Below, in pieces: positions 1 through 64,000 of a stretch of 64,000 nt of DNA. Within the stretch, counting starts at the first letter, position 1. Every line of letters begins with the position of its first letter. The stretch is from Herbaspirillum sp. Lineage in GTDB: Bacteria > Pseudomonadota > Gammaproteobacteria > Burkholderiales > Burkholderiaceae_D. Both the position numbers and the translations under genes were made by a program. The notes beneath the pieces are model-generated. The model was not told the origin of the DNA and searched no databases. It saw nothing but the letters and a program-made list of their open reading frames with translations. Location of the stretch: assembly GCF_017744395.1 (NCBI RefSeq), contig NZ_JAGIBI010000012.1:7766-71765 (forward strand). The letters are read 5' to 3'.

Positions 1-226
1 GCAACCGCTTACAAGGGGTAGCTGGTATTTCAGCGCCGGCGGCATGACGCGGGTCGTCATCATCAATTTCATCGGACGGGTCCGTATTTGCAATCCCGCC
101 AGGGACAACAATTGCGGCAGCGGCTGAACCGCTTTTCCCGATCCGGCCGCGCAGCCGGGCCGGCGCCAAAGCCGTGTATATTGACGGGCATCCGGCGGCA
201 ATACCGCCCCATCCTTACTGCATCCC

Positions 227-1348
227 ATGACCCAGACAGAAGACCCGCTCTACCAACTCGACGTCGGCAACGACCACCAGGCCATGGCGCTGGCGCTGAT
301 CCAGGCCGGTTTCGGCATGCTCAACACCACGCCCAATCCGCGCGTGGGCTGCGTGATCGTCAAGGAGCGCCGCGTCATCGGCGCCGGCTTCACCCAGCCG
401 CCCGGCGGCAACCACGCCGAGATCCAGGCGCTGGCCGATGCTAGCGCCCGCGGCCAGGACGTGCGCGGCGCCACCGTCTACGTCACGCTGGAACCCTGCA
501 GCCACTTCGGCCGCACCCCGCCCTGCGCCGATGCGCTGGTGCGCGCCGGCGTGGCCCGCGTGGTGGCCGCCATCACCGACCCCAACCCTCTGGTGGCCGG
601 CCAGGGCCTGGCCAAGCTGCAGGCGGCCGGCATCGAGGTCGCCTGCGGCGTGCTGGAAGAAGACGCGCGCGAAATCAACATCGGCTTCCTGACGCGCATG
701 CGCACCGGCCTGCCCTGGGTACGCATGAAAAGCGCCGCCAGCCTGGACGGCAAGACCGCCCTGCACAATGGCAAGAGCCAGTGGATCACCAGCCAGGAAG
801 CGCGCGACGATGGCCATATCTGGCGCGCCCGCGCCTGCGCCATCATGGCCGGCATCGGCACCATCGCCAAGGACGACGCCCAACTCACCGTGCGCGCCAT
901 CGACACGCCGCGCCAGCCGCGCCGCATCGTGGTCGACAGCAAGCTCGTCGTTTCGCCGCAGGCGCGCGTGATCCAGGGCGGCGGCACCTGGATCTTCACC
1001 GCCACCGACGACAAGCAGAAAACCGCCATGCTGGCCGACCAGGGCGCCGAAGTCATCGTGCTGCCCAACGCCGACGGCAAGGTCGACCTGCCCGCGCTGG
1101 TGCGCGAACTCGGCCAGCGCCAGATCAATGAATTGCATGTGGAAGCCGGCTCCAAGCTCAACGCCGCGCTGATCCGCGCCGGCTGCGTCGACGAACTGCT
1201 GCTCTACCTCGCGCCCAACCTGCTGGGCGAGGGCCGCAACATGTTCGACCTGCCGCCGCTGGAAGACCTGTCGGGCAAGGTCGGCCTCGACTTCTACGAG
1301 GTCAAGCAGATAGGCCCGGATTTGCGTATCCTTGCACGGTTCAATTAA
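227..1348 (+). CDS. ribD: bifunctional riboflavin deaminase/reductase
   Basis: HAE and PCSHFGRTPPC zinc-deaminase motifs, C-terminal reductase (ASLDGKTA, LHVEAG); adjacent to riboflavin synthase. Confidence 0.97.
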   Translation: MTQTEDPLYQLDVGNDHQAMALALIQAGFGMLNTTPNPRVGCVIVKERRVIGAGFTQPPGGNHAEIQALADASARGQDVRGATVYVTLEPCSHFGRTPPCADALVRAGVARVVAAITDPNPLVAGQGLAKLQAAGIEVACGVLEEDAREINIGFLTRMRTGLPWVRMKSAASLDGKTALHNGKSQWITSQEARDDGHIWRARACAIMAGIGTIAKDDAQLTVRAIDTPRQPRRIVVDSKLVVSPQARVIQGGGTWIFTATDDKQKTAMLADQGAEVIVLPNADGKVDLPALVRELGQRQINELHVEAGSKLNAALIRAGCVDELLLYLAPNLLGEGRNMFDLPPLEDLSGKVGLDFYEVKQIGPDLRILARFN

Positions 1349-1381
1349 TCAGCAAGCCAGCTCCATTACAGAGGCAACAGC

Positions 1382-2002
1382 ATGTTCACAGGTATCGTCG
1401 CCGCCGTCGGCAAAATCACTTCCGTCCAACCGCTCGCCGCCGGCCCCGACGCCGGCGTGCGCCTGACCGTCGATGCCGGCGCCCTGCCGATGGCCGACGT
1501 CGGCCTGGGCGATTCGATCGCCCTGAACGGCGCCTGCATGACCGTGGTGGAAAAAAGCGCCAGCGGCTTCACCGTCGACGTCTCGCGCGAAAGCCTGAAC
1601 CTCACCGCCGGCCTGGACGCCCCCGGCGAAGTCAACCTGGAAAAAGCCCTGACCCTGGCCGAGCGCCTGGGCGGCCACCTGGTCTCGGGCCACGTCGACG
1701 GCCTGGGCCGGGTGCATTCCTTCGAACCGGTCGGCGAATCGCGCGAACTGATCGTCGACGCCCCCAAGTCGCTGGGCAAGTACCTCGCCTACAAGGGCTC
1801 GATCGTGGTCAACGGCGTTTCGCTGACGGTCAACCGCGTCGAAGACCTGGCCGATGCCTGCCGCTTCTCGATCAACCTGATCCCGCATACCGTGGAAGTG
1901 ACCACGCTCAAGCACCTGAAGGCCGGCAGCAAGGTGAACCTGGAAATCGACCTGATCGCGCGCTACGTCGAACGCATGCTCAGCGCTTCCCCCGCAGCCT
2001 GA
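1382..2002 (+). CDS. ribE: riboflavin synthase (alpha chain)
   Basis: MFTGIV N-terminus, GDSIALNGACMTV, VNLE and GGHLVSGHVDG motifs. Confidence 0.97.
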   Translation: MFTGIVAAVGKITSVQPLAAGPDAGVRLTVDAGALPMADVGLGDSIALNGACMTVVEKSASGFTVDVSRESLNLTAGLDAPGEVNLEKALTLAERLGGHLVSGHVDGLGRVHSFEPVGESRELIVDAPKSLGKYLAYKGSIVVNGVSLTVNRVEDLADACRFSINLIPHTVEVTTLKHLKAGSKVNLEIDLIARYVERMLSASPAA

Positions 2003-2035
2003 TCCTCAGTACCTGCCGGGGCACCCGCCCCGGCG

Positions 2036-2461
2036 TCACTCGCGGATCGCCGCCACCTCGGTCCGCTCCCCCTGCTGCACGATCCTCACCTGCTGGCCGG
2101 GCATGAATCCCTGCTCCGGCGTCGTAACGACGGTGGTGCCGCCGTTACTGGTCCTGACCGTCAGGTCGAACACCTGGCTGAGTTCCTGGTGCCTGCCGAC
2201 CTGGCTGCCGGCCGCCGCACCGGCGACGGCGCCGAGGATGGTCAGGGCGGTTTTCCCGTTGCCCTGCCCGAACTGGTGCCCCACCACGCCACCCGCCAGG
2301 CCGCCCACCGCGGCGCCCGCCAGGTTGGGCCGGTTCACGCTCACCAGGCGCGGCTGCACCGCCACGATCTTGCCGTAGGCGATATACACCGGCTCTTCTT
2401 TCCAACTGGCGCATCCGGCCAGCGATGAGGCGAGCAGGCATGCGGCAATGATGTTTTTCAT
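2036..2461 (-). CDS. glycine-zipper outer membrane lipoprotein (SlyB/Pcp-like)
   Basis: lipobox LAGC, GAAVGGLAGGVVG...LGAVAGAAAG zipper, GQQVRIV C-terminus. Confidence 0.85.
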   Translation of the reverse strand: MKNIIAACLLASSLAGCASWKEEPVYIAYGKIVAVQPRLVSVNRPNLAGAAVGGLAGGVVGHQFGQGNGKTALTILGAVAGAAAGSQVGRHQELSQVFDLTVRTSNGGTTVVTTPEQGFMPGQQVRIVQQGERTEVAAIRE

Positions 2462-2545
2462 GGAACTCCCGATCGGTTCGGACCGACGCTGATGTGAACG
2501 ATGGCCGGCGACGCGGGCCAGGCACAGCCCGCGCCGCCGCGGCCG

Positions 2546-3166
2546 TCAGAAGTTGTATTGCAGACCGAGGCCCAGCATGTAGGCATTGGTATCGGTCGCA
2601 TTGTCATTGGTCTTGGTGATCTTCGGATACCAATCCAGGTTCATGCGCAGATCCAGGTTGGAGGACAACTTGTAGGTGGCGCCGATGCCGAAGGTCGGAT
2701 GCAGTTGGTCGTCGGAGACATGGTAAGTGTCGTCATGCCCCGGCGCGCCGACGCGGTCGACCTTGGTATGCACGAAAGCGGCGCCGGCCTTGCCGGTCAG
2801 GGTAAACGCCTCGTTCAGGGGCAGGTAGCCGACGGCCGACAGCACCAGCGCGGTATTCTGGACCGTCAATTGGCTGACCTCGCCGCTGGTGCCGCGCACC
2901 AGGTCGTAGGTCGGTTTGCCGAAGTCGACGTAGGCCAGTTCGGCGCCGATGTGCTGGTTGAAACGATAGCCCAGCGCCAGCCCCAGGCCCAGCTTGTTGG
3001 TGCTGTCGCTGGTGATCGTGGTGGCGTGCATGGTGTTGGACGTATCGAGCGAGGTATGCGCCTGGCCGAGCGAGGCGGCGACATACAAGCCTTCGTTGGG
3101 CGCGGCCAGCGCCGATGCGGAAGTGGCGATGCAGGCGGCGGCCAGCAGGATGTGTGCAGTTTTCAT
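2546..3166 (-). CDS. OmpA-type 8-stranded outer membrane beta-barrel protein
   Basis: signal peptide, LGYRFN...AELAYVDFG, alternating beta pattern, terminal Phe (LQYNF). Confidence 0.85.
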   Translation of the reverse strand: MKTAHILLAAACIATSASALAAPNEGLYVAASLGQAHTSLDTSNTMHATTITSDSTNKLGLGLALGYRFNQHIGAELAYVDFGKPTYDLVRGTSGEVSQLTVQNTALVLSAVGYLPLNEAFTLTGKAGAAFVHTKVDRVGAPGHDDTYHVSDDQLHPTFGIGATYKLSSNLDLRMNLDWYPKITKTNDNATDTNAYMLGLGLQYNF

Positions 3167-3240
3167 TATCGAGATGCCATAGTAAGTTGAACGGGTATCC
3201 GGTTCGCGGTCAGGTTCCGGAATAGCGAACCTTGCGCGGG

Positions 3241-3278
3241 GACATCCTCCTATTCGTTGGCACCGTCAAAAAGCGGAA
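3241..3278 (-). promoter_or_regulatory. putative ECF promoter A: TTCCGCTTTTT-N11-CGAATAGGAGGATGTC
   Basis: near-identical to the motif at 6920-6957, same spacing; upstream of the OMP gene. Confidence 0.7.
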
Positions 3279-3317
3279 CAAAAAATCGCTTCTTTTTGCA
3301 AATTCCGCGCCAAGGCG

Positions 3318-3707
3318 TCATGGCGCCCGTCCGCATGCCTCGCGCAGCGACGCCACGAGCACCACATCGGGCTCGCGGTTGAGCGCATCGACCACGGCGC
3401 CGGCATTCCCGCCGGCCGGCCTCAGTTCGAACGCTCCATTCTGGTCCGGACCAAAGGCGATGCCGGTATCGAGACGGGCGAGCAGGCCGTTCAGCTTCCC
3501 CAACGGCGCATCTTCAGCGAAGGTCACAAGGATAGGATTGCAGGCCGCTGCACGCCCGCCCCCCGTCTCCGGCCGATACCAATAAGCCAGGGTGGCCAGC
3601 AGCCCGAGCAAGGCCGCCAGCGCCACCACGCACAGCATCGCCTGGGAAGAGAAAAACGATCCCGGCGGCTGCGGCCGGGAAGAAGAGAAAAAATCCTGTC
3701 GGGACAT
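3318..3707 (-). CDS. small single-TM protein whose periplasmic domain is homologous to the anti-sigma C-terminal domain
   Basis: ATG at 3707 with GGAG RBS; one TM segment; gap-free hand alignment 18/65 identical to the C-terminus of 7048-7707. Confidence 0.7.
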   Translation of the reverse strand: MSRQDFFSSSRPQPPGSFFSSQAMLCVVALAALLGLLATLAYWYRPETGGGRAAACNPILVTFAEDAPLGKLNGLLARLDTGIAFGPDQNGAFELRPAGGNAGAVVDALNREPDVVLVASLREACGRAP

Positions 3708-3742
3708 TGCGATGCTCCGGAATAAGTCGCCGTGACGCCGGT

Positions 3743-5089
3743 TTATTTGCCGGGCGCGGCCAGGCCCGGAATGGACTTGAACGACTCCAGCAGCAACTGC
3801 GCGGCCTTTTGCGGATCCTGGGCCGTGCCCAGCCCTTCGCCGGTCAGTTGCGCCAGGTCCAGCAGCGGGCGGCCGTATCCCGAACGGGACGCCACCGACA
3901 GCCATTTGTACGACTGCGCGTAATCCTGCCGCGCATACGCCAGCTCGCCCAGCAGGGTCTGAGCCGGCACATAACCGCGCAGCGCGGCGCGCTCATAGAA
4001 TTTGGCGGCCTGCCCCCGGTTCTTTTCGATGCCCTGCCCGCGATTGCCCGCCTCCAGCAACAGTCCGGCGATGCACAAGTCGCGGTCGGCGGCATTGCCC
4101 TGGCGGGCGCGCGCCATCGCCTGCGCCGCTTCGAAACGGTCCATGCGCGGCACGCCGATTTCCAGGCGGTACATCGTCTCGGCCCATTCGGCGACCGGAG
4201 TGCCGATGTAACGGTCGTCCAGTGGCAGGTCGGCGCGGTAGCTGGTCATGGCCAGGGAGCGTGCCGCGCCGCCGGCCTGCTGGGCCAGTTGCGTTTGCGG
4301 CAAGGCGCGCAGGCTCACCTTGCCCGCCTCCAGCCAGACCTGGCTGCGCAAATCGGAGTAATAACCTGGCGTCTGCTGATGGCCGGTCTGTGCGAAGACC
4401 TGGTCGGACGCGGCGCGGAAGGCATCTTCCAGCCCACGCGCGTGGGAATCGGTGAGTGCCGCCGACAAGGCGGCCGCATACGGGCCATTGCTTTTCTGCG
4501 GCCAGTCCAGCGCCTTGGTATATTCGGCGGTCGAATAAGCCACGAGCGTGCCGTCCCAAGCCTTGGGGACGATCCCCTTGTCGCCGCGTTCCAGCCCGCG
4601 GGTCTGGAACGGATTGTTGCGGCAAGCGTCGATGATGACCACCGAGATGCGCGGCTTGACCTGCGCCAGCATGCCCTTGAGGCGGTCCAGGTCGAAGCCG
4701 GATTTCTTCAGTTCTTCCTGCGAGCGCAGCGACACGTCGGTGCCCAGCAGCAGGCTCTTGCCCTCCAGCGCCGCGCCGTGTCCGGAAAAGAAGAACCAGG
4801 CGACGCCGATCTCGCGGCCCTGGATCTTGCGGATGAAATCGCCGACCGCCTTGTTCAGCCCGACGCCGTTGAGGTTGGTGCACAGTTCGCTGCGCGCCCC
4901 CAGCCGGCCGAAGGTGTCGTGCATGAGTTTGGCGTCGCGCCCGGCGTTGACCAGTTGCGCGGCATCCTTGTAATCGTTGTTGCCGATGGACAGGGCGACC
5001 TGCTCCATGCCCTGCGCCTGCGCCAGAAGCCAGCGCGGCATTCCCGCGCACAGAGCGCCGGCCCCCAGCAAGATGGCGCGGCGCTTCAT
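3743..5089 (-). CDS. caspase-like peptidase C14 with C-terminal Sel1-like repeats and probable Tat signal
   Basis: FFFSGHG and IIDACRNNPF His/Cys dyad; MKRRAILL N-terminus; helical repeats YERAALRGYVPAQTLLG and EGLGTAQDPQKAAQLL. Confidence 0.85.
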   Translation of the reverse strand: MKRRAILLGAGALCAGMPRWLLAQAQGMEQVALSIGNNDYKDAAQLVNAGRDAKLMHDTFGRLGARSELCTNLNGVGLNKAVGDFIRKIQGREIGVAWFFFSGHGAALEGKSLLLGTDVSLRSQEELKKSGFDLDRLKGMLAQVKPRISVVIIDACRNNPFQTRGLERGDKGIVPKAWDGTLVAYSTAEYTKALDWPQKSNGPYAAALSAALTDSHARGLEDAFRAASDQVFAQTGHQQTPGYYSDLRSQVWLEAGKVSLRALPQTQLAQQAGGAARSLAMTSYRADLPLDDRYIGTPVAEWAETMYRLEIGVPRMDRFEAAQAMARARQGNAADRDLCIAGLLLEAGNRGQGIEKNRGQAAKFYERAALRGYVPAQTLLGELAYARQDYAQSYKWLSVASRSGYGRPLLDLAQLTGEGLGTAQDPQKAAQLLLESFKSIPGLAAPGK

Positions 5090-5213
5090 CCGGCCCTCGC
5101 CGCGAACGATTCCAGCTTCATTGTTGTTTGCATTTTCCCTTGGAGCAGTGCCGCCGATTTTGGCAGCAGATTCTACCCGAATCCGCCGGCCCGCCCGCGC
5201 CGCCCCGGCGGTC

Positions 5214-5254
5214 AAAAAAACGGCGATGCCCTCCTGTCGAGCCGGGCATCGCCG
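5214..5254 (-). terminator. intrinsic terminator after the lipoprotein gene
   Basis: CGGCGATGCCC/GGGCATCGCCG stem followed by a U tract on the minus strand. Confidence 0.65.
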
Positions 5255-5264
5255 CCAGGAAAAA

Positions 5265-6008
5265 CTACTGCTGGGCCAGCACATTGCCCTTCTTGTCGCG
5301 CACCGCCACCTTGACGATTTCCGCCTTCACCTGGCGCGATGCCGTATCCGCTTCCTGCGCGAAGCAATAGACCACCAGCTCCAGCGCGTTATAGGTGCCG
5401 CGCAGATGCTCGATATTGCGCGCGACATCCTCGGGGACGTTGGAGAGATAACGGAACGCCTCGCCGTTGGTGAAGCTCAGGTGGTACGCGCTGTTGTCGT
5501 TGAAGTAACGGTACGCGCCGTTTTCCCACACCGAACTGTTGAGGGGGAAACCCTGCTTGTCGAAGTCGTACTTTTGCACCGGGTCGCTGAGCACGATCTT
5601 GAAGTAGCGGTTGGCGCGGGCGGCGGCGACCGAAGCGTCGATCTTCGGCTGCAGGGCCTTGAGCAGGTCGTTCTTCTGGAACTCGTCGCTGGAACGGGCA
5701 TAGTCGGCCGACACATTGCGGGCGATATCGCGGTAGTCGACCGGCATGCCCGCCAGCGCCAGGTAGGAATACATCAGCTGGTTGCCGCTTTCCAGCGCCT
5801 GGTAATTCTCCAGCGGCGTGGATTTGTCGGCCTTCTCGCGGGCATTGGCGATCACCGCCTGCTTGGCGGCTTCGGCCGCCTTGGCCGAGGTCGCATCCGC
5901 CAGTGTCGGCGCGGCGGGCGCATTCGCGGCAGGCGCCGCCTTGTCGTTGCAGCCGGCCAGGCCGGCGATGCTTGCTGCGACAGCCAGCGAATAAAGAATG
6001 TGGCGCAT
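5265..6008 (-). CDS. lipoprotein, DUF4852-like
   Basis: lipobox LAGC, Ala-rich linker, DEFQKNDLL...YDFDKQGFPL pattern recalled from this family (not searched). Confidence 0.7.
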   Translation of the reverse strand: MRHILYSLAVAASIAGLAGCNDKAAPAANAPAAPTLADATSAKAAEAAKQAVIANAREKADKSTPLENYQALESGNQLMYSYLALAGMPVDYRDIARNVSADYARSSDEFQKNDLLKALQPKIDASVAAARANRYFKIVLSDPVQKYDFDKQGFPLNSSVWENGAYRYFNDNSAYHLSFTNGEAFRYLSNVPEDVARNIEHLRGTYNALELVVYCFAQEADTASRQVKAEIVKVAVRDKKGNVLAQQ

Positions 6009-6077
6009 GGGGTTCTCCTTGATCCAGGTAATAAACATTGGGCGATGCATGGTGAAAGGCCGCGGCCGGATGGCCGA

Positions 6078-6878
6078 TCAGGCCCGCGACGACAGGTACT
6101 TGATGGCGCCGCGCCCCGCGAAGTACAGGCTGGCGAGCACGGAAAGGTAGGCGCCCAGGCCGAAGGAGACGGCGCGCAGCGCTTCCTTCATCATCCCCGA
6201 CGCCATTTCGGCCGCCATCGCCGCCGCCTGCCGGCCGCCGAACGCCAGTGCCGCGCCTTGCGCCTGCTTCAGGCCGTCCATGAGGCCGAAATAGCCGATC
6301 GCGCACACCGCCGCGATGAACAGCAACGGCAGCAGGTTGGCCAGGTGCGCCAGCGGGTTGCGCACGAAAAACGGCAGCAGGGGGCCGCACAGCGCCAGCA
6401 CCGCGAACAGGCCATAGGCGCCGCTGCCGCCGCCCGCTCCTCCCAGCGCATTCATGAAGCCGAGCGGGGAATTGAGCACGCCCAGCACTTTCCAGAACGA
6501 CAGCCCGCTGCTGTAGCCGGCCGCGATCTGCACGGTGATCGTGTTGAAGACGAACCAGCCGCACACCAGCGCGGCCATGCCGGCCAGCGTGCCCGCGCCG
6601 AAGCGCGCCACCATCTCCTTGCCCAGCGCCGCGCCCTTGTCCTTGGTCGCGCGCATCGCCGCCTCGGCCTGCTCGCGCGCCAACTGGCTTTCCGGCACGA
6701 CCTGCACCGAGGCCACGCGGCCGTCGGCGCCAAAGCCGACCTCCACCACCATGTTCACGCACGGCGCCACGTCGGATTTCCACATGCCTTCCAGCTCAAA
6801 AGGGAACTGCTGGCCGTCGATCGAGATCAGGCCGGTGCCTGCATTGGTGTCACGCACCACTTTGCCGCGCTTGTTCAT
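6078..6878 (-). CDS. membrane protein: N-terminal OB/cold-shock-like beta domain, helix, about 4 TM segments
   Basis: RGKVVRDTNAGTGLISIDGQQFPF beta-rich start; hydrophobic C-terminal half; GGAG RBS before ATG 6878. Confidence 0.7.
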   Translation of the reverse strand: MNKRGKVVRDTNAGTGLISIDGQQFPFELEGMWKSDVAPCVNMVVEVGFGADGRVASVQVVPESQLAREQAEAAMRATKDKGAALGKEMVARFGAGTLAGMAALVCGWFVFNTITVQIAAGYSSGLSFWKVLGVLNSPLGFMNALGGAGGGSGAYGLFAVLALCGPLLPFFVRNPLAHLANLLPLLFIAAVCAIGYFGLMDGLKQAQGAALAFGGRQAAAMAAEMASGMMKEALRAVSFGLGAYLSVLASLYFAGRGAIKYLSSRA

Positions 6879-6919
6879 ATGCACTCCGTCGTAGGGTTGG
6901 GCGCCCGGGATCGGACGCC

Positions 6920-6957
6920 GACACCCTCCTATTCGAAGCGACGGCGAAAAAGCGGAA
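6920..6957 (-). promoter_or_regulatory. putative ECF promoter B: TTCCGCTTTTT-N11-CGAATAGGAGGGTGTC
   Basis: matches 3241-3278; lies just downstream of a terminator, with an AT-rich upstream tract. Confidence 0.7.
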
Positions 6958-6988
6958 AGGAATTTTTAAATTTATTTTGTGACGCCGG

Positions 6989-7021
6989 AAAATAAAAAAC
7001 CCGACGCACCGACGTCGGGTT
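6989..7021 (-). terminator. intrinsic terminator of the sigma/anti-sigma operon
   Basis: AACCCGACG/CGTCGGGTT stem plus U tract on the minus strand. Confidence 0.7.
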
Positions 7022-7047
7022 CTGTTCTATTGGAATGATCCTGTCGA

Positions 7048-7707
7048 TCAGGGCCGATCCCTGCCGCGCAGATCCATCGCATGCACCTCCGTGACCAGCG
7101 ATGACGCTTGCAGGCGCTGTATCGCCTGCGCCAGCGATCCCTCGGTGACCACCACCTGGTAGGTGCCGTCGGCCGCCGGGCCGCTGCGGATGCGCAGGTG
7201 CATCTCCGCCAATTGCTCGCGCAGGCCGCCCAGCGCGGCATCGTCGCGGAACCTGACCAGCAGCACGCCCTCTTCTCCCTGCCCGGCGGGCTCCACCGCC
7301 CGATAGCCGTCGTCGGGAATGCCGTCGCGCTCGAACAGGTGGCGCGCCTGGAAAGCCGCCGTCACGCACAGCATGACCACCGCGGCCACCGCCCAGCGGC
7401 TGCCGTTGCTGGCCGGGGTCGACACCAGCCGGCGCCACCAGCCGGCCAGGCGGCCGCCGGCCGCGCCGCGCCGCGCCTGTTCGGCCTCCAGCGCCAGGCG
7501 GATCTGTTCGAACGACACCAGCGGCTTGCGCTCCTGCTCCAACCCTTCCCGCGCCAGGCGCACCAGTTCGCGCTCGGCATCGACTTCAGCCTGCAGTTCC
7601 GGATGGCGCGACAGCATGTCCTCCATCCAGGCGGCTTCCTCGGGGTCGAGCTTGTCGCAGGCGAACTGGAAGCAATGCGCCCGGAAACGGTTCAGGTCAT
7701 CGCTCAT
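7048..7707 (-). CDS. anti-sigma factor (cytoplasmic helical domain, TM, periplasmic domain)
   Basis: ATGA overlap with the ECF sigma stop; KLDPEEAAWMEDML N-terminal anti-sigma-like helix; single TM. Confidence 0.8.
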   Translation of the reverse strand: MSDDLNRFRAHCFQFACDKLDPEEAAWMEDMLSRHPELQAEVDAERELVRLAREGLEQERKPLVSFEQIRLALEAEQARRGAAGGRLAGWWRRLVSTPASNGSRWAVAAVVMLCVTAAFQARHLFERDGIPDDGYRAVEPAGQGEEGVLLVRFRDDAALGGLREQLAEMHLRIRSGPAADGTYQVVVTEGSLAQAIQRLQASSLVTEVHAMDLRGRDRP

Positions 7708-8396
7708 TTCATGCCTCCTTTGCCGAGACGCCCCAGCTTCGCGGTAATGCAGCCCTTCATCCGCTCCGCCGCCTTGCGTACCCACTTGCGCACCTGCTCG
7801 TCGTTAAGGTCCTGGTAACGCGGCGATTGCGCCGACAGGATGTCTTTCATCTGCTTGTAGTTCAACTCGTTTTCCAGCGACAGCTTCATCGCCAGGCGGT
7901 AATTCGGCCCCTTTCCCTTGGGCAGGCGCTCGATGCACTGGGCGATGGCCTGTTGCACCTGCTTGGCCTCCAGCTCTTCCTCCGGCCCCGGCAAATTGCA
8001 GGCGAAACCATCCAGGCCTGACAGTTCGCCTTGTTCGTCGTCATCCCTGCCATGCTTCTCGATATCGACGATCTTTTCCTGTTGGCTATAGAACCGGCGC
8101 AATTCGTCGATGGCGCACTGCTCGCCGATCTTCTTGGCCCAGGTCTTCACCGAGGCCAGCTTCGGATCGTAAGTATGCGCGGTCATGAAAATCTTGAGCC
8201 AGGCATTCTGCAACGCAGCCTGCGCCACATCTTCGTTGAACATGACCTGCGTGAGCACATGCCGTTCCAGGCCCTTCACCAGGTATTCATAGAACTCGCG
8301 CTGCGCCGCCTGCACGCCGCGGTCAGCCGGATTCCTGGACGCGAACAGCTTCAGCAGGCGCGCCAGTTCCTCGTTGTTATTCACGTTATCCGCCAC
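7704..8396 (-). CDS. ECF sigma factor (divergent)
   Basis: region 2 LQNAWLKIF...YDPKLASVKTW...AIDELRR; region 4 CIERLP...LNYKQMKDIL; GTG start at 8396 inferred. Confidence 0.85.
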   Translation of the reverse strand: MADNVNNNEELARLLKLFASRNPADRGVQAAQREFYEYLVKGLERHVLTQVMFNEDVAQAALQNAWLKIFMTAHTYDPKLASVKTWAKKIGEQCAIDELRRFYSQQEKIVDIEKHGRDDDEQGELSGLDGFACNLPGPEEELEAKQVQQAIAQCIERLPKGKGPNYRLAMKLSLENELNYKQMKDILSAQSPRYQDLNDEQVRKWVRKAAERMKGCITAKLGRLGKGGMK

Positions 8397-8398
8397 AG

Positions 8399-8842
8399 TC
8401 AGGCTCGGTGATTGTTTTCCCCAAGCGGGGATTGTAAGGCAGATTGCGCAGCAGCAGCGTCTTGCATCGCATCGACGAACAAATGCACCGCGTGCACCAG
8501 CGTATCGCGCGTGCGCACCAGGCAATAGCGCCAGGCGGCGGGATCGGGGAACCACAGCTCGATCAGGAAACTGACCTGGTTCTCGTTCATCACTCCCTTG
8601 ACCAATTTGAGCCGGCAGTTGATGTCGTTGAGCGCGATCAGCGCCTGCTGCGCTTGCGCCGGCGAAACCACCTGCCAGACGTTGGGCAGCAGCAGGCAGC
8701 CGAACTGGGCGTCGCCGGCATCCAGGCACAGCACATAGGAGAGGCCGTTGTGGGTAAAGACGATATCGTCGTCGCCATCCAGGGTCGCAGAAATGCCATC
8801 GGTACGGAATTGCTCCAGCAGAGCGGGAATATGGGGTGTCAT
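8399..8842 (-). CDS. YbjN/CesT-like chaperone-fold protein
   Basis: 147 aa, TLDGDDDIVF...ALNDINCRLKLVK pattern; first gene of the sigma operon. Confidence 0.65.
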   Translation of the reverse strand: MTPHIPALLEQFRTDGISATLDGDDDIVFTHNGLSYVLCLDAGDAQFGCLLLPNVWQVVSPAQAQQALIALNDINCRLKLVKGVMNENQVSFLIELWFPDPAAWRYCLVRTRDTLVHAVHLFVDAMQDAAAAQSALQSPLGENNHRA

Positions 8843-8895
8843 CGGAAACCTGTCGCGTTGGTGCGGCTGCCGCACCATGCGGCAGCTCACCATTG

Positions 8896-8925
8896 CCTAT
8901 TCGAAGCGAACAGCGATTTCCGGAC
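8896..8925 (-). promoter_or_regulatory. putative ECF promoter C (autoregulatory): GTCCGG...CGAATAGG
   Basis: TCCG-N17-CGAATAGG as in A and B; shares CCTATTCGAAGCGA (plus strand) with B. Confidence 0.62.
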
Positions 8926-8933
8926 CGCTAAAT

Positions 8934-10013
8934 TCAATATTTCGTATCGCCCGCCGAAAAAAACGGTCCCGACGGCCGATTTCCCCATTCCAGTTCCGAT
9001 TCCGCCACGCCCGGCACGCCCTGCCTGATCGCCGTCGAATAGTCATCCCCCGCCCGCACCGCCAGGGCGCGCTGCGTGATGCGGCCGGCGGCCTTGAGTT
9101 GCTCGAAGGAATAACCCGGCACCAGGCCGCCGTGGTCGTAGGCATATCCGGCGAAATATCCCGACAGCAGCAGCCGGTAGTCCAGCGGCAGCAGCGGCGA
9201 CAGCCGGCGCGCCAGCCCGAACACGATGGTGGTGCAATTGCTGGTGAGCGTGTTGTAGAAACGGGGAGCGGCCTGCAGCTGGGCGGCCCGCTCCAGGTAG
9301 CCGAGGAACACCTTGCGCAACTGTTCGGGACGCAGCCGCAGCCGGTACAAATAGACGTCTTCGCCACGCGCATTGGTGCGGGTGCGCAGGATGTCGTTCT
9401 CGTCGGCCGCCACGATGACCGTCTCGAAGCGGCGGAAGAAACCGCCGATGGCGGAAAAGTTCTCGCCTTTCTCGCGCCGGATTTCCAGCGAGAACACCAG
9501 GCGCCGGCCGTCGTCGAAGCCGAACGAGACCAGCGTATGCGCGATCGCCGGCCCCATCCAGTAAGACAGGACCAGGTCGGCCGAGGCCAGGCGCGCCAGG
9601 TCGTAACGGCGCGTTTCCCACCGCGCGTCGTAATCGGTCTCGCTGCGCCAGGCGAAGTTGCGCACATTGGCCAGCGTCACCTGGCCGCCCTGCACCTGCG
9701 CCTCCAGCAGGCGCGCGACATCGTCGGCCCATACCCGCCCATGCGACGGCCGGATGGTATGCCACCACGCCAGCAGCGCCACGGCAGCCGACAGGAACGC
9801 CGCCAGCCACCAGAACCCGCCGGCGCCGGCCATCCCCGCCAGCGCAACCGATGCCGCCAGCGCCAGCGACGACCAGGCGGCTATCGCCGCATTGCGCGCC
9901 CACGGCGGCGCCGGTAACTGGAACCACAGCGCGCACGCGCCCCAGGCGGCCAGGCCGGCCAGCGGCAGCAGCAACGGCCAGCGCAGCCACAATAAGGAAG
10001 TCAGAACCGCCAT
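8934..10013 (-). CDS. DUF4105 / Lnb N-terminal-like membrane protein
   Basis: N-terminal TMs, NVRNFAWR, AIAHTLVSFGF, FYNTLTSNCTT. Confidence 0.8.
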   Translation of the reverse strand: MAVLTSLLWLRWPLLLPLAGLAAWGACALWFQLPAPPWARNAAIAAWSSLALAASVALAGMAGAGGFWWLAAFLSAAVALLAWWHTIRPSHGRVWADDVARLLEAQVQGGQVTLANVRNFAWRSETDYDARWETRRYDLARLASADLVLSYWMGPAIAHTLVSFGFDDGRRLVFSLEIRREKGENFSAIGGFFRRFETVIVAADENDILRTRTNARGEDVYLYRLRLRPEQLRKVFLGYLERAAQLQAAPRFYNTLTSNCTTIVFGLARRLSPLLPLDYRLLLSGYFAGYAYDHGGLVPGYSFEQLKAAGRITQRALAVRAGDDYSTAIRQGVPGVAESELEWGNRPSGPFFSAGDTKY

Positions 10014-10270
10014 CTGGAAATCACGCCGCAAAGAAAGGAAAGGCGCGCCGGATTCCCGAGTTTCCGGCGCCAAGCGGCATTGTAGCCGCCTGGCTCATCC
10101 GTGTTGCGGCGGATATATCCATGGCAGGGATCGCCCGGGGCCGGCAACGTCTCCGGGCTGTTTTGCATCGGCCATCCGGAATAACGATATGACAAATCAT
10201 TCCTTGGCCGGCTTGGGCGTTCGCGCTAGCGTCTCGGAACATTCTTCCCAACAACGATGAGCGAGACACC

Positions 10271-11560
10271 ATGGCTGATACTCCCGATTGGAAATTCGAA
10301 ACCCTCTCCGTCCACGCCGGCTACGCGCCCGATCCGACCACGCGCGCGGTGGCGGTGCCGATCTACCAGACCGTGGCGTTCGCCTTCGACGATACCCAGC
10401 ATGGCGCCGACCTGTTCGACCTGAAGGTGCAAGGCAATATCTATTCGCGCATCATGAACCCGACCCAGGACGTGCTGGAGAAGCGCCTGGCGGCGCTGGA
10501 AGGCGGCATCGCGGCGCTGGCCGTGGCCTCGGGCCAGGCGGCGGTGACCTATGCGATCCAGACCATCGCCGAGGCCGGCGACAATATCGTCTCCGCCTCT
10601 ACGCTGTACGGCGGCACCTACAACCTGTTCGCCCACACCCTGCCGCAATTCGGCATCCAGACCCGCTTCGCCGATCCGCGCCGGCCGGAGTCGTTCGCGC
10701 CTCTGATCGATGCGCGCACCAAGGCCGTGTATGTCGAATCGATCGGCAACCCGCTGGGCAACATCACCGACATCGCCGCCGTGGCCGAGATCGCACACCG
10801 CCACGGCGTACCGCTGATCGTCGACAACACGGTGGCCACGCCCTACCTGCTGCGGCCGTTCGAACACGGCGCCGACATCGTGGTGCATTCGCTGACAAAA
10901 TATCTCGGCGGCCACGGCACCACGCTGGGCGGCGCCATCGTCGACTCCGGCAAGTTCCCCTGGGCCAGGCACAAGGAACGCTTCAAGCGCCTCAACGAAC
11001 CGGACGTGAGCTACCATGGCGTGGTCTATACCGAAGCGCTGGGCGAGGCCGCCTATATCGGCCGCGCACGCGTCGTGCCGCTGCGCAATACCGGCGCCGC
11101 CCTGTCGCCCTTCAACAGCTTCCAGATCCTGCAAGGCATCGAAACGCTGGCGCTGCGCCTGGACCGCATCACCGCCAACACGCTGGCGGTGGCGCAATAC
11201 CTCAAACGCCACCCCAAGGTGCGCTGGGTCAACTACGCCGGCCTGGAAGACCACCCCGACCATGCGCTGGCGCGCAAGTATTTCAACGGCCGTGCTTCCG
11301 GCCTGCTGACCTTCGGCGTAGGCAACGGCCGCGAAGGCGGCGCGCGCTTCCAGGATGCGCTGAAGCTGTTCACCCGCCTGGTCAACATCGGCGACGCCAA
11401 GTCGCTGGCCACCCATCCGGCCTCGACCACGCACCGGCAACTGTCGCCGGCCGAACTGGAAAAGGCCGGTGTGACGGAAGACACGGTGAGATTGTCGATT
11501 GGCATCGAACATATCGACGACTTGCTGGCCGATCTGGAACAAGCGCTGGCATCAACCTGA
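10271..11560 (+). CDS. metY: O-acetylhomoserine/serine sulfhydrylase
   Basis: [18 protein letters not shown] lysine in [19 protein letters not shown]. Confidence 0.92.
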
Positions 11561-11598
11561 GTCCATTGCCGCCTCCCCGGCTTCTCGCCCAAGCCATG

Positions 11599-11635
11599 AA
11601 AAAATGCAGGGATCGCTCCCTGCATTTTTCATTTT
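11599..11635 (+). terminator. intrinsic terminator after metY
   Basis: AAAAATGCAGGGA/TCCCTGCATTTTT hairpin. Confidence 0.7.
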
Positions 11636-11782
11636 CCCGCGCAGATAGAAGTGATTGTTTCAGGCATGCAGGTTTCCCTCACATGGCTGACGCGCGCTGC
11701 ACATATGTTTATGCGGATATATTCGTGGCCGACGCCAGGCACGCGGCACAAAATCCCCGGATCGCCACCCTGAGGAAACGCC

Positions 11783-12127
11783 ATGAGCCGCGACCTGTTG
11801 CTGTTGCTTGAGCAAGATTTCACCGATCCCGCCCATCCGGGCGAACGCTTCGCCTGCCCCGATGGCCTTCCTATCGAAGGCTTGCTGGCGGGCGACCCGC
11901 AGCGCGCGAAAAACCTGGACATCAAGCGCCTGCCCTTCCCGAAACCGCGGGCCGAAGTCGTCGCCGCGCTCGATGCCGAACACCAGAGCCTGCCGGTGCT
12001 GATCCTTGGCGATCAGCTGCCGGCGCCGGACGACGCACACAGCCTGGACGGCAAACGCTTCGTCACCGATACGCGCCGCATCCTCGAGCTGCTGGCGCAG
12101 CGCCACGGCTTCGCGCGCGTGCATTGA
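11783..12127 (+). CDS. DUF3088 family protein
   Basis: FTDPAHPGERFACPDG...IEGLL, FPKPRAEVV, QSLPVLIL. Confidence 0.75.
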   Translation: MSRDLLLLLEQDFTDPAHPGERFACPDGLPIEGLLAGDPQRAKNLDIKRLPFPKPRAEVVAALDAEHQSLPVLILGDQLPAPDDAHSLDGKRFVTDTRRILELLAQRHGFARVH

Positions 12128-12146
12128 CGCGGCAGCAAGGCCACCG

Positions 12147-13472
12147 ATGAGCGCTCCGCCCCGCCAGTTACACCTGAACGTCAACATCCTGCATTCCGGG
12201 TTCATCCCTTCGGCATGGCGCCTGCCCGATGCCGACCCGCTGGCCTTCACCGATGCGGCCCATTATGTGAAGGTGGCGCAGATCGCCGAGGCCGCCAAGT
12301 TCGATGCCGTGTTCCTGGCCGACAACGCCGCCATCGTCGAACAGATCGACTTTCGCCCGATCACCGCGCTGGAGCCCACCGTATTGCTGGCTACCGTGGC
12401 CGCCGCCACCACCCGCATCGGCGTGATCGGCACCGCCTCCACCAGCTACAACGAGCCCTACAACATCGCGCGCCGCTTCGCCACGCTGGACCATGTCAGC
12501 GGCGGCCGCGCCGGCTGGAATATCGTCACCACCGCCGATGCCGCCTCGGCGCGCAACTTCGGCCTCGATGCCACGCCCGACCATGCCGGCCGCTACGCGC
12601 GCGCCGACGAATTCACCGGGGTGGTCAAGGCGCTGTGGAACAGTTGGGACGCCGATGCCGTCATCGGCGACAAACAAAGCGGCCGCTTCATCGATGAAGC
12701 CAAGGTCAACCCCATCGCCCACCGTGGCCGGCACTTCAGCGTGCAAGGCCCGCTCAACCTGCCGCGCACGCCGCAGGGCCAGCCGGTGCTGGTGCAGGCC
12801 GGCGGCTCCGGCGATGGCCGCGAGCTGGCGGCGCGCCACGCCGAAGCCGTCTTCTCGGCCGCGCACACCCTGGAAGAATCGCTGGCATACAGCCGCGCCG
12901 TCAACGAACGCGCCGCCGCGCTGGGACGAGGCCCGCGCGCGGTCAAGATCCTGCCCGGCCTGGCCACCATCATCGGCGCCACCGAAGCCGAGGCCCTGCG
13001 CCGGCGCGACGAACTGATCGACATGATCCCCTGGAGCTACAGCCTCAAACGCCTGGCCGGCATCCTCGGCCTCCCGGTCGAACGCCTGCACCTCGACCAG
13101 GCGCTGCCCACCGATCTGGCCTTGCCCGCGGGCGGCAACGGCAACCACACCTTCTTCCACGCCACGCTATCGCTGGTGCAAGGCCGGCAGCACACGGTAC
13201 GCGACCTGATCCGCGCGCTATGCGGCGGCGGCGGACACCGCGTGCTGGTCGGCACGCCGGAACAGGTGGCCGATGAGATCGAAGCGTGGTTCAAGGCCGG
13301 AGCGGCCGACGGCTTCAACCTGATGCCGGACGCCTTGCCCAGCGGCCTGCAGGATTTCGTCGATGGCGTGGTGCCGATCCTGCAGCAGCGTGGATTGTTC
13401 CGCCGCGAATATGCGGGGCGGACATTGCGGGAGCATTTCGGGTTGGCGCGCCCGGCCGCACTACACTCATGA
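12147..13472 (+). CDS. NtaA/SnaA/DszA-family flavin-dependent monooxygenase
   Basis: AEAAKFDAVFLAD, LDHVSGGRAGWNIVT, QAGGSGDGRELAA, ADGFNL. Confidence 0.9.
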   Translation: MSAPPRQLHLNVNILHSGFIPSAWRLPDADPLAFTDAAHYVKVAQIAEAAKFDAVFLADNAAIVEQIDFRPITALEPTVLLATVAAATTRIGVIGTASTSYNEPYNIARRFATLDHVSGGRAGWNIVTTADAASARNFGLDATPDHAGRYARADEFTGVVKALWNSWDADAVIGDKQSGRFIDEAKVNPIAHRGRHFSVQGPLNLPRTPQGQPVLVQAGGSGDGRELAARHAEAVFSAAHTLEESLAYSRAVNERAAALGRGPRAVKILPGLATIIGATEAEALRRRDELIDMIPWSYSLKRLAGILGLPVERLHLDQALPTDLALPAGGNGNHTFFHATLSLVQGRQHTVRDLIRALCGGGGHRVLVGTPEQVADEIEAWFKAGAADGFNLMPDALPSGLQDFVDGVVPILQQRGLFRREYAGRTLREHFGLARPAALHS

Positions 13473-13484
13473 CCGGGCTACGCC

Positions 13485-14303
13485 TTAATTGCGCTTATCG
13501 GCGGCAAAGTAATCCGGCAAGGTAAACCCATCGTAAAAGCGATTTCCACGGATCGCCTTCTGGAAGCTCTCCGAACGGTAGGCCTGCGCCAGATCCCGCG
13601 CATAGGTTTCGGCCTGGCGCGTCTTCTTCACCGCCACCACATTGATGTAAGGCGACGTCATCTCTTCCAGGGCGAAAGCCTCGGACAACTTCAGCTTGGC
13701 GAAGATCGCGAAGTTGCCCTGCACCGCGGCGAAGTCGGCATCGTCCAGCGCCCGCGGCCCCTGCGCATTTTCCAGCGGCACCAGCTTCAGGCCGACCTTG
13801 TTTTCCACCACATCGAGTTCGGTCACATCGACCGGCTTGTTCTCGCGGATGCGTATCCAGCCCAGCCGCTGCAAGATCCGCAAGGCGCGCTGCAAATTGA
13901 CCGGGTCATTCGGGACGGCCACCGTAAAGCCTTTCTTGAGGTTCTTCAGATCCTTGTGTTTCTTGGAGTACAAGCCCATCGGCGGGGTGGGCACCTGGAC
14001 GATGCCCACCAGGTCGGTCTTGTTGCGTTCGTTGTAGGAATCGAGAAAGACCGTGTGCTGCATCACGTTGGCGTCGATATCGCCCTTGAAGACGGCGCTG
14101 TTGGCTTCCAGCCCGGTGGTGAATTCGTAGAACCGGATCTTGTAGCCCTTTTTCTCCAGCTCGGGCTGCACGCCCAGCTTGAATTCGTCGATGTAGGGGC
14201 CGGGGACGAAGCCGATCTTCAGTTCGCGCTCCTGGGGCGCGGCATGGGCGATGCCGATAACGGCGGCAGACAACAGCAGCGAGGAGAAAAGTCGTTTCAG
14301 CAT
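13485..14303 (-). CDS. MetQ/NlpA-family ABC substrate-binding protein
   Basis: DIDANVMQH, VAVPNDPVNLQRAL, YINVVAV. Confidence 0.88.
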   Translation of the reverse strand: MLKRLFSSLLLSAAVIGIAHAAPQERELKIGFVPGPYIDEFKLGVQPELEKKGYKIRFYEFTTGLEANSAVFKGDIDANVMQHTVFLDSYNERNKTDLVGIVQVPTPPMGLYSKKHKDLKNLKKGFTVAVPNDPVNLQRALRILQRLGWIRIRENKPVDVTELDVVENKVGLKLVPLENAQGPRALDDADFAAVQGNFAIFAKLKLSEAFALEEMTSPYINVVAVKKTRQAETYARDLAQAYRSESFQKAIRGNRFYDGFTLPDYFAADKRN

Positions 14304-14365
14304 GGACAATATCGCTTCAGTTGAACGAAGCAATACGCATGAGGATAGTTGCCGAATGAGCGGGA

Positions 14366-15571
14366 TCAGGCGTAGCCGTTGCCGAAGCGCTCATCATGCG
14401 GCAAGCCGTTGAGATGGTAATTGCCGATGGCGGCTTCGCGCTGGATCGCCGGGTTGTGCGAAGCCAGCGTGCGGGCGTTGCGCCAGTGGCGATCCAGCCG
14501 CAGGGTTTCGCTGGTAGCGGAGGCGCCGCCGACTTCGAACAGCAAGGTGGTGGCTTCCAGCACCTGACCGAGGACGATCTGCTGCGTTTCGAAGGTCCTG
14601 ATGTCGAGCGCGTCGTAATCCTCGGTAGTGACCGTTCCGGCGCGTCGCGCGGCATGCAGCGCATCCTGCTCGCGCGCCACGGCCAGCGTCAGCTGCTCGG
14701 CCGACCACGCCAGGCTGGCCAGGCGGCCGACCACGCGATGCACCAGCGGATTCTCGCGCGGGCTGGAATTGCCCGGCACGCCGAAGGTGCGCGTGCGCGG
14801 TCGGGTGAAGACCACCGCATCGCGCAGCGCGGCGCGCGCGATGCCCGCCAGCGCGGCTAGGTGGAAGGTCTGGTAGAACGAGGTGAGGATGGAGTTGCGG
14901 CGCGGCTGCGACGAATGGTAGCGGTCGAGCACCTGCTTGTCGTCGACCAGCACGTTATCGAAGCGCGTGGTGCCGCTGCCGGTCAGGCGTTGCCCGAAGC
15001 CGTCCCAGTCGTCGACGCGTTCGACGCCCGGCGCATCGGCCGGCACCAGCACGATGAAATCGGACACGTCGTCATGCGCGCGCACCAGTATCCAATCGGC
15101 ATACAAGGTACCGGTGGAATAATACTTCTCGCCGTTCAGGCGCAGATGGCCGTTGCCGTCCCTTTCCAGCAGCACGGAATTGCCGGTGGCGGCATTGCGC
15201 TCCGATGTGGCCGCGCCGAAAGTCTTGCCGCTGCCGATCAGCTCCAGCCAGCGGCGGGTATCGGCGTCGTCCTTGCGTTCAAGCAGCATCTCGGTGAAGC
15301 CGGCGTTCACGCGCAGGATCTGCGGCAGGTTGGATTCGGCCTCGCCCAGGCGGATCAGCAGGTAGAAATAATCCTCCAGGCTCACGCCCGCGCCGCCGTG
15401 CGCGAGCGGCACGCGCAGGGAAGAAAAGCCGGCTTCCTTCAACTGGCGCACCTCCTCGAACGGCAGGCGGCGTTCCGCCTCGCGGGCGATGGCGTCTTTT
15501 CCGATCAGTTCGAACAGGTCGGAAAAGCGTTGGTGCAGCGCGTGGGCGGATGCGTTGGCGGTTGTGCTCAT
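14366..15571 (-). CDS. DszC/SfnB-like acyl-CoA-dehydrogenase-fold monooxygenase
   Basis: LNGEKYYSTGTLYAD, DDWDGFGQRLTGSGTTRF, LDRHWRNARTLASHNP. Confidence 0.88.
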   Translation of the reverse strand: MSTTANASAHALHQRFSDLFELIGKDAIAREAERRLPFEEVRQLKEAGFSSLRVPLAHGGAGVSLEDYFYLLIRLGEAESNLPQILRVNAGFTEMLLERKDDADTRRWLELIGSGKTFGAATSERNAATGNSVLLERDGNGHLRLNGEKYYSTGTLYADWILVRAHDDVSDFIVLVPADAPGVERVDDWDGFGQRLTGSGTTRFDNVLVDDKQVLDRYHSSQPRRNSILTSFYQTFHLAALAGIARAALRDAVVFTRPRTRTFGVPGNSSPRENPLVHRVVGRLASLAWSAEQLTLAVAREQDALHAARRAGTVTTEDYDALDIRTFETQQIVLGQVLEATTLLFEVGGASATSETLRLDRHWRNARTLASHNPAIQREAAIGNYHLNGLPHDERFGNGYA

Positions 15572-15664
15572 GATGTCCTCGGGATGGTGAATCCCAGGAA
15601 TTATCTGGCAGCACAGCCCCCCGGCTGAAGGAAGGAAAACGGATATCGATATGCAGCCGCACAA

Positions 15665-16567
15665 TCAGCCACGTTGCCCTTCCAGCAGCAGCAACGCCAG
15701 CCGCGGCAGCACCGACTCGGCCGATGCCGCAAGCTTCAAGGCAAGCAGCGGATCGGCACGCGTCAGGCCGCGATTGATGGCCGCGAGCGACTTGCCCGCT
15801 TGCGCCGCCATGCGGGCGAAACGGAATCCCGACAGCACCATCAGCGACGATCCCACCACCAGCATGGCATCGCAGGCATGCACGGCCTGTTCCGCTTCGG
15901 CGCTGCGCGCGGCGGGAACGCCGTCGCCGAAGAACACCACATCCGGCTGCAGCATGCCGCCGCAGCGGCCGCACGGCGGCACATGGAAATCGGCATCGGC
16001 GTCCGGTTCCAGTTGGGCGTCGCCATCGGGCAAGGCAGCGGCCTCGGCGTGCGCCAGCGCCGGGTTGAGCCGCTCCAGTTCCTCTTGTACCTGCGCCCGC
16101 TCATGCATCGTGCCGCAAGACAGGCAACGCACCGCGTGAATGCTGCCATGCAGTTCGATCACCCGGCGACTGCCGGCTTGCTGGTGCAGGCCGTCGACGT
16201 TCTGGGTGAGCACGCCAGCCACACGCCCGGCCGCCTCCAGTTGCGCGATGGCCAGGTGCGCGGCATTGGGCCGCGCCTGCGCCAGGCGCGGCCACCCCAG
16301 CATGCTGCGCGCCCAGTAGCGCTTGCGCGCCGCCTCCGAGGCGCGGAATTCGGCGCCCTGGATCGGCAGGCGGCCGCGGCGCACGCCGTCTTCGTCGCGA
16401 TAATCGGGAATGCCGGAAGCGGTGCTGATACCGGCGCCGGTCAGCACCAGCACCTGGCCGCGCGCGAACAACAGATGCGCCAGCGCCGCCAGTTCATCGC
16501 CTGCGGCCGCATCGGCGCTGGAGGCACTCGCCAGCATTAGATCGCTCATGGGAACCTGGACAGTCAT
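15665..16567 (-). CDS. NAD-dependent deacylase, class II (SIRT4-like) sirtuin
   Basis: [33 protein letters not shown]-Cxx[10 protein letters not shown]; start could be 16549. Confidence 0.92.
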
Positions 16568-16657
16568 GGGAACAGCATGCAGCGTAAGGCATTTTTACCG
16601 GACGTGCCGGCGCTGCTATAGAATCGTCAGTCTTTTCCTGCATCGAAGACGATTCCC

Positions 16658-17293
16658 ATGGATGCCCTCTTCTTCATCCCCGTTGCCATCATGCTGGCCC
16701 TGGTTCCCGGCCCGAACAACTTTTGTGCACTTAACAACGGTATCCGGCGCGGCATCGCCGCCGCCTTGCTGGCGACCTTCGGCCGCGTGGCAGCGTTCGC
16801 CATTTTCCTGACGATTTCAGCGATCGGGCTGGGCGCCATGCTGCTGGCGTCGGAAACGGCGTTTACGGCGGTCAAGTGGGTCGGCGCGCTCTATCTGTTC
16901 TATCTCGGCTGGCGCGCCTGGCGCAGCCGCGAATTCCAGGGGCTGGAACTGGCCGACGGCACGGCGCCGACTGCTGGCCGCCCATCCCAAAAAGGCATTC
17001 GGGCGCTGGTCATGCAGGAATTCCTGCTCGGCATCACCAACCCCAAAGCCATCATGCTGTTCGCCGCGATCTTCCCGCAATTCATCGACCAGTCGCGGCC
17101 GGCTCCGCATCAATTCCTGGTGCTGGGGTCGATCTACCTGGGCGCCGAGTTCGTCTCCAGCACGGTCTACTCCGCCTGCGGCAAGCAGATCCGCCACTTC
17201 ATCCGCACCTCGCGCGGCGTGGCGCGCCTGAACAAGGCGACCGGCGGCTTCTTCATCGGCGCCGGCGCATTGCTGCTGGCGGCGCGCCAATAA
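16658..17293 (+). CDS. LysE/RhtB family exporter
   Basis: PGPNN motif, KWVGALYLFYLG, TNPKA. Confidence 0.9.
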   Translation: MDALFFIPVAIMLALVPGPNNFCALNNGIRRGIAAALLATFGRVAAFAIFLTISAIGLGAMLLASETAFTAVKWVGALYLFYLGWRAWRSREFQGLELADGTAPTAGRPSQKGIRALVMQEFLLGITNPKAIMLFAAIFPQFIDQSRPAPHQFLVLGSIYLGAEFVSSTVYSACGKQIRHFIRTSRGVARLNKATGGFFIGAGALLLAARQ

Positions 17294-17302
17294 GCCTTTC
17301 TC

Positions 17303-18334
17303 TCAGGTCCCGGCGACGCGCACCACCAGCTTGCCGAAATTGCGGCCCTGCTGCAGGCCGATGAATGCCGTGGGGGCGTTTTCCAGCCCGTCGACGATAT
17401 CTTCGCGCAGCTTCACTTGGCCAGCGGCATGCCATGCCAGCATGTCCCGGCGGAAGGCATCGAAGCGCGTGGCGTAATGGTCGAGGATGATCAGGCCCTG
17501 CATGCGGATGCGCTTGGCCAGCAGCGTCGCCATCCATCCCGGCAGGCGATCCGGGCCGCTTGCCGTTTTGTCGTTGTAGTGTGAGATGAAGCCGCATACC
17601 GGCACGCGCGCATTGAGGTTGAGCAGCGGCTGCACGGCATCGAACACCGCGCCGCCGATGCTCTCGAAATACACGTCGATGCCATCGTGGCAGGCAGCCG
17701 CGAGGCGCTGCGCGAACTGCGGGTCGCGATGGTCCACGCAGGCGTCGAAACCGAGTTCCTCCACGGCGTAGCGGCATTTGTCGGGGCCGCCGGCGATGCC
17801 CACCACGCGCGCTCCCTTGAGTTTCGCAATCTGCCCGGCCACCGCCCCGACCGCGCCTGTGGCGGCACCGACCACCACCGTTTCACCCGGTTTCGGCTCG
17901 CCGATATCCAGCATGCCGACATAGGCCGTGAACCCCGGCATGCCGAGCCCGCCCAGCGCCAGCGAAGGCTGCCCGATGTCGCCCAACGGCATGAGGTCGC
18001 TGCCATCGGAAATCCCGTAGTCCTGCCACCCGGCGTAGGCGACCACCAGCTCGCCGGCCTTGAACTGCGGATGGCGCGATTCAACGACCCGGCTGACGGT
18101 GCCGCCGACCATGGTCGCGCCCAGGGACATCGACTCGGCATATCCCGGCCCGGTTTCCTCCATCAGGTTGCGCATGTAAGGATCAAGCGACAGCCATTCC
18201 GTGCGCAACAATACCTGGCCTTCCTGCGGCGCCGGCACCGGCCCCTGCTCCAGGCGAAAATCGGCGGGAACCGGCACGCCATGCGGACGGGCGGCCAGGA
18301 CGATGCGACGGTTGACGGGCTTATCGGATGGCAT
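17303..18334 (-). CDS. NADP-dependent oxidoreductase (CurA/YncB family), copy 1
   Basis: [32 protein letters not shown]. Confidence 0.92.
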   Translation of the reverse strand: MPSDKPVNRRIVLAARPHGVPVPADFRLEQGPVPAPQEGQVLLRTEWLSLDPYMRNLMEETGPGYAESMSLGATMVGGTVSRVVESRHPQFKAGELVVAYAGWQDYGISDGSDLMPLGDIGQPSLALGGLGMPGFTAYVGMLDIGEPKPGETVVVGAATGAVGAVAGQIAKLKGARVVGIAGGPDKCRYAVEELGFDACVDHRDPQFAQRLAAACHDGIDVYFESIGGAVFDAVQPLLNLNARVPVCGFISHYNDKTASGPDRLPGWMATLLAKRIRMQGLIILDHYATRFDAFRRDMLAWHAAGQVKLREDIVDGLENAPTAFIGLQQGRNFGKLVVRVAGT

Positions 18335-18378
18335 GTCGTTAACTCGCTTTCAGGTTGGAAAACATCGCGACAGCGGCT

Positions 18379-19617
18379 TCACGCGGTTTCGATGCGCGCC
18401 GGACGCGGGCCGTAGCGCAAGGTCAGCAAGGTGCCCAGCATGATCGCGATGGCGGCGAAGATGGGGCCGCCCAACGCGCCGACCTGGTCGACCAGGATGC
18501 CGCCGCCGACCGCGCCGCTGGCGATGGCGATCTGGAAGGCCGCCACCAGCAAGCCGCCCGCGCCTTCGGCCTGGTCCGGCGCGGCGCGCACGATCCAGGT
18601 CTGGAAACCGACCGGGAAGGCGCCGAAGGCGAAGCCCCAGAGCGCGATCGACACCGCCGTCACCGCCGACGATGTGCCGGCCACCCACAGCGCGACGGCC
18701 AGCACGGTAATCGCCGCCCCGCCGAAGACGATGGCATGGCGCTCGCTGCGTTCGGCGATGAAGGCCCCGGCGAAGTTGCCGAAGAAGCCGCCGATGCCGT
18801 AGCCCAGCAGCACCGCCGAGATAGTAGCCACCGACAGATGCGTGATGTGTTCCATCAGCGGACGGATATAGGTGAACCCGGCGAAGTGGCCCGAGATCAC
18901 CAGCAGCACGGCCAGCAAGGCTACCCGTACATGGGAGCGGCCCAGCAGTTCGAACAGCACCTTCAGGTTCGGATTGTCCTTGGGCGGCAGCTTGGGAATG
19001 GCGAACACCTGCACCGCGAGCGTCGCCACGCTGACGATACCGGCCGCCACGAAGGCGCTGCGCCAGCCCCACAGGTTGCCCATGTAAGCGCCGATGGGGG
19101 CGGCGCAGACGGTGGCCACCGATACGCCGGTGAGGATCAGGGACATGGCGCGCGCGAATACGTTTTCCGGCACCAGGCGCATCGCCAGCGCGGCGGCCAT
19201 CGACCAGAAACCGCCCAGCGCGACGCCCAGCATCACGCGCGAGACCAGCAGCACCGACAGGCTGCCGGCAGTCACCGCCAGCACGTTCGACAGCACCAGC
19301 AAGGCGGTCAGTGCCAGCACCACCTTCTTGCGGTCGAAGTTGCGCGTGAGCACCGGAATCGTCGGCGCGGCGATGGCGCCGACGATGGCGGTGGCAGTCA
19401 CGGCCTGGCCGGCGGCGCCGTCCGACACGCCCAGGTCGGTCGACATGGCCGTCAGCAGGCTGGCCGGCAGGAATTCGGCGGTCACCAGGCCAAACACGCC
19501 CAGCGCCAGGCTGGCGATGCCGGCCCAGTTGGCGCGGCCGGAAGTGTCGGCGGTCATGGCGGCCGGGTCGCCCGGGTAGGACGAATCGGGGCATTCAATG
19601 CAAGCGGAATCAGACAT
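18379..19617 (-). CDS. MFS transporter (NepI/DHA1-like)
   Basis: TAEFLPASLL, LGVALGGFWS, about 12 TMs. Confidence 0.9.
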   Translation of the reverse strand: MSDSACIECPDSSYPGDPAAMTADTSGRANWAGIASLALGVFGLVTAEFLPASLLTAMSTDLGVSDGAAGQAVTATAIVGAIAAPTIPVLTRNFDRKKVVLALTALLVLSNVLAVTAGSLSVLLVSRVMLGVALGGFWSMAAALAMRLVPENVFARAMSLILTGVSVATVCAAPIGAYMGNLWGWRSAFVAAGIVSVATLAVQVFAIPKLPPKDNPNLKVLFELLGRSHVRVALLAVLLVISGHFAGFTYIRPLMEHITHLSVATISAVLLGYGIGGFFGNFAGAFIAERSERHAIVFGGAAITVLAVALWVAGTSSAVTAVSIALWGFAFGAFPVGFQTWIVRAAPDQAEGAGGLLVAAFQIAIASGAVGGGILVDQVGALGGPIFAAIAIMLGTLLTLRYGPRPARIETA

Positions 19618-19733
19618 GGCGGTCCTCAATATAAGGTGGATGCCGCAGTCTACGGTCAAGCCACTGGACTTTCCATGCCATTAACGTCTATTCTCTTGAC
19701 TATTCGTCCAAGACAACGAAAGGTGCTTCCCCC

Positions 19734-20726
19734 ATGGCCGCCAAAGACATTCCCGATCCCCTGACCGAGATCCTGCTGGGCTTGCGCCTGGACGGGGTGG
19801 AGTATGGCCGCTGCGTGATGCGCGAGCCGTGGGCGGTGGCGTTCCCCGCCAGACCCGAGGCGACCTTCCATTTCGTCGCGCAAGGCGATTGCTGGATGCG
19901 CACGCAAGCGACCGACTGGATCCAGCTCCGCACCGGCGACGCGCTGCTGTTGCCGCGCAGCACCTTCCATGTGCTGGCGAGTTCGCCGGATGCGCCTTGC
20001 GTGGACATCGATACGCTGGCGCGCAAGGCCGTGTCGGAAAACCTCTACCTGGTCAACGGCACAGGCTGCGCGGCTGTCGGCGCCAAGCCCGCGCAAACGG
20101 CAAACGCCGAGGCCGATGCCGGCACCGAGGCCGAACCGTCGCACACCCTGTTCACCGGCACGATGCGCTTCAACCTCGACCCCTTGCATCCGCTGCTGGC
20201 GATGATGCCCGATGTCATGCGCGCCAACGACCTGGCGCAACGGGACCCGGCGGTGCTTCCCATGCTGGAGGCGATGGAGCGCGAAGTGACCCTGAACCGC
20301 ATCGGCGCCTGCGGCATCCTGGCGCGCCTGGCCGATGTGCTGTCGGCCAGCATCATCCGCGCCTGGGTCGAATGCGCCTGCAGCGATGCCACCGGCTGGA
20401 TCGCCGCCGTGCGCTGCCCGCAGGTCGGGCGCGTGCTGGCGGCGGTGCATCGCCAACCGGAACGCGAATGGTCGGTGGCGGAACTGGCCGGGGTGATGGG
20501 CGCGTCGCGCTCCAGCTTCATCGAGAAGTTTTCCAATACCGTCGGCGAAACGCCGGCCAAGTACGTGGCGCGCGTGAAGATGTTCCAGGCGCGCCACTGG
20601 ATCGCGCGCGAAGGCATGCGCGTGGCGGTGGTCGCCAACCGCCTGGGCTACGATTCGGAAGCCTCGTTCAGCCGCGCCTTCAAGCGCATCATCGGCCATC
20701 CGCCCAGCGAGGCGCGCCTCGGATAA
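19734..20726 (+). CDS. AraC-family regulator with N-terminal cupin
   Basis: FHFVAQGDCW cupin; WSVAELA and LGYDSEASFSRAFKR HTH; divergent from the MFS gene. Confidence 0.9.
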   Translation: MAAKDIPDPLTEILLGLRLDGVEYGRCVMREPWAVAFPARPEATFHFVAQGDCWMRTQATDWIQLRTGDALLLPRSTFHVLASSPDAPCVDIDTLARKAVSENLYLVNGTGCAAVGAKPAQTANAEADAGTEAEPSHTLFTGTMRFNLDPLHPLLAMMPDVMRANDLAQRDPAVLPMLEAMEREVTLNRIGACGILARLADVLSASIIRAWVECACSDATGWIAAVRCPQVGRVLAAVHRQPEREWSVAELAGVMGASRSSFIEKFSNTVGETPAKYVARVKMFQARHWIAREGMRVAVVANRLGYDSEASFSRAFKRIIGHPPSEARLG

Positions 20727-20799
20727 GTGCGCGCAATACGGCTAGAATCCCGCCATTCCATTCAATCCACACTCTACACATACACACAAAGGATTTTCC

Positions 20800-21501
20800 A
20801 TGACTGACAAGGTTGCCCTGATCACCGCCGGCGGCAGCGGCATGGGCGCCGCCGCCGCGAAGAAACTGGCGGCGGACGGCTACAAGATCGCCATCCTCTC
20901 CTCTTCCGGCAAGGGCGAGGCGCTGGCCAAAGAACTGGGCGGCATTGGCGTGACCGGCTCCAACCAGTCAGCCGACGACCTCAAGGCACTGGTCGATCTG
21001 GCGGTGGCGCAATGGGGCCGCATCGACGTGCTGGTCAACAGCGCCGGGCACGGCCCGCGCGCGCCTATCCTGGAAATCAGCGACGACGACTGGCACCGCG
21101 GCATGGACACCTATCTCCTCAACGTGATCCGCCCGACCCGGCTGGTGACGCCGTTCATGCAGCAGCAAAAAGGCGGCGCCATCATCAACATCTCCACCGC
21201 CTGGGCGTTCGAGCCTAGCGACATGTTCCCGACCTCGGCGGTGTTCCGTTCGGGCCTGGCGGCGTTCACGAAGATCTTCGCCGACACCTACGCCAAGGAC
21301 AACATCCGCATCAACAACATCCTGCCGGGCTGGATCGACAGCCTGCCGGCGCGCGAAGAGCGCCGCGCCAGCGTGCCGATGCAGCGGTATGGGAAAAGCG
21401 AGGAGATCGCGGCGACCGTGGCCTTCCTCGCGTCCGAGGGCGCGGCCTATATCACGGGCCAGAACATCCGCGTCGACGGCGGACTGACCCGGTCGGTCTG
21501 A
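20800..21501 (+). CDS. short-chain dehydrogenase/reductase
   Basis: TAGGSGMG, DVLVNSAG, NNILPG, YITGQNIRVDGG. Confidence 0.9.
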   Translation: MTDKVALITAGGSGMGAAAAKKLAADGYKIAILSSSGKGEALAKELGGIGVTGSNQSADDLKALVDLAVAQWGRIDVLVNSAGHGPRAPILEISDDDWHRGMDTYLLNVIRPTRLVTPFMQQQKGGAIINISTAWAFEPSDMFPTSAVFRSGLAAFTKIFADTYAKDNIRINNILPGWIDSLPAREERRASVPMQRYGKSEEIAATVAFLASEGAAYITGQNIRVDGGLTRSV

Positions 21502-21502
21502 A

Positions 21503-22213
21503 TTACTGTTCGCGTTCGACGTGGTTGCGGCCGCCGCGCTTGGCGCGGTACAAGGCCTCGTCGGCGCGCGCGTAGGCATCTTCGAAATTGCCTTGCGCCG
21601 CGCTCCAGGCGACGCCGAAGCTCGATGTCACCGGCCGCGCCGACAGGCAGCAAAAGCGCTCGCCGGCGATCGCGGCGCGGATCTTTTCAGCCAGCGCCAC
21701 GGCCTCGTCCAGCGGCATGCCGGGCAGCAGGATGGAAAACTCCTCGCCGCCGACGCGGCCGATCAATCCCATGCCATCGACCACGTTGCGCAGCCGGCTC
21801 ACCAGTTCGCGGATGACCGCGTCGCCGGTGGGGTGGCCGAACTCGTCGTTGATGCGCTTGAAGAAATCGATATCGAGCACCACCAGCGACATCGCCGATT
21901 TTTCCAGGATCTGGCGCGCGCAGTCGAACACCGCGCCGCGGTTCAGGGCGCCGGTCAGGTTGTCGTGCCGGGCCTTGTAGTCGAGTTCGTCGCTGAGCTG
22001 CTGCAACCGTGAATTGAGCTGGTTCAGTTCGCGCTCGGTGCGGTCGCTGCGCGAGATCAGGCGGCGGCTCTGGCGCATCAGCTGGCCGTAGTTCTGCACC
22101 AGCACTTCCAGCGCCCCGCGATAATGGTCGAGCTCGCCGGTGCCGCTGGCCAGCACGCGCCGGGCGCTTTCCAGCGCTTCCGCTTCCGCCTCGAAAAGGT
22201 CAGCGTCGGTCAT
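21503..22213 (-). CDS. siaD: SiaD-like diguanylate cyclase
   Basis: coiled coil then DNLTGALNR, DIDFFKRINDEFGH, GGEEF; last gene of a sia-like operon. Confidence 0.8.
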   Translation of the reverse strand: MTDADLFEAEAEALESARRVLASGTGELDHYRGALEVLVQNYGQLMRQSRRLISRSDRTERELNQLNSRLQQLSDELDYKARHDNLTGALNRGAVFDCARQILEKSAMSLVVLDIDFFKRINDEFGHPTGDAVIRELVSRLRNVVDGMGLIGRVGGEEFSILLPGMPLDEAVALAEKIRAAIAGERFCCLSARPVTSSFGVAWSAAQGNFEDAYARADEALYRAKRGGRNHVEREQ

Positions 22214-22602
22214 TGGCTCTTTACCGCATGGTCATGGAAAGCGAGCGCGGGGAAATCCTCCTGCAGTTCCTGCCCGAATTCGAAAATGGTGTCGTCGTCT
22301 TCGTCGTGGTACCAGTTCAGCACCACCTCGGCGCCGGACTCGGCCTTCTCGTTCAAGGCATCGAACAGCGAGAACAGCATCTTGGTGCTGGAGCTGTTGA
22401 AGTAGGCCAGCGCCACGTTCACGGTGATGGCGGCGGACGCATCGTCAGCGGCCAGGAAGCGGCGCAGCGCGGCGATGATCTCGCCCCAGAACTGGGCCGC
22501 GTTTTCGGGATAGGACTCCCCTTTCAGGGAGAGCGTGCGTTCATCGAAGCGGAAATCCACTTCCGGGGAACTGGGACTGGCCGCTATAAATAAGTTATCC
22601 AT
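22210..22602 (-). CDS. siaC: SiaC/DUF1987 phospho-switch protein
   Basis: SSPEVDF, GESYPEN, YFNSSSTK, NWYHDEDD. Confidence 0.85.
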   Translation of the reverse strand: MDNLFIAASPSSPEVDFRFDERTLSLKGESYPENAAQFWGEIIAALRRFLAADDASAAITVNVALAYFNSSSTKMLFSLFDALNEKAESGAEVVLNWYHDEDDDTIFEFGQELQEDFPALAFHDHAVKSQ

Positions 22603-22653
22603 ACATTCATTCCAAAAATACGGGCCGGATACCGGACTGAATACGCCGGCCCC

Positions 22654-23223
22654 TCAGATGGTGGCCCTCAGGTAGAACATCGAGGTGTCGTCCGCGGCGG
22701 CGGGCGAGAATTCGAAATCGAGCGGCGCGCTGGCATCGCGCGCCATGGTCAGGAAACCGAGGCCGGCGCCCTTGCTGTCGGACGGCGTTTCCGCACGCAG
22801 CATTTCCTTGTATTCGGACTTGATCTCGTCGATGGTCAGCGAACGCAGGTGCGCCAGCTTTTCTCGCAAGCTCTCGACGATCTCGCTGCGGACCGGATTG
22901 GCGCAATGCAGGTAGTAGCGCCCTTCGGTCAGCGAGATGAAGACCGCGCCATGCCGCATCAACGGTTCGGTCGCCTGGCCTTCCTTCTCATGCAGGTCGG
23001 ACGAGTAATGCAGGATGTTCTGCGCCATCTCGATGAAGGACGAAAACAGCTTGCGGCGGGTCTGCGCGACCGCGCCGGTATGCTCGACCCGCAACTTGAC
23101 CGCATCGGCCATGGCCGCGATGATCGTTTGCGAAAAATAGCCGACGTAGTAGAAGATCACGTCGCGCCGTTCGACGTAGCTGTAGAAATCGGCCCACTCC
23201 CATTCCCGCTCAATGACGCTCAT
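22654..23223 (-). CDS. siaB: SiaB/DUF6272 kinase
   Basis: FIEMAQNILHY, GAGLGFLTMAR GHKL-like motifs; ATGA overlap with the upstream stop. Confidence 0.85.
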   Translation of the reverse strand: MSVIEREWEWADFYSYVERRDVIFYYVGYFSQTIIAAMADAVKLRVEHTGAVAQTRRKLFSSFIEMAQNILHYSSDLHEKEGQATEPLMRHGAVFISLTEGRYYLHCANPVRSEIVESLREKLAHLRSLTIDEIKSEYKEMLRAETPSDSKGAGLGFLTMARDASAPLDFEFSPAAADDTSMFYLRATI

Positions 23224-24500
23224 GTCCGTTGCTCTTGTTGCCTGTGGTTGTTGAAAGGCGCCGCGCCCGGCCGGCACCCGAAAAATGTGACGTCGTCGCG
23301 CCGGCGCTGCGCGCCCTGGTACTGGCGGTGCGCCGCCATCACCTGCCGGCCCAGTTCCGGCATCGGCGCGTCGCTGTGCTCCTGCAGCAGCTTGCGCAGG
23401 CGCTGCTTGCCGAAGGCGATGTTCTTGGCGCCGCCGATCTGGTCGGTCACGCCGTCGGTGGAAACGAAGATGAGCGCGCCCGGCTCCACTTCGATGCTGC
23501 GGTTTTCCCACTGCATGCCGTCGGGCGTATCCACATAGCCCAGGCCGGTGCGCTGGCCTTCGATGGCTTCCACCGTTGCGCCGTCGCCGGACAAGACGAA
23601 CAGCGGCATCTTGGCGTTGGCGCAGACCAGCCGGCGCGATGCGGTCTCGAACCAGAAGAAACAGGCGTCCATGCCGTCGTCGGATTCCGACGGCTTGTCC
23701 GAACCCGCCTGCTGGCCCAGCACCCGCTTCATGCCGCGGTTGACCTCGTGCATCACCCGCGCCGGGTCGCGCGGGCCGTACAGCTCCAGCGCCTGCTTCA
23801 GCGACGAGGAAGCGATCAGGGTCAGGAAGGCGCCGGGCACGCCGTGGCCGGTACAGTCGGCAACGGCGGCGAACCAGCCGTCGGCATGGTGTTCGAAATG
23901 GTAGAAGTCGCCGCCGACCACGTCGCGCGGCTCCCAGACCAGGCAGGCATCGTCCAGCGCCTGCGACATGGCCGAGCGCGACGCGCTCAGCATGGCGCGC
24001 TGGATGACGCTGGCGTAGTCGATGCTCTGCATCACCTGGCGGTTCTTTTCTTCCTGCTGGGCCACCAGCATGCGCATCAGCTCCAGCCCCGAGCCCAGGC
24101 CCGACAGCTTGCCGTCCTGCACGATCAGGAAACCGTCGGCCAGCGTCTTGTCGCCGGAAGCCACCGCCAGCGCGCCCAGCGTCTCGATCGGGGTATCGGC
24201 GTCGGCGATCAGCGGATCCTTGTCCATGAACGCGATGCAGCTTTTGCGCTCGTACAGTTCGCGGTGGTAGGGCTTGGACATCTGCGACATGAAGATATGC
24301 CGGCTGATCAGGCCGATCGGCCGCCCCTGCTCGACTACCGGCAAGCTGACCAGCTCCCTGTGCTGGCCGAAGATTTCCAGCACCTTGGCATTGTTCTCAT
24401 CGAACGAGACCACCGGAACGCCTACCGCCAGCGCCCCTGCGGTCGGCTGATAAAGGCTGCTCCCCAGCGCCGGGGTAAGGCTGAAATGGCTGTCCACCAT
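23220..24500 (-). CDS. siaA: SiaA-like PP2C/SpoIIE phosphatase with N-terminal CBS pair and no TM
   Basis: SIDYASVIQ, PRDVVGGDFY, DCTGHGVPGA, DGMD, TDGVTDQ, RRDDVT; N-terminal LPVVEQGRPIGLISR CBS-like. Confidence 0.8.
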   Translation of the reverse strand: MVDSHFSLTPALGSSLYQPTAGALAVGVPVVSFDENNAKVLEIFGQHRELVSLPVVEQGRPIGLISRHIFMSQMSKPYHRELYERKSCIAFMDKDPLIADADTPIETLGALAVASGDKTLADGFLIVQDGKLSGLGSGLELMRMLVAQQEEKNRQVMQSIDYASVIQRAMLSASRSAMSQALDDACLVWEPRDVVGGDFYHFEHHADGWFAAVADCTGHGVPGAFLTLIASSSLKQALELYGPRDPARVMHEVNRGMKRVLGQQAGSDKPSESDDGMDACFFWFETASRRLVCANAKMPLFVLSGDGATVEAIEGQRTGLGYVDTPDGMQWENRSIEVEPGALIFVSTDGVTDQIGGAKNIAFGKQRLRKLLQEHSDAPMPELGRQVMAAHRQYQGAQRRRDDVTFFGCRPGAAPFNNHRQQEQRT

Positions 24501-24578
24501 GCTCGACCCCTGTCATGTTTTTTTGATTGATCGGCGATCATATGTAATTCGTATGACAACCATATGACTGCGAGCGGC

Positions 24579-24620
24579 AAAAAAACAAAACCCGGAGCCG
24601 CATCGCGGACTCCGGGTTTT
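24579..24620 (-). terminator. intrinsic terminator after the MFS gene
   Basis: AAAACCCGGAG/CTCCGGGTTTT stem and long U tract on the minus strand. Confidence 0.72.
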
Positions 24621-24638
24621 CATGGGTATGCCTGGTTC

Positions 24639-25961
24639 TCAGTTCTTGCCGGCAGCGCGGTATCCCTTGCTGCTCATCGGCACGAACGCCAGCAGCACGC
24701 CGAGGATGGACAGCGCCAGCACATAGTGCGCCGGCCCCTGCACGTCTTGCTTGATCCACAGCGAAATCAGGATCGGAGTCAGCCCGCCGAACACCGCATA
24801 TGCCATGTTGTAGGCGAAGGACAAACCGCTGAAGCGCACCGGCGGCGGGAAGGCGCGGGTGGCGACGATGGGCGTCAACGAGATACTGCCCACGAACAGG
24901 CCGACCAGCCCGTAGCCCCAGACCAGCGATTCGGGCGAACCCGGCAACTGGCCGTAGAACCACACGCTCGACAGCGCCAGGCCGCCCCAGCCGATGATCA
25001 TCGAGGCACGCGTGCCGATGCGGTCGCACAGCCAGCCGATAACCAGGCAGCCGATGGTGAGCATCAGCGTGCCGGCGCAATTGGCCTGCATCACCAATTT
25101 GGCCGGCAGGTGGTGCACGGTCTGCAGGTAGGACGGCGTCATCAGGATCACCACCACGACGGCGCCCGACAGGCACCAGGTCATGCCGGCGGTCAGCACG
25201 CTGGCGGCACGGTGCTCGCGCAGCACCGTCTTGAGCGGCAGTTCGCGGGACTGAGCGCGACGCGCGGCCAGCTCGCGGAACACCGGCGTCTCTTCGAGGT
25301 AGCGGCGCAGGTAGACCGACACCAGGCCGAACACGCCGCCCAGGATGAAGGGGATGCGCCAGGCATAGCCGGCCACCTCGCCGGGTTCGAACACGCTGTT
25401 GATGAAGATGCCCATCAGCGAACCCAGCAGGATGCCGCCGGTGATGCCCGAGGTCAGCGAACCGACGCCGAAGCCATAGCGGTTGGCCGGCACGTGTTCG
25501 GCCACGAACACCCAGGCGCCCGGCATCTCGCCGCCGATGGCCGCGCCCTGCAGGGTGCGCATCAGCAGCAGCAGGATAGGCGCGGCCACGCCGATGCTGG
25601 CGTAGGTCGGCAGCAGGCCGATCACCAGCGTCGGCACCGCCATCAGGAAGATCGACAGCGTGAACATGCGCTTGCGGCCGATCACGTCGCCGTAGTGGGC
25701 GATGATGATGCCGCCCACCGGGCGCGCCAGGTAGCCGGCGGCGAAGATGCCGAAGGTCTGCAGCATGCGCAGCCACTCCGGCATGTCGGCCGGGAAGAAC
25801 AGCTTGCCGACCACCGCCGCGAAGAATACGTAAATGACGAAGTCATAGAATTCCAGCGTGCCGCCCAGGGCCGACAGGCCGAGCGTCTTGTAGTCGGAGG
25901 AAGTGAGGGGTCGATGCCGGGACTCGTCGATGGCCCCGGAGTATTGAGCGGAAATAGACAT
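24639..25961 (-). CDS. MHS-family MFS transporter (ProP/YhjE-like)
   Basis: LEFYDF, GYLARPVGG, GDVIGRK, QGAAIGGE, EETPVF. Confidence 0.92.
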   Translation of the reverse strand: MSISAQYSGAIDESRHRPLTSSDYKTLGLSALGGTLEFYDFVIYVFFAAVVGKLFFPADMPEWLRMLQTFGIFAAGYLARPVGGIIIAHYGDVIGRKRMFTLSIFLMAVPTLVIGLLPTYASIGVAAPILLLLMRTLQGAAIGGEMPGAWVFVAEHVPANRYGFGVGSLTSGITGGILLGSLMGIFINSVFEPGEVAGYAWRIPFILGGVFGLVSVYLRRYLEETPVFRELAARRAQSRELPLKTVLREHRAASVLTAGMTWCLSGAVVVVILMTPSYLQTVHHLPAKLVMQANCAGTLMLTIGCLVIGWLCDRIGTRASMIIGWGGLALSSVWFYGQLPGSPESLVWGYGLVGLFVGSISLTPIVATRAFPPPVRFSGLSFAYNMAYAVFGGLTPILISLWIKQDVQGPAHYVLALSILGVLLAFVPMSSKGYRAAGKN

Positions 25962-26423
25962 GTTTTTTCAACACGACCGGCAACGCGGCCCTCGCGGCCC
26001 GTGCGCCCCGCATTTGCCGATGCAAATGCCAAGGCGCCCGGATCCGATGGCCGGTTTCGTATCGTCTTCAAGCGGGTGGATCGCAAGCGGCATGCCTGCG
26101 AAGGAAGATTCAGCGGAAAACGCAAAGCGAAGATTTACGTTTTAGCGGCGAAACAGGGAACATGATACCTGAAAGCGGCAAATCTTTCGCAACGCAGCAT
26201 TTTTTGCCGCCGTTCACGCCAATGGCAGCATCCAATTCATTCTTCACCCTGGCGACGAACGGATGCGAATTAATTTGCATCGCAGCAAAAGAATCAAGGC
26301 GAGCCATCGCTCCGTCATTTCATGAGCAATACGACCCGCCTCCTTCACAACTTCCGTAAAAGCAGCGATGAATACCGTTCCAAGACACGAATTCCGATCG
26401 CCGTCTTTTGCGAGCCGCCGGCC

Positions 26424-27134
26424 TCAGAAATCCAGCACGATATCCACCGATGCGCTCCGGCGCAGCATCAGGAATCCTTCGCCATAGATGTTGCGGATCT
26501 GCATCGGCGCATCCTCCAGCGAACGCAGTTTCTGCCGCACGCGGTAAATCAGCGCATCGATGCGGTGTGAATCGTATTCCTCGGCGCCGGACCTGAGCAG
26601 GTCGAACAGCTGCGCGTGCGAGACCGGATAGTTGGGGCTTTGCAGCAATGCCGCCAGCGCGATGCTTTCCTTGTCGGTGAATTGCAGCGATACCGAATTG
26701 CCGTCGGCCAGGCGGCCCGACTTGCGGCTGAAGCTCCATTTCTCCGACTCCGGCAGGTGCTGGTGCGGCACGGTCTTCATGCGGCGCGACAGCGCCGTGA
26801 GCGTGGCCGAGATCTCATCGAGCTTGACCGGCTTGACCAGGTAATAATCGGCGCCGTCGCGCATGCCGCGCACGCGCTCTTCCAGCCGGGTGCTGGCTGC
26901 CAGGATGACGATGCCCATCGATGGGAAATGCTGGCGGATCGAAGCGAGTTCTGCCAGGAGATTGCCGTCCGGCAGGCTGGCATTGGCGATCAGGATGTCC
27001 GGCTGGCGGTTTTTCAGGATTTCAAGCGCTTGCGCGAGGGCCGAGCAGGTGCCGGCCTCGTAGCCCAATCCCCCGACATGGGCGGCAAGCGAGTTGCGCC
27101 AGTCGATCTCGTCTTCAACGATTAATACTCTCAT
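26424..27134 (-). CDS. orphan OmpR-family response regulator with atypical receiver
   Basis: MRVLIVEDE, GADYYLVKP, winged-helix C-terminus; phosphoacceptor position reads Asn. Confidence 0.8.
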   Translation of the reverse strand: MRVLIVEDEIDWRNSLAAHVGGLGYEAGTCSALAQALEILKNRQPDILIANASLPDGNLLAELASIRQHFPSMGIVILAASTRLEERVRGMRDGADYYLVKPVKLDEISATLTALSRRMKTVPHQHLPESEKWSFSRKSGRLADGNSVSLQFTDKESIALAALLQSPNYPVSHAQLFDLLRSGAEEYDSHRIDALIYRVRQKLRSLEDAPMQIRNIYGEGFLMLRRSASVDIVLDF

Positions 27135-27497
27135 CTATCTAGCGTTCCGGACGATACTATTCTTATGACTACTGGAAGCATCGCCGCCGCGCCCCTGCCA
27201 AACACACGTCCGGGCCCACCCTCAGGAGCTTGGCAATGCTTCCCTTATTCACAACGTTATACAGAAAATCTTTGCCGATAAACTCATAAAAACTCGCAAA
27301 TTTTTCTCCCGCCAAGGAGCCGGCGCCATCGATGCCAGGCCGCCGGCGACATTGCATCTCCTCTGCCGACGCAGGAAATTCCATCCGTATTGCGAGCTGT
27401 CGCGGAAGGGTTGAATCGGTGCGCCACCGGGATGGCCAATCCCTGTTAAGGTGTCGTATCGATGCCACTATTTGCCGGCCGAAGGCCCGCCCACCCC

Positions 27498-28277
27498 ATG
27501 CGTCTATTGATCCTGTCCGACCTGCACCTTGAAGTCTGGCGTGAAAACGCACCACCCATCCGCCCCGAAGCCAGCCGCCCCGACGTCGTCATCCTGGCCG
27601 GCGACATCGACAAGCCGGCGCGCGCGCTGGCCTGGGCCGAACGCACGTTCGCCGGCCTGCCGGTGCTCTACGTCAGCGGCAACCACGAAGGCTATGGGAA
27701 TACCTGGGAAGGCACGTTGCGCGATCTAGCGCAACGGGGCGCAGCGTCATCCAACGTGCGCCTGCTGGAGCGGGGTGAAACCGTGATCGGCGGCGTGCGT
27801 TTCCTCGGCGCCACGCTGTGGACCGACTACGCCTTGTTCGGGGAGGAAAACCGGCAGCGCGCGATGGCCGCGGCCGAGCCGGTGATGATGGACTATCGCC
27901 GCATCGAAGTGGAAGACGGCGGCGTGCGTCCGATGACGCCGGACGACACGGTGCGGCTGCACCGCGCCGACCTCGCCTGGCTGGCGGAAAAACTGGAAAC
28001 GCCTTTCGACGGCCGCACCGTGGTGATCACCCACATGGCGCCGTCGCTGCGCTCGGTGGCGCAACGGTATGCGCAAGACCTGGTGTCGGCGGCGTTCTCG
28101 TCCAACCTCGATGCGCTGGTCGAACGCGCCGACCTGTGGGTGCATGGCCACACCCACGACTCCTTCGACTACCGCGTCGGCGATTGCCGCGTCGTGTGCA
28201 ATCCCTGCGGCTATCTCCGGCGCGACGGCACGCCGGAGAACGAGCGCTACGACCCGGACCTGATCGTGGAGATCTGA
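27498..28277 (+). CDS. calcineurin-like metallophosphoesterase
   Basis: SDLHLE, AGDI, GNHEGY, THMAP, HGHTH. Confidence 0.9.
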   Translation: MRLLILSDLHLEVWRENAPPIRPEASRPDVVILAGDIDKPARALAWAERTFAGLPVLYVSGNHEGYGNTWEGTLRDLAQRGAASSNVRLLERGETVIGGVRFLGATLWTDYALFGEENRQRAMAAAEPVMMDYRRIEVEDGGVRPMTPDDTVRLHRADLAWLAEKLETPFDGRTVVITHMAPSLRSVAQRYAQDLVSAAFSSNLDALVERADLWVHGHTHDSFDYRVGDCRVVCNPCGYLRRDGTPENERYDPDLIVEI

Positions 28278-28299
28278 GGTCCGGGCCGCATCTTCATTT

Positions 28300-28953
28300 T
28301 CAGATATCGGTGAACACCGTCGCTGCCGGCAGGCGCGACTTCGGCAGCTTGGCATTGAAATCGCCGGCGCCGCTGTAGCCCAGGCCGACCAGCACGGTGC
28401 TGGTGAAGCCTTTGGCGCGCAGGCCCAGTTCCTCGTCCAGCACCTTGGCGTTGAAGCCCTCCATCGGCACCGCGTCGATCTCGAAGGTCGCCGCGCCCAG
28501 CAGCAGCGTGCCCAGCGCCAGGTAGACCTGCTTGTCCATCCAGTGCTGCGCATCCTTCAGGTCGTAGCGGTGCAGGTCGCTGTACGACAGGCGCGAACCG
28601 CGCTGGCCGGCCTTGGCGTCGGCATTGGCGAAGCGGCCGTCATGCTCTTCCTGCGCCAGCAGCGCTTCCAGGTGCGCCTCGGTGATCGCGGTGCGGGTGC
28701 ACAGCACCAGCACGTGCGAAGCGTCGACGATCTTGGAGACGTTATAAGGGAAACCCGCCTCCGCCGCCTTGGCGATGCGCGCCTTGCCCGCATCGGTGGA
28801 CGCCAGCACGAAGTGCCAGGGTTGCGAGTTGACCGAGGACGGCGAGAAGCGCAGCAGCTCGCGCAGCTCGGCGATCACGCCTGCGGGAATCTTGCGGTTG
28901 GGGTCGAAGGCTTTGGCGGAATGGCGCTTCTTGGCGAATTGGACGATGCTCAT
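28300..28953 (-). CDS. nfsB: oxygen-insensitive NAD(P)H nitroreductase
   Basis: KRHSAKAFD, SPSSVNSQPWHF, IDAVPMEGF, KLPKSRLP. Confidence 0.9.
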   Translation of the reverse strand: MSIVQFAKKRHSAKAFDPNRKIPAGVIAELRELLRFSPSSVNSQPWHFVLASTDAGKARIAKAAEAGFPYNVSKIVDASHVLVLCTRTAITEAHLEALLAQEEHDGRFANADAKAGQRGSRLSYSDLHRYDLKDAQHWMDKQVYLALGTLLLGAATFEIDAVPMEGFNAKVLDEELGLRAKGFTSTVLVGLGYSGAGDFNAKLPKSRLPAATVFTDI

Positions 28954-29133
28954 GGATTCTCCTTGTTGATGGCGGTCGCATTGGATCTGAATGGAAGCGC
29001 ATTGCTGCGTTCCCCGGCCGCTATCATCGGCGATCCGCCAGTCTCGAAAAAGGAGATGGCCGCAGAAACATTTTCAAAAATATTTTGAAAGTAGAATAAG
29101 GGCCATTTCCTTTTTGCGTTCCCGCCCCTTGCC

Positions 29134-30039
29134 ATGATCCGCCTGGAAGACCTGCTCATCTTCGTCAGCGCCGCCGACAACGGCAGCCTCTCGGCCGCCG
29201 CGCGCCAGCACGATATCACGCCCGCCGTGGCCAGCGCCGCCATGAAACGACTGGAAAGCGAACTGGGCGCGTGCCTCTTGACGCGCTCCACCCGCAGCCT
29301 GCGCCTGACGCCCGATGGCGAGCGCTACCTGCAATACGCGCGCAACACGCTGGCCGAGGTCAATACCGGGCGCGACGCGGTGGCGCACGGGCGCCGCATC
29401 GTGGGCGGCAACCTGTCGCTGTCGGTGCCGTCCGACCTGGGACGCAACCTGATGTGCCAATGGCTCGACGAATTCCAGTCGCTGCATCCGGCGGTGACGC
29501 TGCAGGTGCGCATCAGCGACCGCGTGGCCGACATGTTCCGCCAGCCGGTGGACGTGGCGATCCGCTACAGCGCGCCGGAAGACTCCAGCCTGGTGGCGCT
29601 GCCGCTGGCGCCGGACAACCGCCGCGTGGCCTGCGCCTCGCCCGACTACCTGGCGCGCCACGGCCGCCCGCGCACGCCGGCCGACCTGCGTCAGCACAAC
29701 TGCCTGCGCTACCTGCTGTCGGACACGCTGCATACGCGCTGGAGTTTCATCAAGGAAGGCGTGTTGTCGCACGTGGCGGTCAACGGCGACCGCGTCTGCG
29801 ACGATGGGGAAATGGTGCACCGCTGGGCCGCCAACGGCCACGGCATCGCCTACAAGTCGCGCCTGGACGTGCTGGCCGACCTGCGCAGCGGCCGGCTGGA
29901 AACCGTGCTGGACGACTACGACGGGGAAAACGCGCCGCTCAACCTGGTCTGCACGCACCGCAGGATGCTGTCGCCCACGGTGACGGCGTTGCGCGAACTG
30001 CTGGTGGAACGGATCGGACGCTACATGGCGGCGCGCTGA
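29134..30039 (+). CDS. LysR-family regulator
   Basis: GSLSAAAR...LLTRSTRSLRLT HTH; divergent from the nitroreductase. Confidence 0.92.
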   Translation: MIRLEDLLIFVSAADNGSLSAAARQHDITPAVASAAMKRLESELGACLLTRSTRSLRLTPDGERYLQYARNTLAEVNTGRDAVAHGRRIVGGNLSLSVPSDLGRNLMCQWLDEFQSLHPAVTLQVRISDRVADMFRQPVDVAIRYSAPEDSSLVALPLAPDNRRVACASPDYLARHGRPRTPADLRQHNCLRYLLSDTLHTRWSFIKEGVLSHVAVNGDRVCDDGEMVHRWAANGHGIAYKSRLDVLADLRSGRLETVLDDYDGENAPLNLVCTHRRMLSPTVTALRELLVERIGRYMAAR

Positions 30040-30054
30040 CGCCGCGGCTTCCGT

Positions 30055-31041
30055 TCAGGCCTTAAGAACCCGTTTCATTGTGAAACGGGTTCTAAGCGCC
30101 ACGCGGCGCCAGCCGAAGGAAGGCAGCGCGGGCAAGGCCAGCCCCAGGCACAGCAAGCCCATGCCCAGCAGCAGGTCGGAAGACAGCCGCTCGCCGAAGA
30201 ACAGCGACGACAGCGTCAAGCCGACCACCGGCACGCCCAGCATGCACACCGACACCGTCACCGGCGACAGGCGCTGGGTCATCTGCAGCACCACCAGGAA
30301 CGTCAGCGCGGTAGCCAGCGGGCCGGTATAGGCGATCACGTACCAGGAGTGATGGTCGAGCAGGAAGGCTGGCGCGCCTTCGAAGGCGAACGCCAGTACG
30401 CACAGCGGCAACGCGGCCACCAGCGTCTGCCAGGGCAGCAGGTCGAAGTCCAGTTTCACGCCCGGGGTCAGCTTGATCTGCAGGATGTTGGCGGCCCACG
30501 ACAGCGACGCCGCGCCCAGCATCAGGTAACCGACCATGCTGTGCAGGTCGGCATGCAGCAGCGCGGGCAACACGATGACCGCGATCCCGGCATAGCTGCA
30601 CACCGAAGCCAGCGACTGCTGCTGGGTCAGCTTCTGCTTGAGCACCAGCGCCGCCCCCGGCACCACCCAGATCGAGGTGGCGTAGGCGATCAGCGAGGCG
30701 CGGCCGGGCATGACGAAATGCAGGGCGCCGGTCACCAGCGCCGTGAACAATCCCATCTGCAGCACGCCCACGCCGATAACGACCGGCCATTCGCGGCGCG
30801 TCGGCAGGCGCAGCTTGCCGATGGCGAAGGCGATCGCGAAACTCAATACCGCGGCCGAGAAGAAGCGGCTGGCCGCGAACCACAGCGGCGAGATGAACTG
30901 GCTGCCGATCTTCATCACCGGCCAGTTGCCGCCCCAGATGCAGATCGCCAGCACCACGCAGGCCAGGAACCATCCGCTCATCGGCTTGTGTTTGGCGGCG
31001 GGCTTGGGGGTGGCGCGGGGGACCGCGTTTTCGATCGACAT
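30055..31041 (-). CDS. DMT/EamA-family transporter
   Basis: IWGGNWP, two EamA repeats, FFGERLS. Confidence 0.88.
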   Translation of the reverse strand: MSIENAVPRATPKPAAKHKPMSGWFLACVVLAICIWGGNWPVMKIGSQFISPLWFAASRFFSAAVLSFAIAFAIGKLRLPTRREWPVVIGVGVLQMGLFTALVTGALHFVMPGRASLIAYATSIWVVPGAALVLKQKLTQQQSLASVCSYAGIAVIVLPALLHADLHSMVGYLMLGAASLSWAANILQIKLTPGVKLDFDLLPWQTLVAALPLCVLAFAFEGAPAFLLDHHSWYVIAYTGPLATALTFLVVLQMTQRLSPVTVSVCMLGVPVVGLTLSSLFFGERLSSDLLLGMGLLCLGLALPALPSFGWRRVALRTRFTMKRVLKA

Positions 31042-31346
31042 GCAGGACTCCGTGGAAGGCAAAAGGAGCATGGCAACAGCGCATGTTGCAATGCATCCAA
31101 AACGGCTACATGGTAGAGAAGAGGCGGCAAATAGTGCTGCCGTATTGCAGAGAGGAAAGCGGCTTTTGCAGCATTTACTGCTGTAAAAAATATTTTTACA
31201 GATTTATTATTTTTTCAAATCATTTTGGTGCAGCATCTTTGGCTTTGCACCATGCTTCCAGCCCAAGCCTGCCGTGACGCACCACGGAGCCCGCAAACGA
31301 CAACGGCGCCCACCAGGGGCGCCGTTGTCCAGACTGCCGCCGCCAA

Positions 31347-32945
31347 TCAGTGCGGCAGCGCCTTCTGCCCTGCCGCCGCCCGGCCGCGGTCGAGCGTGAA
31401 CACGCCGACCAGCGCCACCAGCTTCTGCGCCTGTTCCTGCAGCGACTGCGCCGCCGCCGCGGCCTGTTCCACCAGCGCGGCGTTCTGCTGCGTGGTTTCG
31501 TCCATCTGCGTGATGGCATGGCCGACCTGCTCGATGCCGGCGCTCTGCTCGTGGCTGGCGGTGGCGATCTCGTTGACCACGGTGGAAACGCCCTGGATGC
31601 TGGCGACCACCTCCTGCATGGTCTGGCCGGCCTGCTGCACCAGTTGGGTGCCGGCATCGACCTTGCCCACGGAATCATCGATCAAGGTCTTGATTTCCTT
31701 GGCCGCCGCGGCCGAGCGCTGCGCCAGCGAACGCACCTCGGAAGCCACCACGGCGAAGCCGCGCCCCTGCTCGCCGGCGCGCGCGGCCTCCACCGCCGCA
31801 TTCAGGGCGAGGATGTTGGTCTGGAAGGCAATGCCGTCGATCACGCTGATGATGTCGACGATCTTGCGCGAGGAATCGTTGATCGAATCCATCGTCTGCA
31901 CCACCTGGCCGACCACGTCGCCGCCAGCGATGGCCACCTTGGAGGCGGTCGCCGCCAGTTGGTTGGCGTGCTGGGCGTTGGCGGCGTTCTGCTTGACGGT
32001 GGAAGTGAGCTCCTCCATCGCCGAGGCGGTCTCTTCCAGCGAGCCGGCCTGCTGCTCGGTGCGGTTGGACAGGTCCATGTTGCCGGTGGCGATCTCGTCC
32101 ACCGAGGTCTTGATCGATTCGGTGGCGTTCTGGATGCCGTGCACGGTATCGACCAGGCGGTCGCGCGTATAGGCCACCGCCGCCACCAGGCTGCGGTTGT
32201 CGCCGGCGCCGGTGTGGATGGTGCCGGTCAGGTCGCCGGCGGCGATCTTGCGCGCCATCTCGGCAGCCTCGGTCGGTTCGCCGCCGATGGAACGGAAGAT
32301 ATTGCGCGAAACCAGGCCGGCGATCAGCGACAGCAGCACGCCCAGCGCCACCAGCACCGCCACGGCCTGGATCAGCGCCTTGCGGAAGTCGGCTTCGATG
32401 TCGTCCGAGTACACGCTGCAGATCAGATCCCAGTTCCAGGGCTTGAAGCGCTTGACGAAGCCCATCTTGGGGCTGGGCTTGTCGGCGCCGGGACGCGGCC
32501 ACCAGTACTCCAGGAAGCCCTTGCCGGCAGGCGAGGCGCCGATGGCGGCGATCATCTTGTAGAGCTCGTTGCCCTTGGCATCCTTGAAGTCGAGCAGGTT
32601 CTTGCCGTCCAGCTTGGCATTGATCGGATGCATCACCACCGTCGAATCGGCGCCGATGATGGTCGCATAGCCGTCGCCGGTATAGCGCTGCCCCTTGACG
32701 CGGGCGATGGCGCCCTTTTGCGCATCCTCATGCGACATCTGGCCATCGGCCTCCAGCTTGGCGTAGCCGGCGATCACGGTATAGGCCATCTCGGTGACGT
32801 CTTCCAGCGCGCGCTGGCGTTCGGCGATCTGCAGGTCGCGGGTCTGGTAAGCGTGCCAGACCGAGAGGAACAGCAAGGCGATCAGGGAGAAGATCAGGGG
32901 CAGCCAGAGTTTTTTCTTGAGCGAAAGATTGTTCATCATCGACAT
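31347..32945 (-). CDS. methyl-accepting chemotaxis protein with sCache_2 sensor
   Basis: TM-VMHPIN...DAKG...YWWPRPG-TM; [30 protein letters not shown]; start may be 32939. Confidence 0.93.
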
Positions 32946-33089
32946 CGGAACGTTGTTGGAATGGGTTCCGGGGCGTCATCGATGGCCGCCGCCAATCGGC
33001 GGCGCGCAACGCCAGAACTCGCCCGGGCACGCCCTTGGCGTGCCCGGGACTGGCCTGGCTGACATTATCTTTGACCTTCCCCTGCTGCG

Positions 33090-33116
33090 TTTACGGCAAG
33101 GACTAGGCGCCGCTAA
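33090..33116 (-). promoter_or_regulatory. possible sigma28 promoter for the MCP
   Basis: TTAG-N15-GCCGTAAA versus consensus TAAA-N15-GCCGATAA; imperfect match. Confidence 0.35.
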
Positions 33117-33154
33117 AGGGCTGTCCGGCATGCGACACGAAAAATATTTTCCCA

Positions 33155-34579
33155 TCAAGCAGGAATATTTTTCCTGGGGCGCGCCGGATCGGGCAAGCCG
33201 CACGCCAGGAATTGCCCGCGGCCAACAGCCCCCCGGACCTGCCCGCCATCCCACACCACTTCCCCGCGCGAGAGCGTGGTCTCGGGCCAGCCGGTGATCC
33301 GCATGCCTTCATATGGCGTGTAATCGACGTCATGGTGCAGCATCTCATTGCGGATAATGACTTCCTTATGCGGATCCCAGATCGCGATATCGGCGTCGCT
33401 GCCGATAGCGATCGTGCCCTTGCGCGGATACAGGCCGTACATCTTGGCCGGATCGGTAGCGGTCAGCGCGACAAAGCGGTTCAGGTCGATGCGCCCTTTG
33501 CCCACGCCTTCCGAAAACAGGATCGGCATGCGCGTCTCCAGCCCGGGCGTACCGTTGGGGATGTAGCGGAACGGCACCTCCTTGCCGCCCGGTTTCTTGC
33601 CTTGCGGGTCTTCGTAACGGAACGGCGCATGGTCGGACGAGAATACCGTGAACAGGCCGCTGGCCAGGCCGTCCCATACATATTGCTGGTTGGCCTTGTC
33701 GCGCGGCGGCGGACTGCACACGCACTTGGCGCCGTGGTAACCGTCGTCGAGATGGTCCGCCGTCAGCACTAGGTATTGCGGACAGGTTTCGGCATAGATG
33801 CGCAGGCCGTGGCCGTGCGCCCAGCGGATCTGCTCGATGGCCTCCCGCCCCGAGACATGCACGATCAGGATCGGCACGTCCGCCAGCTCCGACAAGGCGA
33901 TGGCGCGGTGCGTGGCCTCGCGCTCGACCAGCATCGGGCGCGAAGCCGCGTGGTATTTCGGCGCGGTCAGGCCGGCCTGCTCCAACTGCTCGGTCAGCCA
34001 GCCGATGCAGTCGGCGTTCTCGGCGTGCACCATGACCATCGCTCCCTCGCGCCGCGCCAGGGCCAGCAGGTCGAGTATCTGGCGATCATTGAGCTTCAGG
34101 TCGTCATAGGTCATATAGATCTTGAACGAGGTATAGCCCTCCCGCACCAGCTGCGGCAACTCTTCCTTCAATACCTGCTCGCTGGGGTCGCTGACGATCA
34201 TGTGGAAGGCGTAGTCGATCACCGCTTTGCCCTCGGCGCGGCGATGGTAGTCCTCGACCGCCGCGCGCAGCGAACCGCCCTTGGCCTGGGCGGCGAACGG
34301 GATGACGGTGGTGGTGCCGCCGCAAGCGGCTGAAATGGTGCCGCTCCTGAAATCGTCGGCCATCTTCAATCCCTCTTCCATCGGTTGGTCGAGGTGGCAG
34401 TGCGCATCCACGCCGCCGGGCAGCACCAGCTTGCCGGTCGCATCGATCTCTTTCTTGCCGGGCGCCAGGCCACGTCCCAGCATGGCGACCTTGCCGTCCT
34501 TGATGCCGACGTCGCACTGCATGATGTCGGCAGCGGTAGCCACGGTGCCGTTGCGGATCACTACATCGAATGCGTCCAT
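33155..34579 (-). CDS. hydA: dihydropyrimidinase / D-hydantoinase
   Basis: VDAHCH, SFKIYMTY (carboxylated Lys), VHAEN, IVHVS, SSDHAPF. Confidence 0.92.
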   Translation of the reverse strand: MDAFDVVIRNGTVATAADIMQCDVGIKDGKVAMLGRGLAPGKKEIDATGKLVLPGGVDAHCHLDQPMEEGLKMADDFRSGTISAACGGTTTVIPFAAQAKGGSLRAAVEDYHRRAEGKAVIDYAFHMIVSDPSEQVLKEELPQLVREGYTSFKIYMTYDDLKLNDRQILDLLALARREGAMVMVHAENADCIGWLTEQLEQAGLTAPKYHAASRPMLVEREATHRAIALSELADVPILIVHVSGREAIEQIRWAHGHGLRIYAETCPQYLVLTADHLDDGYHGAKCVCSPPPRDKANQQYVWDGLASGLFTVFSSDHAPFRYEDPQGKKPGGKEVPFRYIPNGTPGLETRMPILFSEGVGKGRIDLNRFVALTATDPAKMYGLYPRKGTIAIGSDADIAIWDPHKEVIIRNEMLHHDVDYTPYEGMRITGWPETTLSRGEVVWDGGQVRGAVGRGQFLACGLPDPARPRKNIPA

Positions 34580-34585
34580 AAGATC

Positions 34586-35314
34586 CTACTTCACGTCGCG
34601 GAACAATGAACCCCAGCCGCGGATGCGCGACGGGTCGGCGCCGGCCTGCTTGAGCGACTTCCACACTACGGTGGAGATGGTGTCATAGATAGGGATGCCG
34701 ATTTCCTTCTCCAGCTCTTCCACCAGCGGCGCACCGCGCAGGTTGGTGCAGAAGATGGTGATGGCCTGCGGCTTGTCCTTGGCGACTTCACGCACCATCG
34801 CGCGCAACGCGTCGGCGCCCACTTCGGAGAACGAGAAATTATCCTGCTTGCGCAAGTGGCGTTCGGACACGCATTCATAGCCGGCGCTGCCGTAGTTCTT
34901 GACGATGGCGGCCTGCACGTCGTCCAGGTAGGGCGTTACCAGTCCAAAGCGTTTGACGCCGGTCTTATCGAAAATCTCGTTCAAGGCCAGCACGGAAGTA
35001 CAGGCGGCAATGCCGGTGGCTTCGGTAATGCGCTTGCATAAACGCTCGTCCGCCTCGAAACCGAGCCAGCCGGACGAAGTGCCATTCCAGCCGATGCTGC
35101 CGACCTTGGCATGCGACAGCAGCTCGGCTGCGCGCAGGATTTCGCCATCGTCGAACTGGGCCAGCGCCTGGTTGGACAGTGCTATCTCGGTGACGCGGAA
35201 GCGTCCGAAGTGGGCGCTGGCCTCGGGGATATCGGCGATCATCGCGGTGGTCACCGGCTCCAGCGTAGTGTTGGAGGACGGCGTCAGCATGCCGAGCAAA
35301 GTACGTTGCGTCAT
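34586..35314 (-). CDS. Asp/Glu racemase - maleate isomerase - AMDase superfamily protein
   Basis: GMLTPSSNTTLE, LVTPY, WNGTS, FCTNL. Confidence 0.85.
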   Translation of the reverse strand: MTQRTLLGMLTPSSNTTLEPVTTAMIADIPEASAHFGRFRVTEIALSNQALAQFDDGEILRAAELLSHAKVGSIGWNGTSSGWLGFEADERLCKRITEATGIAACTSVLALNEIFDKTGVKRFGLVTPYLDDVQAAIVKNYGSAGYECVSERHLRKQDNFSFSEVGADALRAMVREVAKDKPQAITIFCTNLRGAPLVEELEKEIGIPIYDTISTVVWKSLKQAGADPSRIRGWGSLFRDVK

Positions 35315-35324
35315 TGGTATCCTT

Positions 35325-36116
35325 TCACGCCGCCAGCTTCGCGGCATCCGCATGCGCCAGCGCCGATTCCTCGCGGATCAGGCCCAGCACATGGCGCTTG
35401 TATCGGTTGAATTCGGTCGTAGTGGTGTCGCGCGGGCGCGGCAGGTCGATGTCGATCAGCTCGCGCATGCGCCCTGGCCGGTGCGTCATCACCGCCACCT
35501 TGGTCGCCAGGATCAATGCCTCGTCCACGCTATGGGTCACGAAGACGATGGTGCCTTCATAGCGCTGCCACAGCGCGACCAGCTCTTCCTGCATCTCCAG
35601 CTTGGTCTGCGCATCCAGGGCCGCGAAGGGCTCGTCCATCAGGATCACGGACGGGTTCTGCAGCAAGGCGCGGGCGATGCCCACGCGCTGCGCCATGCCG
35701 CCGGAGAGCTCGCTGGGATAGTGATTTTCAAACCCCTTGAGTTTCACGGTCTCGATGAAGGGCTGGGCCGCCGCGCGCCGTTCGGCCGCGCTCTTGCCTT
35801 GCAGCTTGAGCGAGAAGGCGACGTTGTCCCACACCGGCAGCCAGGGCATCAGGTTGGCCTGCTGGAACACCATGCCGCGGTCGGCGCCGGGGCCGGCGAT
35901 GGCCTTGCCAGCCACCTTGACTTCGCCGCCGGTCGGGAACTCGAAGCCCGCGATCATGTTCAAGAGCGTCGACTTGCCGCAGCCGGAGGGGCCGAGCAGG
36001 CACAGGAATTCCTTCTTTTCCAACTTGAGGCTGACGTTGTCGATGGCCAGCATTTCCGTGCCGCGCTTGCTGTCCTTGAACACCTTGACGATGTCGTTCA
36101 GTTCGATGAATGCCAT
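35325..36116 (-). CDS. NitT/TauT-type ABC ATPase
   Basis: GPSGCGKST, LSGGMAQR, LMDEPFAALD, VTHSVDEA. Confidence 0.93.
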   Translation of the reverse strand: MAFIELNDIVKVFKDSKRGTEMLAIDNVSLKLEKKEFLCLLGPSGCGKSTLLNMIAGFEFPTGGEVKVAGKAIAGPGADRGMVFQQANLMPWLPVWDNVAFSLKLQGKSAAERRAAAQPFIETVKLKGFENHYPSELSGGMAQRVGIARALLQNPSVILMDEPFAALDAQTKLEMQEELVALWQRYEGTIVFVTHSVDEALILATKVAVMTHRPGRMRELIDIDLPRPRDTTTTEFNRYKRHVLGLIREESALAHADAAKLAA

Positions 36117-36128
36117 GATGTTCCTTTC

Positions 36129-36968
36129 TTACGCTTTGCCTTGTACGGTGGAGACATGCTGCCAGCGCAGCACCGAATTCATGATCCGCTTCAATATCCA
36201 GTCGGCCAGAAATCCCAGCAGGCCGATGCTGATCATCGCCGCGATCACCAGGTCATAGCGCAGGAAGTAATACGAATCCCATAGCGCATAGCCCAGGCCG
36301 CTCTTGACCGCCACCATCTCGGCCGTCACCGTCAGCATCCAGGCGCTGCCGATGCCGATGCGCAAGCCGGCGAAGATGCTCGGCATGGCAGCCGGCAGGA
36401 TCACGAAACGCAGCAGCTGCCCTTGCCTGGCGCCGGCCATGGCGGCGGCGCGCAGCAGGTTGCGGTCGGACGTCTTCACGCCATGCACGGTATTCATCAG
36501 GATCGGGAAGAAGGCGCCGAGGAACACCAGGAAGATCGCCGGCTTGTTGGCGATGCCGAACCAGATGATGGCCAGCGGAATCCACGAGACCGGCGGGATC
36601 GGCCGCAGCATCTGCACGGTCGGTTCGATGGCGCGCTCGACCCAGCGCCACCAGCCGATCGCCACGCCCAGCGCGATGCCGGACACGGCCGCGATCAGGT
36701 AACCGGCGGTCACCCGCATGCAGCTTGCCATGGCGTCGTAGATCCACTTGCCGCTGCTGTCCTGGGCGGCATCGTTGATGCCGAAGATCCAGTCCATCCA
36801 GGTGGCGAACACGCGCGACGGCGCCGGCAGCAACGCCGGCGGAATCACGCCGGAACGGGAGAATGCCTCCCAGAACAGCACCAGCAGCGCCGGAACCGCG
36901 AAGCGCCACTTCGCCTCCGACAGGGAACGCATCAATCCATTCATGGCGATTCCTTCCGTCTTCATCAA
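36129..36968 (-). CDS. NitT/TauT-type ABC permease
   Basis: LRPIPPVSWIPL, ILPAAMPSIFAGLRIG. Confidence 0.92.
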   Translation of the reverse strand: MMKTEGIAMNGLMRSLSEAKWRFAVPALLVLFWEAFSRSGVIPPALLPAPSRVFATWMDWIFGINDAAQDSSGKWIYDAMASCMRVTAGYLIAAVSGIALGVAIGWWRWVERAIEPTVQMLRPIPPVSWIPLAIIWFGIANKPAIFLVFLGAFFPILMNTVHGVKTSDRNLLRAAAMAGARQGQLLRFVILPAAMPSIFAGLRIGIGSAWMLTVTAEMVAVKSGLGYALWDSYYFLRYDLVIAAMISIGLLGFLADWILKRIMNSVLRWQHVSTVQGKA

Positions 36969-38005
36969 TAGCCCAGCTCGGACTTCGGCTTGCCCGTGAC
37001 GCCCATCAGGAAGCTGTAGTCCATGTTCTTTTCCGCCAATGCGGAAACGTCGCCGGAGACATACTTCAGGTCCTTCATCATGCCGGCGATAGCCTTGGTC
37101 TGGGTGCGGTACATGCGGTAATCGGGATAGGCATTGTTGAGCGCCTCGGTAGCGACCTTGGCATCCAGGCCGGTGCCCTTGACGATGCTGTTGACCCAGC
37201 CCTGCTTGTCTTTCTGCAAGCCGTCCACCAGCCTGACCACGGCGGCCACCGTCTCCTTCACTTCAGCCGGATGCTCCTTGATCACGTCCGAACGGGTCAC
37301 GATCAGGTTGGTCAGGCGGCCGGCCGCCTGGTCGTACGGATAGGCGAAGTGCTTGCCCACGCCGGTCATGCGGATCTGGGATGCGAACGGCTCGACCGAG
37401 CAGATCAGCTCGACCTCGCCGCGCGACAGCGCCGCCGCGTGGTCGGACGGATTGGGGATATTGACGAACTGCACGTCCTTGGACGGGTCGATGCCGTGCG
37501 CGGCCAGCTCGCCGCGCATGTGCAGATCCTGCGCATTGCCGCGCGAGGCGGCGATGCGGAAGGGCTTGCCCTGCGCCTTGTAGTCCGCGATCAGCTTCTT
37601 CAGGCCGGCCCAGTCGTCCGAGGCCAGCTTGGTGTCCTTGCCCAACAGCATCTCGGAACCGCCGTTGACCTGGCCCGACACCGCCACCAGGTCGAAGCCC
37701 TTGTCCAGGCCGCTCACATACGCGAGGTAGGTCACCTGGGCGATGTCCACGCTCTTGGAGACCAGCGCCGTCAGCGCGTCGCTACCGGCGGTGAAGTTGA
37801 TGCCTTCGATCTCCACGTTCTGCGCCAGCGCCGGCACCATGGCCATCGACATGCAGTGCGCGCACTTGGCATAGGCCAGCTTGATCTTCGGTTTGGACTG
37901 GGCGGCGGCCGAACCCGCCGCCATCGCGCCGCAGGCCAGCATGGCAGCCAGGGCGACACCTTTGAAGGACAGGCCGAACGGGGACTTGCGAACTTGCTTT
38001 TGCAT
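36965..38005 (-). CDS. NitT/TauT-type ABC substrate-binding protein
   Basis: signal peptide, ALSRGEVELICSVEPF; head of the ABC operon. Confidence 0.88.
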   Translation of the reverse strand: MQKQVRKSPFGLSFKGVALAAMLACGAMAAGSAAAQSKPKIKLAYAKCAHCMSMAMVPALAQNVEIEGINFTAGSDALTALVSKSVDIAQVTYLAYVSGLDKGFDLVAVSGQVNGGSEMLLGKDTKLASDDWAGLKKLIADYKAQGKPFRIAASRGNAQDLHMRGELAAHGIDPSKDVQFVNIPNPSDHAAALSRGEVELICSVEPFASQIRMTGVGKHFAYPYDQAAGRLTNLIVTRSDVIKEHPAEVKETVAAVVRLVDGLQKDKQGWVNSIVKGTGLDAKVATEALNNAYPDYRMYRTQTKAIAGMMKDLKYVSGDVSALAEKNMDYSFLMGVTGKPKSELGY

Positions 38006-38037
38006 CGTTTTCTCCCTGAAATTAACAAACCACATAA

Positions 38038-38052
38038 AAATTGTGACAATTT
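38038..38052. promoter_or_regulatory. putative GntR operator 1 (AAATTGTGACAATTT)
   Basis: perfect palindrome around a central G; core TTGTGACAA repeated at 38298-38306. Confidence 0.65.
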
Positions 38053-38074
38053 AATTTTTCATTGCCACCGTTTA

Positions 38075-38090
38075 TGCAATAGATGTGCCA
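38075..38090 (-). promoter_or_regulatory. sigma54 promoter TGGCAC-N5-TTGCA
   Basis: exact -24/-12 consensus, 70 bp upstream of the ABC operon start. Confidence 0.8.
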
Positions 38091-38296
38091 GCCAGGGAGA
38101 TGACGGTGAATGCGCCACGCGATGGCGCGCAAAGACATGCCTCACAGAGGCAAGCAAGCCGTGAGGACAAAAAGATGGCGAAGAGGAAAGATCGCGGTTC
38201 GCACCAACTTGCAACTAAAAACGCATCAGGCAGAGAAAAATCTCACCACATAAGTGCGCCAAAATGACCCGCTCCCGCACAACGGATTCTTATTAT

Positions 38297-38307
38297 TTTG
38301 TGACAAA
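38297..38307. promoter_or_regulatory. putative GntR operator 2 (TTTGTGACAAA)
   Basis: palindrome identical in core to operator 1, upstream of gntR. Confidence 0.6.
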
Positions 38308-38398
38308 TCAATCCCACAATTTTCAGCTATCATGGCGCCAACCACGACACCGATAACGCCAGGCATACGCTGCGGGCGAGAACCTACGCCGAGACGAC

Positions 38399-39157
38399 AT
38401 GAGCACCAGCACGACCCAGTCCAGCCGCAAAAAGAGCATCGCCAAACCCGATAACAGCCCCCTGCCCGGCCAAGCCATCAACGCCCGCCCGATGGCCGGC
38501 GACCTTATCTACGAGCGCATCCTGGGCTCGATCATGGAACATCGCCTCACTCCCGGCACCAAGCTGGTGGAAGAAAAGCTGGCCGGCATTTTCGGCGTCA
38601 ACCGTACACGGGTACGCGAGGTGCTGGCGCGGTTGTCGCACGAAGGCCTGATCACGACCATCCCCAACCGCGGCGCCTTCGTCGCCAGCCCCACGCCGGA
38701 CGAAGCGCGCGCCATCTTCGGCGCGCGCCGCCTGCTGGAACCGGCCCTGCTGCGCCACCTGTGCGAACACACCCAGCCCGCGCACATCGCGCAACTGCGC
38801 GAGCATGTGGCCCAGGAAGCGCGTGCCCGCGAAAACAACGACCGCCGCGCCATCATCCGCCTCTCCGGCGAATTCCACATCCGCATCGCCGACATGGTCG
38901 GGAACCCGGTGATGAGCAAGATGATGCGCGAACTGGCCTCGCTCACCTGCCTGATCATCGTGCTGTACGACTCCCCCACGATGCCGGCCTGCGCCCACGA
39001 CGAACACGGCCGCATCATCGACGCGATCGCCGCCGGCCGCGCCGAAGACGCGGTGGCCGCGATGATCGGGCACCTGCACCATATTGAGGAAGTACTGGAC
39101 ATGTCGGCGCCGCCCAGCGAGGACGAGGATCTGGAGGCGATGCTGGGCATGGTGTGA
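38399..39157 (+). CDS. GntR (FadR/FCD) regulator
   Basis: LTPGTKLVEEKLA...RVREVL, SGEFH, DEHGRII. Confidence 0.92.
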   Translation: MSTSTTQSSRKKSIAKPDNSPLPGQAINARPMAGDLIYERILGSIMEHRLTPGTKLVEEKLAGIFGVNRTRVREVLARLSHEGLITTIPNRGAFVASPTPDEARAIFGARRLLEPALLRHLCEHTQPAHIAQLREHVAQEARARENNDRRAIIRLSGEFHIRIADMVGNPVMSKMMRELASLTCLIIVLYDSPTMPACAHDEHGRIIDAIAAGRAEDAVAAMIGHLHHIEEVLDMSAPPSEDEDLEAMLGMV

Positions 39158-39180
39158 ACGCGCCGAGGCGCTCCACAACA

Positions 39181-39825
39181 TCAAGCCCTCAACATCCCCC
39201 AGGCCAGGCGCACCAGTTCGTCCTCGAACTGCCGTGTCCCCAGCAAGGGGGACTCTTCCAGGGATGCGCTGCGTATCGCCCCCATCACTGCCCGGGTGAG
39301 GACAAAAATTCCCGCCGCGTTCGGCACGCGCATCCCCGGCGACTCCACCTGCGCCAATGCCGCCGCAATATGCTCGGCGCCCTCGCGCATGGCCTGCATG
39401 ATGTTCTCGTGATGATCCATGCGCCAGGCCAGCCGTATCATCGAACGCTTGAACACCCCGCCGGCGCCGAAGGCTTCGATCAGTACCCGGATGCGTTCGC
39501 GGATGATGCGTTCCGGATCGGCGCCCTGCGCCACCGACCTGGCCAGCATTTCCTGCATCTCATCCATCACCTTGCGCCGGCCGCGGTGGATCATCGCCAG
39601 CAGGATCGCCTCCTTGGTCGGGAAGTACTGGTACAGGGTACCGATGGAAAAACCGGCCCGCTCGGCGATCTTGTTGGTGGTCAGTTGCGCCTCGCCTTGT
39701 TCGTCGACGATCTGAGCAGTGGCGTCGAAGATGGTCTCGATGGTGCGCTGCGCGCGGTCCTGCACCGGCTGCTTGCGCATGGCCTGCGCGGCCTCCGGCG
39801 TTTTTTTCTTGCGGGAAAGTGCCAT
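39181..39825 (-). CDS. TetR-family regulator
   Basis: PVQDRAQRTIETI, IAERAGFSIGTLYQYF. Confidence 0.9.
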   Translation of the reverse strand: MALSRKKKTPEAAQAMRKQPVQDRAQRTIETIFDATAQIVDEQGEAQLTTNKIAERAGFSIGTLYQYFPTKEAILLAMIHRGRRKVMDEMQEMLARSVAQGADPERIIRERIRVLIEAFGAGGVFKRSMIRLAWRMDHHENIMQAMREGAEHIAAALAQVESPGMRVPNAAGIFVLTRAVMGAIRSASLEESPLLGTRQFEDELVRLAWGMLRA

Positions 39826-39912
39826 GATGGAAAACTGAGCCTGAAACGAGTTGAGGGGTGCCGGGCAAAACTGAATAATGCTCATATTCTTTAATCGCAG
39901 CAAGCCGCCCTC

Positions 39913-40749
39913 ATGCCCATCGCCGCCATCGACCTTCCCGTGCGCAAACTCGCCATCGACCTGTCATCCGGCTTCGCACGCCACTGGCATGGTGGCGACG
40001 CCTATCGCAGCATGTATTTCAATGCGCTGTCGATGAGTTTCCCGGTGGGGGAACAATTCTTCATCGACGCGGTGCGCGCGGGCGCCGCCACCTTGCCGGA
40101 CGATGAGGCCCATGCCCCGCTGCATGCGCTGGTCGCGCAATTCACCGGCCAGGAAGCCACGCATCGCCACCTGCACGGCCTGTACAACCGCCATCTTGAA
40201 CGGCAAAACCTGCGCAACCGCTGGCAAGGCTGGGCCCAGCGCCGCGTCGACTGGTGCCATGCGCTCGGCCTCTCGCCGCTGAACCTGGTGGCGGTGACCG
40301 CCGCCTACGAACACCTCACCGCCGTCTTCTCCGACGCCCTGCTGCGCCACGGCTGGATGGACGGCGCCGACGAACCGATGCAGACGCTGTGGCGCTGGCA
40401 CGCCTCGGAAGAAACCGAACACAAGGCGGTCGCCTTCGACCTCTACCGCGCCATGGGCGGCGGCAATCTGCGCCGGATGGCCTGGTATCTCTACGTGTTC
40501 GCCATCTTCTCGCTGGAAAGCAATGTGCAAACGCTGCTCAACCTCAAGCGCGACGGCAGCCTGTTCCGCCCCCGCACCTGGGGTTCGGCGTTGCGCTTCT
40601 GGTTCGGCCGCAACGGCCAGCTGCGCCGTTGCACCGGGGCGCTGCTGGGCTACCTGCGCCCCGGCTTTCATCCGGACGACGACGACAACCGCGCCATCGC
40701 CGCGCAATGGCTGGCGCGAAACAGCAGCCGTTGGACCCGCGTGAAATAA
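39913..40749 (+). CDS. predicted metal-dependent hydrolase
   Basis: FNALSMSFPVGEQFF, QEATH, WHASEETEHKAVAFD. Confidence 0.85.
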   Translation: MPIAAIDLPVRKLAIDLSSGFARHWHGGDAYRSMYFNALSMSFPVGEQFFIDAVRAGAATLPDDEAHAPLHALVAQFTGQEATHRHLHGLYNRHLERQNLRNRWQGWAQRRVDWCHALGLSPLNLVAVTAAYEHLTAVFSDALLRHGWMDGADEPMQTLWRWHASEETEHKAVAFDLYRAMGGGNLRRMAWYLYVFAIFSLESNVQTLLNLKRDGSLFRPRTWGSALRFWFGRNGQLRRCTGALLGYLRPGFHPDDDDNRAIAAQWLARNSSRWTRVK

Positions 40750-40816
40750 TTGCAAGCACATCGCATCGCCATCGCGTTACCATCTCCGCAGACCAAAAAC
40801 ACCGAGGAGACCTGCG

Positions 40817-41623
40817 ATGAGTGCAGCCAACGGCACAGACGCATCCCAACCCATCCTGCTGCGCGAAGACAAGGCGGGCATGGCCACGCTGACGCTGAAC
40901 CGCCCGCAGCAATTCAATGCCCTGTCCGAAGCCATGCTCGATGCGCTACAGGCGCAGCTCGACCGGCTGGCCGCGGACGACAGCGTGCGCTGCGTGGTGC
41001 TGGCCGCCAGCGGCCGCGCCTTCTGCGCCGGCCATGACCTGCGCGAGATGCGCGCCACGCCGCAACTCGGCTACTACCAGGAACTGTTCCAGCGCTGCAG
41101 CCGCGTGATGCAGGCCATCCAGGCGCTGCCGATGCCGGTGATCGCGCGCGTGCACGGCATCGCCACCGCCGCCGGCTGCCAGCTGGTCGGCAGCTGCGAC
41201 CTGGCCGTGGCCTCGCATGCGGCACGCTTCGCGGTCTCGGGCATCAACGTCGGCCTGTTCTGCGCCACGCCCTCGGTAGCGCTCACGCGCAACATCCCCA
41301 TCAAGCGCGCTTTCGAGATGCTGGTGACCGGCAAGTTCATCGATGCGCAAACCGCCGCCGACTGGGGCTTGATCAACCACGCGGTGGCCGAGGAAGAACT
41401 GGATGCCGCCGTCGCCGCGCTGGCGGCGCAGATCGTCGCCAAGAGCCCGGTATCGATCCGCTACGGCAAGGCCATGGTCTATCGCCAGAAGCAGATGGCC
41501 TTGTCCGACGCTTACGAATACGCGGCCGATGTCATGGCGCGCAACATCATGGAAGACGATGCGATGGAAGGCATCGATGCCTTCCTCGAAAAACGCACGC
41601 CGAAGTGGGGGCCGCCGGCGTAA
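40817..41623 (+). CDS. enoyl-CoA hydratase family protein
   Basis: TLNRPQQFNALS, FCAGHDL, ATAAGCQL. Confidence 0.9.
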   Translation: MSAANGTDASQPILLREDKAGMATLTLNRPQQFNALSEAMLDALQAQLDRLAADDSVRCVVLAASGRAFCAGHDLREMRATPQLGYYQELFQRCSRVMQAIQALPMPVIARVHGIATAAGCQLVGSCDLAVASHAARFAVSGINVGLFCATPSVALTRNIPIKRAFEMLVTGKFIDAQTAADWGLINHAVAEEELDAAVAALAAQIVAKSPVSIRYGKAMVYRQKQMALSDAYEYAADVMARNIMEDDAMEGIDAFLEKRTPKWGPPA

Positions 41624-41625
41624 TT

Positions 41626-41690
41626 TTTACGCCCCGTTAATGCGGCGCACCGAAAGTTTTACCAGGATTAAACGCGCATAAAACTAAGCT
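41626..41690 (+). promoter_or_regulatory. putative KdpE-dependent promoter
   Basis: TTTAC-like repeats at offsets 0/11/32/43 and TAAGCT at offset 59, the same geometry as the kdpF promoter. Confidence 0.68.
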
Positions 41691-41720
41691 GGAAGCTCCT
41701 CAACCCGTGGAGTTTCCAGC

Positions 41721-42572
41721 ATGAACCGCAAGGCACAACAAGAACAAGGTCCTGTCTTCCCGCAACACGCGCCGCTGGGCCGCCGGCGCCTGCGCAACGC
41801 CCAGTTCGCAGGCATTGCCACGCTGGCCGCTGCCGGCGCGCTGCTGGCCATCGCCGTCATCGCACCGGCGCAAGCCGCCGACAACACCGAAGCCGCCGGC
41901 GCCTCGCCGCTGCACCTGGCCGGCAATCTCGGCATCGTCAGCCAGTACGTCTTCCGCGGCACCACCCAGACCAACGAAAAGCCGGCACTGCAAGGCGGCT
42001 TCGACCTCACCCACGACAACGGCTTGTACGCCGGCCTCTGGATGTCCAACATCAGCTGGATCTCCGACAGCAACCCGGCCGCCTCGGCCAGCCTGGAAGC
42101 CGATCTCTATGCCGGCTGGAAACCGGCCGTCACCGACTGGCTCAACGCCGACCTCGGCGTGCTGCACTACGCCTATCCCGGCAGCTATCCGGACGGCATG
42201 ACCAGCCCCGACACTACCGAAATCTACGCCGGCCTGGATGCCAAATGGATCGCCTTCAAATATTCGTACAGCACCGGCAATACCTTCGGCAACGCCGGCA
42301 CCAGCGGCAGCAGCTATGCCGACCTGTCGGTCAACCATGAACTGTTCGCCGGCATTACCGGCGCTGCCCACATCGGCCGCCAGCGCTATACCGGAGCGAA
42401 TGCTTCCATGCTGTCCTATACCGACTGGAAGCTCGGCCTGAGCCGTGATTTCTCCGGCTACGTCTTGGGACTGGCCTATACCGGCACCAACGCATCGGAT
42501 GCCGGCTACACCATCCGCGGCAAGAACATCGGGCGCAGCCAGGTGGTGCTGTCGCTGAACAAGACGTTTTGA
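41721..42572 (+). CDS. TorF-family putative porin
   Basis: SQYVFRGTTQT...PALQGGFD, GLYAGLWMSN, terminal LNKTF; true start uncertain. Confidence 0.85.
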   Translation: MNRKAQQEQGPVFPQHAPLGRRRLRNAQFAGIATLAAAGALLAIAVIAPAQAADNTEAAGASPLHLAGNLGIVSQYVFRGTTQTNEKPALQGGFDLTHDNGLYAGLWMSNISWISDSNPAASASLEADLYAGWKPAVTDWLNADLGVLHYAYPGSYPDGMTSPDTTEIYAGLDAKWIAFKYSYSTGNTFGNAGTSGSSYADLSVNHELFAGITGAAHIGRQRYTGANASMLSYTDWKLGLSRDFSGYVLGLAYTGTNASDAGYTIRGKNIGRSQVVLSLNKTF

Positions 42573-42603
42573 ACTTGAAAGGCCGGTACAAGGAGTCATC
42601 ATC

Positions 42604-42987
42604 ATGCGCACCCAACGCCTACATCCGCTCTCCCCGCGCCATCTCTTCCTGCGTACCGGCCGCCGCCACCACTACCGCTGCGCGCTGGCCGCGCTGCTGG
42701 TCTTCATCGCCTGCGCCGGCCTGCTGCCACTGGCCCAGGCGGTGGTCCCCTACCGCTCACCCGACGACTACGGCCCTTCGCCGCAAGCGCAACGGCACCG
42801 CGGCGACTGCCGCCGCCAGGTATTGCAAGCGGTGAACGGGAAGATAGAAAGCGAGGATTTCGTCGCTCGCACCGACCGCGAATACTTCCGCTACGTGGTG
42901 CGCCAGAAGCTGCGCGAGGTGATGTTCATCTGCGATGCCCGCAATGGCGAAATACGCAGGCAGATCGATATCTGGGGGGATCTTTAG
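42604..42987 (+). CDS. exported PepSY-like protein
   Basis: hydrophobic leader; C-terminal ICDARNGEI resembles the PepSY DAxTGE motif. Confidence 0.5.
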   Translation: MRTQRLHPLSPRHLFLRTGRRHHYRCALAALLVFIACAGLLPLAQAVVPYRSPDDYGPSPQAQRHRGDCRRQVLQAVNGKIESEDFVARTDREYFRYVVRQKLREVMFICDARNGEIRRQIDIWGDL

Positions 42988-43012
42988 GTTCAGAACGATA
43001 GAGTGAAATCGT

Positions 43013-43531
43013 TCAATACGAAAATTGCCGCATTACCATTTCCATCAGATCCCTCGCCTCCTTTCTGGAACACAAGCGAAGCTTGGCTCCGGCAAAACCT
43101 TCGAAGAAGGATTGATGAAAAATACGGGCGCTCGATCCATCACGCGTGCAATAGCTGTCGGCCCAGGCCAGCAAATCCGCAAACGACTGTTCCGACGCGC
43201 CGCCACGTGGGCCGCGTTGCCGGATATTGGCGACACATTCCTCCTCCCCGATATCAAGCCAGAGCAGCATGGTCGCCCTATCGGCAATTTCGGTCGCAAT
43301 CCAACCGTAGATACCTTCCATAATCCACTGATCGCCTACAGCAACTTCCTTGGCCATGCGAATCACCTCTGTCCGCTCGCGTGCCTTGTTATAGCCATCC
43401 GCCAGCCAATGGATGGAATCCCAGTCCGTCCACTTCATTCCGGTCTCCCGCTGCAACTGCTCGGCCAGCCAACTTTTCCCCGACCCCGAGTTCCCGATCA
43501 CAACGATTCTGTTGAAATCACACCTCCTCAT
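43013..43531 (-). CDS. adenylate-kinase-like P-loop protein (FlaR/topology-modulation-like)
   Basis: VIGNSGSGKS, WIMEGIY; ATGA overlap with the kdpE stop; low GC. Confidence 0.75.
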   Translation of the reverse strand: MRRCDFNRIVVIGNSGSGKSWLAEQLQRETGMKWTDWDSIHWLADGYNKARERTEVIRMAKEVAVGDQWIMEGIYGWIATEIADRATMLLWLDIGEEECVANIRQRGPRGGASEQSFADLLAWADSYCTRDGSSARIFHQSFFEGFAGAKLRLCSRKEARDLMEMVMRQFSY

Positions 43532-44241
43532 GGCTCCCCCACGACTTCCGCCACCCGATACCCCACCCCGATCTCGGTAAGGATATGCACCGGCTGCGCC
43601 GCATCCCGCTCCAGCTTCTGGCGCAGGCGCTGCATGTAGATGCGCAGGTAATGGTGGTCTTCCGCATGCGACGGTCCCCAGCCCGCCACCAGCAATTGCC
43701 GGTGCGTGATCACGCGGCCGGCGTCGCGCAGCAGGGTGGCAAGCAGGCGGTATTCGATCTGCGTCAGGTGCAGCGCCTCGCCGTTGCGGGTGACGCTGCG
43801 CGCCGGCAGGTCGACCACCACCTCGCCCAGGCGGTAGCGGCCGCTCGCCTTGTCGACGCCGGAGGCGCGCGCGTGGCGGCGCAGTTGGGCGCGCATGCGG
43901 GCCAGCAGTTCGGGCATGCCGAACGGCTTGGTCAGGTAGTCGTCGGCGCCAGCGTCGAGCGCTTCGACCTTTTCCGACTCCTGCGTGCGGGCCGAGAGGA
44001 TCACGATGGGCACGCCGCTCCAGCTGCGGATCTCGCTGATGACCTGCTTGCCGTCGAGGTCGGGCAGGCCGAGGTCGAGGATGATCAGGTCGGGCTTGCG
44101 GGTGCCGGCTTCGGTCACGCCCTCGCGCGCGGTCTTGGCTTCATGGACGATGAAACCCTCTTGCTCCAGCGCGCCTTTCACCAGCTTGCGGATGTGCGGG
44201 TCGTCTTCGATGAATACGATGTTGCCTGCGTGTTCCTGCAT
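43528..44241 (-). CDS. kdpE: K+ response regulator
   Basis: PDLIILDLGLPDLDG, GADDYLTKPFG, HYLRIYMQRLRQKLE, LTEIGVGYR. Confidence 0.96.
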   Translation of the reverse strand: MQEHAGNIVFIEDDPHIRKLVKGALEQEGFIVHEAKTAREGVTEAGTRKPDLIILDLGLPDLDGKQVISEIRSWSGVPIVILSARTQESEKVEALDAGADDYLTKPFGMPELLARMRAQLRRHARASGVDKASGRYRLGEVVVDLPARSVTRNGEALHLTQIEYRLLATLLRDAGRVITHRQLLVAGWGPSHAEDHHYLRIYMQRLRQKLERDAAQPVHILTEIGVGYRVAEVVGEP

Positions 44242-44250
44242 GTTCTTTCC

Positions 44251-46974
44251 TTATTCTTCCGGCAAGTCGGGCTGCGCCTCCACCGGCAGCGTGAAACAGA
44301 CGGTAGCGCCTTGCCCCGGCTCTTGCGGCGCGATCCAGATGCGGCCCTGGTGGGCTTCGACGATGGCGCGGCAGATCGCCAGGCCGAGGCCGACGCCGGG
44401 CGTGCTGGACTCATTGTCGCCGCGCGTGAATTTTTCGAAAGCGTGCTGCGCCATCGCCGGCGGGAATCCGCGGCCGTGGTCGGACACGCTGACCTTGACC
44501 TGCTGCGCGCCGTCCAGCGTCTCGACATGGGCGGCGATGGCGATGGCGCTGCCCGGCGGCGAATACTTGGCCGCATTCTCCACCAGGTTGGAGAATACCC
44601 GTTCCAGCAGCACCGCATCGACCCGCAGCAGCGGCAAACCGGCCGGCAGGCGCACTTCGACCGAACGGCCTTCGAGCGTCTTTGACAGCAAGCGCAGCGC
44701 CGACCCCGCCACTTCCTCCAGCGCATTCCACTGGCGATTCAGCGTGACTGCGCCGGCCTGCAGGCGCGCCATGTCGAGCAGGTTGTTCATCAGGCCGACC
44801 ATCTTCTGCGACTGTTCACCGATAGTGCGCGCCATGGCGCGGGCATCCTCGTCCAGCCGGGGATTGGCGGCCAGCACGTCGGCGCTGCCGACCAGGGAAG
44901 TCAGCGGTGTGCGCAGGTCATGCGAGATGGCCGACAGCAGCGAGTTGCGCAGGCGTTCCGACTCCATGCTCACCAGCGCATCCTGCGCCACCTCGGCGTA
45001 ATGCAGGCGCTCGATGGCCATGGCGATCTGCGAGCAGAAGATTTCCAGCATCTGGCGGTTCTCGGGCAATGCCAGCTGTGCCGCGGCAAGCTGGCGCTCG
45101 TCCTCGCTGGCGCCTTCGATGGCGAAGGCCAGCACGCCGCGGGTGCGCATGGTGGCCGTCAGCGGCAGGTAAAGCGCGGCGGCCGAAGGCAGCGTGGCGG
45201 TGCCCTTGCCGGCCGGCTGGCCGTTGTCGTAGACCCATTGCGCCACCCCGGCATCGACGCTCTTGAGCACATGGGCGCCGCCCGCCTCCTGCTCCGGCTC
45301 GGCCAGATGCAGCTGGTTGGCGCTGTCGGGCAGGAAAAAGGCGATGCGCGCGCCGAACACCGCGGCCAGGTGGCGGCGGCCGATTTCCAGGATCTGGTCC
45401 AGCGTCAGCAGGGCCGACAATTCCTTGCCCAGCATGTACAGGTTGGAGGCGCGCGTCTCGCGCTGCATGGCCACGCTGGCCTGGCGCCGCAGCCTGGCGG
45501 TCAGCGAGCTGATGAACAGCGACACCGCCAGCATCACCAGCAGCGTCAGCAGGTATTGCACATCCGAGACCGAGATCGAAAACCGTGGATCGACGAAGAA
45601 GAAATCGAAGGACAGCACCGACAGCACCGACACCAGCGCCGAAGCCGAACGGCCATGGCGCATCGCCACCAGCATCACGCCGACCAGGTACAGCATGATG
45701 ACATTGGCCGGATGCAGGAAGTCGTTGAGCACGAAAGCCAGCGCGGTGGTGACGGCGCAACTGGCCACCGCCCAGGCATAGCCGCGTATGCGCCGACGGC
45801 GCGTGAGCAGGTCCTGCGCCGCATCGGCGACGGAATCTTCGCGGCTGTCGCCATCGCCGGCGGCGGTCCGGCTGCGGGCGACGGTATAGATGTCGACGCC
45901 TTCGCCCAGCGCGGCGATGCGCTTGGCCAGCCGGCCGCGCTGCTGGCCGATCACCAGCTTGCCCGCATTGCGGCTCTTGGTGAACTGCAGCAGCGCCGTG
46001 GCGAGTTCGTCGCCGCTGATGCTGGCGGTTTCCGCGCCCAGCGACTGCGCCAGCTTGAGATAGCCGAGCACGCGCTCGCGCCCGGCCAGCGCCTGGCTGC
46101 CATTGGCCAGGTCGACATGCACCGCCAGCCATTCGGCCTGCAGCTTGGCCGCCAGCCGCGCCGCCTCGCGGATCAGCCGCTCCTCGCCGGCACCGCTACC
46201 GACGGCCACCACGATGCGCTCGCGCGCCTGCCATAGCTGGGCGATGGAACGGTCGGCGCGGTACTCGCGCATGTCGGCATCGACCCGGTCGGCGGTGCGG
46301 CGCAAAGCGATCTCGCGCAGCGCGATCAGGTTGCCCTTGCGGAAGAAATTGCGCCCGGCCTTCTCGGCCTGCTGCGGCATATACACCTTGCCTTGCTTCA
46401 GGCGCGCCAGCAGTTCGTCGGGCGGGATGTCGACCAGCATGACGTCGTCGGCCTGGTCGAACACGTGGTCGGGCACGGTCTCGAACACGCGGATGCCGGT
46501 AATCTGGCCGACCACGTCGTTCAGGCTTTCGATGTGCTGGACGTTGAGGGTGGTGTAGACGTCGATGCCGGCTCGCAGCAGTTCGTCGATGTCCTGCCAG
46601 CGTTTGGCATGGCGCGAACCGGGCACGTTGGAATGGGCCAGTTCGTCCACCAGCATGACTTGCGGCTTGCGTTGCAGGGCGGCGTCGAGGTCGAACTCGG
46701 GGAGCAGGCGGTCGCGGTAGGCGACCTTTTTCATCGGCAGGCGTTCGATGCCTTGCAGTTGTTCCTCGGTCTCGCTGCGGCCGTGGGTTTCAACCACGCC
46801 GGCGACCACGTCGATGTTTTGCGCGCGCAGGACCTGGGCGGCTTCCAGCATGGCGAAGGTCTTGCCTACGCCTGCCGAAAAACCGAAAAAGACCTTCAGG
46901 CGGCCGCGGGATTGGCGGTCTTCCTCGCGCATTACGCGTTCGAGCAGGTCGTCGGGGTTGGGGCGGGTGGTCAT
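44251..46974 (-). CDS. kdpD: K+ sensor kinase
   Basis: GFSAGVGKT, VDELAHSN, LRELALR-type motif, USP, TM, GAF, ISHDLRTPL. Confidence 0.96.
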   Translation of the reverse strand: MTTRPNPDDLLERVMREEDRQSRGRLKVFFGFSAGVGKTFAMLEAAQVLRAQNIDVVAGVVETHGRSETEEQLQGIERLPMKKVAYRDRLLPEFDLDAALQRKPQVMLVDELAHSNVPGSRHAKRWQDIDELLRAGIDVYTTLNVQHIESLNDVVGQITGIRVFETVPDHVFDQADDVMLVDIPPDELLARLKQGKVYMPQQAEKAGRNFFRKGNLIALREIALRRTADRVDADMREYRADRSIAQLWQARERIVVAVGSGAGEERLIREAARLAAKLQAEWLAVHVDLANGSQALAGRERVLGYLKLAQSLGAETASISGDELATALLQFTKSRNAGKLVIGQQRGRLAKRIAALGEGVDIYTVARSRTAAGDGDSREDSVADAAQDLLTRRRRIRGYAWAVASCAVTTALAFVLNDFLHPANVIMLYLVGVMLVAMRHGRSASALVSVLSVLSFDFFFVDPRFSISVSDVQYLLTLLVMLAVSLFISSLTARLRRQASVAMQRETRASNLYMLGKELSALLTLDQILEIGRRHLAAVFGARIAFFLPDSANQLHLAEPEQEAGGAHVLKSVDAGVAQWVYDNGQPAGKGTATLPSAAALYLPLTATMRTRGVLAFAIEGASEDERQLAAAQLALPENRQMLEIFCSQIAMAIERLHYAEVAQDALVSMESERLRNSLLSAISHDLRTPLTSLVGSADVLAANPRLDEDARAMARTIGEQSQKMVGLMNNLLDMARLQAGAVTLNRQWNALEEVAGSALRLLSKTLEGRSVEVRLPAGLPLLRVDAVLLERVFSNLVENAAKYSPPGSAIAIAAHVETLDGAQQVKVSVSDHGRGFPPAMAQHAFEKFTRGDNESSTPGVGLGLAICRAIVEAHQGRIWIAPQEPGQGATVCFTLPVEAQPDLPEE

Positions 46975-46997
46975 TTTGAGGATGGTTTTAGAGCATT

Positions 46998-47723
46998 GTA
47001 GTCTGGTCTTGCTGCGTTCTGATGCTCTGGCTTTATTACTTGGTCTCTCCGGTCGAAAGGGAGCGCCGGGGGCGGCCCGGCAGCCGCTCACTTTCTTTGG
47101 CCCGCCAAAGAAAGTAAGCAAAGAAAACGGCCCCTAAGTGCCAGCCCTCCTGCGGAGGGTGCCCGTTGGAGCGCCATGAAAAATGGATCAGCGCGGCAGT
47201 CGGAGCGAAGCGACTCTGCCGAGCCCATTTTTCATGGCGCTCCAACGGCTGGCCCACAAGGGGAAATGCTTAAATGCCTCGCCTGCGGCATCGGGATTGG
47301 GATCGTGGTTCGCTATCTACTGTGGATTTGCCGGCGTCTTAACGACACTGGGTCCTGACTTTCGTCAGGACGACGCGTAGATGCGATAGCGATACACCGC
47401 ACCGATGCCGCAGGCGAGAAGCAAGCACCGCAATGCCGAAGGCGAGCCGTCTCCGCAGTCCGCTTCTGACCAGCCGCTGGAGCGAGGGGAAAAATGGATC
47501 AGAAAGGACGCCGGAGCGCAGCGACTTGCGGCCTTTCCCATTTTTCCCCTCGCTCCAGCGGGTACCCCGAAGGGGCTGGGCAGTAGCGGTCGCCTTCTTT
47601 TGCTTACTTTTCTTGGCGAGACAAGAAAAGTGAGCGGCTGCCGGGCCGCCCCCGGCGCTCACCTTCGACCGAAGAAAGATAAGCATAGAGCCAGTACACC
47701 GACACGCAGCAAGACCAGACTAC
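46998..47723. repeat. 726-bp nested palindromic element, copy 1
   Basis: perfect 20-bp terminal IR GTAGTCTGGTCTTGCTGCGT; mirrored internal modules; central CGTC-type REP hairpin at 47348-47375. Confidence 0.9.
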
Positions 47724-47736
47724 CCAAAAACCCAAA

Positions 47737-48339
47737 CTACTTAGCAGCCAAAGGCAAAGGCGCCACCTCATCCAAAGCCAAATTCAACTTCAACACATTA
47801 ACCCGAGCCTCCCCTAAAAACCCCCACTGCGGCGCCTCGGTATAAGTCCCAACCAACCCACGAACCAGCTCAACCCCAATCCCCCGAGCTCGAGCCACCC
47901 TCCCCACCTGATAATCCGCAGCCGCCGGACTGATATGCGGATCCAGCCCGCTACCGGAAGCCGTCAACAAATCGATAGGAACAGCCGGCCCGCCGCCAGC
48001 CTCGCGCAACACCTTGACCCGCTCCTCGGCAGCCTGCTTGAGCGCCGGATTGGTCGGCCCCAGATTGCTGCCGCCGGAAGCCATGCCGTTATTGGGAAAC
48101 TCGCCGCTAGCCGACGGCCGCCCCCAAAAATACCCGGCCCCGGAGAAATTCTCGCCGATCAGCTCAGAGCCAACCGCCACCCCGCCGCGCTCGATGATGC
48201 TGCCATTGGCCTGGCGCGGAAAGAAAGCCTGCGCCAGCCCGGTAACGACCGCCGGGTAAATGCCGCCGAGCACCACGCCCAACAGGATGAACAAGGTCAG
48301 CGCGGGACGCAGCGCATTATTCGAAAAAGGTGATTTCAT
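47737..48339 (-). CDS. kdpC: Kdp ATPase C chain
   Basis: [46 protein letters not shown]. Confidence 0.96.
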
Positions 48340-48366
48340 GATGTTTCCTTGAGAAGTCAGGATGGC

Positions 48367-50565
48367 TCAAACCAAGCCAAAGGCAGCCAGCAGCATGTCG
48401 ATCAACTTGATGCCGACAAACGGCACCAGCAACCCGCCCACGCCATAAATCAGCAGATTGCGCCGCAGCAGCACCGCCGCGCCCAGCGCGCGGTAAGGCA
48501 CGCCGCGCAGCGCCAGCGGAATCAGCGCGACGATCACCAGCGCATTGAAGATCACCGCCGACATGATGGCCGAGTCGGGGCTGGCCAGATGCATCACGTT
48601 CAACGCGCCCAATTGCGGATAGGTCGCAACGAACATGGCCGGAATGATGGCGAAATACTTGGCCACATCGTTGGCGATGCTGAAGGTGGTCAGGCTGCCG
48701 CGCGTCATCAGCATCTGCTTGCCGATCTCAACGATCTCGATCAGCTTGGTCGGGTTGCTGTCGAGGTCGACCATGTTGCCGGCTTCCTTGGCGGCCTGGG
48801 TGCCGCTGTTCATGGCCACCGCCACATCGGCCTGGGCCAGCGCCGGGGCGTCGTTGGTGCCGTCGCCGGTCATCGCCACCAGCTTGCCTTCGGCCTGGTG
48901 CTGGCGGATCAGCGCCAGCTTCTGCTCCGGCGTGGCTTCAGCCAGGAAGTCGTCGACGCCAGCCTCGGCGGCGATGGCGGCGGCGGTCAGGCGGTTGTCG
49001 CCGGTGATCATCACGGTCTTGATGCCCATGCGGCGCAGCTCGCTGAAGCGCTCCTTGATGCCGCCCTTGACGATGTCCTTCAGTTCCACCGTGCCGAGGA
49101 TGCGGATCGGCGCGCCGTTATGGACCGCTTCGGCATCGCTATGCCACTCCGCCACCACCAGCGGCGTGCCGCCGCGGCGGGCGATCGCTTCGATATCGGT
49201 TTCGACCTGGTTCGGCAGGCGCTGGTCGGCTTGCCGCGCCAGCTTGCGGATGGCGTCGGCCGCGCCCTTGCGAATGCGGCGCGCGCCGAGGTCGATGCCG
49301 GAGACGCGGGTCTGGGCCGAGAACGGGATGAATTGCGCGCCCATGCCCGCCATTTCGCGTTCGCGCAGGTTGAAGCGGTTCTTGGCCAGCACCACGATGC
49401 TGCGGCCTTCCGGCGTCTCGTCGGCCAGCGATGCCAGTTGCGCGACATCGGCCAGCTCGCGCTCGGACACGCCCGGCGCCGGCAGGAAGGCGGCGGCCTG
49501 GCGGTTGCCCAGCGTGATGGTGCCGGTCTTGTCCAGCAGCAGCACGTCGACGTCGCCGGCGGCTTCCACCGCGCGGCCGGAGGTGGCGATCACGTTGGCC
49601 TGCATCATGCGGCTCATGCCGGCCACGCCGATGGCCGACAGCAGGCCGCCGATGGTGGTCGGGATCAGGCAGACCAGCAGCGCGATCAGGGCGGTGACCG
49701 TGACCGGCGCGCCAGCGCCGGCAGCCGTAACCGAGAATTGCGAGAACGGCAGCAGGGTCACCGTCACCAGCAGGAACACGATGGTCAGCGCCACCAGCAG
49801 CAGCGTGAGCGCGAGTTCGTTGGGCGTCTTCTGGCGGCGCGCGCCTTCGACCATGGCGATCATGCGGTCGAGGAAGGCTTCGCCCGGGTTGACCGAGACG
49901 CGCACGACGATCCAGTCCGACAACACCCGGGTACCGCCGGTCACGGCCGAGAAGTCGCCGCCGGATTCGCGGATCACCGGGGCTGATTCGCCGGTGATGG
50001 CGCTCTCGTCCACGGTGGCGACGCCTTCGATGACGTCGCCGTCGGCCGGCACGGTGTCGCCGGCTTCGATCAGCACCAGGTCGCCTTTGCGCAAGGAGCC
50101 GCCCTCCACCACTTCACACTGGTCATGGCTGACGCCGGCGCCGCGCACCAGCTCGGCGCGGCGCAGCTTCTTGGCCAGCACGCTTTTCTTGACGCCGCGC
50201 AGCGCCGCCGCCTGGGCCTTGCTGCGGCCCTCGGCCAGCGCTTCGGCGAAGTTGGCGAACAGCACCGTGAACCACAGCCAGGCGGCGATGGCGAAGATGA
50301 AGCCGGCCGGCGCCTCGCCCTTGGACACCAGCGCCTGGATGAACAGCAGCGTGGTCAGGATGCTGCCGAGGTAGACCACGAACATCACCGGGTTGCGCCA
50401 CTGCACGCGCGGCGACAGCTTGCGGAAAGAGTCGACCAGTGCCGGCTTGACGATCCTGGGATCGAACATCCAGCGCGCGGTCTGCGCGGCGGACGGTATC
50501 GCATCCGATGCCGCAGCGGCGCCGGACGGAGTATGGGAGGAAGGAGTAGTCATATCAGTATCCAT
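48367..50565 (-). CDS. kdpB: Kdp ATPase B chain
   Basis: [37 protein letters not shown]. Confidence 0.97.
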
Positions 50566-50568
50566 TTT

Positions 50569-52350
50569 TTACATCGCCATCATTTGCAGATGCTCGACCA
50601 CCGGACCCAGCGCCAGCGCCGGGACATAGGTCAGCGCACCGACCAGGATCACCGCGCCGATCAGCAGGGCCACAAACAGCGGGCCGTGCGTGGGCAAGGT
50701 GCCGGAAGTCGCGGCCAGCCGCTTCTTGCCGGCCAGCGAGCCGGCCATCGCCAGTACCGGGACGATGATCCCGAAGCGGCCCAGCCACATGGCGATGCCG
50801 GTGGTGATGTTGTAGTACGGCGTGTTGGCAGAAAGCCCGGCGAAGGCGCTGCCGTTGTTGTTGGCGGCCGAACTGAAGGCGTACAGGATTTCGGAGAAGC
50901 CGTGCGCGCCGGGGTTGGCGATGCCGGCCAGGCCGCTCTCCACCATCACCGAGACGGCGGTGAAGATCAGCACCAGCGCCGGCGTCATCAAGATGGCGAT
51001 CGACATCATCTTCATGTCGAACACGCCGATCTTCTTGCCCAGGTATTCCGGCGTGCGGCCGATCATCAGGCCGGCGATGAACACCGCCAGCACGGCGAAG
51101 ATCAGCATGCCGTACAGGCCGGCGCCGACGCCGCCGTAGACCACCTCGCCCAGCTGCATCTGCAGCATCGGCACCAGCCCGCCCAGCGGCGAGAGCGAAT
51201 CATGCATGGCATTGACCGCGCCGCAGGAAGCGGCCGTGGTGATGGCGGCGAACAGGCTGGAAGCGATGATGCCGAAGCGGGTTTCCTTGCCTTCCATCAT
51301 GCCGGGGCCGGAGGCGTGCAGCGACGCCAGCATGGGGTTGGGCTGCGATTCGAAATACATGATCGTCAGCGTCATCGCCGCGAACAGGATGGTCATCGCC
51401 GCCAGGATGGCCCAGCCCTGGCGGCGGTCGCCGACCAATACGCCGAAGCTGGTACACAGCGCGGCGGGGATGATCAGGATCGCCAGCATCTCCAGGAAGT
51501 TGGACAATGGGGTCGGGTTCTCGTACGGGTGTGCCGAATTGGCGTTGAAGAAGCCGCCGCCGTTGGTGCCCAGCATCTTGATCGCTTCCTGCGAGGCGAC
51601 CGGCCCCATCGGCAGGATCTGCTTATCGGTGCTCTTGGCCTCGACCACCGGCTCGCCCTTGGCATCCTTCATCGGCTGGCCCGCGGCGTCCAGCTTGGGC
51701 GTCGTGTAGTGGGTCGTTTCCAGCGTCTTCACTTCCTGGTAGGGCTTGAAGTTCTGGATGCTGCCCTGCTGCACCAGCGCCAGCGCCAGGACCACCGACA
51801 GCGGCAGCAGCACGTACAGCGAGGAGCGCAGCATGTCGACCCAGAAGTTGCCGATGCTCTTGCTGCTGTGGCGGGCGAAGCCACGGATCAGCGCGAAGGC
51901 GATGGCGATGCCGGTGGCGGCCGAGACGAAGTTCTGCACCGCCAGCGCCACCATCTGCGTCAGGTAGCTCATGGTGGACTCGCCCACGTAGCCTTGCCAG
52001 TTGGTGTTGGCGACGAAACTGATTGCGGTGTTGAACGAGGAATCGACGCCGACGTTGCCCAGTGCCTGCGGGTTCAGCGGCAGCCATTGCTGCACGCGCT
52101 GCAGGGCGTAGACGAACAGCAGGCCGAGCAGGTTGAACAGCACCGCGGCGATGGCGTATTGCTTCCAGTCCATCTCGGCATCGCGCTGGATGCCGCACAG
52201 GCGGCACAGCACGCGCTCCACGCCGCCGAAGATACGGTTGATTGCCGATTTCCCTTCCATCACGTGCGCGATGTAGCCGCCCAGCGGTACCGACAGCACC
52301 AGCAGGATGGCGAGATAGAGGGCTAGTTGGAGATAGGCGTTGCCGTCCAT
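50569..52350 (-). CDS. kdpA: Kdp ATPase A chain
   Basis: NTNWQGY, LGTNGGGFF, SCGAVN, NNGSAFAG. Confidence 0.97.
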   Translation of the reverse strand: MDGNAYLQLALYLAILLVLSVPLGGYIAHVMEGKSAINRIFGGVERVLCRLCGIQRDAEMDWKQYAIAAVLFNLLGLLFVYALQRVQQWLPLNPQALGNVGVDSSFNTAISFVANTNWQGYVGESTMSYLTQMVALAVQNFVSAATGIAIAFALIRGFARHSSKSIGNFWVDMLRSSLYVLLPLSVVLALALVQQGSIQNFKPYQEVKTLETTHYTTPKLDAAGQPMKDAKGEPVVEAKSTDKQILPMGPVASQEAIKMLGTNGGGFFNANSAHPYENPTPLSNFLEMLAILIIPAALCTSFGVLVGDRRQGWAILAAMTILFAAMTLTIMYFESQPNPMLASLHASGPGMMEGKETRFGIIASSLFAAITTAASCGAVNAMHDSLSPLGGLVPMLQMQLGEVVYGGVGAGLYGMLIFAVLAVFIAGLMIGRTPEYLGKKIGVFDMKMMSIAILMTPALVLIFTAVSVMVESGLAGIANPGAHGFSEILYAFSSAANNNGSAFAGLSANTPYYNITTGIAMWLGRFGIIVPVLAMAGSLAGKKRLAATSGTLPTHGPLFVALLIGAVILVGALTYVPALALGPVVEHLQMMAM

Positions 52351-52351
52351 G

Positions 52352-52441
52352 TCAGAACTCCTCCGGCTTGATCAGGGCGTACACCAGGTACGCCAGCAGG
52401 CCGACCGAAACGGCCAGGCCGAGCAAGGTCATGGCGTTCAT
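52352..52441 (-). CDS. kdpF: Kdp ATPase F peptide (29 aa)
   Basis: LLAYLVYALIKPEEF signature. Confidence 0.93.
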   Translation of the reverse strand: MNAMTLLGLAVSVGLLAYLVYALIKPEEF

Positions 52442-52551
52442 TTCTTGTCGCCCTCCTGCCGTTCGAGGCGGCTGCACAGGGCGATGAAGCCCCACATCGA
52501 GGCGCCGCACAAGAGCAGCATGCCTACATAGAGAAAATCGGTTTGCCACAT
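52438..52551 (-). CDS. 37-aa hydrophobic ORF coupled to kdpF
   Basis: MWQTDFLYVGMLLLCGASMWGFIALCSRLERQEGDKK; GGAG upstream; TGA overlaps the kdpF ATG. Confidence 0.7.
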   Translation of the reverse strand: MWQTDFLYVGMLLLCGASMWGFIALCSRLERQEGDKK

Positions 52552-52611
52552 TTCCCACTCCATTGTTTGCGTTGTTCGATCCGTTCCGCATGCGGAATCG
52601 GAGACAGTCCA

Positions 52612-52676
52612 ACGATAGGCGGATGGGCGTTAAATCCTGGTAAAACTATGGGGATGGGGTGTAAACAGGATGTAAA
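52612..52676 (-). promoter_or_regulatory. KdpE-binding sites and -10 of the kdpFABC promoter
   Basis: GTTTACATCCTGTTTACACCCC resembles the E. coli KdpE box (TTTACACCCC); second tandem site; TATCGT -10. Confidence 0.8.
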
Positions 52677-52754
52677 CAGGCGCCGGCAGCCGGCCTGGGG
52701 AAAACCGGAGCGGCACTGGATTGGCGAGATGAAGGGAAATGCGGAAAGGCGGGA

Positions 52755-54914
52755 TCAGACGTCGGTGATCTTGGCCACATGCACCCGGTCCTTGCCCAGG
52801 CGCTTGGCGGCGTACATCGCCTTGTCGGCCATGGCCAGCAGTTCTTCCGGCCCGGTCTCGCCATCCTCGTCGGGGAGGTAGACGGCCACGCCGATGCTGC
52901 TGGAGACATTGATGCGCGAATGCGTCAGCTCGAACGGTTCGCGTATGGCATTGAGGATCTTTTCGGCCACGTTGACCGCATCCTGCTGGGTCTGCAACTT
53001 TTCCAGGATCACCACGAACTCGTCGCCGGCCAGCCGCGACACGGTGTCGACGTCGCGCACCGAATCCTGCAGGCGCCGGGTGAACTGGACCAGCAGCTCA
53101 TCGCCGGCCTCGTGGCCGTAACGGTCGTTGACGCCCTTGAAGCCGTCGATGTCCATGAAGAACAGCGCCATCGGCTCATGCGCACGGCGCGCGCGCATCA
53201 TCGCTTCGGGCAGGCGGTCGGAGAAGGCGCGGCGGTTGGGCAGGCCGGTCAGCATGTCGGTCAGCGCCAGCTCGCGCATCTGGTCGCGGAAGGCCAGCCG
53301 TTCGGTGATGTCGTGCAGGAAGGCGATGAACAGGTGCCCGCTGTGGCGCTTGACGTGGCCGACCGTGATCTCGACCGGCAGTTCGTGGCCGTCATGGTGC
53401 AGGGCCTGCAGTTCGATACGGTTGTTGATGACCACGCTGGCGCCGGTTTCGAGGAATTCCTTCATGCCCCGGTAGTGGGCCTCGCGCATGTCCTGCGGGA
53501 TGATCAGCTCGGCCATCTTGCGGCCCACCGCCTCGGTGCGCATCCAGCCCAGCAGCAGTTCGGCCTGGCGGTTCCATTCGACGATCACGCCCTGCTCGTC
53601 GGCGGCGATGAAAGCATCCTGGGCGTTCTCCAGGATCGCGCGCAGTTCGTCGGCGGTTTCTTCCAGCTTGATCTGGTTGGCGTGCTGCACGTCCAGCGAC
53701 TGCTGCAGCGCCATGGCGGTTTCATGCAGGCGGCTGGTGCGCTCGGCGACCCGCTGTTCCAGGCTTTCGTTGAGCGAACGCATTTCGCGCAGGTAGGTTT
53801 CTTCCCGCTCCACCATGTTGACCAAGCTCGCCGACAGCAACTGCACTTCGCGGTAGCTGTTGACCAGCGGGATAGGCACGTCCTGCGCCCCGGCGCCGCG
53901 CAGCTCCAGCGCCGCGCTCAAGGCATTGACCGGTCCCACCAGGCGGCGCGTGAGCGCATAGGCCAGGATCACCAGCACCGCGCCGATTAGCGCGCCGACC
54001 ATGATCACCCGACGCTCCAGGCTATGGAAGGCTTCCAGCGCGATATGCTCGGGCTGGCGCACGATCACGCTCCAGTTGGGCATCATGCTGCTGCCCTGGC
54101 CGGTGCGCGAAAAGCCGGTGATGTAGCGGCGGCCGTCAGGCCATGCTTCCAGCACGACGCCGCCGTCCTGCGATTTTTGCGAAGCGGTGAAGCTGGCGGT
54201 GGCGATCTTCCGTTCTTCGAGTTCCTTGGGACCGAGTATCACGGTGCCGTCGGCGCGCACGACCATGACTTCGACGCCATACCGGTCGCCGGCCGGATTG
54301 ATCAGCTTGGTCGCGATCTCGCGCGCCCAGGTCCAGGAGAGATGGATGCCGACCACGCCGATAAAGCGCCCCTGCACGTCCTGCACCGGCGCGGAGAGAT
54401 CGACGAAGCGCCAGGGTTCCGGCTGCTGCGGCAGCTTCGGCTCCAGCAGGATGGCGGGATGGTAATCGCCGGAATAGAAATGGCTCCGGCCTTCCTTGAA
54501 CCATGGGCGCTCAGCCACGCTCTGGCCTTCAAGCACACCGTTGGTCGCCGCCAATACCGTGCCGTCGGGAGCGGCCATGCCGATCCAGGCGTAGTTGGGA
54601 ACATTGGCCTGCAAGTCGTTGAAGACGTCGCGCATATGCGGCACATCCTTGCCGGCACGGACGGACGGTCGCGCCACCAGGATGCGCAAATCGATCTGGC
54701 GCTCGGCCATGCTGCGCTCCAGCGCCTCCTGCATCTGCCAGGCGATCTGCTTGAGGCGAGTCTCCGCTTCCGAGCGCGCGTAGCCCCGGGTGAACTGATC
54801 CACCAGGATCAGCACCGACACGGTCGTGATCAGCACGGTAACGACCACCCCCATCGTGATCAGCGATGACAGATTCGGAGGAGATGGGACTTTTTTGTTA
54901 TTCAATTGGGACAA
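52755..54914 (-). CDS. dCache-HAMP-PAS diguanylate cyclase
   Basis: 2 TMs flanking Cache, PAS, DMLTGLPNR, RDVD I-site, AGDEF active-site variant. Confidence 0.9.
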   Translation of the reverse strand: MSQLNNKKVPSPPNLSSLITMGVVVTVLITTVSVLILVDQFTRGYARSEAETRLKQIAWQMQEALERSMAERQIDLRILVARPSVRAGKDVPHMRDVFNDLQANVPNYAWIGMAAPDGTVLAATNGVLEGQSVAERPWFKEGRSHFYSGDYHPAILLEPKLPQQPEPWRFVDLSAPVQDVQGRFIGVVGIHLSWTWAREIATKLINPAGDRYGVEVMVVRADGTVILGPKELEERKIATASFTASQKSQDGGVVLEAWPDGRRYITGFSRTGQGSSMMPNWSVIVRQPEHIALEAFHSLERRVIMVGALIGAVLVILAYALTRRLVGPVNALSAALELRGAGAQDVPIPLVNSYREVQLLSASLVNMVEREETYLREMRSLNESLEQRVAERTSRLHETAMALQQSLDVQHANQIKLEETADELRAILENAQDAFIAADEQGVIVEWNRQAELLLGWMRTEAVGRKMAELIIPQDMREAHYRGMKEFLETGASVVINNRIELQALHHDGHELPVEITVGHVKRHSGHLFIAFLHDITERLAFRDQMRELALTDMLTGLPNRRAFSDRLPEAMMRARRAHEPMALFFMDIDGFKGVNDRYGHEAGDELLVQFTRRLQDSVRDVDTVSRLAGDEFVVILEKLQTQQDAVNVAEKILNAIREPFELTHSRINVSSSIGVAVYLPDEDGETGPEELLAMADKAMYAAKRLGKDRVHVAKITDV

Positions 54915-55307
54915 ATTGCGGCGATACGGGCAAGTGCATGACGGTTCCCCCCTGAGAGCCGCGCTCGTTGTTTACATGGCATCTTGCCAGAACGTTCACA
55001 TTTTTTCATCGGCTTTAATCAAAAGTACGACAAATATTTTTCCGGGGGGAAAGCGGTGTGGGCGAGTATATCCATCAATACGAGCACGGTGGAAACGGAT
55101 GCGGGCAACATGCCGGAGATAGGCGCGAAATCTCAAACAATGGGAAATTCTGTGAGGAGGGGGCGGTGCAAAAAGACAACGAACGCGGGATGGAGGGGGG
55201 GGGGCTGCCGTCAGTTGGGGATGGGATGGTGGTGCGCCGATGTTTTCTTGGCGTTGAAGTTGGAGTTGAAGCAAGGCAACATCTCTGGATTGCTTGGGTT
55301 GTTCTGG

Positions 55308-56048
55308 GCAGTCTGGTCTTGCTGCGTGCAGATGTACTGGCTCTATGCTTTTCTTTCTCCGGTCGAAGCGGAGCGCCGGGGGCGGCCCGGCAGCCGCTCA
55401 CTTTCTTTGGCCCGCCAAAGAAAGTAAGCAAAGAAAACGGCCCCTAAGTGCCAGCCCCTTCGGGGTACCCGTTGGAGTGCGCTGAAAAATGGGAAAGGCC
55501 GCAAGTCGCTTCGCTCCGGCGTCCTTTCTGATCCATTTTTCAGCGCACTCCAACGGCTGGCCCACAAGGGGAAATGCTTAAATGCCTCGCCTTCGGCATC
55601 GGGATTGGGACCGTGGTTCGCTATCTTCTGCGGCTTTGCTAACGTCTTAACGACACTGGGTCCTGACTTTCGTCAGGATGACGCGTAGATGCGATAGCGA
55701 TCAAAAACACCGAAGCCGCAGGCGAGATGCAAGCACCGCAAGGCCGAAGGCGAGCCGTCTCCGCAGTCCGCTTCTGACCAGCCGCTGGAATGAGGGGAAA
55801 AATGGATCAGAAAGGACGCCGGAGCGCAGCGACTTGCGGCCTTTCCCATTTTTCCCCTCATTCCAGCGGGAACCCCGAAGGGGCTGGTTAGTAGCCTTGT
55901 TGGAGCAGTGCTCCAACCCTTCTTTTGCTTACTTTTCTTGGCGAGACAAGAAAAGTGAGCGGCTGCCGGGCCGCCCCCGGCGCTCCCTCCCGACCGAAGA
56001 AAGATAAGTATAGAGCCAGTACATCTGCACGCAGCAAGACCAGACTAC
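55308..56048. repeat. 741-bp nested palindromic element, copy 2 (same orientation as copy 1)
   Basis: terminal IR of about 41 bp with 1 mismatch; 55370-55457 identical to 47060-47147; central REP hairpin at 55656-55683. Confidence 0.9.
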
Positions 56049-56061
56049 CTATACCACCACA

Positions 56062-57072
56062 TTAAACAACAGCACTACGCTCCAACTGATCCCGAACCTC
56101 AGCCACAATCTCAAACGAATACAACCGCGCTGCATGATCATAAATCTGCGCAGTAATCATCAACTCATCCGGCGCCATCTCGTCAATAAAGTTCTGCAAC
56201 CCCTCACGCACGGACTCCCGATCCCCCACCACGGCACAAGCCAGCGACCGCTCCACATGCGTCTGCTCCCCCGGCTGCCAGTAATCGGCGATATCGTCCA
56301 CCGGCGGATTCAACTGTCCCGGCGTCCCCCGGATCAGGTTGATGAACTGCTGCTGCAGCGAACTGAACAGGCGCACCGCCTCGCGGTCGGTATCGGCGGC
56401 GAACACGTTCAGGCCCAGCATCACATACGGCTTTTGCAGAGCGGCTGACGGCTTGAAGCGGGCCCGGTAGATCTCCACCGCCGACTTCATGAAGCCCGGC
56501 GCGAAATGCGAGGCGAAGGCGAACGGCAGGCCCATCTCAGCCGCCAGTTGGGCACTGAACATGCTTGACCCCAGCAGCCAGATCGGCACGTTCAGGCCGG
56601 CCCCCGGCACCGCCCGCAGCGGCTGGTAGTCGGATGGCCCGGCGAAATAATCCTGCAGCTCCTGCACGTCCTGCGGAAAATTCTCGGCAGTGTCGCCGCC
56701 CATGTGGCGGCGCAACGCGCGGGCGGTGCGCTGATCCGAGCCGGGCGCGCGCCCCAGGCCGAGATCGATGCGGCCGGGATAGAGCGACTCCAGCGTGCCG
56801 AACTGCTCGGCGATCACCAGCGGCGAATGGTTGGGCAGCATGATGCCGCCGGAGCCGACACGGATGCTTTGGGTATTGGCCGCCACATGCGAGATCACCA
56901 GTGAAGTCGCGGCGCTGGCGATGCCGGCCATGTTGTGGTGCTCGGCCAGCCAGTAGCGCCGGTAGCCGAGTTTTTCGGCCAGTTGCGCCAGTTCCTTGGT
57001 GTTGTTGAAGGCCTGGGCGGCGGTGCTGCCCTTGTTGATCGGGGACAGGTCTAGGACGGAAAACGGAATCAT
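56062..57072 (-). CDS. LLM-class (luciferase-like, YhbW-type) monooxygenase
   Basis: [36 protein letters not shown]. Confidence 0.92.
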
Positions 57073-57146
57073 GGGGATGCGATCCTTGAAAGCGCGGCGG
57101 GATCGCCGCCGCGCCGGGTTGCCGGGCAGCGCGCCCGGATAGATTG

Positions 57147-58175
57147 TCAGTCCAGCTTGACCACCAGCTTGCCGAAGTTCTTGCCTTCCAGCAGGCCGAT
57201 GAAGGCTTGCGGCGCGTTCTCCAGCCCCTGCACCACGTCCTCGCGGTAGCGCAGCCGGCCTTCCTTGAGCCAGCCGCCGACATCGTGGTGGAACGCCGCC
57301 AGCAGATCGGGGCGGTTGACGTAGTAGTCGAAAATGATGAAGCCGCGGATCTGGATGCGTTGCGTCAGCACGCGCCGCAGCAACGCGCTGGCATCGGCCT
57401 GGACCTGGCCGCCGTTGTAATGCGCGATCAGGCCGCACACCGGGACGCGGGCATGCACGTTCAGCAGCGGCACCACGGCATCGAACACGGCGCCGCCGAC
57501 GTTCTCGAAATAGACATCGATGCCCTTGGGGCAGGCAGCGGCCAACTGCGCGGCGAAATCCGGCGAGCGGTGGTCGATGCAGGCGTCGAAGCCTAGTTCC
57601 TTGACCGCGTACTCGCACTTCTGCGCGCCGCCGGCCACGCCGACCACGCGGCAGCCCTTGATCTTGGCGATCTGTCCCACCAGCGAACCGACCGCGCCGG
57701 TGGCGGCGGCCACCACCACGGTTTCGCCGGGACGCGGCTGGCCGATGTCGATCAGTCCGGCGTAGGCGGTATAACCGGGCATGCCGAGCACGCCCAGCGC
57801 GTGCGAAGGATGGCTGAAGCCAGCCGGCAGCTTGGTCAGGCCGCTGCCGTCGGCGAGCGCGTATTCCTGCCAGCCGGTGTAGGCCATCACCAGGTCGCCC
57901 TCATGGAAATCGGTATGGCGCGATGCCACCACGCGCGAAACCGTACCTCCGGTCATCACCGCATCGATCTCGACCGGCGGCGCATAGGACGGCGCATCGC
58001 TCATCCGTCCGCGCATGTAGGGGTCGAGCGACAGCCACTCGGCGCGCAGCAGGACCTGCCCTTCCGCGGGCGCGGGGATGGCGGCTTCTTCGAGGCGGAA
58101 ATTGGCGGCCGTGGGCGCGCCGGTGGGGCGCGAAGCGAGGACGATCCGGCGGTTGACGGTATGGTTGGCACTCAT
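57147..58175 (-). CDS. NADP-dependent oxidoreductase (CurA/YncB family), copy 2
   Basis: [35 protein letters not shown]. Confidence 0.93.
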
Positions 58176-58228
58176 GGCGAGTCCTTTCTGGAATGACTGG
58201 GCTTGGAAGACAAGAGAAAACGGCGAAG

Positions 58229-58828
58229 CTACTGCGGCACAACCAGCACCCGGCGGGTGACGTGCATCGCGCTTTCCATCGGCGCGCGGTCGCGGCTGAG
58301 CTTGGACAGCAGGCTCGCCCCCAGCCAAAGCTGGTAGAGCATGGTGGCGGTGGCCTGCGGTTCCAGCACGGTATGCAGCGAACCGTCCGCGATGCCCTCG
58401 CCGATGCAATCGGCGATACGGTCGATGAAGCGCCCGGTGCCTTCATGCAGGGCCACGCGCATGTCGTCGGACAGGTCTGCCACTTCGGCGCTGAGCTTGA
58501 CCACCAGGCAGCGCTGCTCGAACTCCTGGCAGCACTGGCTTTCCAGCCAATAGCCCCAGTAGGTCAGCAGGCGTTCGCGCGCGCTGGCGCCATAGGCGGC
58601 GTCTCCGAGCACTTTGCCCAGCAGTTCCAGGTAGCCTTCGACGTAGTGCTCGATGAGCTCGCGACCGTAGCGCTCCTTAGAGCCGAAGTAGTGATAGAAG
58701 GACCCCTTGGGAATATCGGCCGCCGCCAGGATCTCGGACAGGCCGACGCCGGAGAAGCCTTTTTGCGCGATGATCGCGCGCCCGGCCATGAGGATGTTCC
58801 GCTTGTTTTCGTCGTAATTTTCTCGCAT
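58229..58828 (-). CDS. TetR regulator, NemR-like
   Basis: KGSFYHYFGSKE, CLVVKLSAEVADLS. Confidence 0.88.
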   Translation of the reverse strand: MRENYDENKRNILMAGRAIIAQKGFSGVGLSEILAAADIPKGSFYHYFGSKERYGRELIEHYVEGYLELLGKVLGDAAYGASARERLLTYWGYWLESQCCQEFEQRCLVVKLSAEVADLSDDMRVALHEGTGRFIDRIADCIGEGIADGSLHTVLEPQATATMLYQLWLGASLLSKLSRDRAPMESAMHVTRRVLVVPQ

Positions 58829-58849
58829 GGCGGACATTCTAGCGAAAAA

Positions 58850-58866
58850 TTAGACCGGTCGTCTAA
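58850..58866. promoter_or_regulatory. TetR operator TTAGAC-CGGTC-GTCTAA overlapping a -35
   Basis: inverted repeat resembling the NemR box; TAGACG-N18-TAGAAT promoter on the minus strand. Confidence 0.7.
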
Positions 58867-58897
58867 GACCGGCCTTTTTCGGAAAAACACGCCTCCG

Positions 58898-60145
58898 TCA
58901 TTGCTTTCCCGGCGCCGGGAATAACGGCCGTACCGCCAATGCCACCGCCGCCATCGCCAGCCAGACGGCGGCCCAACCCCGCCATTGCAGCAGCGCCGGC
59001 ACCGCCTGCGCGCTCAGGAAGAACACCGTGAATACGCAGCTATTGCCCAGGCCCAGCGCGGTGCCGATCTGCGCCGGCCCGGCCTGCACCGCCAGTTCTG
59101 TATAGGCCACGCCGTGCCAGGCCGACACCGCGATACCGGCGACGGCAAGCGACAAGGCCAGCGGCGCCAGCCCGGCGCCGCATAAGGCCAGCATGCCCAG
59201 CAGCGCGAACAGACCGGCACTCAATAAGGCGCAGCCGCGCAGGAACCCGCGGCGATTGCCGCGACGATCGGTCCAGCGCCCGCTGGCGATGCGCGACACC
59301 GCGGCGCCGACTTGCACGGCCGTCATCACCGCGCTGATCAGCACCAGGCCGGCATGGCCGAAGTCGTGCAGGAAGATGCCGCCGAAACTGATCAGCGCCA
59401 CTTGCGGCGCGCACAGCAAACCGGTGCCCAGCGCCAGACGCCAGACTGTGCCGTTGCGCAAGGCCGGCGTTGCGGTATGTTCCTGCCGGATGGCCTGCTG
59501 CGGCTGCGCCGATGGCGGCGGCTCGCGCAGCCACAGCAAGGTCAGCCAGACGCCGGCCAGGCATCCCGCGATCAGCGCGCCATAGACCGCGCCGAAGCCG
59601 GCATGGGCCGCCAGCGACGGCAGCAGCAAGGCGCCGATGCCGCCGCCCAGCGGCACCGCGGTCTGGCGGATGCTCATCGCCAGGCCGCGCTCGCCGTCGC
59701 GAAACCATCCCATGATCGCGCGCCCGCTCGATCCGTTGACGCTGCCGCCCAGCAAGCCGGCCAGCATCAGCCCGGCGCACAGCCAACGGTAAGTGTTGGC
59801 GCCCTGCCCCGGCAACCCGAACAGCACCAGCAGCCACAGCGCCGCCACCGTCCCCAGCAAACCCGCCAGTAGCACCTTGCGGTCGCCCAGGCGGTCGGTC
59901 AGCACGCCCCAGGGCAGCTCGCCCAGCGCCACACCCAGGCTCAGCAGGCCCAAGGCCAGGCCGAGCTGGGTATTGCTGAGCTGGTAATCCGTGCGCAACA
60001 CCACCGAGGTCACCGGGATGCCGGAAAAGATGGCGGAAAAACTGGCATTGGCGGCCACGCCGGCGGCCAGGACCTTCCAGCGGTGGCGGGCGGCGTTGGG
60101 TGTGGTGATATGCGCTTGGGCGACGGTAGCGGCGGTGGGTTCCAT
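58898..60145 (-). CDS. MFS transporter
   Basis: about 12 TMs, LTDRLGDRKVL, ERGLAMSIRQ. Confidence 0.88.
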   Translation of the reverse strand: MEPTAATVAQAHITTPNAARHRWKVLAAGVAANASFSAIFSGIPVTSVVLRTDYQLSNTQLGLALGLLSLGVALGELPWGVLTDRLGDRKVLLAGLLGTVAALWLLVLFGLPGQGANTYRWLCAGLMLAGLLGGSVNGSSGRAIMGWFRDGERGLAMSIRQTAVPLGGGIGALLLPSLAAHAGFGAVYGALIAGCLAGVWLTLLWLREPPPSAQPQQAIRQEHTATPALRNGTVWRLALGTGLLCAPQVALISFGGIFLHDFGHAGLVLISAVMTAVQVGAAVSRIASGRWTDRRGNRRGFLRGCALLSAGLFALLGMLALCGAGLAPLALSLAVAGIAVSAWHGVAYTELAVQAGPAQIGTALGLGNSCVFTVFFLSAQAVPALLQWRGWAAVWLAMAAVALAVRPLFPAPGKQ

Positions 60146-60246
60146 GACAGGCTCCGGTGAAATCGACCTGCGCAGTGTGCGCTGCATATCTGCGTCCAAA
60201 ATGTCATAATTCCGGCATTTCAAGCCATTCGCTTCCGGAGACGCCC

Positions 60247-61215
60247 ATGCCCATCCGCGACACCGCCTTCCTGATCTTTGCCGATTGCAGCATGCTCGAC
60301 TTCACCGGCCCGCTCTCGGCATTCGACGCCGCCAACCGGGTCGCGGGCAAGACGCTGTACCGCCTGTCGCTGCTGTCGGAGCCGGGCGGCCTGATCCGCA
60401 GTTCGGCCGGTGCCCTCATCCAGACCGAACGCATCGGTGATGCCAAATTCGACACGCTGCTGGTCGCCGGCGGCGGCGCGCCGCGCGAGGGGCTGGTGTC
60501 GGAAGCGTTGCGCAGCTACATCGTGCGCGCGGCCAAGCGCTCGCGCCGCATCGCCGGCGTCTGCACCGGCGCCTTCGTGCTGGCTGCCGCGGGCGTGCTG
60601 GACGGCAAGCGCGCCACCACCCACTGGCGCGTGGCCGCCAAGCTGCAGAAGATGCATCCGAAGGTGCTGGTGGACAGCGACAGGATTTATTCGCGCGATG
60701 GATCGGTATGGACTTCGGCCGGCATCTCAGCCGGCATCGACCTGGCGCTGGCCTTGATCGAGGACGACCATGGCGCCGAACTGGCGCGTGCGGTAGCGCG
60801 CGAACTGGTGGTCTACCATCGCCGCCCGGGCGGGCAATCGCAATTCTCGGCGCTGCAGGAAATGGACGGCGGCAGCGAGCGCATCCGCCGCGCATTGAGC
60901 TTCGCGCGCGAACATTTGCAGCAGGACTTGACGGTCGATGCGCTGGCCGAAGTGGCCTGCCTCTCGCGCCGCCAGTTCGACCGCGCCTTCACCGCCGAAA
61001 CCGGCCAGACACCGGCCAAGGCGATCGAGCAGATGCGCGCGGAAGCGGCGCGCATCCGCATCGAGGAATCCTCCGACTCGCTGGAACAGATCGCCCGCGC
61101 CTCCGGCTTCGGCGACGCCGAGCGCATGCGGCGCGCCTGCATGCGGCTGTTCGGGCAGCCGCCGCAGACCTTGCGCCGGCTGGCGCGCGGGCATGAGGAA
61201 CAGGCGGCGGCCTGA
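60247..61215 (+). CDS. GlxA-family (DJ-1 plus AraC) regulator
   Basis: CTGAF, TTHW, WTSAGISAGIDLAL, RPGGQSQFS. Confidence 0.92.
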   Translation: MPIRDTAFLIFADCSMLDFTGPLSAFDAANRVAGKTLYRLSLLSEPGGLIRSSAGALIQTERIGDAKFDTLLVAGGGAPREGLVSEALRSYIVRAAKRSRRIAGVCTGAFVLAAAGVLDGKRATTHWRVAAKLQKMHPKVLVDSDRIYSRDGSVWTSAGISAGIDLALALIEDDHGAELARAVARELVVYHRRPGGQSQFSALQEMDGGSERIRRALSFAREHLQQDLTVDALAEVACLSRRQFDRAFTAETGQTPAKAIEQMRAEAARIRIEESSDSLEQIARASGFGDAERMRRACMRLFGQPPQTLRRLARGHEEQAAA

Positions 61216-61217
61216 AA

Positions 61218-62375
<1,158 letters not shown>

Positions 62376-62670
62376 GGGGACTTTCTTGTTGTTGGGAGGA
62401 TAAGCCGAAGCCCGGCCCCAGGCCGGCATGGCGAAAAATGCGATTAAATGCTTGCATCGAAATAGCGATATGGCGGCTTGATGGCGGGTTTTCAATCGCA
62501 GCCATCCAAATACCCGAAAATCCATATCGGACCTGGCTTTGCGGGCGATTTCCCGAACCCGCCGCGCAGAAAAAATCGACGATGAGCATGCAAGATGACG
62601 AACAGAGGAGGATAATATTGTCTCGATCCCCGCTTTTTTTATTTTGCGCGACCTTGCCGGCGATTGCCGC

Positions 62671-63261
62671 ATGACCTCATCGGTACAAGGACGCGCATGG
62701 TTCATTGGAAGATTTATTTTGAGTTCAAGCAAAACCAAGCGCTGGCACGGCAACGTCGAGGCCATCAAGCCCGAGTTCCTCAACGGCGTCGTCGGGCAGA
62801 TGACCGCCTATGGCGACCGTGTCCATTTCTCCATGTTCGGCTCGGTGCAAAAGCCGCACTACGAAGTCATCAACAGCTTCGACAAGAAGATGGCTTTCGA
62901 CGGCAACCACCACCTGCATCGTCCCGATGACGAGGAATTCGGCGCGGGCAACGTCACCCCCATCTTCACGATGGACCAGATCAAGCGCATCATAGCCACC
63001 GGCGGCAGCGGCGTGCGCAGCAGCATCCCGCGCGCGGCACGCGCGGCCTCGGCCCGCAGCACCGGCACCGCCCGCCCGACGACTGCGGCGGCGCGCGCCC
63101 GCGAAGCCATCGACGGCGAGAAGTACGCCTACTTCAAGGCCAACCGCGACATGCTGCCGGAAGGGATCAACCAGTATTCGGACGACATCAGCGCGCTGAT
63201 GCTCAAAGGCATGTCCGCCGAACAGGCGTTCGGGGAAATCATCGAGAAGCATTTCGGCTGA
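62671..63261 (+). CDS. hypothetical protein
   Basis: typical codon usage from about 62730; start may be TTG at 62719. Confidence 0.7.
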   Translation: MTSSVQGRAWFIGRFILSSSKTKRWHGNVEAIKPEFLNGVVGQMTAYGDRVHFSMFGSVQKPHYEVINSFDKKMAFDGNHHLHRPDDEEFGAGNVTPIFTMDQIKRIIATGGSGVRSSIPRAARAASARSTGTARPTTAAARAREAIDGEKYAYFKANRDMLPEGINQYSDDISALMLKGMSAEQAFGEIIEKHFG

Positions 63262-63294
63262 TCCGTTTTTCAGCAGCCTCAGCAGCCACGAATG

Positions 63295-63330
63295 AAAATG
63301 GCCGGTGCGATGCACCGGCCATTTTTGTTT
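63295..63330. terminator. bidirectional terminator
   Basis: AAAATGGCCGGTGC/GCACCGGCCATTTT hairpin between convergent genes. Confidence 0.78.
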
Positions 63331-63340
63331 GCGCGCCGGC

Positions 63341-64000
63341 TCAGTAGTACTCCGGCACCATCATGCTATCCGGCACCGGGTGGCGCTCGTAGTCCTCGTG
63401 GCGCTCGCGTTCCGGCAGTATCACCGGCGGATGCGGCACTTCCTGGTACGGCATCTGCCGCAGTAGGTGCTCGATGCAATTCAGGCGCGCCTTTTTCTTG
63501 TCCACCGCCTGCACCACCCACCACGGCGCCTCGGGAATGTGGGTGCGCTCCAGCATCACTTCCTTGGCCTTGGTGTATTCCTCCCAGCGGCGGCGCGACT
63601 CCAGGTCCATCGGACTCAACTTCCACTGCTTCAGCGGGTCGTGGATGCGTGAAAGAAAGCGCAGGTGCTGTTCGTCGTCGGTAATGGAGAACCAGTACTT
63701 GATCACCTGGATGCCGGCGCGGGTGAGCATGCGCTCGAACTCAGGCACCGAGCGGAAGAATTCCTCGTACTGCTCGTCGCTGCAAAAGCCCATGACGCGC
63801 TCGACGCCGGCGCGGTTGTACCAGCTGCGGTCGAACAGCACCATCTCGCCGGCTGCCGGCAGGTGCGACACATAGCGTTGGAAATACCATTGGGTGCGTT
63901 CGCGGTCGTTGGGCGCCGGCAGCGCGGCCACGCGCGCCACGCGCGGATTCAGGCGCTGGGTGATGCGCTTGATCACGCCGCCCTTGCCGGCCGCGTCGCG
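63341..64000 (-). CDS. ppk2: polyphosphate kinase 2 (5' end beyond the window)
   Basis: RDAAGKGG, LFDRSWYNRAG, KQWKLSPMD. Confidence 0.95.
   Translation of the reverse strand, partial: RDAAGKGGVIKRITQRLNPRVARVAALPAPNDRERTQWYFQRYVSHLPAAGEMVLFDRSWYNRAGVERVMGFCSDEQYEEFFRSVPEFERMLTRAGIQVIKYWFSITDDEQHLRFLSRIHDPLKQWKLSPMDLESRRRWEEYTKAKEVMLERTHIPEAPWWVVQAVDKKKARLNCIEHLLRQMPYQEVPHPPVILPERERHEDYERHPVPDSMMVPEYY

Follow-up and report, generated by a model that had tools for sequence, protein, structure and literature searches.

Three predicted promoters suggest a small local envelope regulon for a divergent ECF sigma factor in Herbaspirillum sp.

A 64,000-nucleotide stretch of a Herbaspirillum sp. genome (GCF_017744395.1, NZ_JAGIBI010000012.1:7766-71765; hereafter the window) carries a minus-strand cluster of genes for an ECF sigma factor, an anti-sigma factor, a caspase-like protease and several envelope proteins, interspersed with three copies of a two-block motif. 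Which factor reads this motif, and which of the neighbouring genes does it control? A sequence-only reading had proposed a self-contained regulon, with the copies serving as bipartite promoters of the sigma factor and driving an 'envelope/caspase cluster'. Comparison with related loci strongly supports a small, autoregulated local regulon of this kind that may be read directly from sequence, and the three copies (P1 to P3) are very probably promoters of the sigma factor encoded at 7704-8384.

Motif copies and cluster genes

A pattern search of the window returned TCCG-N17-CGAATAGG three times on the minus strand, at 8896-8924 (P1, TCCGGAAATCGCTGTTCGCTTCGAATAGG), 6928-6956 (P2, TCCGCTTTTTCGCCGTCGCTTCGAATAGG) and 3249-3277 (P3, TCCGCTTTTTGACGGTGCCAACGAATAGG). 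A longer form, TTCCGCTTTTT-N11-CGAATAGGAGGRTGTC, is shared by P2 (6920-6957) and P3 (3241-3278) but not by P1. The number, strand and positions of the copies had been reported correctly from the sequence, as had their identical spacing, unlike spacers and A/T-rich upstream tracts. TCCG-N17-CGAATAGG had an expectation of 0.00 and a maximum of 0 in 100 shuffled versions of the window that preserved its dinucleotides, and the whole assembly (4.32 Mb) contained exactly three copies, all inside the sigma cluster. In a position-weight (PWM) scan of the genome, P1 scored far below P2 and P3 (20.1 vs 35-37; Table 1), its -35 flank being weaker (TCCGGAAAT in place of TCCGyTTTT); locally shuffled genomes yielded 0-1 sites scoring at least 20. 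No site other than P1-P3 kept both cores in the 4.32-Mb scan, so that 'self-contained' holds for this genome, where the regulon would be confined to the cluster. The top candidate outside the cluster, C4:106821, reads as a sigma-28 promoter before motA.

Table 1. Coordinates of genes, predicted promoters and RNA features of the sigma cluster, counted from the first letter of the window.
Feature	Position	Strand	Evidence or remark
P1, putative autoregulatory promoter	8896-8924	minus	TCCG-N17-CGAATAGG 5' of ybjN-sigma-anti-sigma; PWM 20.1
Stem-loop GCUGCCGCA-UGG-UGCGGCAGC	8866-8886	minus	At predicted 5' end of P1 transcript
YbjN-like cytoplasmic protein, 147 aa, first in sigma operon	8399-8842	minus	Pfam YbjN E = 0.0044, 17.7 bits, below cut-off
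Divergent ECF sigma factor, 226 aa	7704-8384	minus	Exceeds both model cut-offs: Sigma70_r2 26 bits, TIGR02937 47.4 bits
Single-pass anti-sigma factor, 219 aa	7048-7707	minus	NCBIfam anti-sigma match weak, 29.9 bits, below cut-off
Intrinsic terminator, end of sigma operon	6996-7023	minus	-18 kcal/mol, z = -4.5, then U tract
P2, putative promoter	6920-6957	minus	TTCCGCTTTTT-N11-CGAATAGGAGGGTGTC, A/T-rich tract upstream; PWM 37.1
266-aa membrane protein (mem266)	6078-6878	minus	No Pfam family; small N-terminal beta domain, then glycine-rich transmembrane helices
DUF4852 lipoprotein, lipobox LAGC	5265-6008	minus	Pfam DUF4852 30.8 bits
Intrinsic terminator, gap between P2 operon and caspase gene	5212-5256	minus	-27 kcal/mol, z = -3.6, 13-bp stem then U7
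TAGAAT, sigma-70-type -10-like element of caspase operon	5170-5175	minus	TACAAT in relatives
11-codon upstream ORF (MKLESFAARAG)	5086-5121	minus	TGA stop overlaps caspase ATG
Predicted exported C14 caspase-like protease, RR leader, C-terminal Sel1 repeat region	3743-5089	minus	Peptidase_C14 99.5 bits, Sel1 32.7 bits
129-aa single-pass membrane protein	3318-3707	minus	Periplasmic domain paralog of anti-sigma sensor domain; BLASTP E = 4e-6, hhalign 97.4%
P3, putative promoter	3241-3278	minus	TTCCGCTTTTT-N11-CGAATAGGAGGATGTC; PWM 34.8
OmpA-like 8-stranded outer-membrane beta-barrel, 206 aa	2546-3166	minus	OmpA_membrane 78.8 bits, OMP_b-brl 66.9 bits
Glycine-zipper lipoprotein, 17-kDa-antigen/SlyB-like, lipobox LAGC	2036-2461	minus	Rick_17kDa_Anti 31.8 bits, PRK11280 51 bits

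Domain makeup, size and family models place the sigma factor among the ECFs: its matches to TIGR02937 sigma70-ECF (residues 34-210) and Pfam Sigma70_r2 exceed the respective cut-offs of 42.9 and 24 bits, with no region-4 match in the Pfam search. An AF2 model (pLDDT 73) consists of two helical domains and a disordered linker at residues 107-129, and the top Foldseek matches of this model were SigK, SigW, sigmaE, AlgU, RpoE and CnrH. By sequence the protein stands apart: 16 of 1.84 billion representatives match it at E <= 1e-30, after which scores fall below 54 bits, the top PDB profile match reaches only 24.5 bits, and for every NCBIfam equivalog the score stays well short of the cut-off. Three of its cysteines (C90, C150 and C212) are invariant and C129 is nearly so. 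The sigma family occurs in 6 of 401 genomes of the family, and the main text of ECF classification 2.0 (Casas-Pastor et al. 2021, PMC7826278) makes no mention of caspase, YbjN, Sel1 or TCCG.

In the window, the gene that begins 4 nt before the sigma stop encodes a protein with one hydrophobic span and a periplasmic domain of ~90 aa, and its place directly 3' of sigma is kept in every locus; together with the weak model match, the overlap, span and conserved position mark it as the adjacent, co-transcribed cognate anti-sigma factor. A ybjN ortholog lies 5' of sigma in most loci. The stem-loop ahead of ybjN (-26.3 kcal/mol, z = -3.3) is kept in 7 loci, with compensatory changes in 3 pairs. The gene calls as a whole also hold (YbjN-like protein, ECF sigma, anti-sigma, membrane protein, lipoproteins, C14 caspase-Sel1 and OmpA-like barrel). 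For mem266, support for the 'OB-fold' once suggested is only loose: the model shows an N-terminal beta domain of five strands (pLDDT ~75), the remainder being of low confidence, and all 110 clusters of the family are named 'hypothetical'. The DUF4852 gene always follows mem266 in the loci compared, and the glycine-zipper lipoprotein gene is always paired with the OMP gene. We treat the operons as separate transcription units because terminators follow the anti-sigma and DUF4852 genes.

The motif in related loci

Conservation in orthologous loci had been chosen beforehand as a test on which the promoter reading could fail, and the motif proved to be conserved. Wherever this sigma gene occurs, so does the motif. 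Its two blocks (tT-TCCG-n-TTTt ... CGAAyA-gg), with fixed spacing and variable spacer, precede the same operons in ~20 orthologous loci and are retained down to 38-40% sigma identity, five loci at 38-50% identity still having them (L019, L021, L023, L038 and L039). Exact TCCG-N17-CGAATA occurred at 20 sites in 11 loci (~240 kb in total), each directed at downstream genes, where a rough base-composition estimate puts the chance expectation well under one; related loci are not independent samples. Motif sites are strictly oriented, with a fixed 17-nt spacing, and lie 50-150 nt before start codons. A set of 36 sites sorts into operon classes (autoregulatory, mem266-DUF4852, OMP-glycine zipper, 303-521-GDPD and others); the consensus of these sites, picked by motif, is circular at the core positions, and conservation outside the search pattern comprises T at -1 and -2, TTTT at +5 to +8, and a GG following the -10.

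Twelve loci keep a site at the P1 position (L004, L005, L007, L008, L009, L011, L012, L019, L021, L023, L038 and L039), 11 non-redundant loci have a P2-type site before the mem266 ortholog, and in L008 and L010 a motif likewise stands before the OMP ortholog. The motif moves with its genes, both where the OMP pair is inverted (L008) and where ybjN is on the opposite strand (L006). In one clade (L013 and L025-L031), TCCA replaces TCCG and few sites are detectable. Relatives carry a SulP-like gene and a fourth operon driven by the motif (303 aa, 521 aa and GDPD); this genome has neither, and its cluster reads as a reduced version of the relatives' regulon.

Across the genus, genomes with sigma gave 2-3 matches each to TCCGBTTTN13CGAAYA, 2-3 of them clustered at the sigma locus; one genome (G023) had an extra match away from it. 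The 41 genus genomes without this sigma type gave 11 matches altogether, all scattered, and a reversed-pattern control gave 7 matches in 44 genomes.

Competing readings and the caspase operon

The sequence-only reading was headed by an 'envelope/caspase cluster' that the motif would drive, the caspase-like protease included. Its Peptidase_C14 domain covers residues 30-250, and the catalytic motifs SGHG and DACR (IDACRN) read in the translation predict a His-Cys dyad. The gene is present at the sigma locus in all full-length Oxalobacteraceae-type loci (the window and L004-L013) and missing from some divergent ones (L027-L031); in 6 of 7 loci the upstream ORF keeps its ATG, at an unchanged 32 nt from the caspase start. 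While the envelope operons remain as predicted targets of the motif, the caspase operon appears not to be driven directly by it in this genome, because the gene is preceded by a strong terminator and has a conserved TAnAAT element of its own, invariant in seven aligned loci. Even so, read-through from P2, or else a degenerate site, could make the operon a target here as well: terminators are seldom 100% efficient, L010, which lacks mem266 and DUF4852, has a full motif immediately before its caspase gene, and in L006 the genes for sigma, anti-sigma and caspase overlap in a single operon. Given the 13-bp stem and U7 that separate the DUF4852 and caspase genes in the window, the invariant TAnAAT and a gap with no ECF motif at a PWM score of at least 14, we consider this unlikely.

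Alternatively, the two-block sequence might serve, as operator or promoter, a different factor carried along with the cluster, such as a DNA-binding activator or another alternative sigma that reads CGAAyA-type -10 elements. In a Janthinobacterium locus (L036), the neighbour of a mem266 homolog is an ECF sigma of another, more canonical kind, and the homolog is preceded by AACC-N16-CGAACAagaggg, with a similar -10 and another -35; this demonstrates that similar -10 elements can serve other sigmas. However, sigma and anti-sigma are the sole constant regulatory genes, with no other DNA-binding protein conserved across the loci, and no clustered motifs were found among the genus genomes without sigma. 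An autoregulated ECF promoter would be expected to show just this 17-nt spacing, orientation, position 50-150 nt before start codons and copy before the sigma operon, which leaves control by another factor improbable. Local intergenic duplication or chance, with no shared regulation, could instead account for the likeness between P2 and P3 and for the looser one with P1. This view gains something from the long 3' block common to P2 and P3 (CGAATAGGAGGRTGTC, more than a -10 needs), but is very hard to sustain given zero copies in shuffles, none elsewhere in the genome, blocks held while spacers differ completely, and a pattern kept at orthologous positions across 38-88% sigma identity, which requires selection.

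Our preferred reading thus remains that the ECF sigma factor recognizes P1-P3. The -35 element would be TTCCGy plus a T tract, with CGAATA as the -10 element; TTCCGC-N16-CGAATA has the geometry of classical ECF promoters, for example the SigW type TGAAAC-N16-CGTA. The blocks are assigned to sigma4 and sigma2 by geometry only, because the TCCG core lacks the AAC of most ECF -35 elements, and from the sequence we infer both sigma binding to the motif and the transcription start positions. P1 would provide positive autoregulation of ybjN-sigma-anti-sigma, P2 would serve mem266 and the DUF4852 lipoprotein, and P3 the OmpA-like barrel and glycine-zipper lipoprotein. The co-translated single-pass anti-sigma would hold sigma until a periplasmic signal frees it, and the caspase-Sel1/small-membrane-protein operon would be transcribed from its own sigma-70-type promoter.

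The caspase is more likely part of the input than of the output of the sigma switch: the trio of caspase, small membrane protein and SulP-like genes occurs elsewhere without sigma, and the small protein shows homology to the sensor domain of the anti-sigma. The gene for the 129-aa protein follows that of the caspase even in sigma-less loci, and the C-terminal domain of the anti-sigma aligns with this protein at E = 1.6e-11 (hhalign). One could speculate that the sigma switch is an add-on reading an older periplasmic module (C14 caspase-Sel1, small single-pass protein and SulP-like transporter), that the small protein's periplasmic domain was copied into the anti-sigma, and that the protease or another agent cuts or captures the anti-sigma; we regard this chain as doubtful. 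If true, a free-standing periplasmic caspase would perform the site-1 step releasing an ECF sigma, which would then turn on the membrane-protein/lipoprotein and OMP/glycine-zipper pairs.

Comparison with known systems

Systems of this kind are already known. The sigma family itself is a rare one, at a large sequence distance from other ECFs. Classical pairs with envelope regulons are E. coli sigmaE-RseA and B. subtilis SigW-RsiW. As in these, a sigma2/sigma4 protein is encoded directly upstream of an overlapping membrane anti-sigma gene, a predicted promoter made up of a -35 hexamer, N16 and a CG-starting -10 precedes the sigma's own operon, the predicted targets are envelope proteins (OMP and lipoproteins), and the top fold matches are SigK, SigW, sigmaE and AlgU. 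Where classical ECF promoters have GGAAC or TGAAAC as the -35 core, TCCG stands here; the alignment, as we read it, also shows a longer turn ahead of the sigma4 recognition helix, and the sequence is far off. Its conserved cysteines, three invariant and one nearly so, are a further difference. There are also only three promoters, all adjoining the sigma gene, and no DegS- or PrsW-type site-1 protease is encoded nearby.

A closer parallel in some respects is DdvS/DdvA of Myxococcus xanthus, which combines an ECF sigma and a single-pass anti-sigma with a periplasmic caspase-fold protease with helical repeats; several sigma-dependent promoters (P1-P4) make up a local regulon, and protease-initiated regulated intramembrane proteolysis is proposed, though unproven (PMC6061681, PMC11506125). 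The present locus shares the ECF sigma, the single-pass anti-sigma, an associated caspase-fold protease with repeats and a predicted local multi-promoter regulon. In DdvA, a ~900-residue TPR-CHAT region is fused to the anti-sigma, whose N-terminus is a CHCC zinc domain (PMC6061681, PMC11506125). In contrast, the anti-sigma here has 219 aa, with ~90 periplasmic residues and no protease domain or TPR-CHAT fusion, and the protease (C14 and Sel1) is a separate gene with its own predicted promoter. Nor is there a CHCC or HxxxCxxC zinc motif: across nine anti-sigma orthologs, the first 60 residues contain no invariant Cys or His, and the L010 protein has none of the cysteines in its N-terminus. The DdvS regulon consists of CBASS and CRISPR-Cas (PMC6061681, PMC11506125), whereas that predicted here consists of envelope proteins, and PADLOC found no defence genes.

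ECF54 has been proposed to be controlled by proteases encoded next to it, CHAT-domain proteins among them (reviewed in PMC8999054), and a caspase-superfamily protease is likewise conserved in the genomic context of the present ECF. ECF54 is described as being without an anti-sigma factor (PMC8999054); going by that description, the two differ in that an anti-sigma is always present here.

Promoter copies and transcription units

All nine genes of the cluster lie on the minus strand, and strong intrinsic terminators behind the anti-sigma and DUF4852 genes divide them into four transcription units. Promoter copy P1 precedes the ybjN, sigma and anti-sigma genes, P2 precedes the genes for mem266 (a 266-aa membrane protein) and the DUF4852 lipoprotein, and P3 precedes the outer-membrane protein (OMP) and glycine-zipper lipoprotein genes, while the caspase and a small membrane protein form a unit apart.

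Features of the sigma cluster and its surroundings
Feature	Position	Strand	Remarks
P1, TCCG-N17-CGAATAGG	8896-8924	-	
P2, TCCG-N17-CGAATAGG	6928-6956	-	
P3, TCCG-N17-CGAATAGG	3249-3277	-	
Lnb_N (DUF4105) domain protein	8934-10073	-	upstream of cluster
Stem-loop of the P1 leader	8866-8886	-	
YbjN-like protein	8399-8842	-	17.7 bits, below Pfam cut-off
ECF sigma	7704-8384	-	
Single-pass anti-sigma	7048-7707	-	start overlaps sigma stop
Terminator 3' of anti-sigma gene	6996-7023		strong, intrinsic
mem266, 266-aa membrane protein	6078-6878	-	no family; predicted structure, mean pLDDT 51.8
DUF4852 lipoprotein	5265-6008	-	
Terminator 3' of DUF4852 gene	5212-5256		strong, intrinsic; -27 kcal/mol
11-codon uORF	5086-5121	-	MKLESFAARAG
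Exported C14 caspase, Sel1 repeat	3743-5089	-	SGHG/DACR motifs
Small protein, 129-aa, single-pass membrane	3318-3707	-	
OmpA-like beta-barrel	2546-3166	-	
Glycine-zipper lipoprotein	2036-2461	-	

A pattern search confirmed the three motif copies that had been picked out from the sequence alone, two of which (P2 and P3) share the longer form TTCCGCTTTTT-N11-CGAATAGGAGGRTGTC. The pattern had no match in the shuffled window and only three in the 4.32-Mb assembly, all within the cluster; the window corresponds to C3:7766-71765 of that assembly. Using a weight matrix built from the orthologous sites, P2 scored 37.1, P3 34.8 and P1 20.1, compared to 0–1 sites scoring at least 20 per locally shuffled genome, and the scan found no other genomic site with both cores intact. 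In this genome the motif is thus genuine, not a chance pattern, and restricted to the cluster. Among the rejected candidates, the best match outside the cluster (C4:106821-106849) has the sequence TAAGTTT-N11-GCCGTAAA and reads as a textbook sigma-28 promoter ahead of a motA-like gene, C4:31951 has the core TGCG and lies between secG and nuoA/tRNA, and the remainder are intragenic or have one core broken.

A stable stem-loop, GCUGCCGCA-UGG-UGCGGCAGC, directly follows the P1 -10, where the sigma-operon mRNA is predicted to begin. It is kept in seven loci (the window, L004, L005, L007, L008, L009 and L011) with three compensatory pairs, farther loci have other hairpins at the same place, and it may act as a 5' stabilizer or regulatory element. 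No known RNA family was found at threshold in the leaders; a 24-bit Leu_leader match was merely the terminator. The Lnb_N gene is absent beside the cluster in every other locus and so is probably outside the system.

Conservation across loci

We compared orthologous loci from isolates of Herbaspirillum lusitanum, H. autotrophicum and an Undibacterium, from other genera of the family and from metagenome contigs. The first 11 loci (~240 kb) contained 20 exact copies of TCCG-N17-CGAATA, each aimed at a downstream gene, compared to well below one expected by our own base-composition estimate. Conservation extended beyond the search pattern to T at -1 and -2, TTTT at +5 to +8, GG 3' of the -10 and an upstream tract rich in A/T, with a variable spacer between the motif blocks.

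Grouping 36 motif sites by downstream operon placed the motif 5' of ybjN/sigma in nearly all loci, 5' of mem266–DUF4852 in 11 non-redundant loci, 5' of an operon encoding 303-aa, 521-aa and GDPD proteins in five, and 5' of the OMP pair in three (the window, L008 and L010), as well as ahead of a few lineage-specific genes. The motif moves with its genes, as in L008, where the OMP pair is inverted, and in Undibacterium, where ybjN lies on the opposite strand, and it persists where sigma identity is 38–50% (L019, L021, L023, L038 and L039). Genus genomes bearing the sigma had 2–3 matches to a stricter pattern, 2–3 of them at the sigma locus, plus one elsewhere in G023; 41 genus genomes without this sigma type had 11 scattered matches, and the reversed control had 7. 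Motif conservation in orthologous loci, one of the points on which the sequence-only reading could have failed, is thus confirmed.

A remote sigma and its predicted promoter

The sigma passed the TIGR02937 (47.4 bits, cut-off 42.9) and Pfam Sigma70_r2 (26, cut-off 24) models but none of the region-4 models. An AlphaFold model (13 orthologs, pLDDT 73) comprises two helical domains and a disordered linker and is structurally most similar to ECF sigmas (SigK, SigW, sigmaE, AlgU, RpoE and CnrH); the best PDB profile match reached 24.5 bits. Only 16 of 1.84 billion representative proteins matched at E <= 1e-30, beyond which scores were < 54 bits, and a word-indexed search returned 13 clusters. Remote in sequence, the sigma is also rare and patchy, occurring in 4 of 44 genus genomes and 6 of 401 family genomes (5 of 64 genera).

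C90, C150 and C212 were invariant, and C129 nearly so, among 22 sequences with identities as low as 25%. Region 2.4 and the linker hold one conserved cysteine each, and the other two sit at opposite ends of sigma4. They could constitute a metal site or redox switch; SigK, the top structural match, is described as sensing oxidative stress by a disulfide-based mechanism (PMC7826278). In our own reading of the alignment, the turn ahead of the recognition helix is longer in the helix-turn-helix of sigma4. In one clade the -35 core is TCCA, not TCCG, and the sigma4 recognition helix reads NLE..WIRR in place of NAE..WVRQ/K; this co-variation was dropped as evidence because it represents only one phylogenetic split.

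Most ECF -35 elements carry AAC and the -10 usually starts with CG; the SigW-type promoter TGAAAC-N16-CGTA exemplifies the classical geometry. TTCCGC-N16-CGAATA has this geometry and a -10 beginning with CG, with CCG as the -35 core at the AAC position. Judging from these comparisons, the sigma very probably recognizes the motif sites, self-amplifies from P1 and turns on P2 and P3. It would respond to a signal and bind P1–P3, with transcription predicted to start 6–9 nt after CGAATA, near a conserved GGAGGRTGTC block.

An uncharacterized and very divergent ECF family now has a concrete predicted recognition sequence, TTCCGy-N16-CGAAyA, and a regulon that is complete at three to four operons and open to testing. 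Because of the unusual -35 core (TCCG versus AAC) and the longer sigma4 turn, as we read it, sigma and promoter are a candidate orthogonal pair for synthetic circuits, and the same traits make them a useful case for sigma4 variants that alter -35 specificity. For mem266, DUF4852 and the 303-aa and 521-aa proteins, which lack known function, the common regulator is a first handle.

The caspase module and known systems

The caspase unit contains no ECF motif, lies behind the terminator of the DUF4852 gene and has its own element, TAGAAT (relatives carry TACAAT, and TAnAAT does not vary among seven loci). The sequence-only reading is partly supported: cross-locus conservation bears it out on the promoter and the regulon, but the motif does not drive the caspase here, and the ancestral regulon is larger, including the 303-521-GDPD operon of relatives. 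The TGA of the uORF overlaps the caspase ATG (ATGA), and 6 of 7 loci retain the upstream ATG and its 32-nt distance, suggesting translational coupling or leader-peptide control.

By comparison with relatives, the cluster in the window's genome is reduced. It has lost the SulP-like transporter gene, which in most relatives comes after the small protein, and also missing are the 303-521-GDPD operon and a zinc-ribbon/MG2-like operon that is divergently oriented. Caspase-Sel1, small protein and SulP-like transporter occur as a trio without sigma or anti-sigma in other Burkholderiales contigs (L014 8001-11232; L016 8001-11323). The anti-sigma and the small protein have homologous periplasmic domains (BLASTP E = 4e-6; profile–profile 97.4%, E = 1.6e-11), and the Undibacterium genes for sigma, anti-sigma and caspase form one operon in which they overlap. 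Together, these features suggest that the protease module lies upstream of the sigma switch rather than being an output. That sigma release itself depends on the protease seems unlikely. The N-terminus of the anti-sigma was rejected as a zinc anti-sigma (ZAS) domain, its cysteines being unconserved. Tying the sensor domain to the caspase's partner protein yields a specific, falsifiable hypothesis on the role of bacterial periplasmic caspases.

In H. lusitanum (L004 16848-20479), a second YbjN-like gene driven by the motif closes the cluster; beyond it lie transposase ORFs of the IS3 type and an integrase of the phage type. These neighbors and the patchy spread across the family (6 of 401 genomes) suggest an accessory, possibly mobile cluster. 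STAND/SLATT neighbors in L013 raised a defense-island reading, which was rejected for the cluster since other loci lack defense context; PADLOC gave just one weak generic caspase match. The mem266 family is broader, with 110 clusters and stand-alone copies in Terriglobales. In Janthinobacterium sp. (L036 5962-9804), a mem266 homolog lies divergently beside another ECF/anti-sigma/C14/TPR-CHAT set. Its neighbors there are an ECF sigma different from the window's, peptidases of families C14 and M61, a TPR-CHAT protein of 1071 aa and another protein of 209 aa. Upstream of the homolog is AACC-N16-CGAACAagaggg, with a -10 resembling the window's.

No account of this gene set emerged from the literature searched on ECF sigmas with caspases, Herbaspirillum ECFs and periplasmic orthocaspases. 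Of the described systems that include a periplasmic component with a caspase fold, DdvS/DdvA of Myxococcus (PMC6061681, PMC11506125) comes closest; its anti-sigma carries a zinc domain and is fused to TPR-CHAT, features absent from the window's anti-sigma, and its regulon is antiviral, unlike the one here. ECF54 has CHAT proteins in its genomic context but, unlike the window's sigma, no anti-sigma (PMC8999054). Systems that pair an autoregulated ECF sigma and its anti-sigma with an envelope regulon are already known, and this one is a new, rare addition to them with a clean, testable regulon and an interesting, putative link to a periplasmic caspase.

Follow-up and report, generated by a model that had tools for sequence, protein, structure and literature searches.

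The locus analysed here raises the question of why a small membrane protein encoded directly behind an exported caspase-like peptidase should carry a domain resembling the C-terminus of a nearby anti-sigma factor, and what such a domain might do for the peptidase, for the sigma factor, or for both. To our knowledge, many ECF anti-sigma factors have periplasmic domains that await characterisation, and how they sense signals is largely unexplained. Coordinates refer to the window, that is, the whole stretch of 64,000 nucleotides of Herbaspirillum sp. DNA that was analysed, and all features described lie on its reverse strand.

The sigma operon begins with a gene for a YbjN-like small protein (8399..8893), whose Pfam YbjN match (E 0.006) falls below the cut-off and whose homologs occupy the same position in five related loci. 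The ECF sigma factor comes next (7704..8396; Sigma70_r2, E 6.8e-6; TIGR02937 sigma70-ECF, E 1.2e-12, above cut-off), its GTG start at 8396 being assigned from 230-aa gene calls in relatives, while the profile searches used the residues encoded by 7704-8321. Its stop codon overlaps the ATG of the third gene (ATGA; 7048..7707), which encodes a 219-aa single-pass protein formed by an N-terminal helical domain, with four helices ahead of the transmembrane (TM) helix in the AlphaFold2 model, a disordered linker, and a C-terminal periplasmic domain (residues ~147-211). Two NCBIfam anti-sigma models match this protein below their cut-offs (NF052375 with E 5e-7, another with 1e-4), and its predicted helical domain, single TM segment and sigma-coupled gene are those of a class I (ASD/ZAS-type) transmembrane anti-sigma factor. 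An intrinsic-terminator-like hairpin with a 12-bp stem and a T run (6996..7023) follows the anti-sigma gene. The tail of the anti-sigma factor, D-L-R-x-R-D, was also considered as an Arg-specific orthocaspase site; R214 and R216 of this Arg-rich stretch are invariant in 11 close anti-sigma factors, and it was dropped as a general feature because more distant caspase-adjacent anti-sigma factors lack it.

The neighbouring operon encodes a 268-aa polytopic membrane protein lacking any Pfam or NCBIfam match (6078..6884; homologs with 64-88% identity at the same position in six related loci), a DUF4852 lipoprotein-like protein (5265..6050; Pfam E 3.8e-7) whose position is kept in relatives, and the 448-aa peptidase (3743..5089). 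The latter bears a twin-arginine-like signal, MKRRAILLGAGAL, a Peptidase_C14 domain (PF00656, E 3e-28 over profile positions 2-231 of 233) and Sel1 repeats (E 1e-7), which also find Sel1-repeat matches in the PDB. His (SGHG) and Cys (DACRN) motifs can be read by eye in its translation, and with the C14 domain this putative catalytic dyad classes the protein, as judged from its sequence, as a caspase/orthocaspase. PADLOC returned a weak generic 'caspase' match (E 3.7e-5), leaving a defence-system reading unsupported.

The ATG of the last gene of this operon (3318..3707), preceded by GGAG, lies 35 nt past the caspase stop codon, directly behind the protease gene as an earlier note on this DNA had placed it. 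Its 129-aa product, hereafter the mini protein, consists of a short cytoplasmic tail of ~22 aa with an FFSSQA motif, one TM helix (H17-44 in the AlphaFold2 model), and a periplasmic β-α-β-β-α-β domain (residues ~57-121; pLDDT ~90 in the single-chain model) bracketed by Cys56 and Cys125, both invariant in 24 family members. With only ~22 residues ahead of the TM helix, the cytoplasmic sigma-binding domain of class I anti-sigma factors is absent; translation and model thus agree with the earlier description of a protein that keeps the TM segment and the domain without the sigma-binding N-terminus. Some relatives carry a zinc ribbon in place of the short tail. The frame is a genuine gene, and its conserved product sits in the inner membrane with the N-terminal end facing the cytoplasm and the C-terminal end the periplasm.

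The gapless alignment of the mini protein with the anti-sigma C-terminus claimed in that note was reproduced with 18/65 identities, from translations exactly as quoted there; it begins at residue 57 of the mini protein and 147 of the anti-sigma factor, reaches the last residue of both, and gives 15/52 and 19/73 identities when other spans are counted. Without gaps, the top BLOSUM62 score is 67, whereas 500 shuffles give 24.9±4.2 with a maximum of 43, so that none reaches the observed value. BLASTP aligns the pair over 52 aa at 31% identity (E 6e-6), and profile-profile comparison by hhalign of 8 mini homologs with 11 anti-sigma homologs gives a probability of 95.8% (E 7e-9), rising with larger domain alignments to 98.2% for mini proteins against close anti-sigma factors and to 99.1% against the broad family. 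The AlphaFold2 models, compared as single chains by the register of their predicted secondary-structure elements, are both β-α-β-β-α-β, with elements coinciding at the 90-residue offset of the sequence alignment. Both proteins are short, GC-rich in their genes and rich in Ala and Leu, and neither has a Pfam match above cut-off, so that a likeness due to chance or composition, or a 129-aa frame that is not a gene, had to be weighed. Such a reading is now vanishingly improbable, refuted as it is by the shuffles, by profile-profile probabilities of 96-99%, and by at least 24 homologs with invariant residues, together with the confidently modelled domain.

The periplasmic domain of the mini protein and the sensor domain of the neighbouring anti-sigma factor are old paralogs. 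The earlier note had spoken of a duplicated domain; the paralogy stands, while a recent local duplication is ruled out, since the mini proteins group in a single old clade, which has the invariant cysteine pair as its hallmark and stands apart from every anti-sigma domain. Their partner anti-sigma factors come from no fewer than three sub-clades. The sister of the mini clade is an anti-sigma factor of genome G357 whose domain has the cysteine pair and whose gene directly precedes a caspase-Sel1 gene.

The domain itself is widespread, with 1083 clusters at 50% identity, mostly located C-terminally on zf-HC2 anti-sigma factors; zf-HC2 is present in 16 of 56 relatives. The fervidolysin N-prodomain family PF22148 (gathering cut-off 21 bits) matches the C-terminal domain in 18 of the 56 at E<=0.01, the best with E 8.8e-12, and two relatives of the anti-sigma domain lie above the cut-off (45.7 and 21.3 bits). 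The window anti-sigma factor itself stays below it (13.8 bits, E 0.076, residues 146-205), the mini protein has no match to PF22148, and four other members of its family have none at E<=0.1. The kinship of the window proteins with PF22148 is thus a transitive one, through homologs. Both AlphaFold2 models display the PF22148-type β-α-β-β-α-β prodomain fold, with domain pLDDT values of about 85-93. When the anti-sigma domain was compared with the PDB by Foldseek, the best match was the prosegment of subtilisin BPN' (1spb_P; prob 1.00, TM 0.68, rmsd 2.6 Å, E 9e-3), with other prosubtilisins coming after it; subtilisin propeptides take ranks 1, 7, 25, 41 and 49 for this domain, with TM up to 0.72, and ranks 2, 13 and 35 for the mini protein (1scj_B at prob 0.97). 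The ferredoxin-like fold is generic, ACT, RRM, S6 and HMA domains scoring nearly as high as propeptides, and no PDB match reached E<=0.001 for either domain. Searched by sequence, the domain profile found nothing meaningful among all PDB chains, the best match being an Ohr protein (E 0.087).

The propeptide/I9-like fold comparison proposed in the earlier note is, consequently, positive in a weak sense, propeptides ranking first for the anti-sigma domain and second for the mini protein, and both domains are of the small ferredoxin-like, fervidolysin/subtilisin-propeptide-like kind, in the neighbourhood of PF22148. The β-α-β-β-α-β fold of ~70 residues is common to them and to the PF22148/I9 propeptides (1spb_P, 1scj_B, 2z58_B), but here the domains are TM-anchored, either C-terminal in an anti-sigma factor or free-standing, and have no attached or adjacent subtilase. 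MEROPS I9-type inhibitors are produced within, or encoded alongside, the S8 subtilase that they fold and inhibit; neither the genes of the 2036-10073 stretch nor the related loci include an S8 peptidase, and the protease found there is the C14 one. We know of propeptide inhibition for subtilases and not for C14 peptidases. A literature search returned no precedent for a C14 peptidase inhibited by a propeptide-type domain, and full-text searches on PF22148, on ferredoxin-like periplasmic domains of anti-sigma factors and on orthocaspases with anti-sigma factors returned no description of the module.

Three exact matches to an ECF-type promoter motif, TCCG-N17-CGAATAGG, occur in the window, against 0.30 expected, and 0 of 100 shuffles reach three. 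Motif A (8896..8924) lies upstream of the operon of the YbjN-like protein, sigma and anti-sigma factors, and is found at an equal relative position in five related loci. Motif B (6928..6956) precedes the operon of the membrane protein, DUF4852 protein, caspase and mini protein, and is kept ahead of the homologous membrane-protein gene in four. Motif C (3249..3277) lies downstream of the mini gene and upstream of genes for an OmpA-like beta-barrel (2546-3166) and a glycine-zipper lipoprotein (2036-2461), both with Pfam matches. To judge from its position, the motif would be the promoter of the adjacent ECF sigma factor, and the OmpA-like and glycine-zipper genes, whose homologs adjoin the module in one related locus, are probable members of its regulon. 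The mini gene, last in its operon behind a promoter motif and beside other envelope proteins, could then simply be regulon output, that is, an induced envelope protein with its own ligand and no feedback on sigma factor or protease; we hold this to be improbable, as it accounts neither for the paralogy with the sensor domain nor for an arrangement kept in several gene orders.

A caspase is present in every mini locus long enough to judge, and an anti-sigma factor with the same domain in all judgeable ones except L020, where an IS element interrupts the locus. The ECF sigma factor, its domain-bearing anti-sigma factor, the exported caspase-Sel1 protein and the mini protein thus form a conserved module, to which a SulP-like membrane protein is added everywhere except here. 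Association of such domains with C14 caspases is also supported beyond the mini proteins, as a recurrent adjacency in nine GTDB families: of 43 further anti-sigma-type domain copies in 400 same-order genomes, 10 have a C14 (PF00656) gene no more than 3 kb away, with about 0.04 expected from gene density, although three quarters of the anti-sigma factors with the domain in this survey have no caspase nearby, nor were caspases found near the domain copies of five further genomes.

Ferredoxin-like and ACT domains often pair edge to edge, and in this module homologous domains co-occur on the same face of the same membrane. The mini domain might accordingly pair directly with that of the anti-sigma factor, as a co-sensor or as a protector like RseB on RseA, and in relatives it might provide a link between the SulP-like protein and the anti-sigma factor. 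The arrangement in genome G568, where the mini gene directly follows the anti-sigma gene and the cysteine pair is found in both domains, speaks for such pairing. Partner anti-sigma factors are, however, spread over at least three sub-clades, against a single clade of mini proteins, a pattern that a common third partner fits at least as well, and we regard direct pairing as rather unlikely.

A serious rival explanation comes from the SulP-like gene, which lies immediately behind the mini gene in all 11 other loci and is its tightest conserved neighbour. The two genes stay adjacent in three gene orders and in three families or more, and in most of these loci the start codon of the second overlaps the stop codon of the first, by ~4-19 nt in five. 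SulP/SLC26 transporters combine a full Sulfate_transp domain (PF00916) with a C-terminal STAS domain. The encoded proteins have ~450 aa, with a PF00916 match that is partial in one locus (residues 306-382, E 4e-8), below cut-off in another and absent in L020, and they show no STAS match. In the window genome (99.84% complete) no match to the SulP-like gene was found; it has been lost, and motif C occupies the site where relatives carry it. The mini protein might be an accessory subunit whose TM helix and linker dock onto the SulP-like protein and whose periplasmic domain gates or senses, its likeness to the anti-sigma factor reflecting common descent only and the window gene being a leftover. 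In agreement with this, TM helix and linker have decayed in the sole lineage without the SulP-like gene: among SulP-carrying relatives they are ~72% conserved, against 70% for the domain, while between the window protein and its nearest relative their identity drops to 48%, with ~15 gap columns. On the contrary, the domain of the window protein keeps 77% identity and both cysteines, the protein remaining intact after the loss, which suggests a SulP-independent use of the domain. In addition, the pair formed by the mini and SulP-like proteins is never found away from the caspase and sigma locus, and a permease subunit would have no obvious need to be a paralog of the co-encoded anti-sigma sensor. 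On balance, we consider the subunit role possible, if unlikely.

The best explanation, to which we give a probability of about one in three, is that both domains share a periplasmic partner for which the mini protein competes, generating feedback on the sigma factor. The domains of the anti-sigma factor and of the mini protein would be recognised by one partner, most likely the caspase-Sel1 protein, which might bind or cut the anti-sigma factor at its periplasmic part, a site-1 step preceding cleavage within the membrane. The mini protein, expressed with the caspase from one sigma-dependent operon, would present an imitation of the anti-sigma domain on the membrane, where it could compete for the protease or retain it and so adjust the amount of sigma factor released. 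Counting for this reading are the homology, common predicted fold and propeptide-like character of the two domains, the co-inheritance of mini protein, caspase and anti-sigma factor, the wider adjacency of such domains to caspases, the G357 arrangement, the conserved motif ahead of the caspase operon, the persistence of the domain after loss of the SulP-like gene, and the precedent of DdvA described below. Counting against it are the generic fold, with every PDB match above E 0.001, the scores of the window proteins under the PF22148 cut-off, a propeptide inhibition known for subtilases, none of which is encoded nearby, the tighter tie of the mini gene to the SulP-like gene, and the caspase-free surroundings of three quarters of the anti-sigma factors with the domain. 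A role as decoy or inhibitor, which the earlier note had put forward, is plausible. A more specific version, in which the periplasmic caspase would be governed in trans by propeptide-like domains on membrane anchors, the anti-sigma factor acting as substrate and switch whose cleavage frees the ECF sigma factor and the mini protein as a non-productive, disulfide-stapled decoy or inhibitor that sets the threshold, is quite unlikely in our estimate.

Several known systems share parts of this arrangement. In DdvA of Myxococcus xanthus the anti-sigma factor is fused to a periplasmic TPR-CHAT caspase-like domain, for which a site-1 role before RseP cleavage has been proposed, though it is unproven (PMC11506125). 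Both systems contain an ECF sigma factor held by a single-pass anti-sigma factor and a periplasmic caspase-fold protease with TPR-type repeats, but the anti-sigma factor here ends after its ~70-aa domain, the exported C14-Sel1 protein is separate, being encoded three genes downstream, and there is an extra free-standing paralog of the anti-sigma domain. The regulon also differs, consisting here of envelope proteins and not of CBASS/CRISPR. ECF54 and other ECF groups have CHAT or subtilase neighbours in their genomic context (PMC8999054), and in ECF54, as here, a caspase-family protease is kept near the sigma gene; however, ECF54 is described without an anti-sigma factor and with cytoplasmic proteases (PMC8999054), whereas the present module has an anti-sigma factor of the classical membrane type, and its C14-Sel1 protein is exported. 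A different comparison concerns the mini protein as accessory factor. In RseA/RseB and MucA/MucB, an accessory periplasmic protein co-encoded with sigma and anti-sigma factors acts on the periplasmic portion of the latter and controls its cleavage, the site-1 protease being the serine protease DegS. RseB is a soluble protein without sequence relationship to RseA, while the accessory protein of the present module has a membrane anchor and is paralogous to the sensor domain.

Were the mini protein just a permease subunit, the finding would shrink to a newly described family of small proteins. Were control by propeptide-like domains in trans true, a caspase-family enzyme would for the first time be seen under propeptide-type regulation, and several families of the order would possess the DdvA idea in a split, tunable form. 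A large class of domains, propeptide-like in fold, is repeatedly found adjacent to caspases, and one lineage adds a free-standing paralog. With three proteins, three promoters and one catalytic cysteine, the module offers a cheap experimental handle, and it allows one to ask whether bacterial caspase homologs are site-1 proteases in envelope signalling.

The module in the window is made up of three minus-strand transcription units. The first carries genes for a YbjN-like protein (8399-8893), an ECF sigma factor (7704-8396; TIGR02937, E 1.2e-12) and a 219-aa anti-sigma factor (7048-7707), whose ATG overlaps the sigma stop codon and which is followed on its 3' side by a strong terminator-like hairpin (7023-6996). 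The second encodes a 268-aa membrane protein (6078-6884), a DUF4852 lipoprotein-like protein (5265-6050), an exported caspase-like protein combining a C14 domain with Sel1 repeats (caspase-Sel1, 3743-5089; PF00656, E 3e-28) and a 129-aa protein, here called the mini (3318-3707), with its ATG 35 nt past the caspase stop and GGAG ahead of it, while the third comprises an OmpA-like barrel plus glycine-zipper lipoprotein (2036-3166). Exact copies of the motif TCCG-N17-CGAATAGG stand on the same strand ahead of each unit, one apiece (8896-8924, 6928-6956 and 3249-3277), these three matches comparing with 0.30 expected and with three or more in 0 of 100 shuffles; the motif is also found at equivalent positions in five related loci. 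Its position points to a putative promoter of the locus's own ECF sigma factor. That the mini is plain regulon output would suit its place behind such a motif, and is quite improbable for a protein that has a domain in common with the anti-sigma.

Some further features of these loci deserve mention. The N-terminus of caspase-Sel1, MKRRAILLGAGAL, resembles a twin-arginine (Tat) signal, from which export in the folded state would follow. An Lnb_N-domain gene (8934-10073) occupies the window position upstream of the module, and a conserved divergent trio lies upstream of it in three related loci (L013:1-2652, L014:1-2900 and L015:1-2841), encoding a double-zinc-ribbon protein (~330-370 aa), a ~230-aa protein and a ~400-aa protein; in these same relatives, a further copy of the promoter motif precedes a co-oriented set of ~300-aa, ~525-aa and GDPD genes. 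In Herbaspirillum lusitanum (L010) a second YbjN-like gene, lying downstream of the SulP-like gene discussed below, has an extra copy (9847-9874) ahead of it, and a transposase and a phage-type integrase are found a few kb past that second gene.

The likeness between the mini and the anti-sigma C-terminus is real and beyond chance. Translation returned the peptides quoted for both proteins in the earlier note, and the gapless alignment that it described was reproduced, with 18/65 identities from mini residue 57 and anti-sigma residue 147 through to both C-terminal residues. Its ungapped score of 67 was equalled in 0 of 500 shuffles (24.9±4.2), BLASTP gave E 6e-6, and profile-profile comparison gave 95.8% with first small alignments and 98.2% and 99.1% with larger domain alignments; moreover, a profile built from mini homologs alone recovered the window's own anti-sigma gene in a search of the genome. 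AlphaFold2 models show β-α-β-β-α-β in both proteins, every element being offset by the same 90 residues (pLDDT 80 overall and ~90 in the domain for the mini, 76 and ~85 for the anti-sigma). Next to these values, the probability that the likeness is accidental, or that the mini frame is not a gene, is negligible.

When a domain-only profile was run against 1.84 billion representative proteins, 1083 clusters were retrieved at E<=1e-3, most members being 200-240 aa long and carrying the domain C-terminally. Among 56 sampled members, 16 carry a zf-HC2 anti-sigma finger and 18 match Pfam PF22148 ('Fervidolysin N-terminal prodomain') in the C-terminal domain, with a best E of 8.8e-12. The window anti-sigma scores 13.8 bits against PF22148, for which the cut-off is 21, and the Pfam search gave no PF22148 match for the mini; since their own scores are insufficient, membership of the two proteins would come through transitive homology. 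Foldseek against the PDB returned nothing at E<=0.001 for either model. For the anti-sigma the top entry was the subtilisin BPN' prosegment 1spb_P (E 9e-3, probability 1.00, TM 0.68, rmsd 2.6 Å), with four further prosubtilisin entries within the top 50, and for the mini a subtilisin propeptide ranked second, amid ACT, S6, RRM and HMA domains. The comparison with a propeptide or I9-like fold proposed in the earlier note was thus positive, with two caveats, the very common ferredoxin-like fold of the domain and the transitive route by which PF22148 is reached. Within the family, one anti-sigma-like protein of 263 aa (P0028) bears two tandem copies of the propeptide-like domain and is the strongest PF22148 match (45.7 bits). 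Three proteins of 430-449 aa (P0033, P0036 and P0043), in which sigma, anti-sigma domain, TM helix and C-terminal domain are called as one, could be real sigma/anti-sigma fusions or read-through of the ATGA overlap.

A tree built from 113 domain sequences has a branch, supported at 99/83, that separates the copies with a cysteine pair (the minis) from every anti-sigma C-terminal domain. The minis thus form one clade and the anti-sigmas that accompany them are distributed, from locus to locus, over at least three sub-clades; the paralogy is therefore old. A recent local duplication is ruled out by this tree, so that the 'duplicated' sensor domain of the earlier note holds in the sense of an old paralogy. 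Sister to the mini clade is a domain that itself has the cysteine pair and belongs to a true anti-sigma, whose gene directly precedes a caspase-Sel1 gene in another sampled genome (G357). Minis make up 17 clusters (50% identity) among the top 150 profile matches.

The mini probably comprises ~22 cytoplasmic residues, one TM helix and a periplasmic domain. The periplasmic placement follows from three considerations, namely that in the anti-sigma, the N-terminal domain of which has to lie in the cytoplasm, the homologous domain comes after the sole TM helix, that some mini relatives have an N-terminal four-cysteine zinc ribbon, and that C56 and C125, the cysteines on either side of the domain, do not vary across 24 family members. 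The predicted fold brings the beginning of strand 1 together with the end of strand 4, and these residues lie at that meeting point, which suggests that they form a disulfide; the window's anti-sigma domain has no such pair. Another related locus (L011:4884-7881) encodes a zinc-ribbon membrane protein of 476 aa and, after it, an apparent second copy split in two genes (128 aa and 299 aa), which by eye resemble the N- and C-terminal parts of the first.

A census of the domain profile, taken over a sample of 400 genomes of the same order and excluding the window's own genome from the count, yielded 43 copies, almost all of which occupy frames the size of an anti-sigma. For ten of these a PF00656 match is found no more than 3 kb away, in seven cases within ~400 nt and on the same strand, and five further genomes checked in full added no caspase-near copies. 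From the density of C14 genes (~230 in ~1.6 Gb), ~0.04 would be expected by chance. As the ten copies span nine GTDB families, chance is an unlikely cause of the adjacency, although no p-value is given because related genomes are not independent. Caspase-near anti-sigmas are scattered across the domain tree. About three-quarters of the 43 copies have no caspase nearby, and the domain is therefore not exclusively a caspase partner.

Genomic context covered about a dozen mini loci and the 43 anti-sigma copies, from the family of 1083 clusters. The window order (YbjN-like, sigma, anti-sigma, membrane protein, DUF4852, caspase-Sel1, mini) is kept in Herbaspirillum lusitanum, H. autotrophicum and several metagenome contigs, with alternatives in L011 and a Polaromonas MAG (sigma, anti-sigma, caspase ... 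mini) and in another sampled genome, G568 (sigma, anti-sigma, mini, SulP-like, caspase). A C14 gene accompanies the mini at every locus with enough sequence. An anti-sigma with the same domain does so at all of these except one, Comamonadaceae bacterium AAW (L020), where none of this type lies within 9 kb; an IS-type transposase (rve) gene (5173-6159) is found there just upstream of the caspase, mini and SulP-like genes. Such company would suit a mini that pairs directly with the anti-sigma domain as protector or co-sensor, a role which we hold to be unlikely.

Directly 3' of the mini, 11 of 11 other loci have a ~450-aa membrane gene whose product matches Sulfate_transp in part and has no STAS domain (SulP-like), with mini stop and SulP-like start codons overlapping at most loci. 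The mini might thus be a subunit of this protein with no part in sigma control, which is rather unlikely. The window's genome assembly (99.84% complete) has no SulP-like homolog anywhere, and ~150 nt (3167-3317) that carry the third promoter motif lie where relatives have the gene. In the window lineage the TM and linker part of the mini is ~14 residues shorter; identity with the nearest relative is 48% there and 77% in the periplasmic domain, which retains both cysteines. In SulP-carrying relatives the two parts are about equally conserved. This pattern would fit, weakly since it comes from a single lineage, contacts of the TM and linker with the SulP-like protein and a further use of the domain.

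Beyond the homology, fold, gene order, co-inheritance and promoter-like motifs established for the module, the reading that we prefer, to which as a whole a probability of about 0.35 is given, would have the sigma factor drive its own operon, the caspase/mini operon and the porin and lipoprotein pair. The propeptide-like domain of the anti-sigma would be the regulated element on the periplasmic side, bound or cut by the exported caspase-Sel1, and the mini would display a look-alike domain at the membrane, competing for the same partner and, being co-expressed with the protease, giving feedback. The decoy or inhibitor role put forward in the earlier note is a reasonable hypothesis for this putative function, which gains some support from the propeptide-like fold and the recurrent caspase linkage, and now competes with the SulP-partner role, invisible to that note. 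Strict I9-style inhibition would be a sub-case of the preferred reading, and the literature yielded no precedent for it with C14 enzymes.

Neither PF22148-type anti-sigma domains nor the present module turned up in the literature searched. The nearest described system is DdvS/DdvA of Myxococcus, in which the anti-sigma itself bears a periplasmic TPR-CHAT caspase-like module, proposed, not proven, as site-1 cutter before RseP (PMC11506125). The present anti-sigma module falls outside the DdvA type and resembles a split version, with a separate C14-Sel1 protein, a small sensor domain and an extra sensor paralog. ECF54 likewise has caspase-family (CHAT) neighbours but, unlike the present module, is described as without an anti-sigma factor (PMC8999054), and RseB and MucB may be likened to the mini as functional analogies only. 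The module can be regarded as a variant of ECF sigma/anti-sigma signalling with an envelope protease.

Follow-up and report, generated by a model that had tools for sequence, protein, structure and literature searches.

The 97-bp spacer 5' of a porin gene in Herbaspirillum sp. is probably a KdpE-dependent promoter that is built like the promoter of kdpFABC and drives an operon that may help feed K+ to the Kdp pump. We analyzed a stretch of 64,000 nucleotides (the window) in which this gene, encoding an outer-membrane protein of the TorF/Gcw_chp family, lies close to the kdp cluster. The similarity between its promoter and that of kdpF is real and far beyond chance. The sequence-only reading of the same DNA had placed the porin operon in the Kdp regulon by way of a KdpE-type promoter, and this placement is favored by the conservation of the promoter, a unique signal with a weight matrix (PWM), the geometry of the E. 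coli promoter, the DNA-contacting residues of KdpE and the occurrence of TorF genes in kdp operons. All regulatory conclusions on the porin operon rest on comparison.

Porin and kdpF promoters in the window and in E. coli

The elements of the two promoters and the genes of the kdp cluster are located as follows.

41626..41642, plus strand: distal KdpE-box-like direct repeat of the porin promoter, TTTACG-N5-TTAATG, in an 11-bp register
41626 and 41637, plus strand: distal half-sites TTTAC and TTAAT of the porin promoter (offsets 0 and 11)
41655..41675, plus strand: proximal 21-mer of the porin promoter, AGTTTTACCAGGATTAAACGC, by direct sequence reading
41658 and 41669, plus strand: proximal 11-bp direct repeat of the porin promoter, TTTACC and TAAACG (offsets 32 and 43)
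41685..41690, plus strand: predicted -10 hexamer TAAGCT of the porin promoter, 59 nt from half-site 1
44241-43528, minus strand: kdpE
47121-44251, minus strand: kdpD
48339-47737, minus strand: kdpC
50565-48367, minus strand: kdpB
52350-50569, minus strand: kdpA
52441-52352, minus strand: kdpF
52438..52563, minus strand: small membrane-peptide ORF of 41 codons, between the promoter and kdpF
52612..52617, minus strand: predicted -10 hexamer TATCGT of the kdp operon (offset 59)
52627..52647, minus strand: proximal 21-mer of the kdpF promoter, AGTTTTACCAGGATTTAACGC, with TTTAC at 52644 and TTAAC at 52633
52660..52676, minus strand: distal KdpE box of the kdpF promoter, TTTACA-N5-TTTACA, with half-sites at 52676 and 52665

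The offsets 0/11/32/43/59 are identical in the region upstream of the porin gene (41626-41690, plus strand) and in the kdpF promoter (52676-52612, minus strand), and our direct reading agrees with the sequence-only reading, which had described the same four half-sites and hexamer in both promoters. The proximal 21-mers are identical at 20 of 21 positions, again as had been claimed. We find AGTTTTACCAGGATTWAACGC in exactly two places in the window, at 41655-41675 (plus strand) and 52647-52627 (minus strand), and the 21-mer AGTTTTACCAGGATT(A/T)AACGC still has only two copies there when up to three mismatches are allowed, with no matches from the same search in 100 shuffles. The distal repeat of the porin promoter begins 3 nt past the stop codon that ends the upstream gene, which encodes an enoyl-CoA hydratase, and is made of TT-initial 6-bp direct repeats with a 5-bp gap (TTTACG-ccccg-TTAATG, 41626-41642), the second of which, TTAATG, deviates from TTTACA. 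From the position of the -10 hexamer, the porin transcript is predicted to start at ~41695-41697. A scan for the sigma-70 consensus did not pick up the porin promoter, as would follow if it depends on an activator and has no -35 element. The kdp cluster (43528..52441, minus strand) is convergent to the porin operon (plus strand), with its kdpE end facing the latter. At its other end, the stop codon of the 41-codon ORF overlaps the kdpF start (ATGA), and counterparts of this ORF precede kdpF across Herbaspirillum and in other families.

The kdpFABC promoter of E. coli K-12 reads TTTATA at offset 0, TTTACA at 11, TTTGC at 32, TTTGC at 43 and TACCCT at 59. We take TACCCT to be the -10 of this promoter, as given in the older literature, and the offset of 59 from the first base of the operator to the -10 is common to the porin, kdpF and E. 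coli promoters. The E. coli KdpE operator, TTTATA-N5-TTTACA, lies inside a DNase I footprint that extends from -72 to -50 (PMC3264566), which covers the distal pair, with the proximal repeat outside. The footprint edge at -72 puts the E. coli start 5-8 nt past TACCCT, which fits a -10 role for this hexamer. The kdp promoters of other Burkholderiales families (those read) have the same architecture, as exemplified by genome G163 with TTTACA, TTTACA, TTTAC, TTTAC and TACTGT at 0/11/32/43/59. Its sequence, spacing and location make the distal pair in the porin promoter a predicted KdpE operator.

Binding of KdpE to DNA requires the residues R193, R200 and T215 (PMC3264566). All three are kept in the KdpE of the window, which aligns with E. 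coli KdpE chains over the full length (E = 1e-77) and has a nearly identical recognition helix, HYLRIYM..LRQKLE. The window thus encodes KdpD together with its cognate KdpE, the latter having the DNA-reading residues of the KdpE type; in NCBIfam they score 988 bits (KdpD) and 297 bits (KdpE), both slightly below the strict equivalog cut-offs. The proximal repeat shares the half-site consensus and the 11-bp register of the distal one and ends ~10 nt before the -10, the place where PhoB-type activators substitute for a -35 element. Since this best-conserved block is outside the E. coli KdpE footprint, it may be core promoter, not operator, and the proximal 21-mer would be either a second KdpE site or a -35-region/core-promoter element. 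Its presence in E. coli beyond the published footprint reopens the question of how KdpE activates transcription.

Specificity and conservation of the composite promoter

We built a PWM from 38 sites of other species, leaving out the two sites of the window genome itself. Across the 4.32-Mb genome, the composite PWM scores 85.8 bits at kdpF and 67.7 bits at the porin gene, with the third-best position at -8.8, a gap of >75 bits to the next genomic position. The composite promoter is therefore specific to the kdpF and porin operons. The proximal 21-mer of the porin promoter reaches 41.6 bits, and the best score outside the two promoters is 15.4. Without mismatches, a 16-nt core is found in the 4.32-Mb assembly at the porin and kdpF promoters only. 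We rejected a third match to this core, with two mismatches in the ftsJ-ftsH spacer, as chance: it has neither the distal pair nor a -10, and the PWM misses it. When the genome is scanned with the distal pair only, a tail of 15-22-bit matches appears elsewhere, none of them at kup. The gene of this low-affinity K+ transporter lacks such a site in the genome scan, and no TrkH gene was found in the genome.

Orthologues of the porin with 59-87% identity are present in 20 of 24 sampled Herbaspirillum congeners. The gene is on the kdp contig in 17 of these 20 genomes, ~10 kb from kdpA, and in the other three the porin and kdp are on different contigs of a fragmented assembly; most orthologous loci have the 127-aa gene described below 3' of the porin. 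Both the promoter build upstream of the porin orthologue and the proximal 21-mer are kept in 19 of the 20 genomes, and although the gene upstream of the porin varies among species, the promoter build is unchanged. The kdpF promoters of 21 congeners keep this build as well. Alignment of 40 porin and kdpF promoters gives the distal consensus TTTAY-N6-TTTAY, and TTTA in half-sites 1 and 3, TT.A in half-site 2, T..A in half-site 4, as well as A and T at positions 2 and 6, respectively, of the -10 hexamer, are invariant in all 40. The spacers are variable (ccagga/ccggga/aagaa in one, tcctg/caaaa in another). Both repeats are in an 11-bp register in 40 of 40 promoters, unlike the 10-bp register of OmpR-type operators.

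Because the congeners are related, these counts are not independent, and stronger arguments than the counts come from the changed flanks, the invariant half-sites versus variable spacers, the leave-one-genome-out PWM and the differing operon arrangements. Four congeners have kdp without a linked porin, which indicates that the porin is dispensable for Kdp function. Given the uniqueness and conservation of the promoter, its E. coli spacing, the KdpE residues and the gene linkage presented below, the porin operon is very probably KdpE-activated at low K+.

The porin, its probable operon partner and TorF genes in kdp loci

The transcribed features of the predicted porin operon are the following.

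41691..41717, plus strand: hairpin in the leader of the porin mRNA, -16.2 kcal/mol, z = -2.7
41721..42572, plus strand: TorF/Gcw_chp-family outer-membrane protein gene, 283 aa (TIGR02001, PF09694)
42604..42987, plus strand: downstream gene, 127 aa, with its own AAGGAG, 31 nt past the porin stop

The porin scores 180 bits against TIGR02001, 'TorF family putative porin' (cut-off 47), and 197 bits against PF09694, Gcw_chp (cut-off 24), and its nearest named relatives are Herbaspirillum TorF-family proteins, with 90% identity to that of H. chlorophenolicum. It carries a signal sequence, with a hydrophobic N-terminal segment ending in AQA, and a C-terminal Phe (...LNKTF). In an AlphaFold2 model computed from a 30-sequence alignment, we observe 12 beta-strands with pLDDT >90 over residues 61-283, and the protein is predicted to be a 12-strand outer-membrane beta-barrel. 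The best PDB folds are the small monomeric channels NanC/KdgM, PcoB, Tsx and OmpG. Invariant residues sit at alternate strand positions and include six acids (D95, E126, D128, D144, E167 and D235) versus R79, H217 and K237, a pattern that would suit a cation-lined lumen.

The leader hairpin pairs the Shine-Dalgarno GGAG (41709-41712) with CUCC (41696-41699). Single-sequence folds pair the Shine-Dalgarno sequence in 14 of 15 orthologous leaders, with stem sequences that differ between two clades; RNAalifold found no structure in the porin leaders because the stems of the two clades are misaligned.

The 127-aa gene is probably co-transcribed with the porin, and no terminator-like site is seen between the two. 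Its product, found in Herbaspirillum only (20 database clusters), begins with a membrane helix or signal that ends in AQA and has two conserved cysteines. Its model consists of a helix (H60-76) followed by a four-strand sheet, with pLDDT of about 90. The sequence-only reading had called this protein PepSY-like. A weak fold resemblance speaks for the label, with matches (E 0.04-0.5) to YpeB (5boi), which we take to be a PepSY-domain protein, and to the small periplasmic or lipoprotein entries 4exr, 4k61 and 4hbr. The window protein itself has no family match in Pfam or NCBIfam, and one orthologue matches PepSY (PF03413) at E = 0.16 with 12.7 bits, below the cut-off of 24. On the strength of the modeled fold, PepSY-like is a possible label.

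For gene order, we used a sample of 200 genomes from GTDB Burkholderiales. In this sample (about 200-201 genomes), 127 genomes carry PF09694 and 67 carry KdpA. TorF genes had been said to be best known beside glnK-amtB, and indeed, among the 150 matches listed, at least 85 have an ammonium transporter gene no more than 4 kb away; nine are in a kdp cluster, and 56 are elsewhere or unresolved. Co-occurrence of torF with kdp, which had been proposed as a check, takes the form of linkage in nine of the 39 genomes having both TorF and KdpA, including all five sampled members of the host's family. Besides G000, the genome of the window, the other eight linked genomes have TorF on the kdp strand with short gaps, and co-transcription is the plain reading there. 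The arrangements differ: porin-sORF-kdpF-kdpA in G144, G188 and G163; TorF after kdpC or kdpB in G093, G154 and G178; TorF downstream of kdpE and on its strand in G041 and G184; and TorF convergent after kdpE in Herbaspirillum. In G188, the porin's own promoter has TAGACT at 59 and three half-sites out of four at the usual offsets, and a complete second copy stands in tandem with it ahead of kdpF. As read from these promoters and gene orders, Herbaspirillum appears to be the end state of the duplication seen in G188, with the gene detached from the operon and the promoter kept.

We also inferred a phylogeny for 49 TorF sequences by maximum likelihood, in a quick search with SH-aLRT values as the only branch support. 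The tree speaks against a single origin of the kdp-linked TorF genes, as its starred branches force at least four changes. The kdp-linked TorF of G163 is the sister of that genome's own amtB-linked gene, with branches of 0.057 and 0.071, the same holds for G154, and the kdp- and amtB-linked copies of G041 share one small group. The 20 kdp-linked porins of Herbaspirillum form one clade (support 100), separate from their own nlmA paralogue. This paralogue (G000 C8:251060, 42% identical to the window porin), which we use as an internal control, is the lead gene of nlmA-glnK-amtB; its promoter is of the sigma-54 type (TGGCAC-N5-CTGCT) and has no KdpE-type motif. The window porin is itself no NlmA orthologue, being neither the first gene of a glnK-amtB operon nor under an NtrC/sigma-54 promoter. 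The nlmA-glnK-amtB operon of H. seropedicae is NtrC-dependent and induced by nitrogen limitation (PMC3023670). The TorF tree and the context of the nlmA paralogue suggest that the barrel was repeatedly recruited from the ammonium-uptake to the potassium-uptake module.

The same family history bears on a reading in which the promoter is KdpE-controlled and the porin serves some purpose other than K+ entry, as a channel for NH4+ or small solutes or in envelope remodelling under the osmotic or ionic conditions that trigger KdpD. The only family member studied, NlmA, belongs to an NtrC-controlled ammonium operon, most TorF genes are beside amtB as counted above, and the kdp-linked copies of G163 and G154 are recent duplicates of amtB-linked ones. 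Despite these points we consider a non-K+ role unlikely, since TorF genes entered kdp operons repeatedly and independently, with at least four arrangements as the outcome, which argues for a link to the substrate of the pump. K+ and NH4+ are moreover near-identical in size, so that one type of pore for both ions is the simpler reading.

Proposed mechanism and comparison with known systems

In the mechanism that we favor, scarcity of K+ would lead KdpD to phosphorylate KdpE, and a KdpE dimer would bind the distal repeat TTTACG-N5-TTAATG, centred ~62 nt upstream of the predicted start, and perhaps also the proximal repeat at 41658-41674 over the -35 region, recruiting RNA polymerase to the weak -10 TAAGCT. 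The transcript from near 41696 would cover the two-gene operon, and its products, the porin plus a small envelope protein of possibly PepSY-like fold, would be made alongside KdpFABC. The monomeric 12-strand porin would raise the permeability of the outer membrane to K+ (and NH4+) and supply the KdpFABC pump, the affinity of which for K+ is micromolar. Within this scheme, we hold KdpE-dependent regulation of the porin operon, as predicted from sequence, with good confidence. That K+ conduction is the porin's purpose is a more tentative assignment, a little short of evenly balanced; K+ already passes general porins.

OmpR is the classical regulator of porins and has half-sites that are likewise TTTAC/GAAAC-like, and the best-conserved block of the composite, the 21-mer, is outside the E. 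coli KdpE footprint. The shared element might then be read by another regulator of the OmpR/PhoB family, such as OmpR, or the 21-mer by an unknown factor. We find this very unlikely, as the half-sites recur with the 11-bp period of the KdpE operator and not the 10 bp of OmpR, the distal pair falls exactly at the E. coli footprint position, a single consensus is common to all four half-sites, and the composite is confined to kdp and the kdp-linked porin. It is more improbable still that the porin promoter is a relic, copied when the gene left the kdp operon and now unused, or a chance match: promoter duplication does occur, as the tandem copies in G188 attest, but the function-relevant positions are invariant in 19 diverged orthologous promoters while the flanks, spacers and upstream neighbor change, and both the shuffles and the PWM gap argue against chance.

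With a KdpE-activated porin operon as the preferred reading, the findings can be joined, tentatively and at less than an even chance, into a wider one. TorF would be a K+/NH4+-selective outer-membrane pore, duplicated out of the NtrC regulon into that of KdpE, with a PepSY-like partner and a Shine-Dalgarno-hiding leader that gates its translation. The rewiring would have come about by insertion into the kdp operon or, in Herbaspirillum, through a private copy of the kdp promoter, and TorF barrels would be an overlooked outer-membrane leg of high-affinity uptake of monovalent cations.

In textbooks, Kdp is purely an inner-membrane system, and K+ is assumed to cross the outer membrane via general porins. 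An outer-membrane partner is absent from published descriptions of the Kdp system, and full-text literature searches returned no paper tying TorF/Gcw_chp to Kdp or K+ limitation, nor anything relevant on Herbaspirillum under K+ limitation or on its kdp expression. The searched literature contains no electrophysiological characterization of a TorF/Gcw_chp member, NlmA being the only one studied. If true, a KdpE-controlled channel would add an outer-membrane component to a well-studied bacterial ion-uptake system, in parallel to PhoB-PhoE for phosphate, and would provide a first function for a very widespread, uncharacterized family. The two Herbaspirillum paralogues, with the same fold behind an NtrC/sigma-54 and a KdpE-type promoter, amount to a natural experiment on regulon capture, here by gene duplication and promoter copying, in a genetically tractable genus.

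The porin promoter shares with that of E. coli kdpFABC the TT-initial 6-bp repeats in an 11-bp register, the second repeat at 32/43, the -10 at 59 and a cognate KdpE with identical DNA-contact residues. It differs in driving an operon for an outer-membrane protein instead of a pump, and in that the site here is a predicted one, with TTTAC/TAAAC in place of TTTGC/TTTGC in the proximal repeat and TTAATG as the second distal half-site. NlmA of H. seropedicae (PMC3023670), of the same PF09694/TIGR02001 family, offers a parallel to the proposed role of the window porin: it is associated with the membrane and is induced along with a cation transporter of the inner membrane when the cation in question runs short. 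Whereas nlmA opens the operon of its transporter and is under NtrC/sigma-54 control, the window porin stands in a separate, convergent operon with a KdpE-type sigma-70 promoter. The kdp operons of other Burkholderiales likewise link a TorF barrel to kdpFABC(DE), in several families, probably co-transcribed on the kdp strand; in Herbaspirillum, the gene is instead detached, with its own promoter copy and a second gene gained. What is distinct here is this detached, convergent porin operon with its private copy of the kdp promoter and its added gene.

Among matches to the fold of the predicted barrel, the small 12-strand channels NanC/KdgM (2wjq) and PcoB (7pge) rank best, with TM-scores by target of 0.65 and 0.59, but they share 11-14% sequence identity with the porin and have acidic sugars and copper as substrates. 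A parallel in logic and geometry is phosphate starvation in E. coli. PhoB activates pho-box promoters, including that of the phosphate-starvation porin gene phoE, from 11-bp direct repeats ~10 nt upstream of the -10 that replace the -35, and thereby turns on a high-affinity transporter in the inner membrane as well as a dedicated channel in the outer one. The predicted porin operon would follow the same scheme, in which a starvation-sensing regulator of the OmpR/PhoB family controls a transporter together with an outer-membrane channel. The regulator, the half-site and the nutrient are different, and PhoE is a 16-strand trimer, as against the 12-strand monomer predicted for TorF.

Porin leader hairpin

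41691-41717, plus strand, predicted leader hairpin of the porin gene (-16.2 kcal/mol, z = -2.7)

In the predicted fold of the porin leader, the Shine-Dalgarno GGAG is base-paired to a CUCC located upstream, and the Shine-Dalgarno sequence also lies within a paired region in the folds predicted for 14 of 15 orthologous porin leaders. The stem sequence differs between two clades, with GCUCC/GGAGC in one and ACUCCACA/UGUGGAGU in the other, and the loop carries the conserved motif UCAACC. This hairpin may serve in translational gating or in stabilization of the 5' end.

Additional reading frames in the kdp cluster

52438-52563, minus strand, 41-codon ORF with a single helix and a good ribosome-binding site, between the kdp promoter and kdpF
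47339-47686, ORF inside the kdpC-kdpD gap, no family match
43013-43531, minus strand, P-loop kinase-like gene of 172 aa, weak matches to 'DNA topology modulation protein' and AAA_33

The stop codon of the 41-codon ORF overlaps the kdpF start (ATGA), and counterparts (e.g. MD(F/I/L)xYxG...C...L...) are found upstream of kdpF in all of the sampled congeners as well as in the other Burkholderiales families examined. No NCBIfam model covers this ORF. Its product could be an additional small Kdp subunit. Farther along the operon, the kdpC-kdpD gap (47122-47736) spans ~615 nt, as compared with ~90-290 nt in two other Burkholderiales genomes, G184 and G041. An insertion appears to separate the pump genes from the sensor genes. 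At the far end of the cluster, the start of the P-loop kinase-like gene overlaps the kdpE stop; this gene was not seen at any of the other 19 Herbaspirillum porin loci (0/19).

TorF copies linked to kdp and to amtB

G000 C8:249620-253327 (L035), nlmA-glnK-amtB operon of the source genome, with the second TorF paralogue; promoter near L035 1340-1370
G188 C1:5162300-5166600 (L063), two tandem kdp-type promoters, at about 1000-1100 and 2000-2075

The nlmA-glnK-amtB promoter contains a sigma-54 -24/-12 element, TTGGCACGGCTCCTGCT, and TGCACC-type repeats upstream that look like NtrC sites. In the TorF gene tree, the closest relative of the kdp-linked copy is the amtB-linked copy of the same genome in both G163 (L066/L077) and G154 (L067/L078), with branch lengths of 0.06-0.4 within these pairs. 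This same-genome pairing implies that the two kdp-operon copies are probably recent duplicates from the ammonium module. In G188, one kdp-type promoter lies ahead of the porin, and the other, which is complete, follows the porin and precedes the sORF-kdpF-kdpA genes; judged by sequence, this is a second, independent instance of a porin acquiring its own copy of a kdp-type promoter.

The kdp promoter of E. coli

E. coli K-12 NC_000913.3, about 728,860-728,930 (L070 261-330), minus strand, direct repeat TTTGC-N6-TTTGC, the second one in this promoter, offset by 32 and 43 from the first KdpE half-site

This second repeat, unmentioned in the KdpE paper (PMC3264566), follows the KdpE site defined by footprinting, precedes the -10 element and is in phase with the KdpE operator.

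Follow-up and report, generated by a model that had tools for sequence, protein, structure and literature searches.

Two non-coding palindromes in a Herbaspirillum sp. contig

The window, a 64,000-nt stretch of Herbaspirillum sp. contig NZ_JAGIBI010000012.1, contains two copies of a hairpin-rich element, one at the junction of kdpD and kdpC and the other between a PAS-GGDEF gene and a gene for a luciferase-like monooxygenase. The features are listed below; 'halo' denotes a flanking zone of one-strand base change, and the orientation of the copy 1 arms is taken from regional GC skew.

46900-46997, plus strand C-poor: weaker halo over the kdpD 5' end and leader
46973, minus strand: start of kdpD
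46998-47724 (727 bp): copy 1, inverted dimer (arm - REP - arm')
46998-47320, minus strand: left arm of copy 1, a ~320-bp unit aligned with 56 other arms; outer end at 46998, terminus-facing
47070-47119, plus strand: best-conserved block of the arm, composed of a GC-rich hairpin and T tract followed by hairpin H1 (47086-47119)
47163-47248: hairpin H2 of the left arm, with a 24-bp perfect stem and a hypervariable, always-compensated core
47341-47375, minus strand: central REP of copy 1, CGTC-1 type, CGTC-GTCCTGAC-GAAA-GTCAGGAC-CCA(G)
47402-47724, plus strand: right arm of copy 1; outer end at 47724, origin-facing
47474-47561: hairpin H2 of the right arm
47725-47950, minus strand (coding strand, running into the element): halo at the kdpC 3' end; third-position C 0.02, T 0.38
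47737, minus strand: stop of kdpC
52755-54914, minus strand: PAS-GGDEF gene, with copy 2 on its upstream side
55050-55307, plus strand: halo left of copy 2; GC skew +0.25 to +0.52
55308-56049 (~742 bp): copy 2, inverted dimer
55649-55683, minus strand: central REP of copy 2, CGTC-ATCCTGAC-GAAA-GTCAGGAC-CCA
56050-56300, minus strand: halo at the 3' end of the monooxygenase gene; third-position C 0.06, T 0.42
56062, minus strand: stop of the monooxygenase gene

A reading made from the sequence alone had described a nested palindrome of about 730 bp in two copies, and this description of the window holds, the copies being 87% identical to each other. Each is an imperfect palindrome that matches its own reverse complement over the whole element (68-72% identity, E = 2.6e-57 to 8.9e-95), with the terminal 125 nt 82-86% complementary. 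The terminal inverted repeats that it described are present and reach ~36 nt (GGTAGTCTGGTCTTGCTGCGTGCAGATGTACTGGCT), the mirrored hairpins ACTTTCTTTG/CAAAGAAAGT lie at 47086-47119 and 47602-47635, the 24-bp stems are perfect (47163-47186/47225-47248, 55782-55805/55846-55869, plus others), and the central hairpin differs by one base between the copies. Copy 2 carries an additional 17-nt hairpin at 55899-55917, and the apical loop of H2 in the left arm of copy 1 (47187-47224) lies in the opposite orientation to that in the other copies. The hairpin and T tract of the most conserved block, which is nearly invariant between species, resemble a terminator reading inward and have a mirror copy at 47602-47651. 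The inner end of the arm holds two to four direct GAWGCCGMAGGCGAG motifs. Neither a conserved ORF nor, in any of five full copies, a target-site duplication is found, as had been proposed.

A mosaic family of arms and REPs

Comparison of copies shows that the ~730-bp palindromes are each built from two inverted arms, hairpin-rich non-coding modules of ~320 bp that meet inner end to inner end over a single CGTC-1-type REP hairpin. It is the arm, not the ~730-bp form, that serves as the unit in a mosaic repeat family across Herbaspirillum. Arms occur alone, as REP plus arm, as inverted dimers and, in some species, as unidirectional arrays in which [small hairpin module][REP][arm] is repeated in tandem; those in the complete relative G019 contain two to five units. 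The commonest form is the single arm, which has just one 36-nt end. The element is not restricted to two copies, since a search of this genome recovers at least five dimers (five as full copies), five REP-plus-arm halves (element positions 344-727) and at least five fragments at contig ends. These copies are old (87-89% identity). The arm family is matched in 22 of 24 sampled Herbaspirillum species, with a copy number that varies widely between them, and 7 of 44 genomes have many copies of the exact 18-nt end.

The central hairpin has about 50 further copies in this genome and is a genuine member of its REP family, of which 67 oriented members occur mainly as inverted doublets (~24). Its CGTC tag, 8-bp stem, 4-nt loop and CCA tail match the CGTC-1 family of Di Nocera et al. 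2013 (PMC3733652). The proposal that the element joins two REP classes is upheld for the CGTC REP at the centre and fails for the GTAG-type ends, after which there is no local palindromic stem. The terminal CTAC of copy 1 falls on a native CTACAATGC motif that is likewise present in relatives with an empty site, and so, on the strength of one empty-site comparison, the terminal CTAC/GTAG may be target DNA.

The arm family is well described as a composite, non-coding and non-autonomous repeat, and none of the five full or five half copies has a target-site duplication. Across 44 genomes the ends occur as inverted pairs 446-810 bp apart only, and from this lack of wider pairs we conclude that there is no autonomous, transposase-bearing partner. 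The sequence-only reading had also looked to a RAYT enzyme flanked by these ends. The sole Y1/RAYT-like gene in this genome is single-copy, scores 78.1 bits against an NCBIfam cut-off of 80, and has neither REPs nor element ends on its flanks; related genes are found in 42 of 44 genomes of the genus and are equally present where arms are few or absent. A link between CGTC REPs and RAYTs is likewise not borne out, as this class has no known transposase and no RAYT linkage (PMC3733652). No enzyme is tied to the element, the candidate gene being unflanked and independent of arm abundance.

Conservation of the hairpins

Among 57 aligned arms, 98.1% of stem cells are paired compared with 91.6% in shuffles, and slid controls of the alignment reach just 41-49%. 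Double (compensatory) changes affect 30 pairs (17.8 +/- 1.8 in shuffles, with 0 of 500 as good), and the single-stranded DNA fold of the arm has z = -6.2. G.U wobbles are concentrated on the outward-running strand and A.C mismatches, the equivalent of G.U on the opposite strand, are rare: columns 246/273 are UG in 50 of 57 sequences, and columns 277/301 are GU in 56 of 57. In origin-facing arms this G.U-rich strand is the leading-strand template, the opposite of a simple IS608-like prediction in which the active strand is on the lagging template.

Replication polarity and a one-sided mutational halo

Unpaired arms have a near-uniform polarity relative to replication. In G019 (dnaA at 424-903) the outer end faces the origin at 41 of 42 ends, with 10/10 ends at 1.15-1.88 Mb pointing leftward and 31/31 at 3.36-4.72 Mb rightward, and the sole exception is the second end of a dimer. 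All five half elements of this genome are origin-facing as judged by GC skew, and unpaired ends inside one draft contig are nearly always co-oriented. The G019 bias is probably above what gene-strand bias gives.

The outer ends border a second unusual feature. At 19 of 19 outer ends in this genome there is a zone of ~300 nt in which the strand entering the element is depleted of A and, by C>T and C>G, of C. Over these ends the outermost 50 nt show base fractions of 0.41 for A and 0.13 for G (genome-wide 0.18 and 0.32), a shift that decays over ~300 nt. No such halo is found at five inner ends or at solo REPs. It is replicated in G019, on a single side only, and dimers have it at both outer ends, the terminus-facing one included. 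A truncated arm that is apparently reverse-oriented has a short halo still at its outer end (n=1).

The halo is tied to the presence of the element at two loci, in that kdpC and the monooxygenase gene are unaffected in species without the element at the site in question; beside the latter, more than 20 relatives without the element have third-position C of 0.20-0.46 and T of 0.06-0.26. Polarised changes in kdpC are C>T 26, C>G 14 and A>G 7, versus G>A 1, G>C 4 and T>C 0, and silent-site divergence is about twofold in the 50 codons nearest the element. The tail of the kdpC protein is conserved despite the halo, and a one-strand mutation gradient has rewritten the silent codon positions of neighbouring genes.

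Variable occupancy of orthologous sites

Species differ in which sites are occupied, and in relatives solo or paired REPs stand in the place of arms. The kdpC-kdpD junction is filled in G000, G013, G019, G017 and G005, at different positions, and is empty in nine species, whereas the site downstream of the monooxygenase gene is empty in the closest relatives (G052 and G013). Site S9 has a REP alone in G019, REP plus arm in this genome and three arms in G045; site S10 has a REP doublet in three species and REP plus arm in this genome. Elements coincide with breaks in synteny when this genome is compared with its closest relative. Empty and differently filled orthologous sites thus exist, in contrast to the fixed single positions across distant strains that would have spoken against the sequence-only reading.

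Origin of the elements and their halos

A plausible scenario, to which we give about an even chance, is that the arm is a non-autonomous DNA element of the NIME/BIME kind that is processed in single-stranded form at the replication fork, the halo arising from single-strand exposure. The element acts as DNA. Arms are probably mobilised or copied as single strands at the fork, either by a trans-acting HUH enzyme, for which the conserved single-copy RAYT-like gene would be the sole candidate, or by hairpin-mediated template switching at REPs. Such handling would explain the lack of target-site duplications, the association with REPs, the same-direction arrays and the near-absolute orientation of unpaired arms, whose outer ends face the origin, and IS200/IS605 elements provide an established case of lagging-strand-coupled, orientation-biased single-strand transposition drawn to stalled forks (PMC5027513). 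The orientation bias could alternatively stem from selection, and it counts against mobility that no excision or insertion event is observed directly. The compensated hairpins probably impede DNA synthesis, or suffer nicks or breaks at the outer end, such that the flanking strand running 5' to 3' into the element would remain single-stranded for longer and would undergo deamination (C>T, A>G) or loss of C (C>G), giving a gradient of ~300-600 nt and recoding silent sites in kdpC, kdpD and the monooxygenase gene. The halos at both ends of dimers are more than a pure lagging-strand-gap model can explain, and call in addition for a break, a nick or an uncoupling of the leading strand.

The halo could instead reflect hairpin repeats that are ancient and passive, that were spread through recombination or duplication and that are cut as hairpins or cruciforms by SbcCD-type nucleases during replication, with 5' to 3' resection leaving the 3'-ended strand single-stranded on either side and only one orientation being tolerated. 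The loss of C and A has exactly the polarity of resected 3' tails on both sides of a break, dimers have two-sided halos, synteny is broken at elements, and E. coli SbcCD is reported to cleave long palindromes (PMC3315005, PMC4245961). However, a break within hairpins should give two-sided halos, whereas in single arms and arrays, neither of which forms a long palindrome, they occur at the outer end only, as in the apparently reversed truncated arm (n=1); the association with REPs is also left unexplained, as is the fact that insertions arose independently at several positions of a single intergenic region, and we regard this origin as unlikely. A structured RNA, with the arm as its gene or cis-element read from inner to outer end, the RNA fold under selection and the DNA features as by-products, seems quite unlikely to us. 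The strong covariation, the excess of G.U over A.C on the outward-running strand and the block almost invariant between species would suit an RNA, but an Rfam search gives no family at threshold, neither copy has a sigma-70-like promoter, and in a palindromic dimer both strands would specify the RNA. Outward-directed transcription would moreover be head-on to replication in 41 of 42 cases and predicts C loss on the strand opposite to that observed, and the inversion of the H2 apical loop in some copies is typical of DNA hairpins.

Domestication by the host, as a polar terminator or insulator or as an array to which a nucleoid or replication protein binds, with selection for sequence, position and orientation, would account for the inward GC hairpin and T tract in each arm's most conserved block, for the occupation of the same intergenic regions in several species and for the GAWGCCGMAGGCGAG motifs, which resemble protein-binding repeats. 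It is nonetheless improbable, as orthologous occupancy is variable, arm-poor species manage without, some outer ends adjoin gene starts rather than gene ends, arrays of up to five units are hard to justify as terminators, and a gene-strand bias would probably fall short of 41/42. Near-perfect ~36-nt terminal inverted repeats kept across copies and species, together with copy numbers that differ greatly between species, recall a classical MITE, a deletion derivative of a DDE-transposase IS mobilised through those repeats; yet the ten full and half copies show no target-site duplication, single arms have one end only, no end pair lies more than 810 bp apart, and orientation is strongly polar to replication, all of which makes a MITE very improbable.

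Comparison with known systems

The NIMEs of Neisseria reportedly consist of RS segments with dRS3 repeats on their flanks. They are similar in being reiterated non-coding segments bracketed by CGTC-1 REPs, as in the G019 [REP][arm] arrays, and in lacking a known dedicated transposase; the REP family is the same, dRS3 being a member of CGTC-1 (PMC3733652). The Herbaspirillum arms differ in being far longer (320 bp) and highly structured, and in having one sharp outer end, a fixed replication orientation and a flanking mutation gradient. We know of no description of the last three for NIMEs.

Escherichia coli BIMEs and Pseudomonas REPINs similarly combine REP hairpins in mosaics with other conserved motifs, form inverted REP doublets and preserve stem pairing through compensatory changes, and the single-copy, vertically inherited RAYT-like gene recalls their RAYTs. 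The REPs here are instead CGTC-tagged, a class without RAYT linkage, the RAYT-like gene is unflanked by them, and the 320-bp arm has no counterpart. With IS200/IS605 elements and their non-autonomous derivatives, the PATEs ('peel and paste' single-strand transposition), the arms share hairpin-rich ends without target-site duplications and possibly a flanking tetranucleotide (GTAG) belonging to the target; a strong replication-orientation bias is common to IS200/IS605, which cluster at stalled forks (PMC5027513). Unlike IS200/IS605, no TnpA-bearing copy with these ends occurs in 44 genomes, the first hairpin lies ~50 nt from the outer end, and the wobble asymmetry suggests that the folded strand is on the leading-strand template.

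A literature search found no description of such a hairpin-flanking mutational footprint in bacteria. The closest parallel is single-strand mutagenesis at fragile inverted repeats and breaks in yeast and at the palindromes that SbcCD cleaves in E. coli (PMC3315005, PMC4245961), where a hairpin or palindrome also poses a problem for replication. The polarity, on the 3'-ended or lagging-template strand, and the C>T and C>G spectrum are alike; in Herbaspirillum, by contrast, the footprint is evolutionary, recorded in natural genomes and filtered by protein selection, and is one-sided at single arms.

Two large imperfect palindromes

The two elements of about 730 bp described in the sequence-only reading are real, and an alignment of the five full copies in the genome bears out every hairpin listed for them.

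46998-47724, copy 1, 727 bp
55308-56049, copy 2, about 742 bp

The copies are 87% identical and 8.3 kb apart, and each is a large imperfect palindrome in which the outer 125 nt are complementary at 82-86% and an alignment of the whole element to its reverse complement gives 68-72% identity (E = 2.6e-57 to 8.9e-95). Each is a dimer of two inverted arms, hairpin-rich non-coding units of about 320 bp, on either side of a REP; a half element is a REP with one arm. The outer end of an arm carries a terminal inverted repeat of about 36 nt (GGTAGTCTGGTCTTGCTGCGTGCAGATGTACTGGCT in the alignment of the five full copies), and the inner end is the REP side. No target-site duplication is present at 10 copies (five full and five half), as had been suggested from the two in the window. 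The view that no credible protein is encoded also holds: the longest ORFs (115-146 aa) differ between the copies, and an ATG-led frame of 60 codons, read by eye in the left arm of copy 1, lacks a start codon in copy 2, so protein coding was dropped.

An additional hairpin of 17-19 nt (GTTGGAGCAGTGCTCCAAC) occupies the same arm position in three copies (55899-55917, C6:388293-388698 and C3:80419-80743, the window itself being C3:7766-71765) and is the mark of a sub-lineage. At the inner ends a 15-nt motif, GAWGCCGMAGGCGAG, is present in two to four direct repeats at a spacing of 15-20 nt (for example at 47404-47450, and in the flanks of relatives' loci L027 and L054), the number differing from copy to copy; these look like protein-binding repeats.

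The central REP and the GTAG termini

CGTC-1 REPs are hairpins tagged on one side with unpaired CGTC (or TGTC/CCTC), with an 8-bp stem, which may begin with AT, a 4-nt loop and a short CCA tail; they occur mostly as inverted dimers and do not flank a transposase gene (Di Nocera et al. 2013, PMC3733652). The same study equates Neisseria dRS3 with CGTC-1 and finds no association of CGTC repeats with transposase genes (PMC3733652). The central hairpin of the element, GTCCTGAC / GAAA / GTCAGGAC followed by CCA, has the stem, loop and tail of this class, and the CGTC tag precedes GTCCTGAC on the minus strand at 47375-47372 and 55683-55680. The genome holds 67 oriented copies of the hairpin, likewise tagged, mostly as inverted doublets of two stem types. 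About 24 of these doublets are REPIN-like, joining a type A stem (GTCCTGAC or GCCCTGAC) to one of type B (ATCCCGGC), and in copies of type B (ATCCCGGC...GCCGGGAT) the stem likewise begins with AT.

C10:147544-147635, REP doublet
C5:104083-104174, REP doublet

The complete relative genome G019 carries the same REP family with a different stem (CCCCGC/GCGGGG) and conserved flanks. The central CGTC REP that had been proposed is thus present in tag, stem, loop, tail and inverted dimers, and the hairpin is the genome's own REP, built as in the CGTC-1 family.

The terminal GTAG had been taken for a second REP tag, and this assignment fails. No stem adjoins the terminal sequence GTAGTCTGGTCTTGCTGCG..., whose only pairing partner is the far end some 700 nt away, and without a following stem the GTAG is no GTAG-REP tag. 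Copy 1 ends at the kdp site in a CTAC that belongs to a motif upstream of kdpD, CACTACAATGC. Copy 1 abuts this motif exactly, relatives with empty or otherwise filled kdp sites have it too, and the CTAC is native flanking DNA; from this one empty-site comparison, the GTAG may be target DNA. In several species (46974-46997 here, and relatives' loci L069, L070, L072, L073, L081 and L085) the CACTACAATGC motif stands 20-40 nt ahead of the kdpD start, and it looks like the -10 element (TACAAT) of an internal kdpD promoter.

A mosaic family across Herbaspirillum

Copy number exceeds the two elements first noticed. The genome (4.32 Mb, 63.5% G+C, 12 contigs) has five full dimers that are 87-89% identical to one another, five halves (element positions 344-727) that start precisely with the central hairpin, and fragments at contig ends. 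Six contig ends stop inside copies (C3:1-203, C4:1266860-1266982, C9:1-181, C9:462870-463436, C12:1-116 and C2:2780-2954); because contigs break within copies, the true number must be above this count and the repeat limits the assembly.

Family matches were found in 22 of 24 sampled species, where a single arm of about 320 bp or a REP with one arm is the commonest form. G019 carries tandem arrays of 2-5 units in the same direction, each consisting of a small hairpin module, a REP and an arm, so that the arrangements seen are the arm alone, REP+arm, arm-REP-arm and two to five repeats of module, REP and arm. The module before each REP in the G019 arrays has its own hairpin, TTCGATACGCCGC-N-GCGGCTACTCAGCCCGAACGG (for example at L109:1358-1450), and is also seen beside single arms in other species. 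Exact outer ends reach high copy in only seven of 44 genomes of the genus: 19 ends in this genome, 42 in G019, 35 in G045, 31 in G052, 23 in G013, eight in G042 and five in G003. When all genomes were searched with a 17-nt end pattern, the matches outside this genome were Herbaspirillum records only (H. robiniae, H. chlorophenolicum, and Herbaspirillum spp. SJZ106 and LeCh32-8), together with chance single matches. Short element matches also occur beyond the genus, in G027, G029 and G031 (other families of the same order; E ~1e-12, at most nine per genome), and probably represent the REP or the conserved H1/GC-hairpin block, H1 being a hairpin of the arm. Literature searches returned nothing relevant on a described Herbaspirillum repeat or MITE.

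The arm fold is conserved

Among 57 aligned arms from five or more species, 98.1% of cells in the consensus structure are paired, compared with 91.6% in shuffles, and 30 of 83 pairs have changes on both sides (17.8 +/- 1.8 in shuffles, with 0 of 500 as high); sliding the partners as a control leaves 41-49% of cells paired. A single arm folds as single-stranded DNA far better than its shuffles do (z = -6.2). Hairpin H1 switches between CT/AG and TC/GA with compensation, and the core of H2, the hairpin with the 24-bp stem, is hypervariable and always mirrored. On the strand running outward G.U pairs are frequent and A.C mismatches rare, so the fold of one strand matters more than that of the other.

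The apical 38 nt or so of H2 in the left arm of copy 1 (47187-47224) is the reverse complement of that in other copies (for example 55493-55531), and the same flip is seen in a few arms from other species (L004:1472-1792 and L044:526-846). It is a flip-flop inversion between the arms of the 24-bp stem, of a form typical of recombination within DNA hairpins.

Occupancy of orthologous sites

Comparison with relatives shows orthologous sites that are empty or differently filled. The kdpC-kdpD junction is occupied by a dimer in this genome, by a dimer at another position in G013, in G019 by a tandem pair of arms that turn the opposite end to kdpD, and by fragments in G017 and G005, and is empty (0-140 bp) in nine species; downstream of the monooxygenase gene, the closest relatives, G052 and G013, have an empty site. 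At a further orthologous site, S9, REP+arm is present in this genome, G052 and G003; G045 has three arms there and G019 a solo REP alone. At S10 the REP+arm of this genome corresponds to a REP doublet in three species. These differences place arms next to REPs, and the element prefers REP sites. A simple origin for the palindrome offers itself, in which two arms are joined on either side of one REP.

Three dimer sites have different neighbors across the element in this genome and in G052, where the flanks are 90-96% identical.

C10:133115-133838, dimer at a synteny break
C4:1148846-1149570, dimer at a synteny break
55308-56049 of the window, dimer (copy 2) at a synteny break

In G052 the flanks of these dimers adjoin elements on different contigs or different genes, including a different neighbor at the insertion point of copy 2. 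Because the neighbors across the three sites differ, the copies mark rearrangement or synteny breakpoints.

Outer ends face the replication origin

The orientation of the arms follows replication. In G019, with dnaA at 424-903 of 4,986,464 bp, each of the 10 outer ends located at 1.15-1.88 Mb is directed to lower coordinates, and each of the 31 located at 3.36-4.72 Mb to higher ones; overall 41 of 42 face the origin, the lone exception being the second end of a dimer, and outer ends so placed meet the incoming fork first. All five half elements of this genome also face the origin, as judged from regional GC skew, and in draft genomes the unpaired ends of any one contig point the same way almost without exception. 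The REP doublets have no orientation bias (28 versus 26).

A mutational halo at outer ends

Outer ends are bordered by a zone of altered composition, here termed the halo. Over the first 50 nt on the outward strand of all 19 outer ends, A is 0.41 and G is 0.13 (genome 0.18 and 0.32) with C unchanged, and the effect fades over about 300 nt; seen on the other strand, C and A have been lost from the strand that runs 5'->3' into the element. The halo is absent at the inner ends of half elements and around solo REPs. It is also present in G019, on one side only.

The flanking genes show the same effect at silent sites. The C-terminus of KdpC is conserved, and third-position C in the last 50 codons of kdpC is 0.02 in this genome, 0.16-0.22 in other element-bearing species and 0.30-0.42 in the nine empty-site species. 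Relative to the empty-site consensus, the second half of kdpC has 26 C>T, 14 C>G and seven A>G changes, against one G>A, four G>C and no T>C. In the monooxygenase gene, third-position C and T are 0.06 and 0.42 here, and 0.20-0.46 and 0.06-0.26 in more than 20 relatives without an adjoining element. Silent-site divergence over the last 50 codons is 0.50 from the closest comparator and 0.19-0.26 in control pairs, about twice the rate and with strong bias. KdpD was named from its translation, and kdpA, kdpB and kdpF from order and size only; the gene we take to be kdpC was named by likening its translated C-terminus to E. coli KdpC, and the GGDEF protein, monooxygenase and RAYT-like protein were checked by family search.

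A preference of the element for A/C-rich targets would give a similar composition around insertions, but where no element adjoins them the orthologous ends of kdpC and the monooxygenase gene have a normal composition, and the halo is mutational and not a target preference. Outward transcription-associated mutagenesis was rejected, as it predicts C loss on the other strand, and so was inward transcription as a general cause, as halos are also found beside flanking genes whose transcription leads away from the element. A pure lagging-strand-gap model is insufficient, as terminus-facing ends of dimers also carry halos. Halos are one-sided for single arms and two-sided for dimers, and in one fragment, apparently in reverse orientation, the halo still lies at the outer end; in this small sample, the pattern favors an end-specific cause.

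Relationship to known element classes

The claim of a REPIN-like element stands in part. A RAYT-like gene is present in one copy in 42 of the 44 genus genomes, in the manner of a single-copy, vertically inherited homologue, and inverted doublets are present, but the RAYT gene is not flanked by REPs. The sole Y1_Tnp gene in this genome (C5:587614-588336) reaches 78.1 bits in the family search, where the REP_Tyr_transpos cut-off is 80, and lies between a putative membrane-protein ORF and a downstream ORF read as a putative gltB; REPs and arm ends are both absent within 3 kb of it, so the RAYT or TnpA(Y1) gene flanked by these ends, for which a search had been proposed, was not found, and RAYT linkage was rejected for this genome. 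A MITE derived from a DDE insertion sequence would share the inverted repeats, but there is no duplication at the 10 copies, most family members have only one such end, and the 44 genomes have no autonomous element, since none of them contains inverted end pairs more than 810 bp apart. The absence of a target-site duplication and the replication-coupled orientation are as in IS200/IS605-derived elements, and the GTAG, possibly target DNA at the one empty site, may be a flanking tetranucleotide of their kind; no TnpA-bearing copy sharing the ends was found in the 44 genomes. The structured-RNA alternative gained no match at gathering score, Rfam 15 giving only chance miRNA-hairpin matches far under thresholds at E <= 1, and a sigma-70 promoter scan found no site in copy 1 or copy 2. 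The combination of a REP with other modules in variable arrangements and arrays is that of BIME/NIME-type mosaics. The element is thus a non-autonomous, REP-associated, NIME/BIME-like mosaic that is structurally constrained and replication-polar, with a single-strand-type mutational footprint specific to its outer ends.

A plausible scenario is that the arms are handled as single-stranded DNA at the replication fork, for which IS200/IS605 elements are a precedent, their insertions being biased in orientation to the lagging-strand template and drawn to stalled forks (PMC5027513). Such handling would also explain the same-direction arrays. It could proceed through a trans-acting HUH enzyme, for which the single-copy RAYT-like gene, unlinked to the repeats, is a candidate, or through template switching at REP hairpins. 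The halo would fit a prolonged exposure of the inward-running strand, whether from an unfinished Okazaki fragment upstream of template hairpins, from nicking and 5'->3' excision at the outer end, or from a break with resection at dimers, for which SbcCD is a precedent (PMC3315005, PMC4245961). We tentatively propose, at somewhat less than even confidence, that the arm is a replication-polar element handled as single-stranded DNA and that its outer end is a recurrent site of single-strand exposure, by a nick, break or polymerase block. If so, a family of bacterial intergenic repeats sets up mutation gradients that are strand-specific and heritable and that recode neighboring genes at silent sites, a so far undescribed way for repeats to shape bacterial genome composition, and the one-sided halos of single arms and two-sided halos of dimers would be a natural experiment separating end-specific from palindrome-specific causes.

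The kind of REP (CGTC-1) is already known and the mosaic organization has known analogues; the literature searched contains no description of the 320-bp arm, its replication polarity or its one-sided halo. The footprint on adjacent genes, in which one strand loses C over 300-600 nt while the proteins stay conserved, raises the question of what share of local codon usage in bacteria is set by neighboring repeats as opposed to selection, and annotators should not take odd codon usage at gene ends beside such repeats as a sign of horizontal transfer. Further questions are whether a DNA substrate exists for the single-copy RAYT-like genes, which are widespread, and for orphan CGTC REPs, and how the replication fork and hairpin repeats encounter each other; for all three, culturable, plant-associated Herbaspirillum provides a tractable system. 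The usual view of REP, BIME and NIME-type repeats is of small, symmetric and mutationally neutral neighbors. The Herbaspirillum arm family, in contrast, is directional, prefers REP sites, leaves a footprint on genes and lies at synteny breakpoints.
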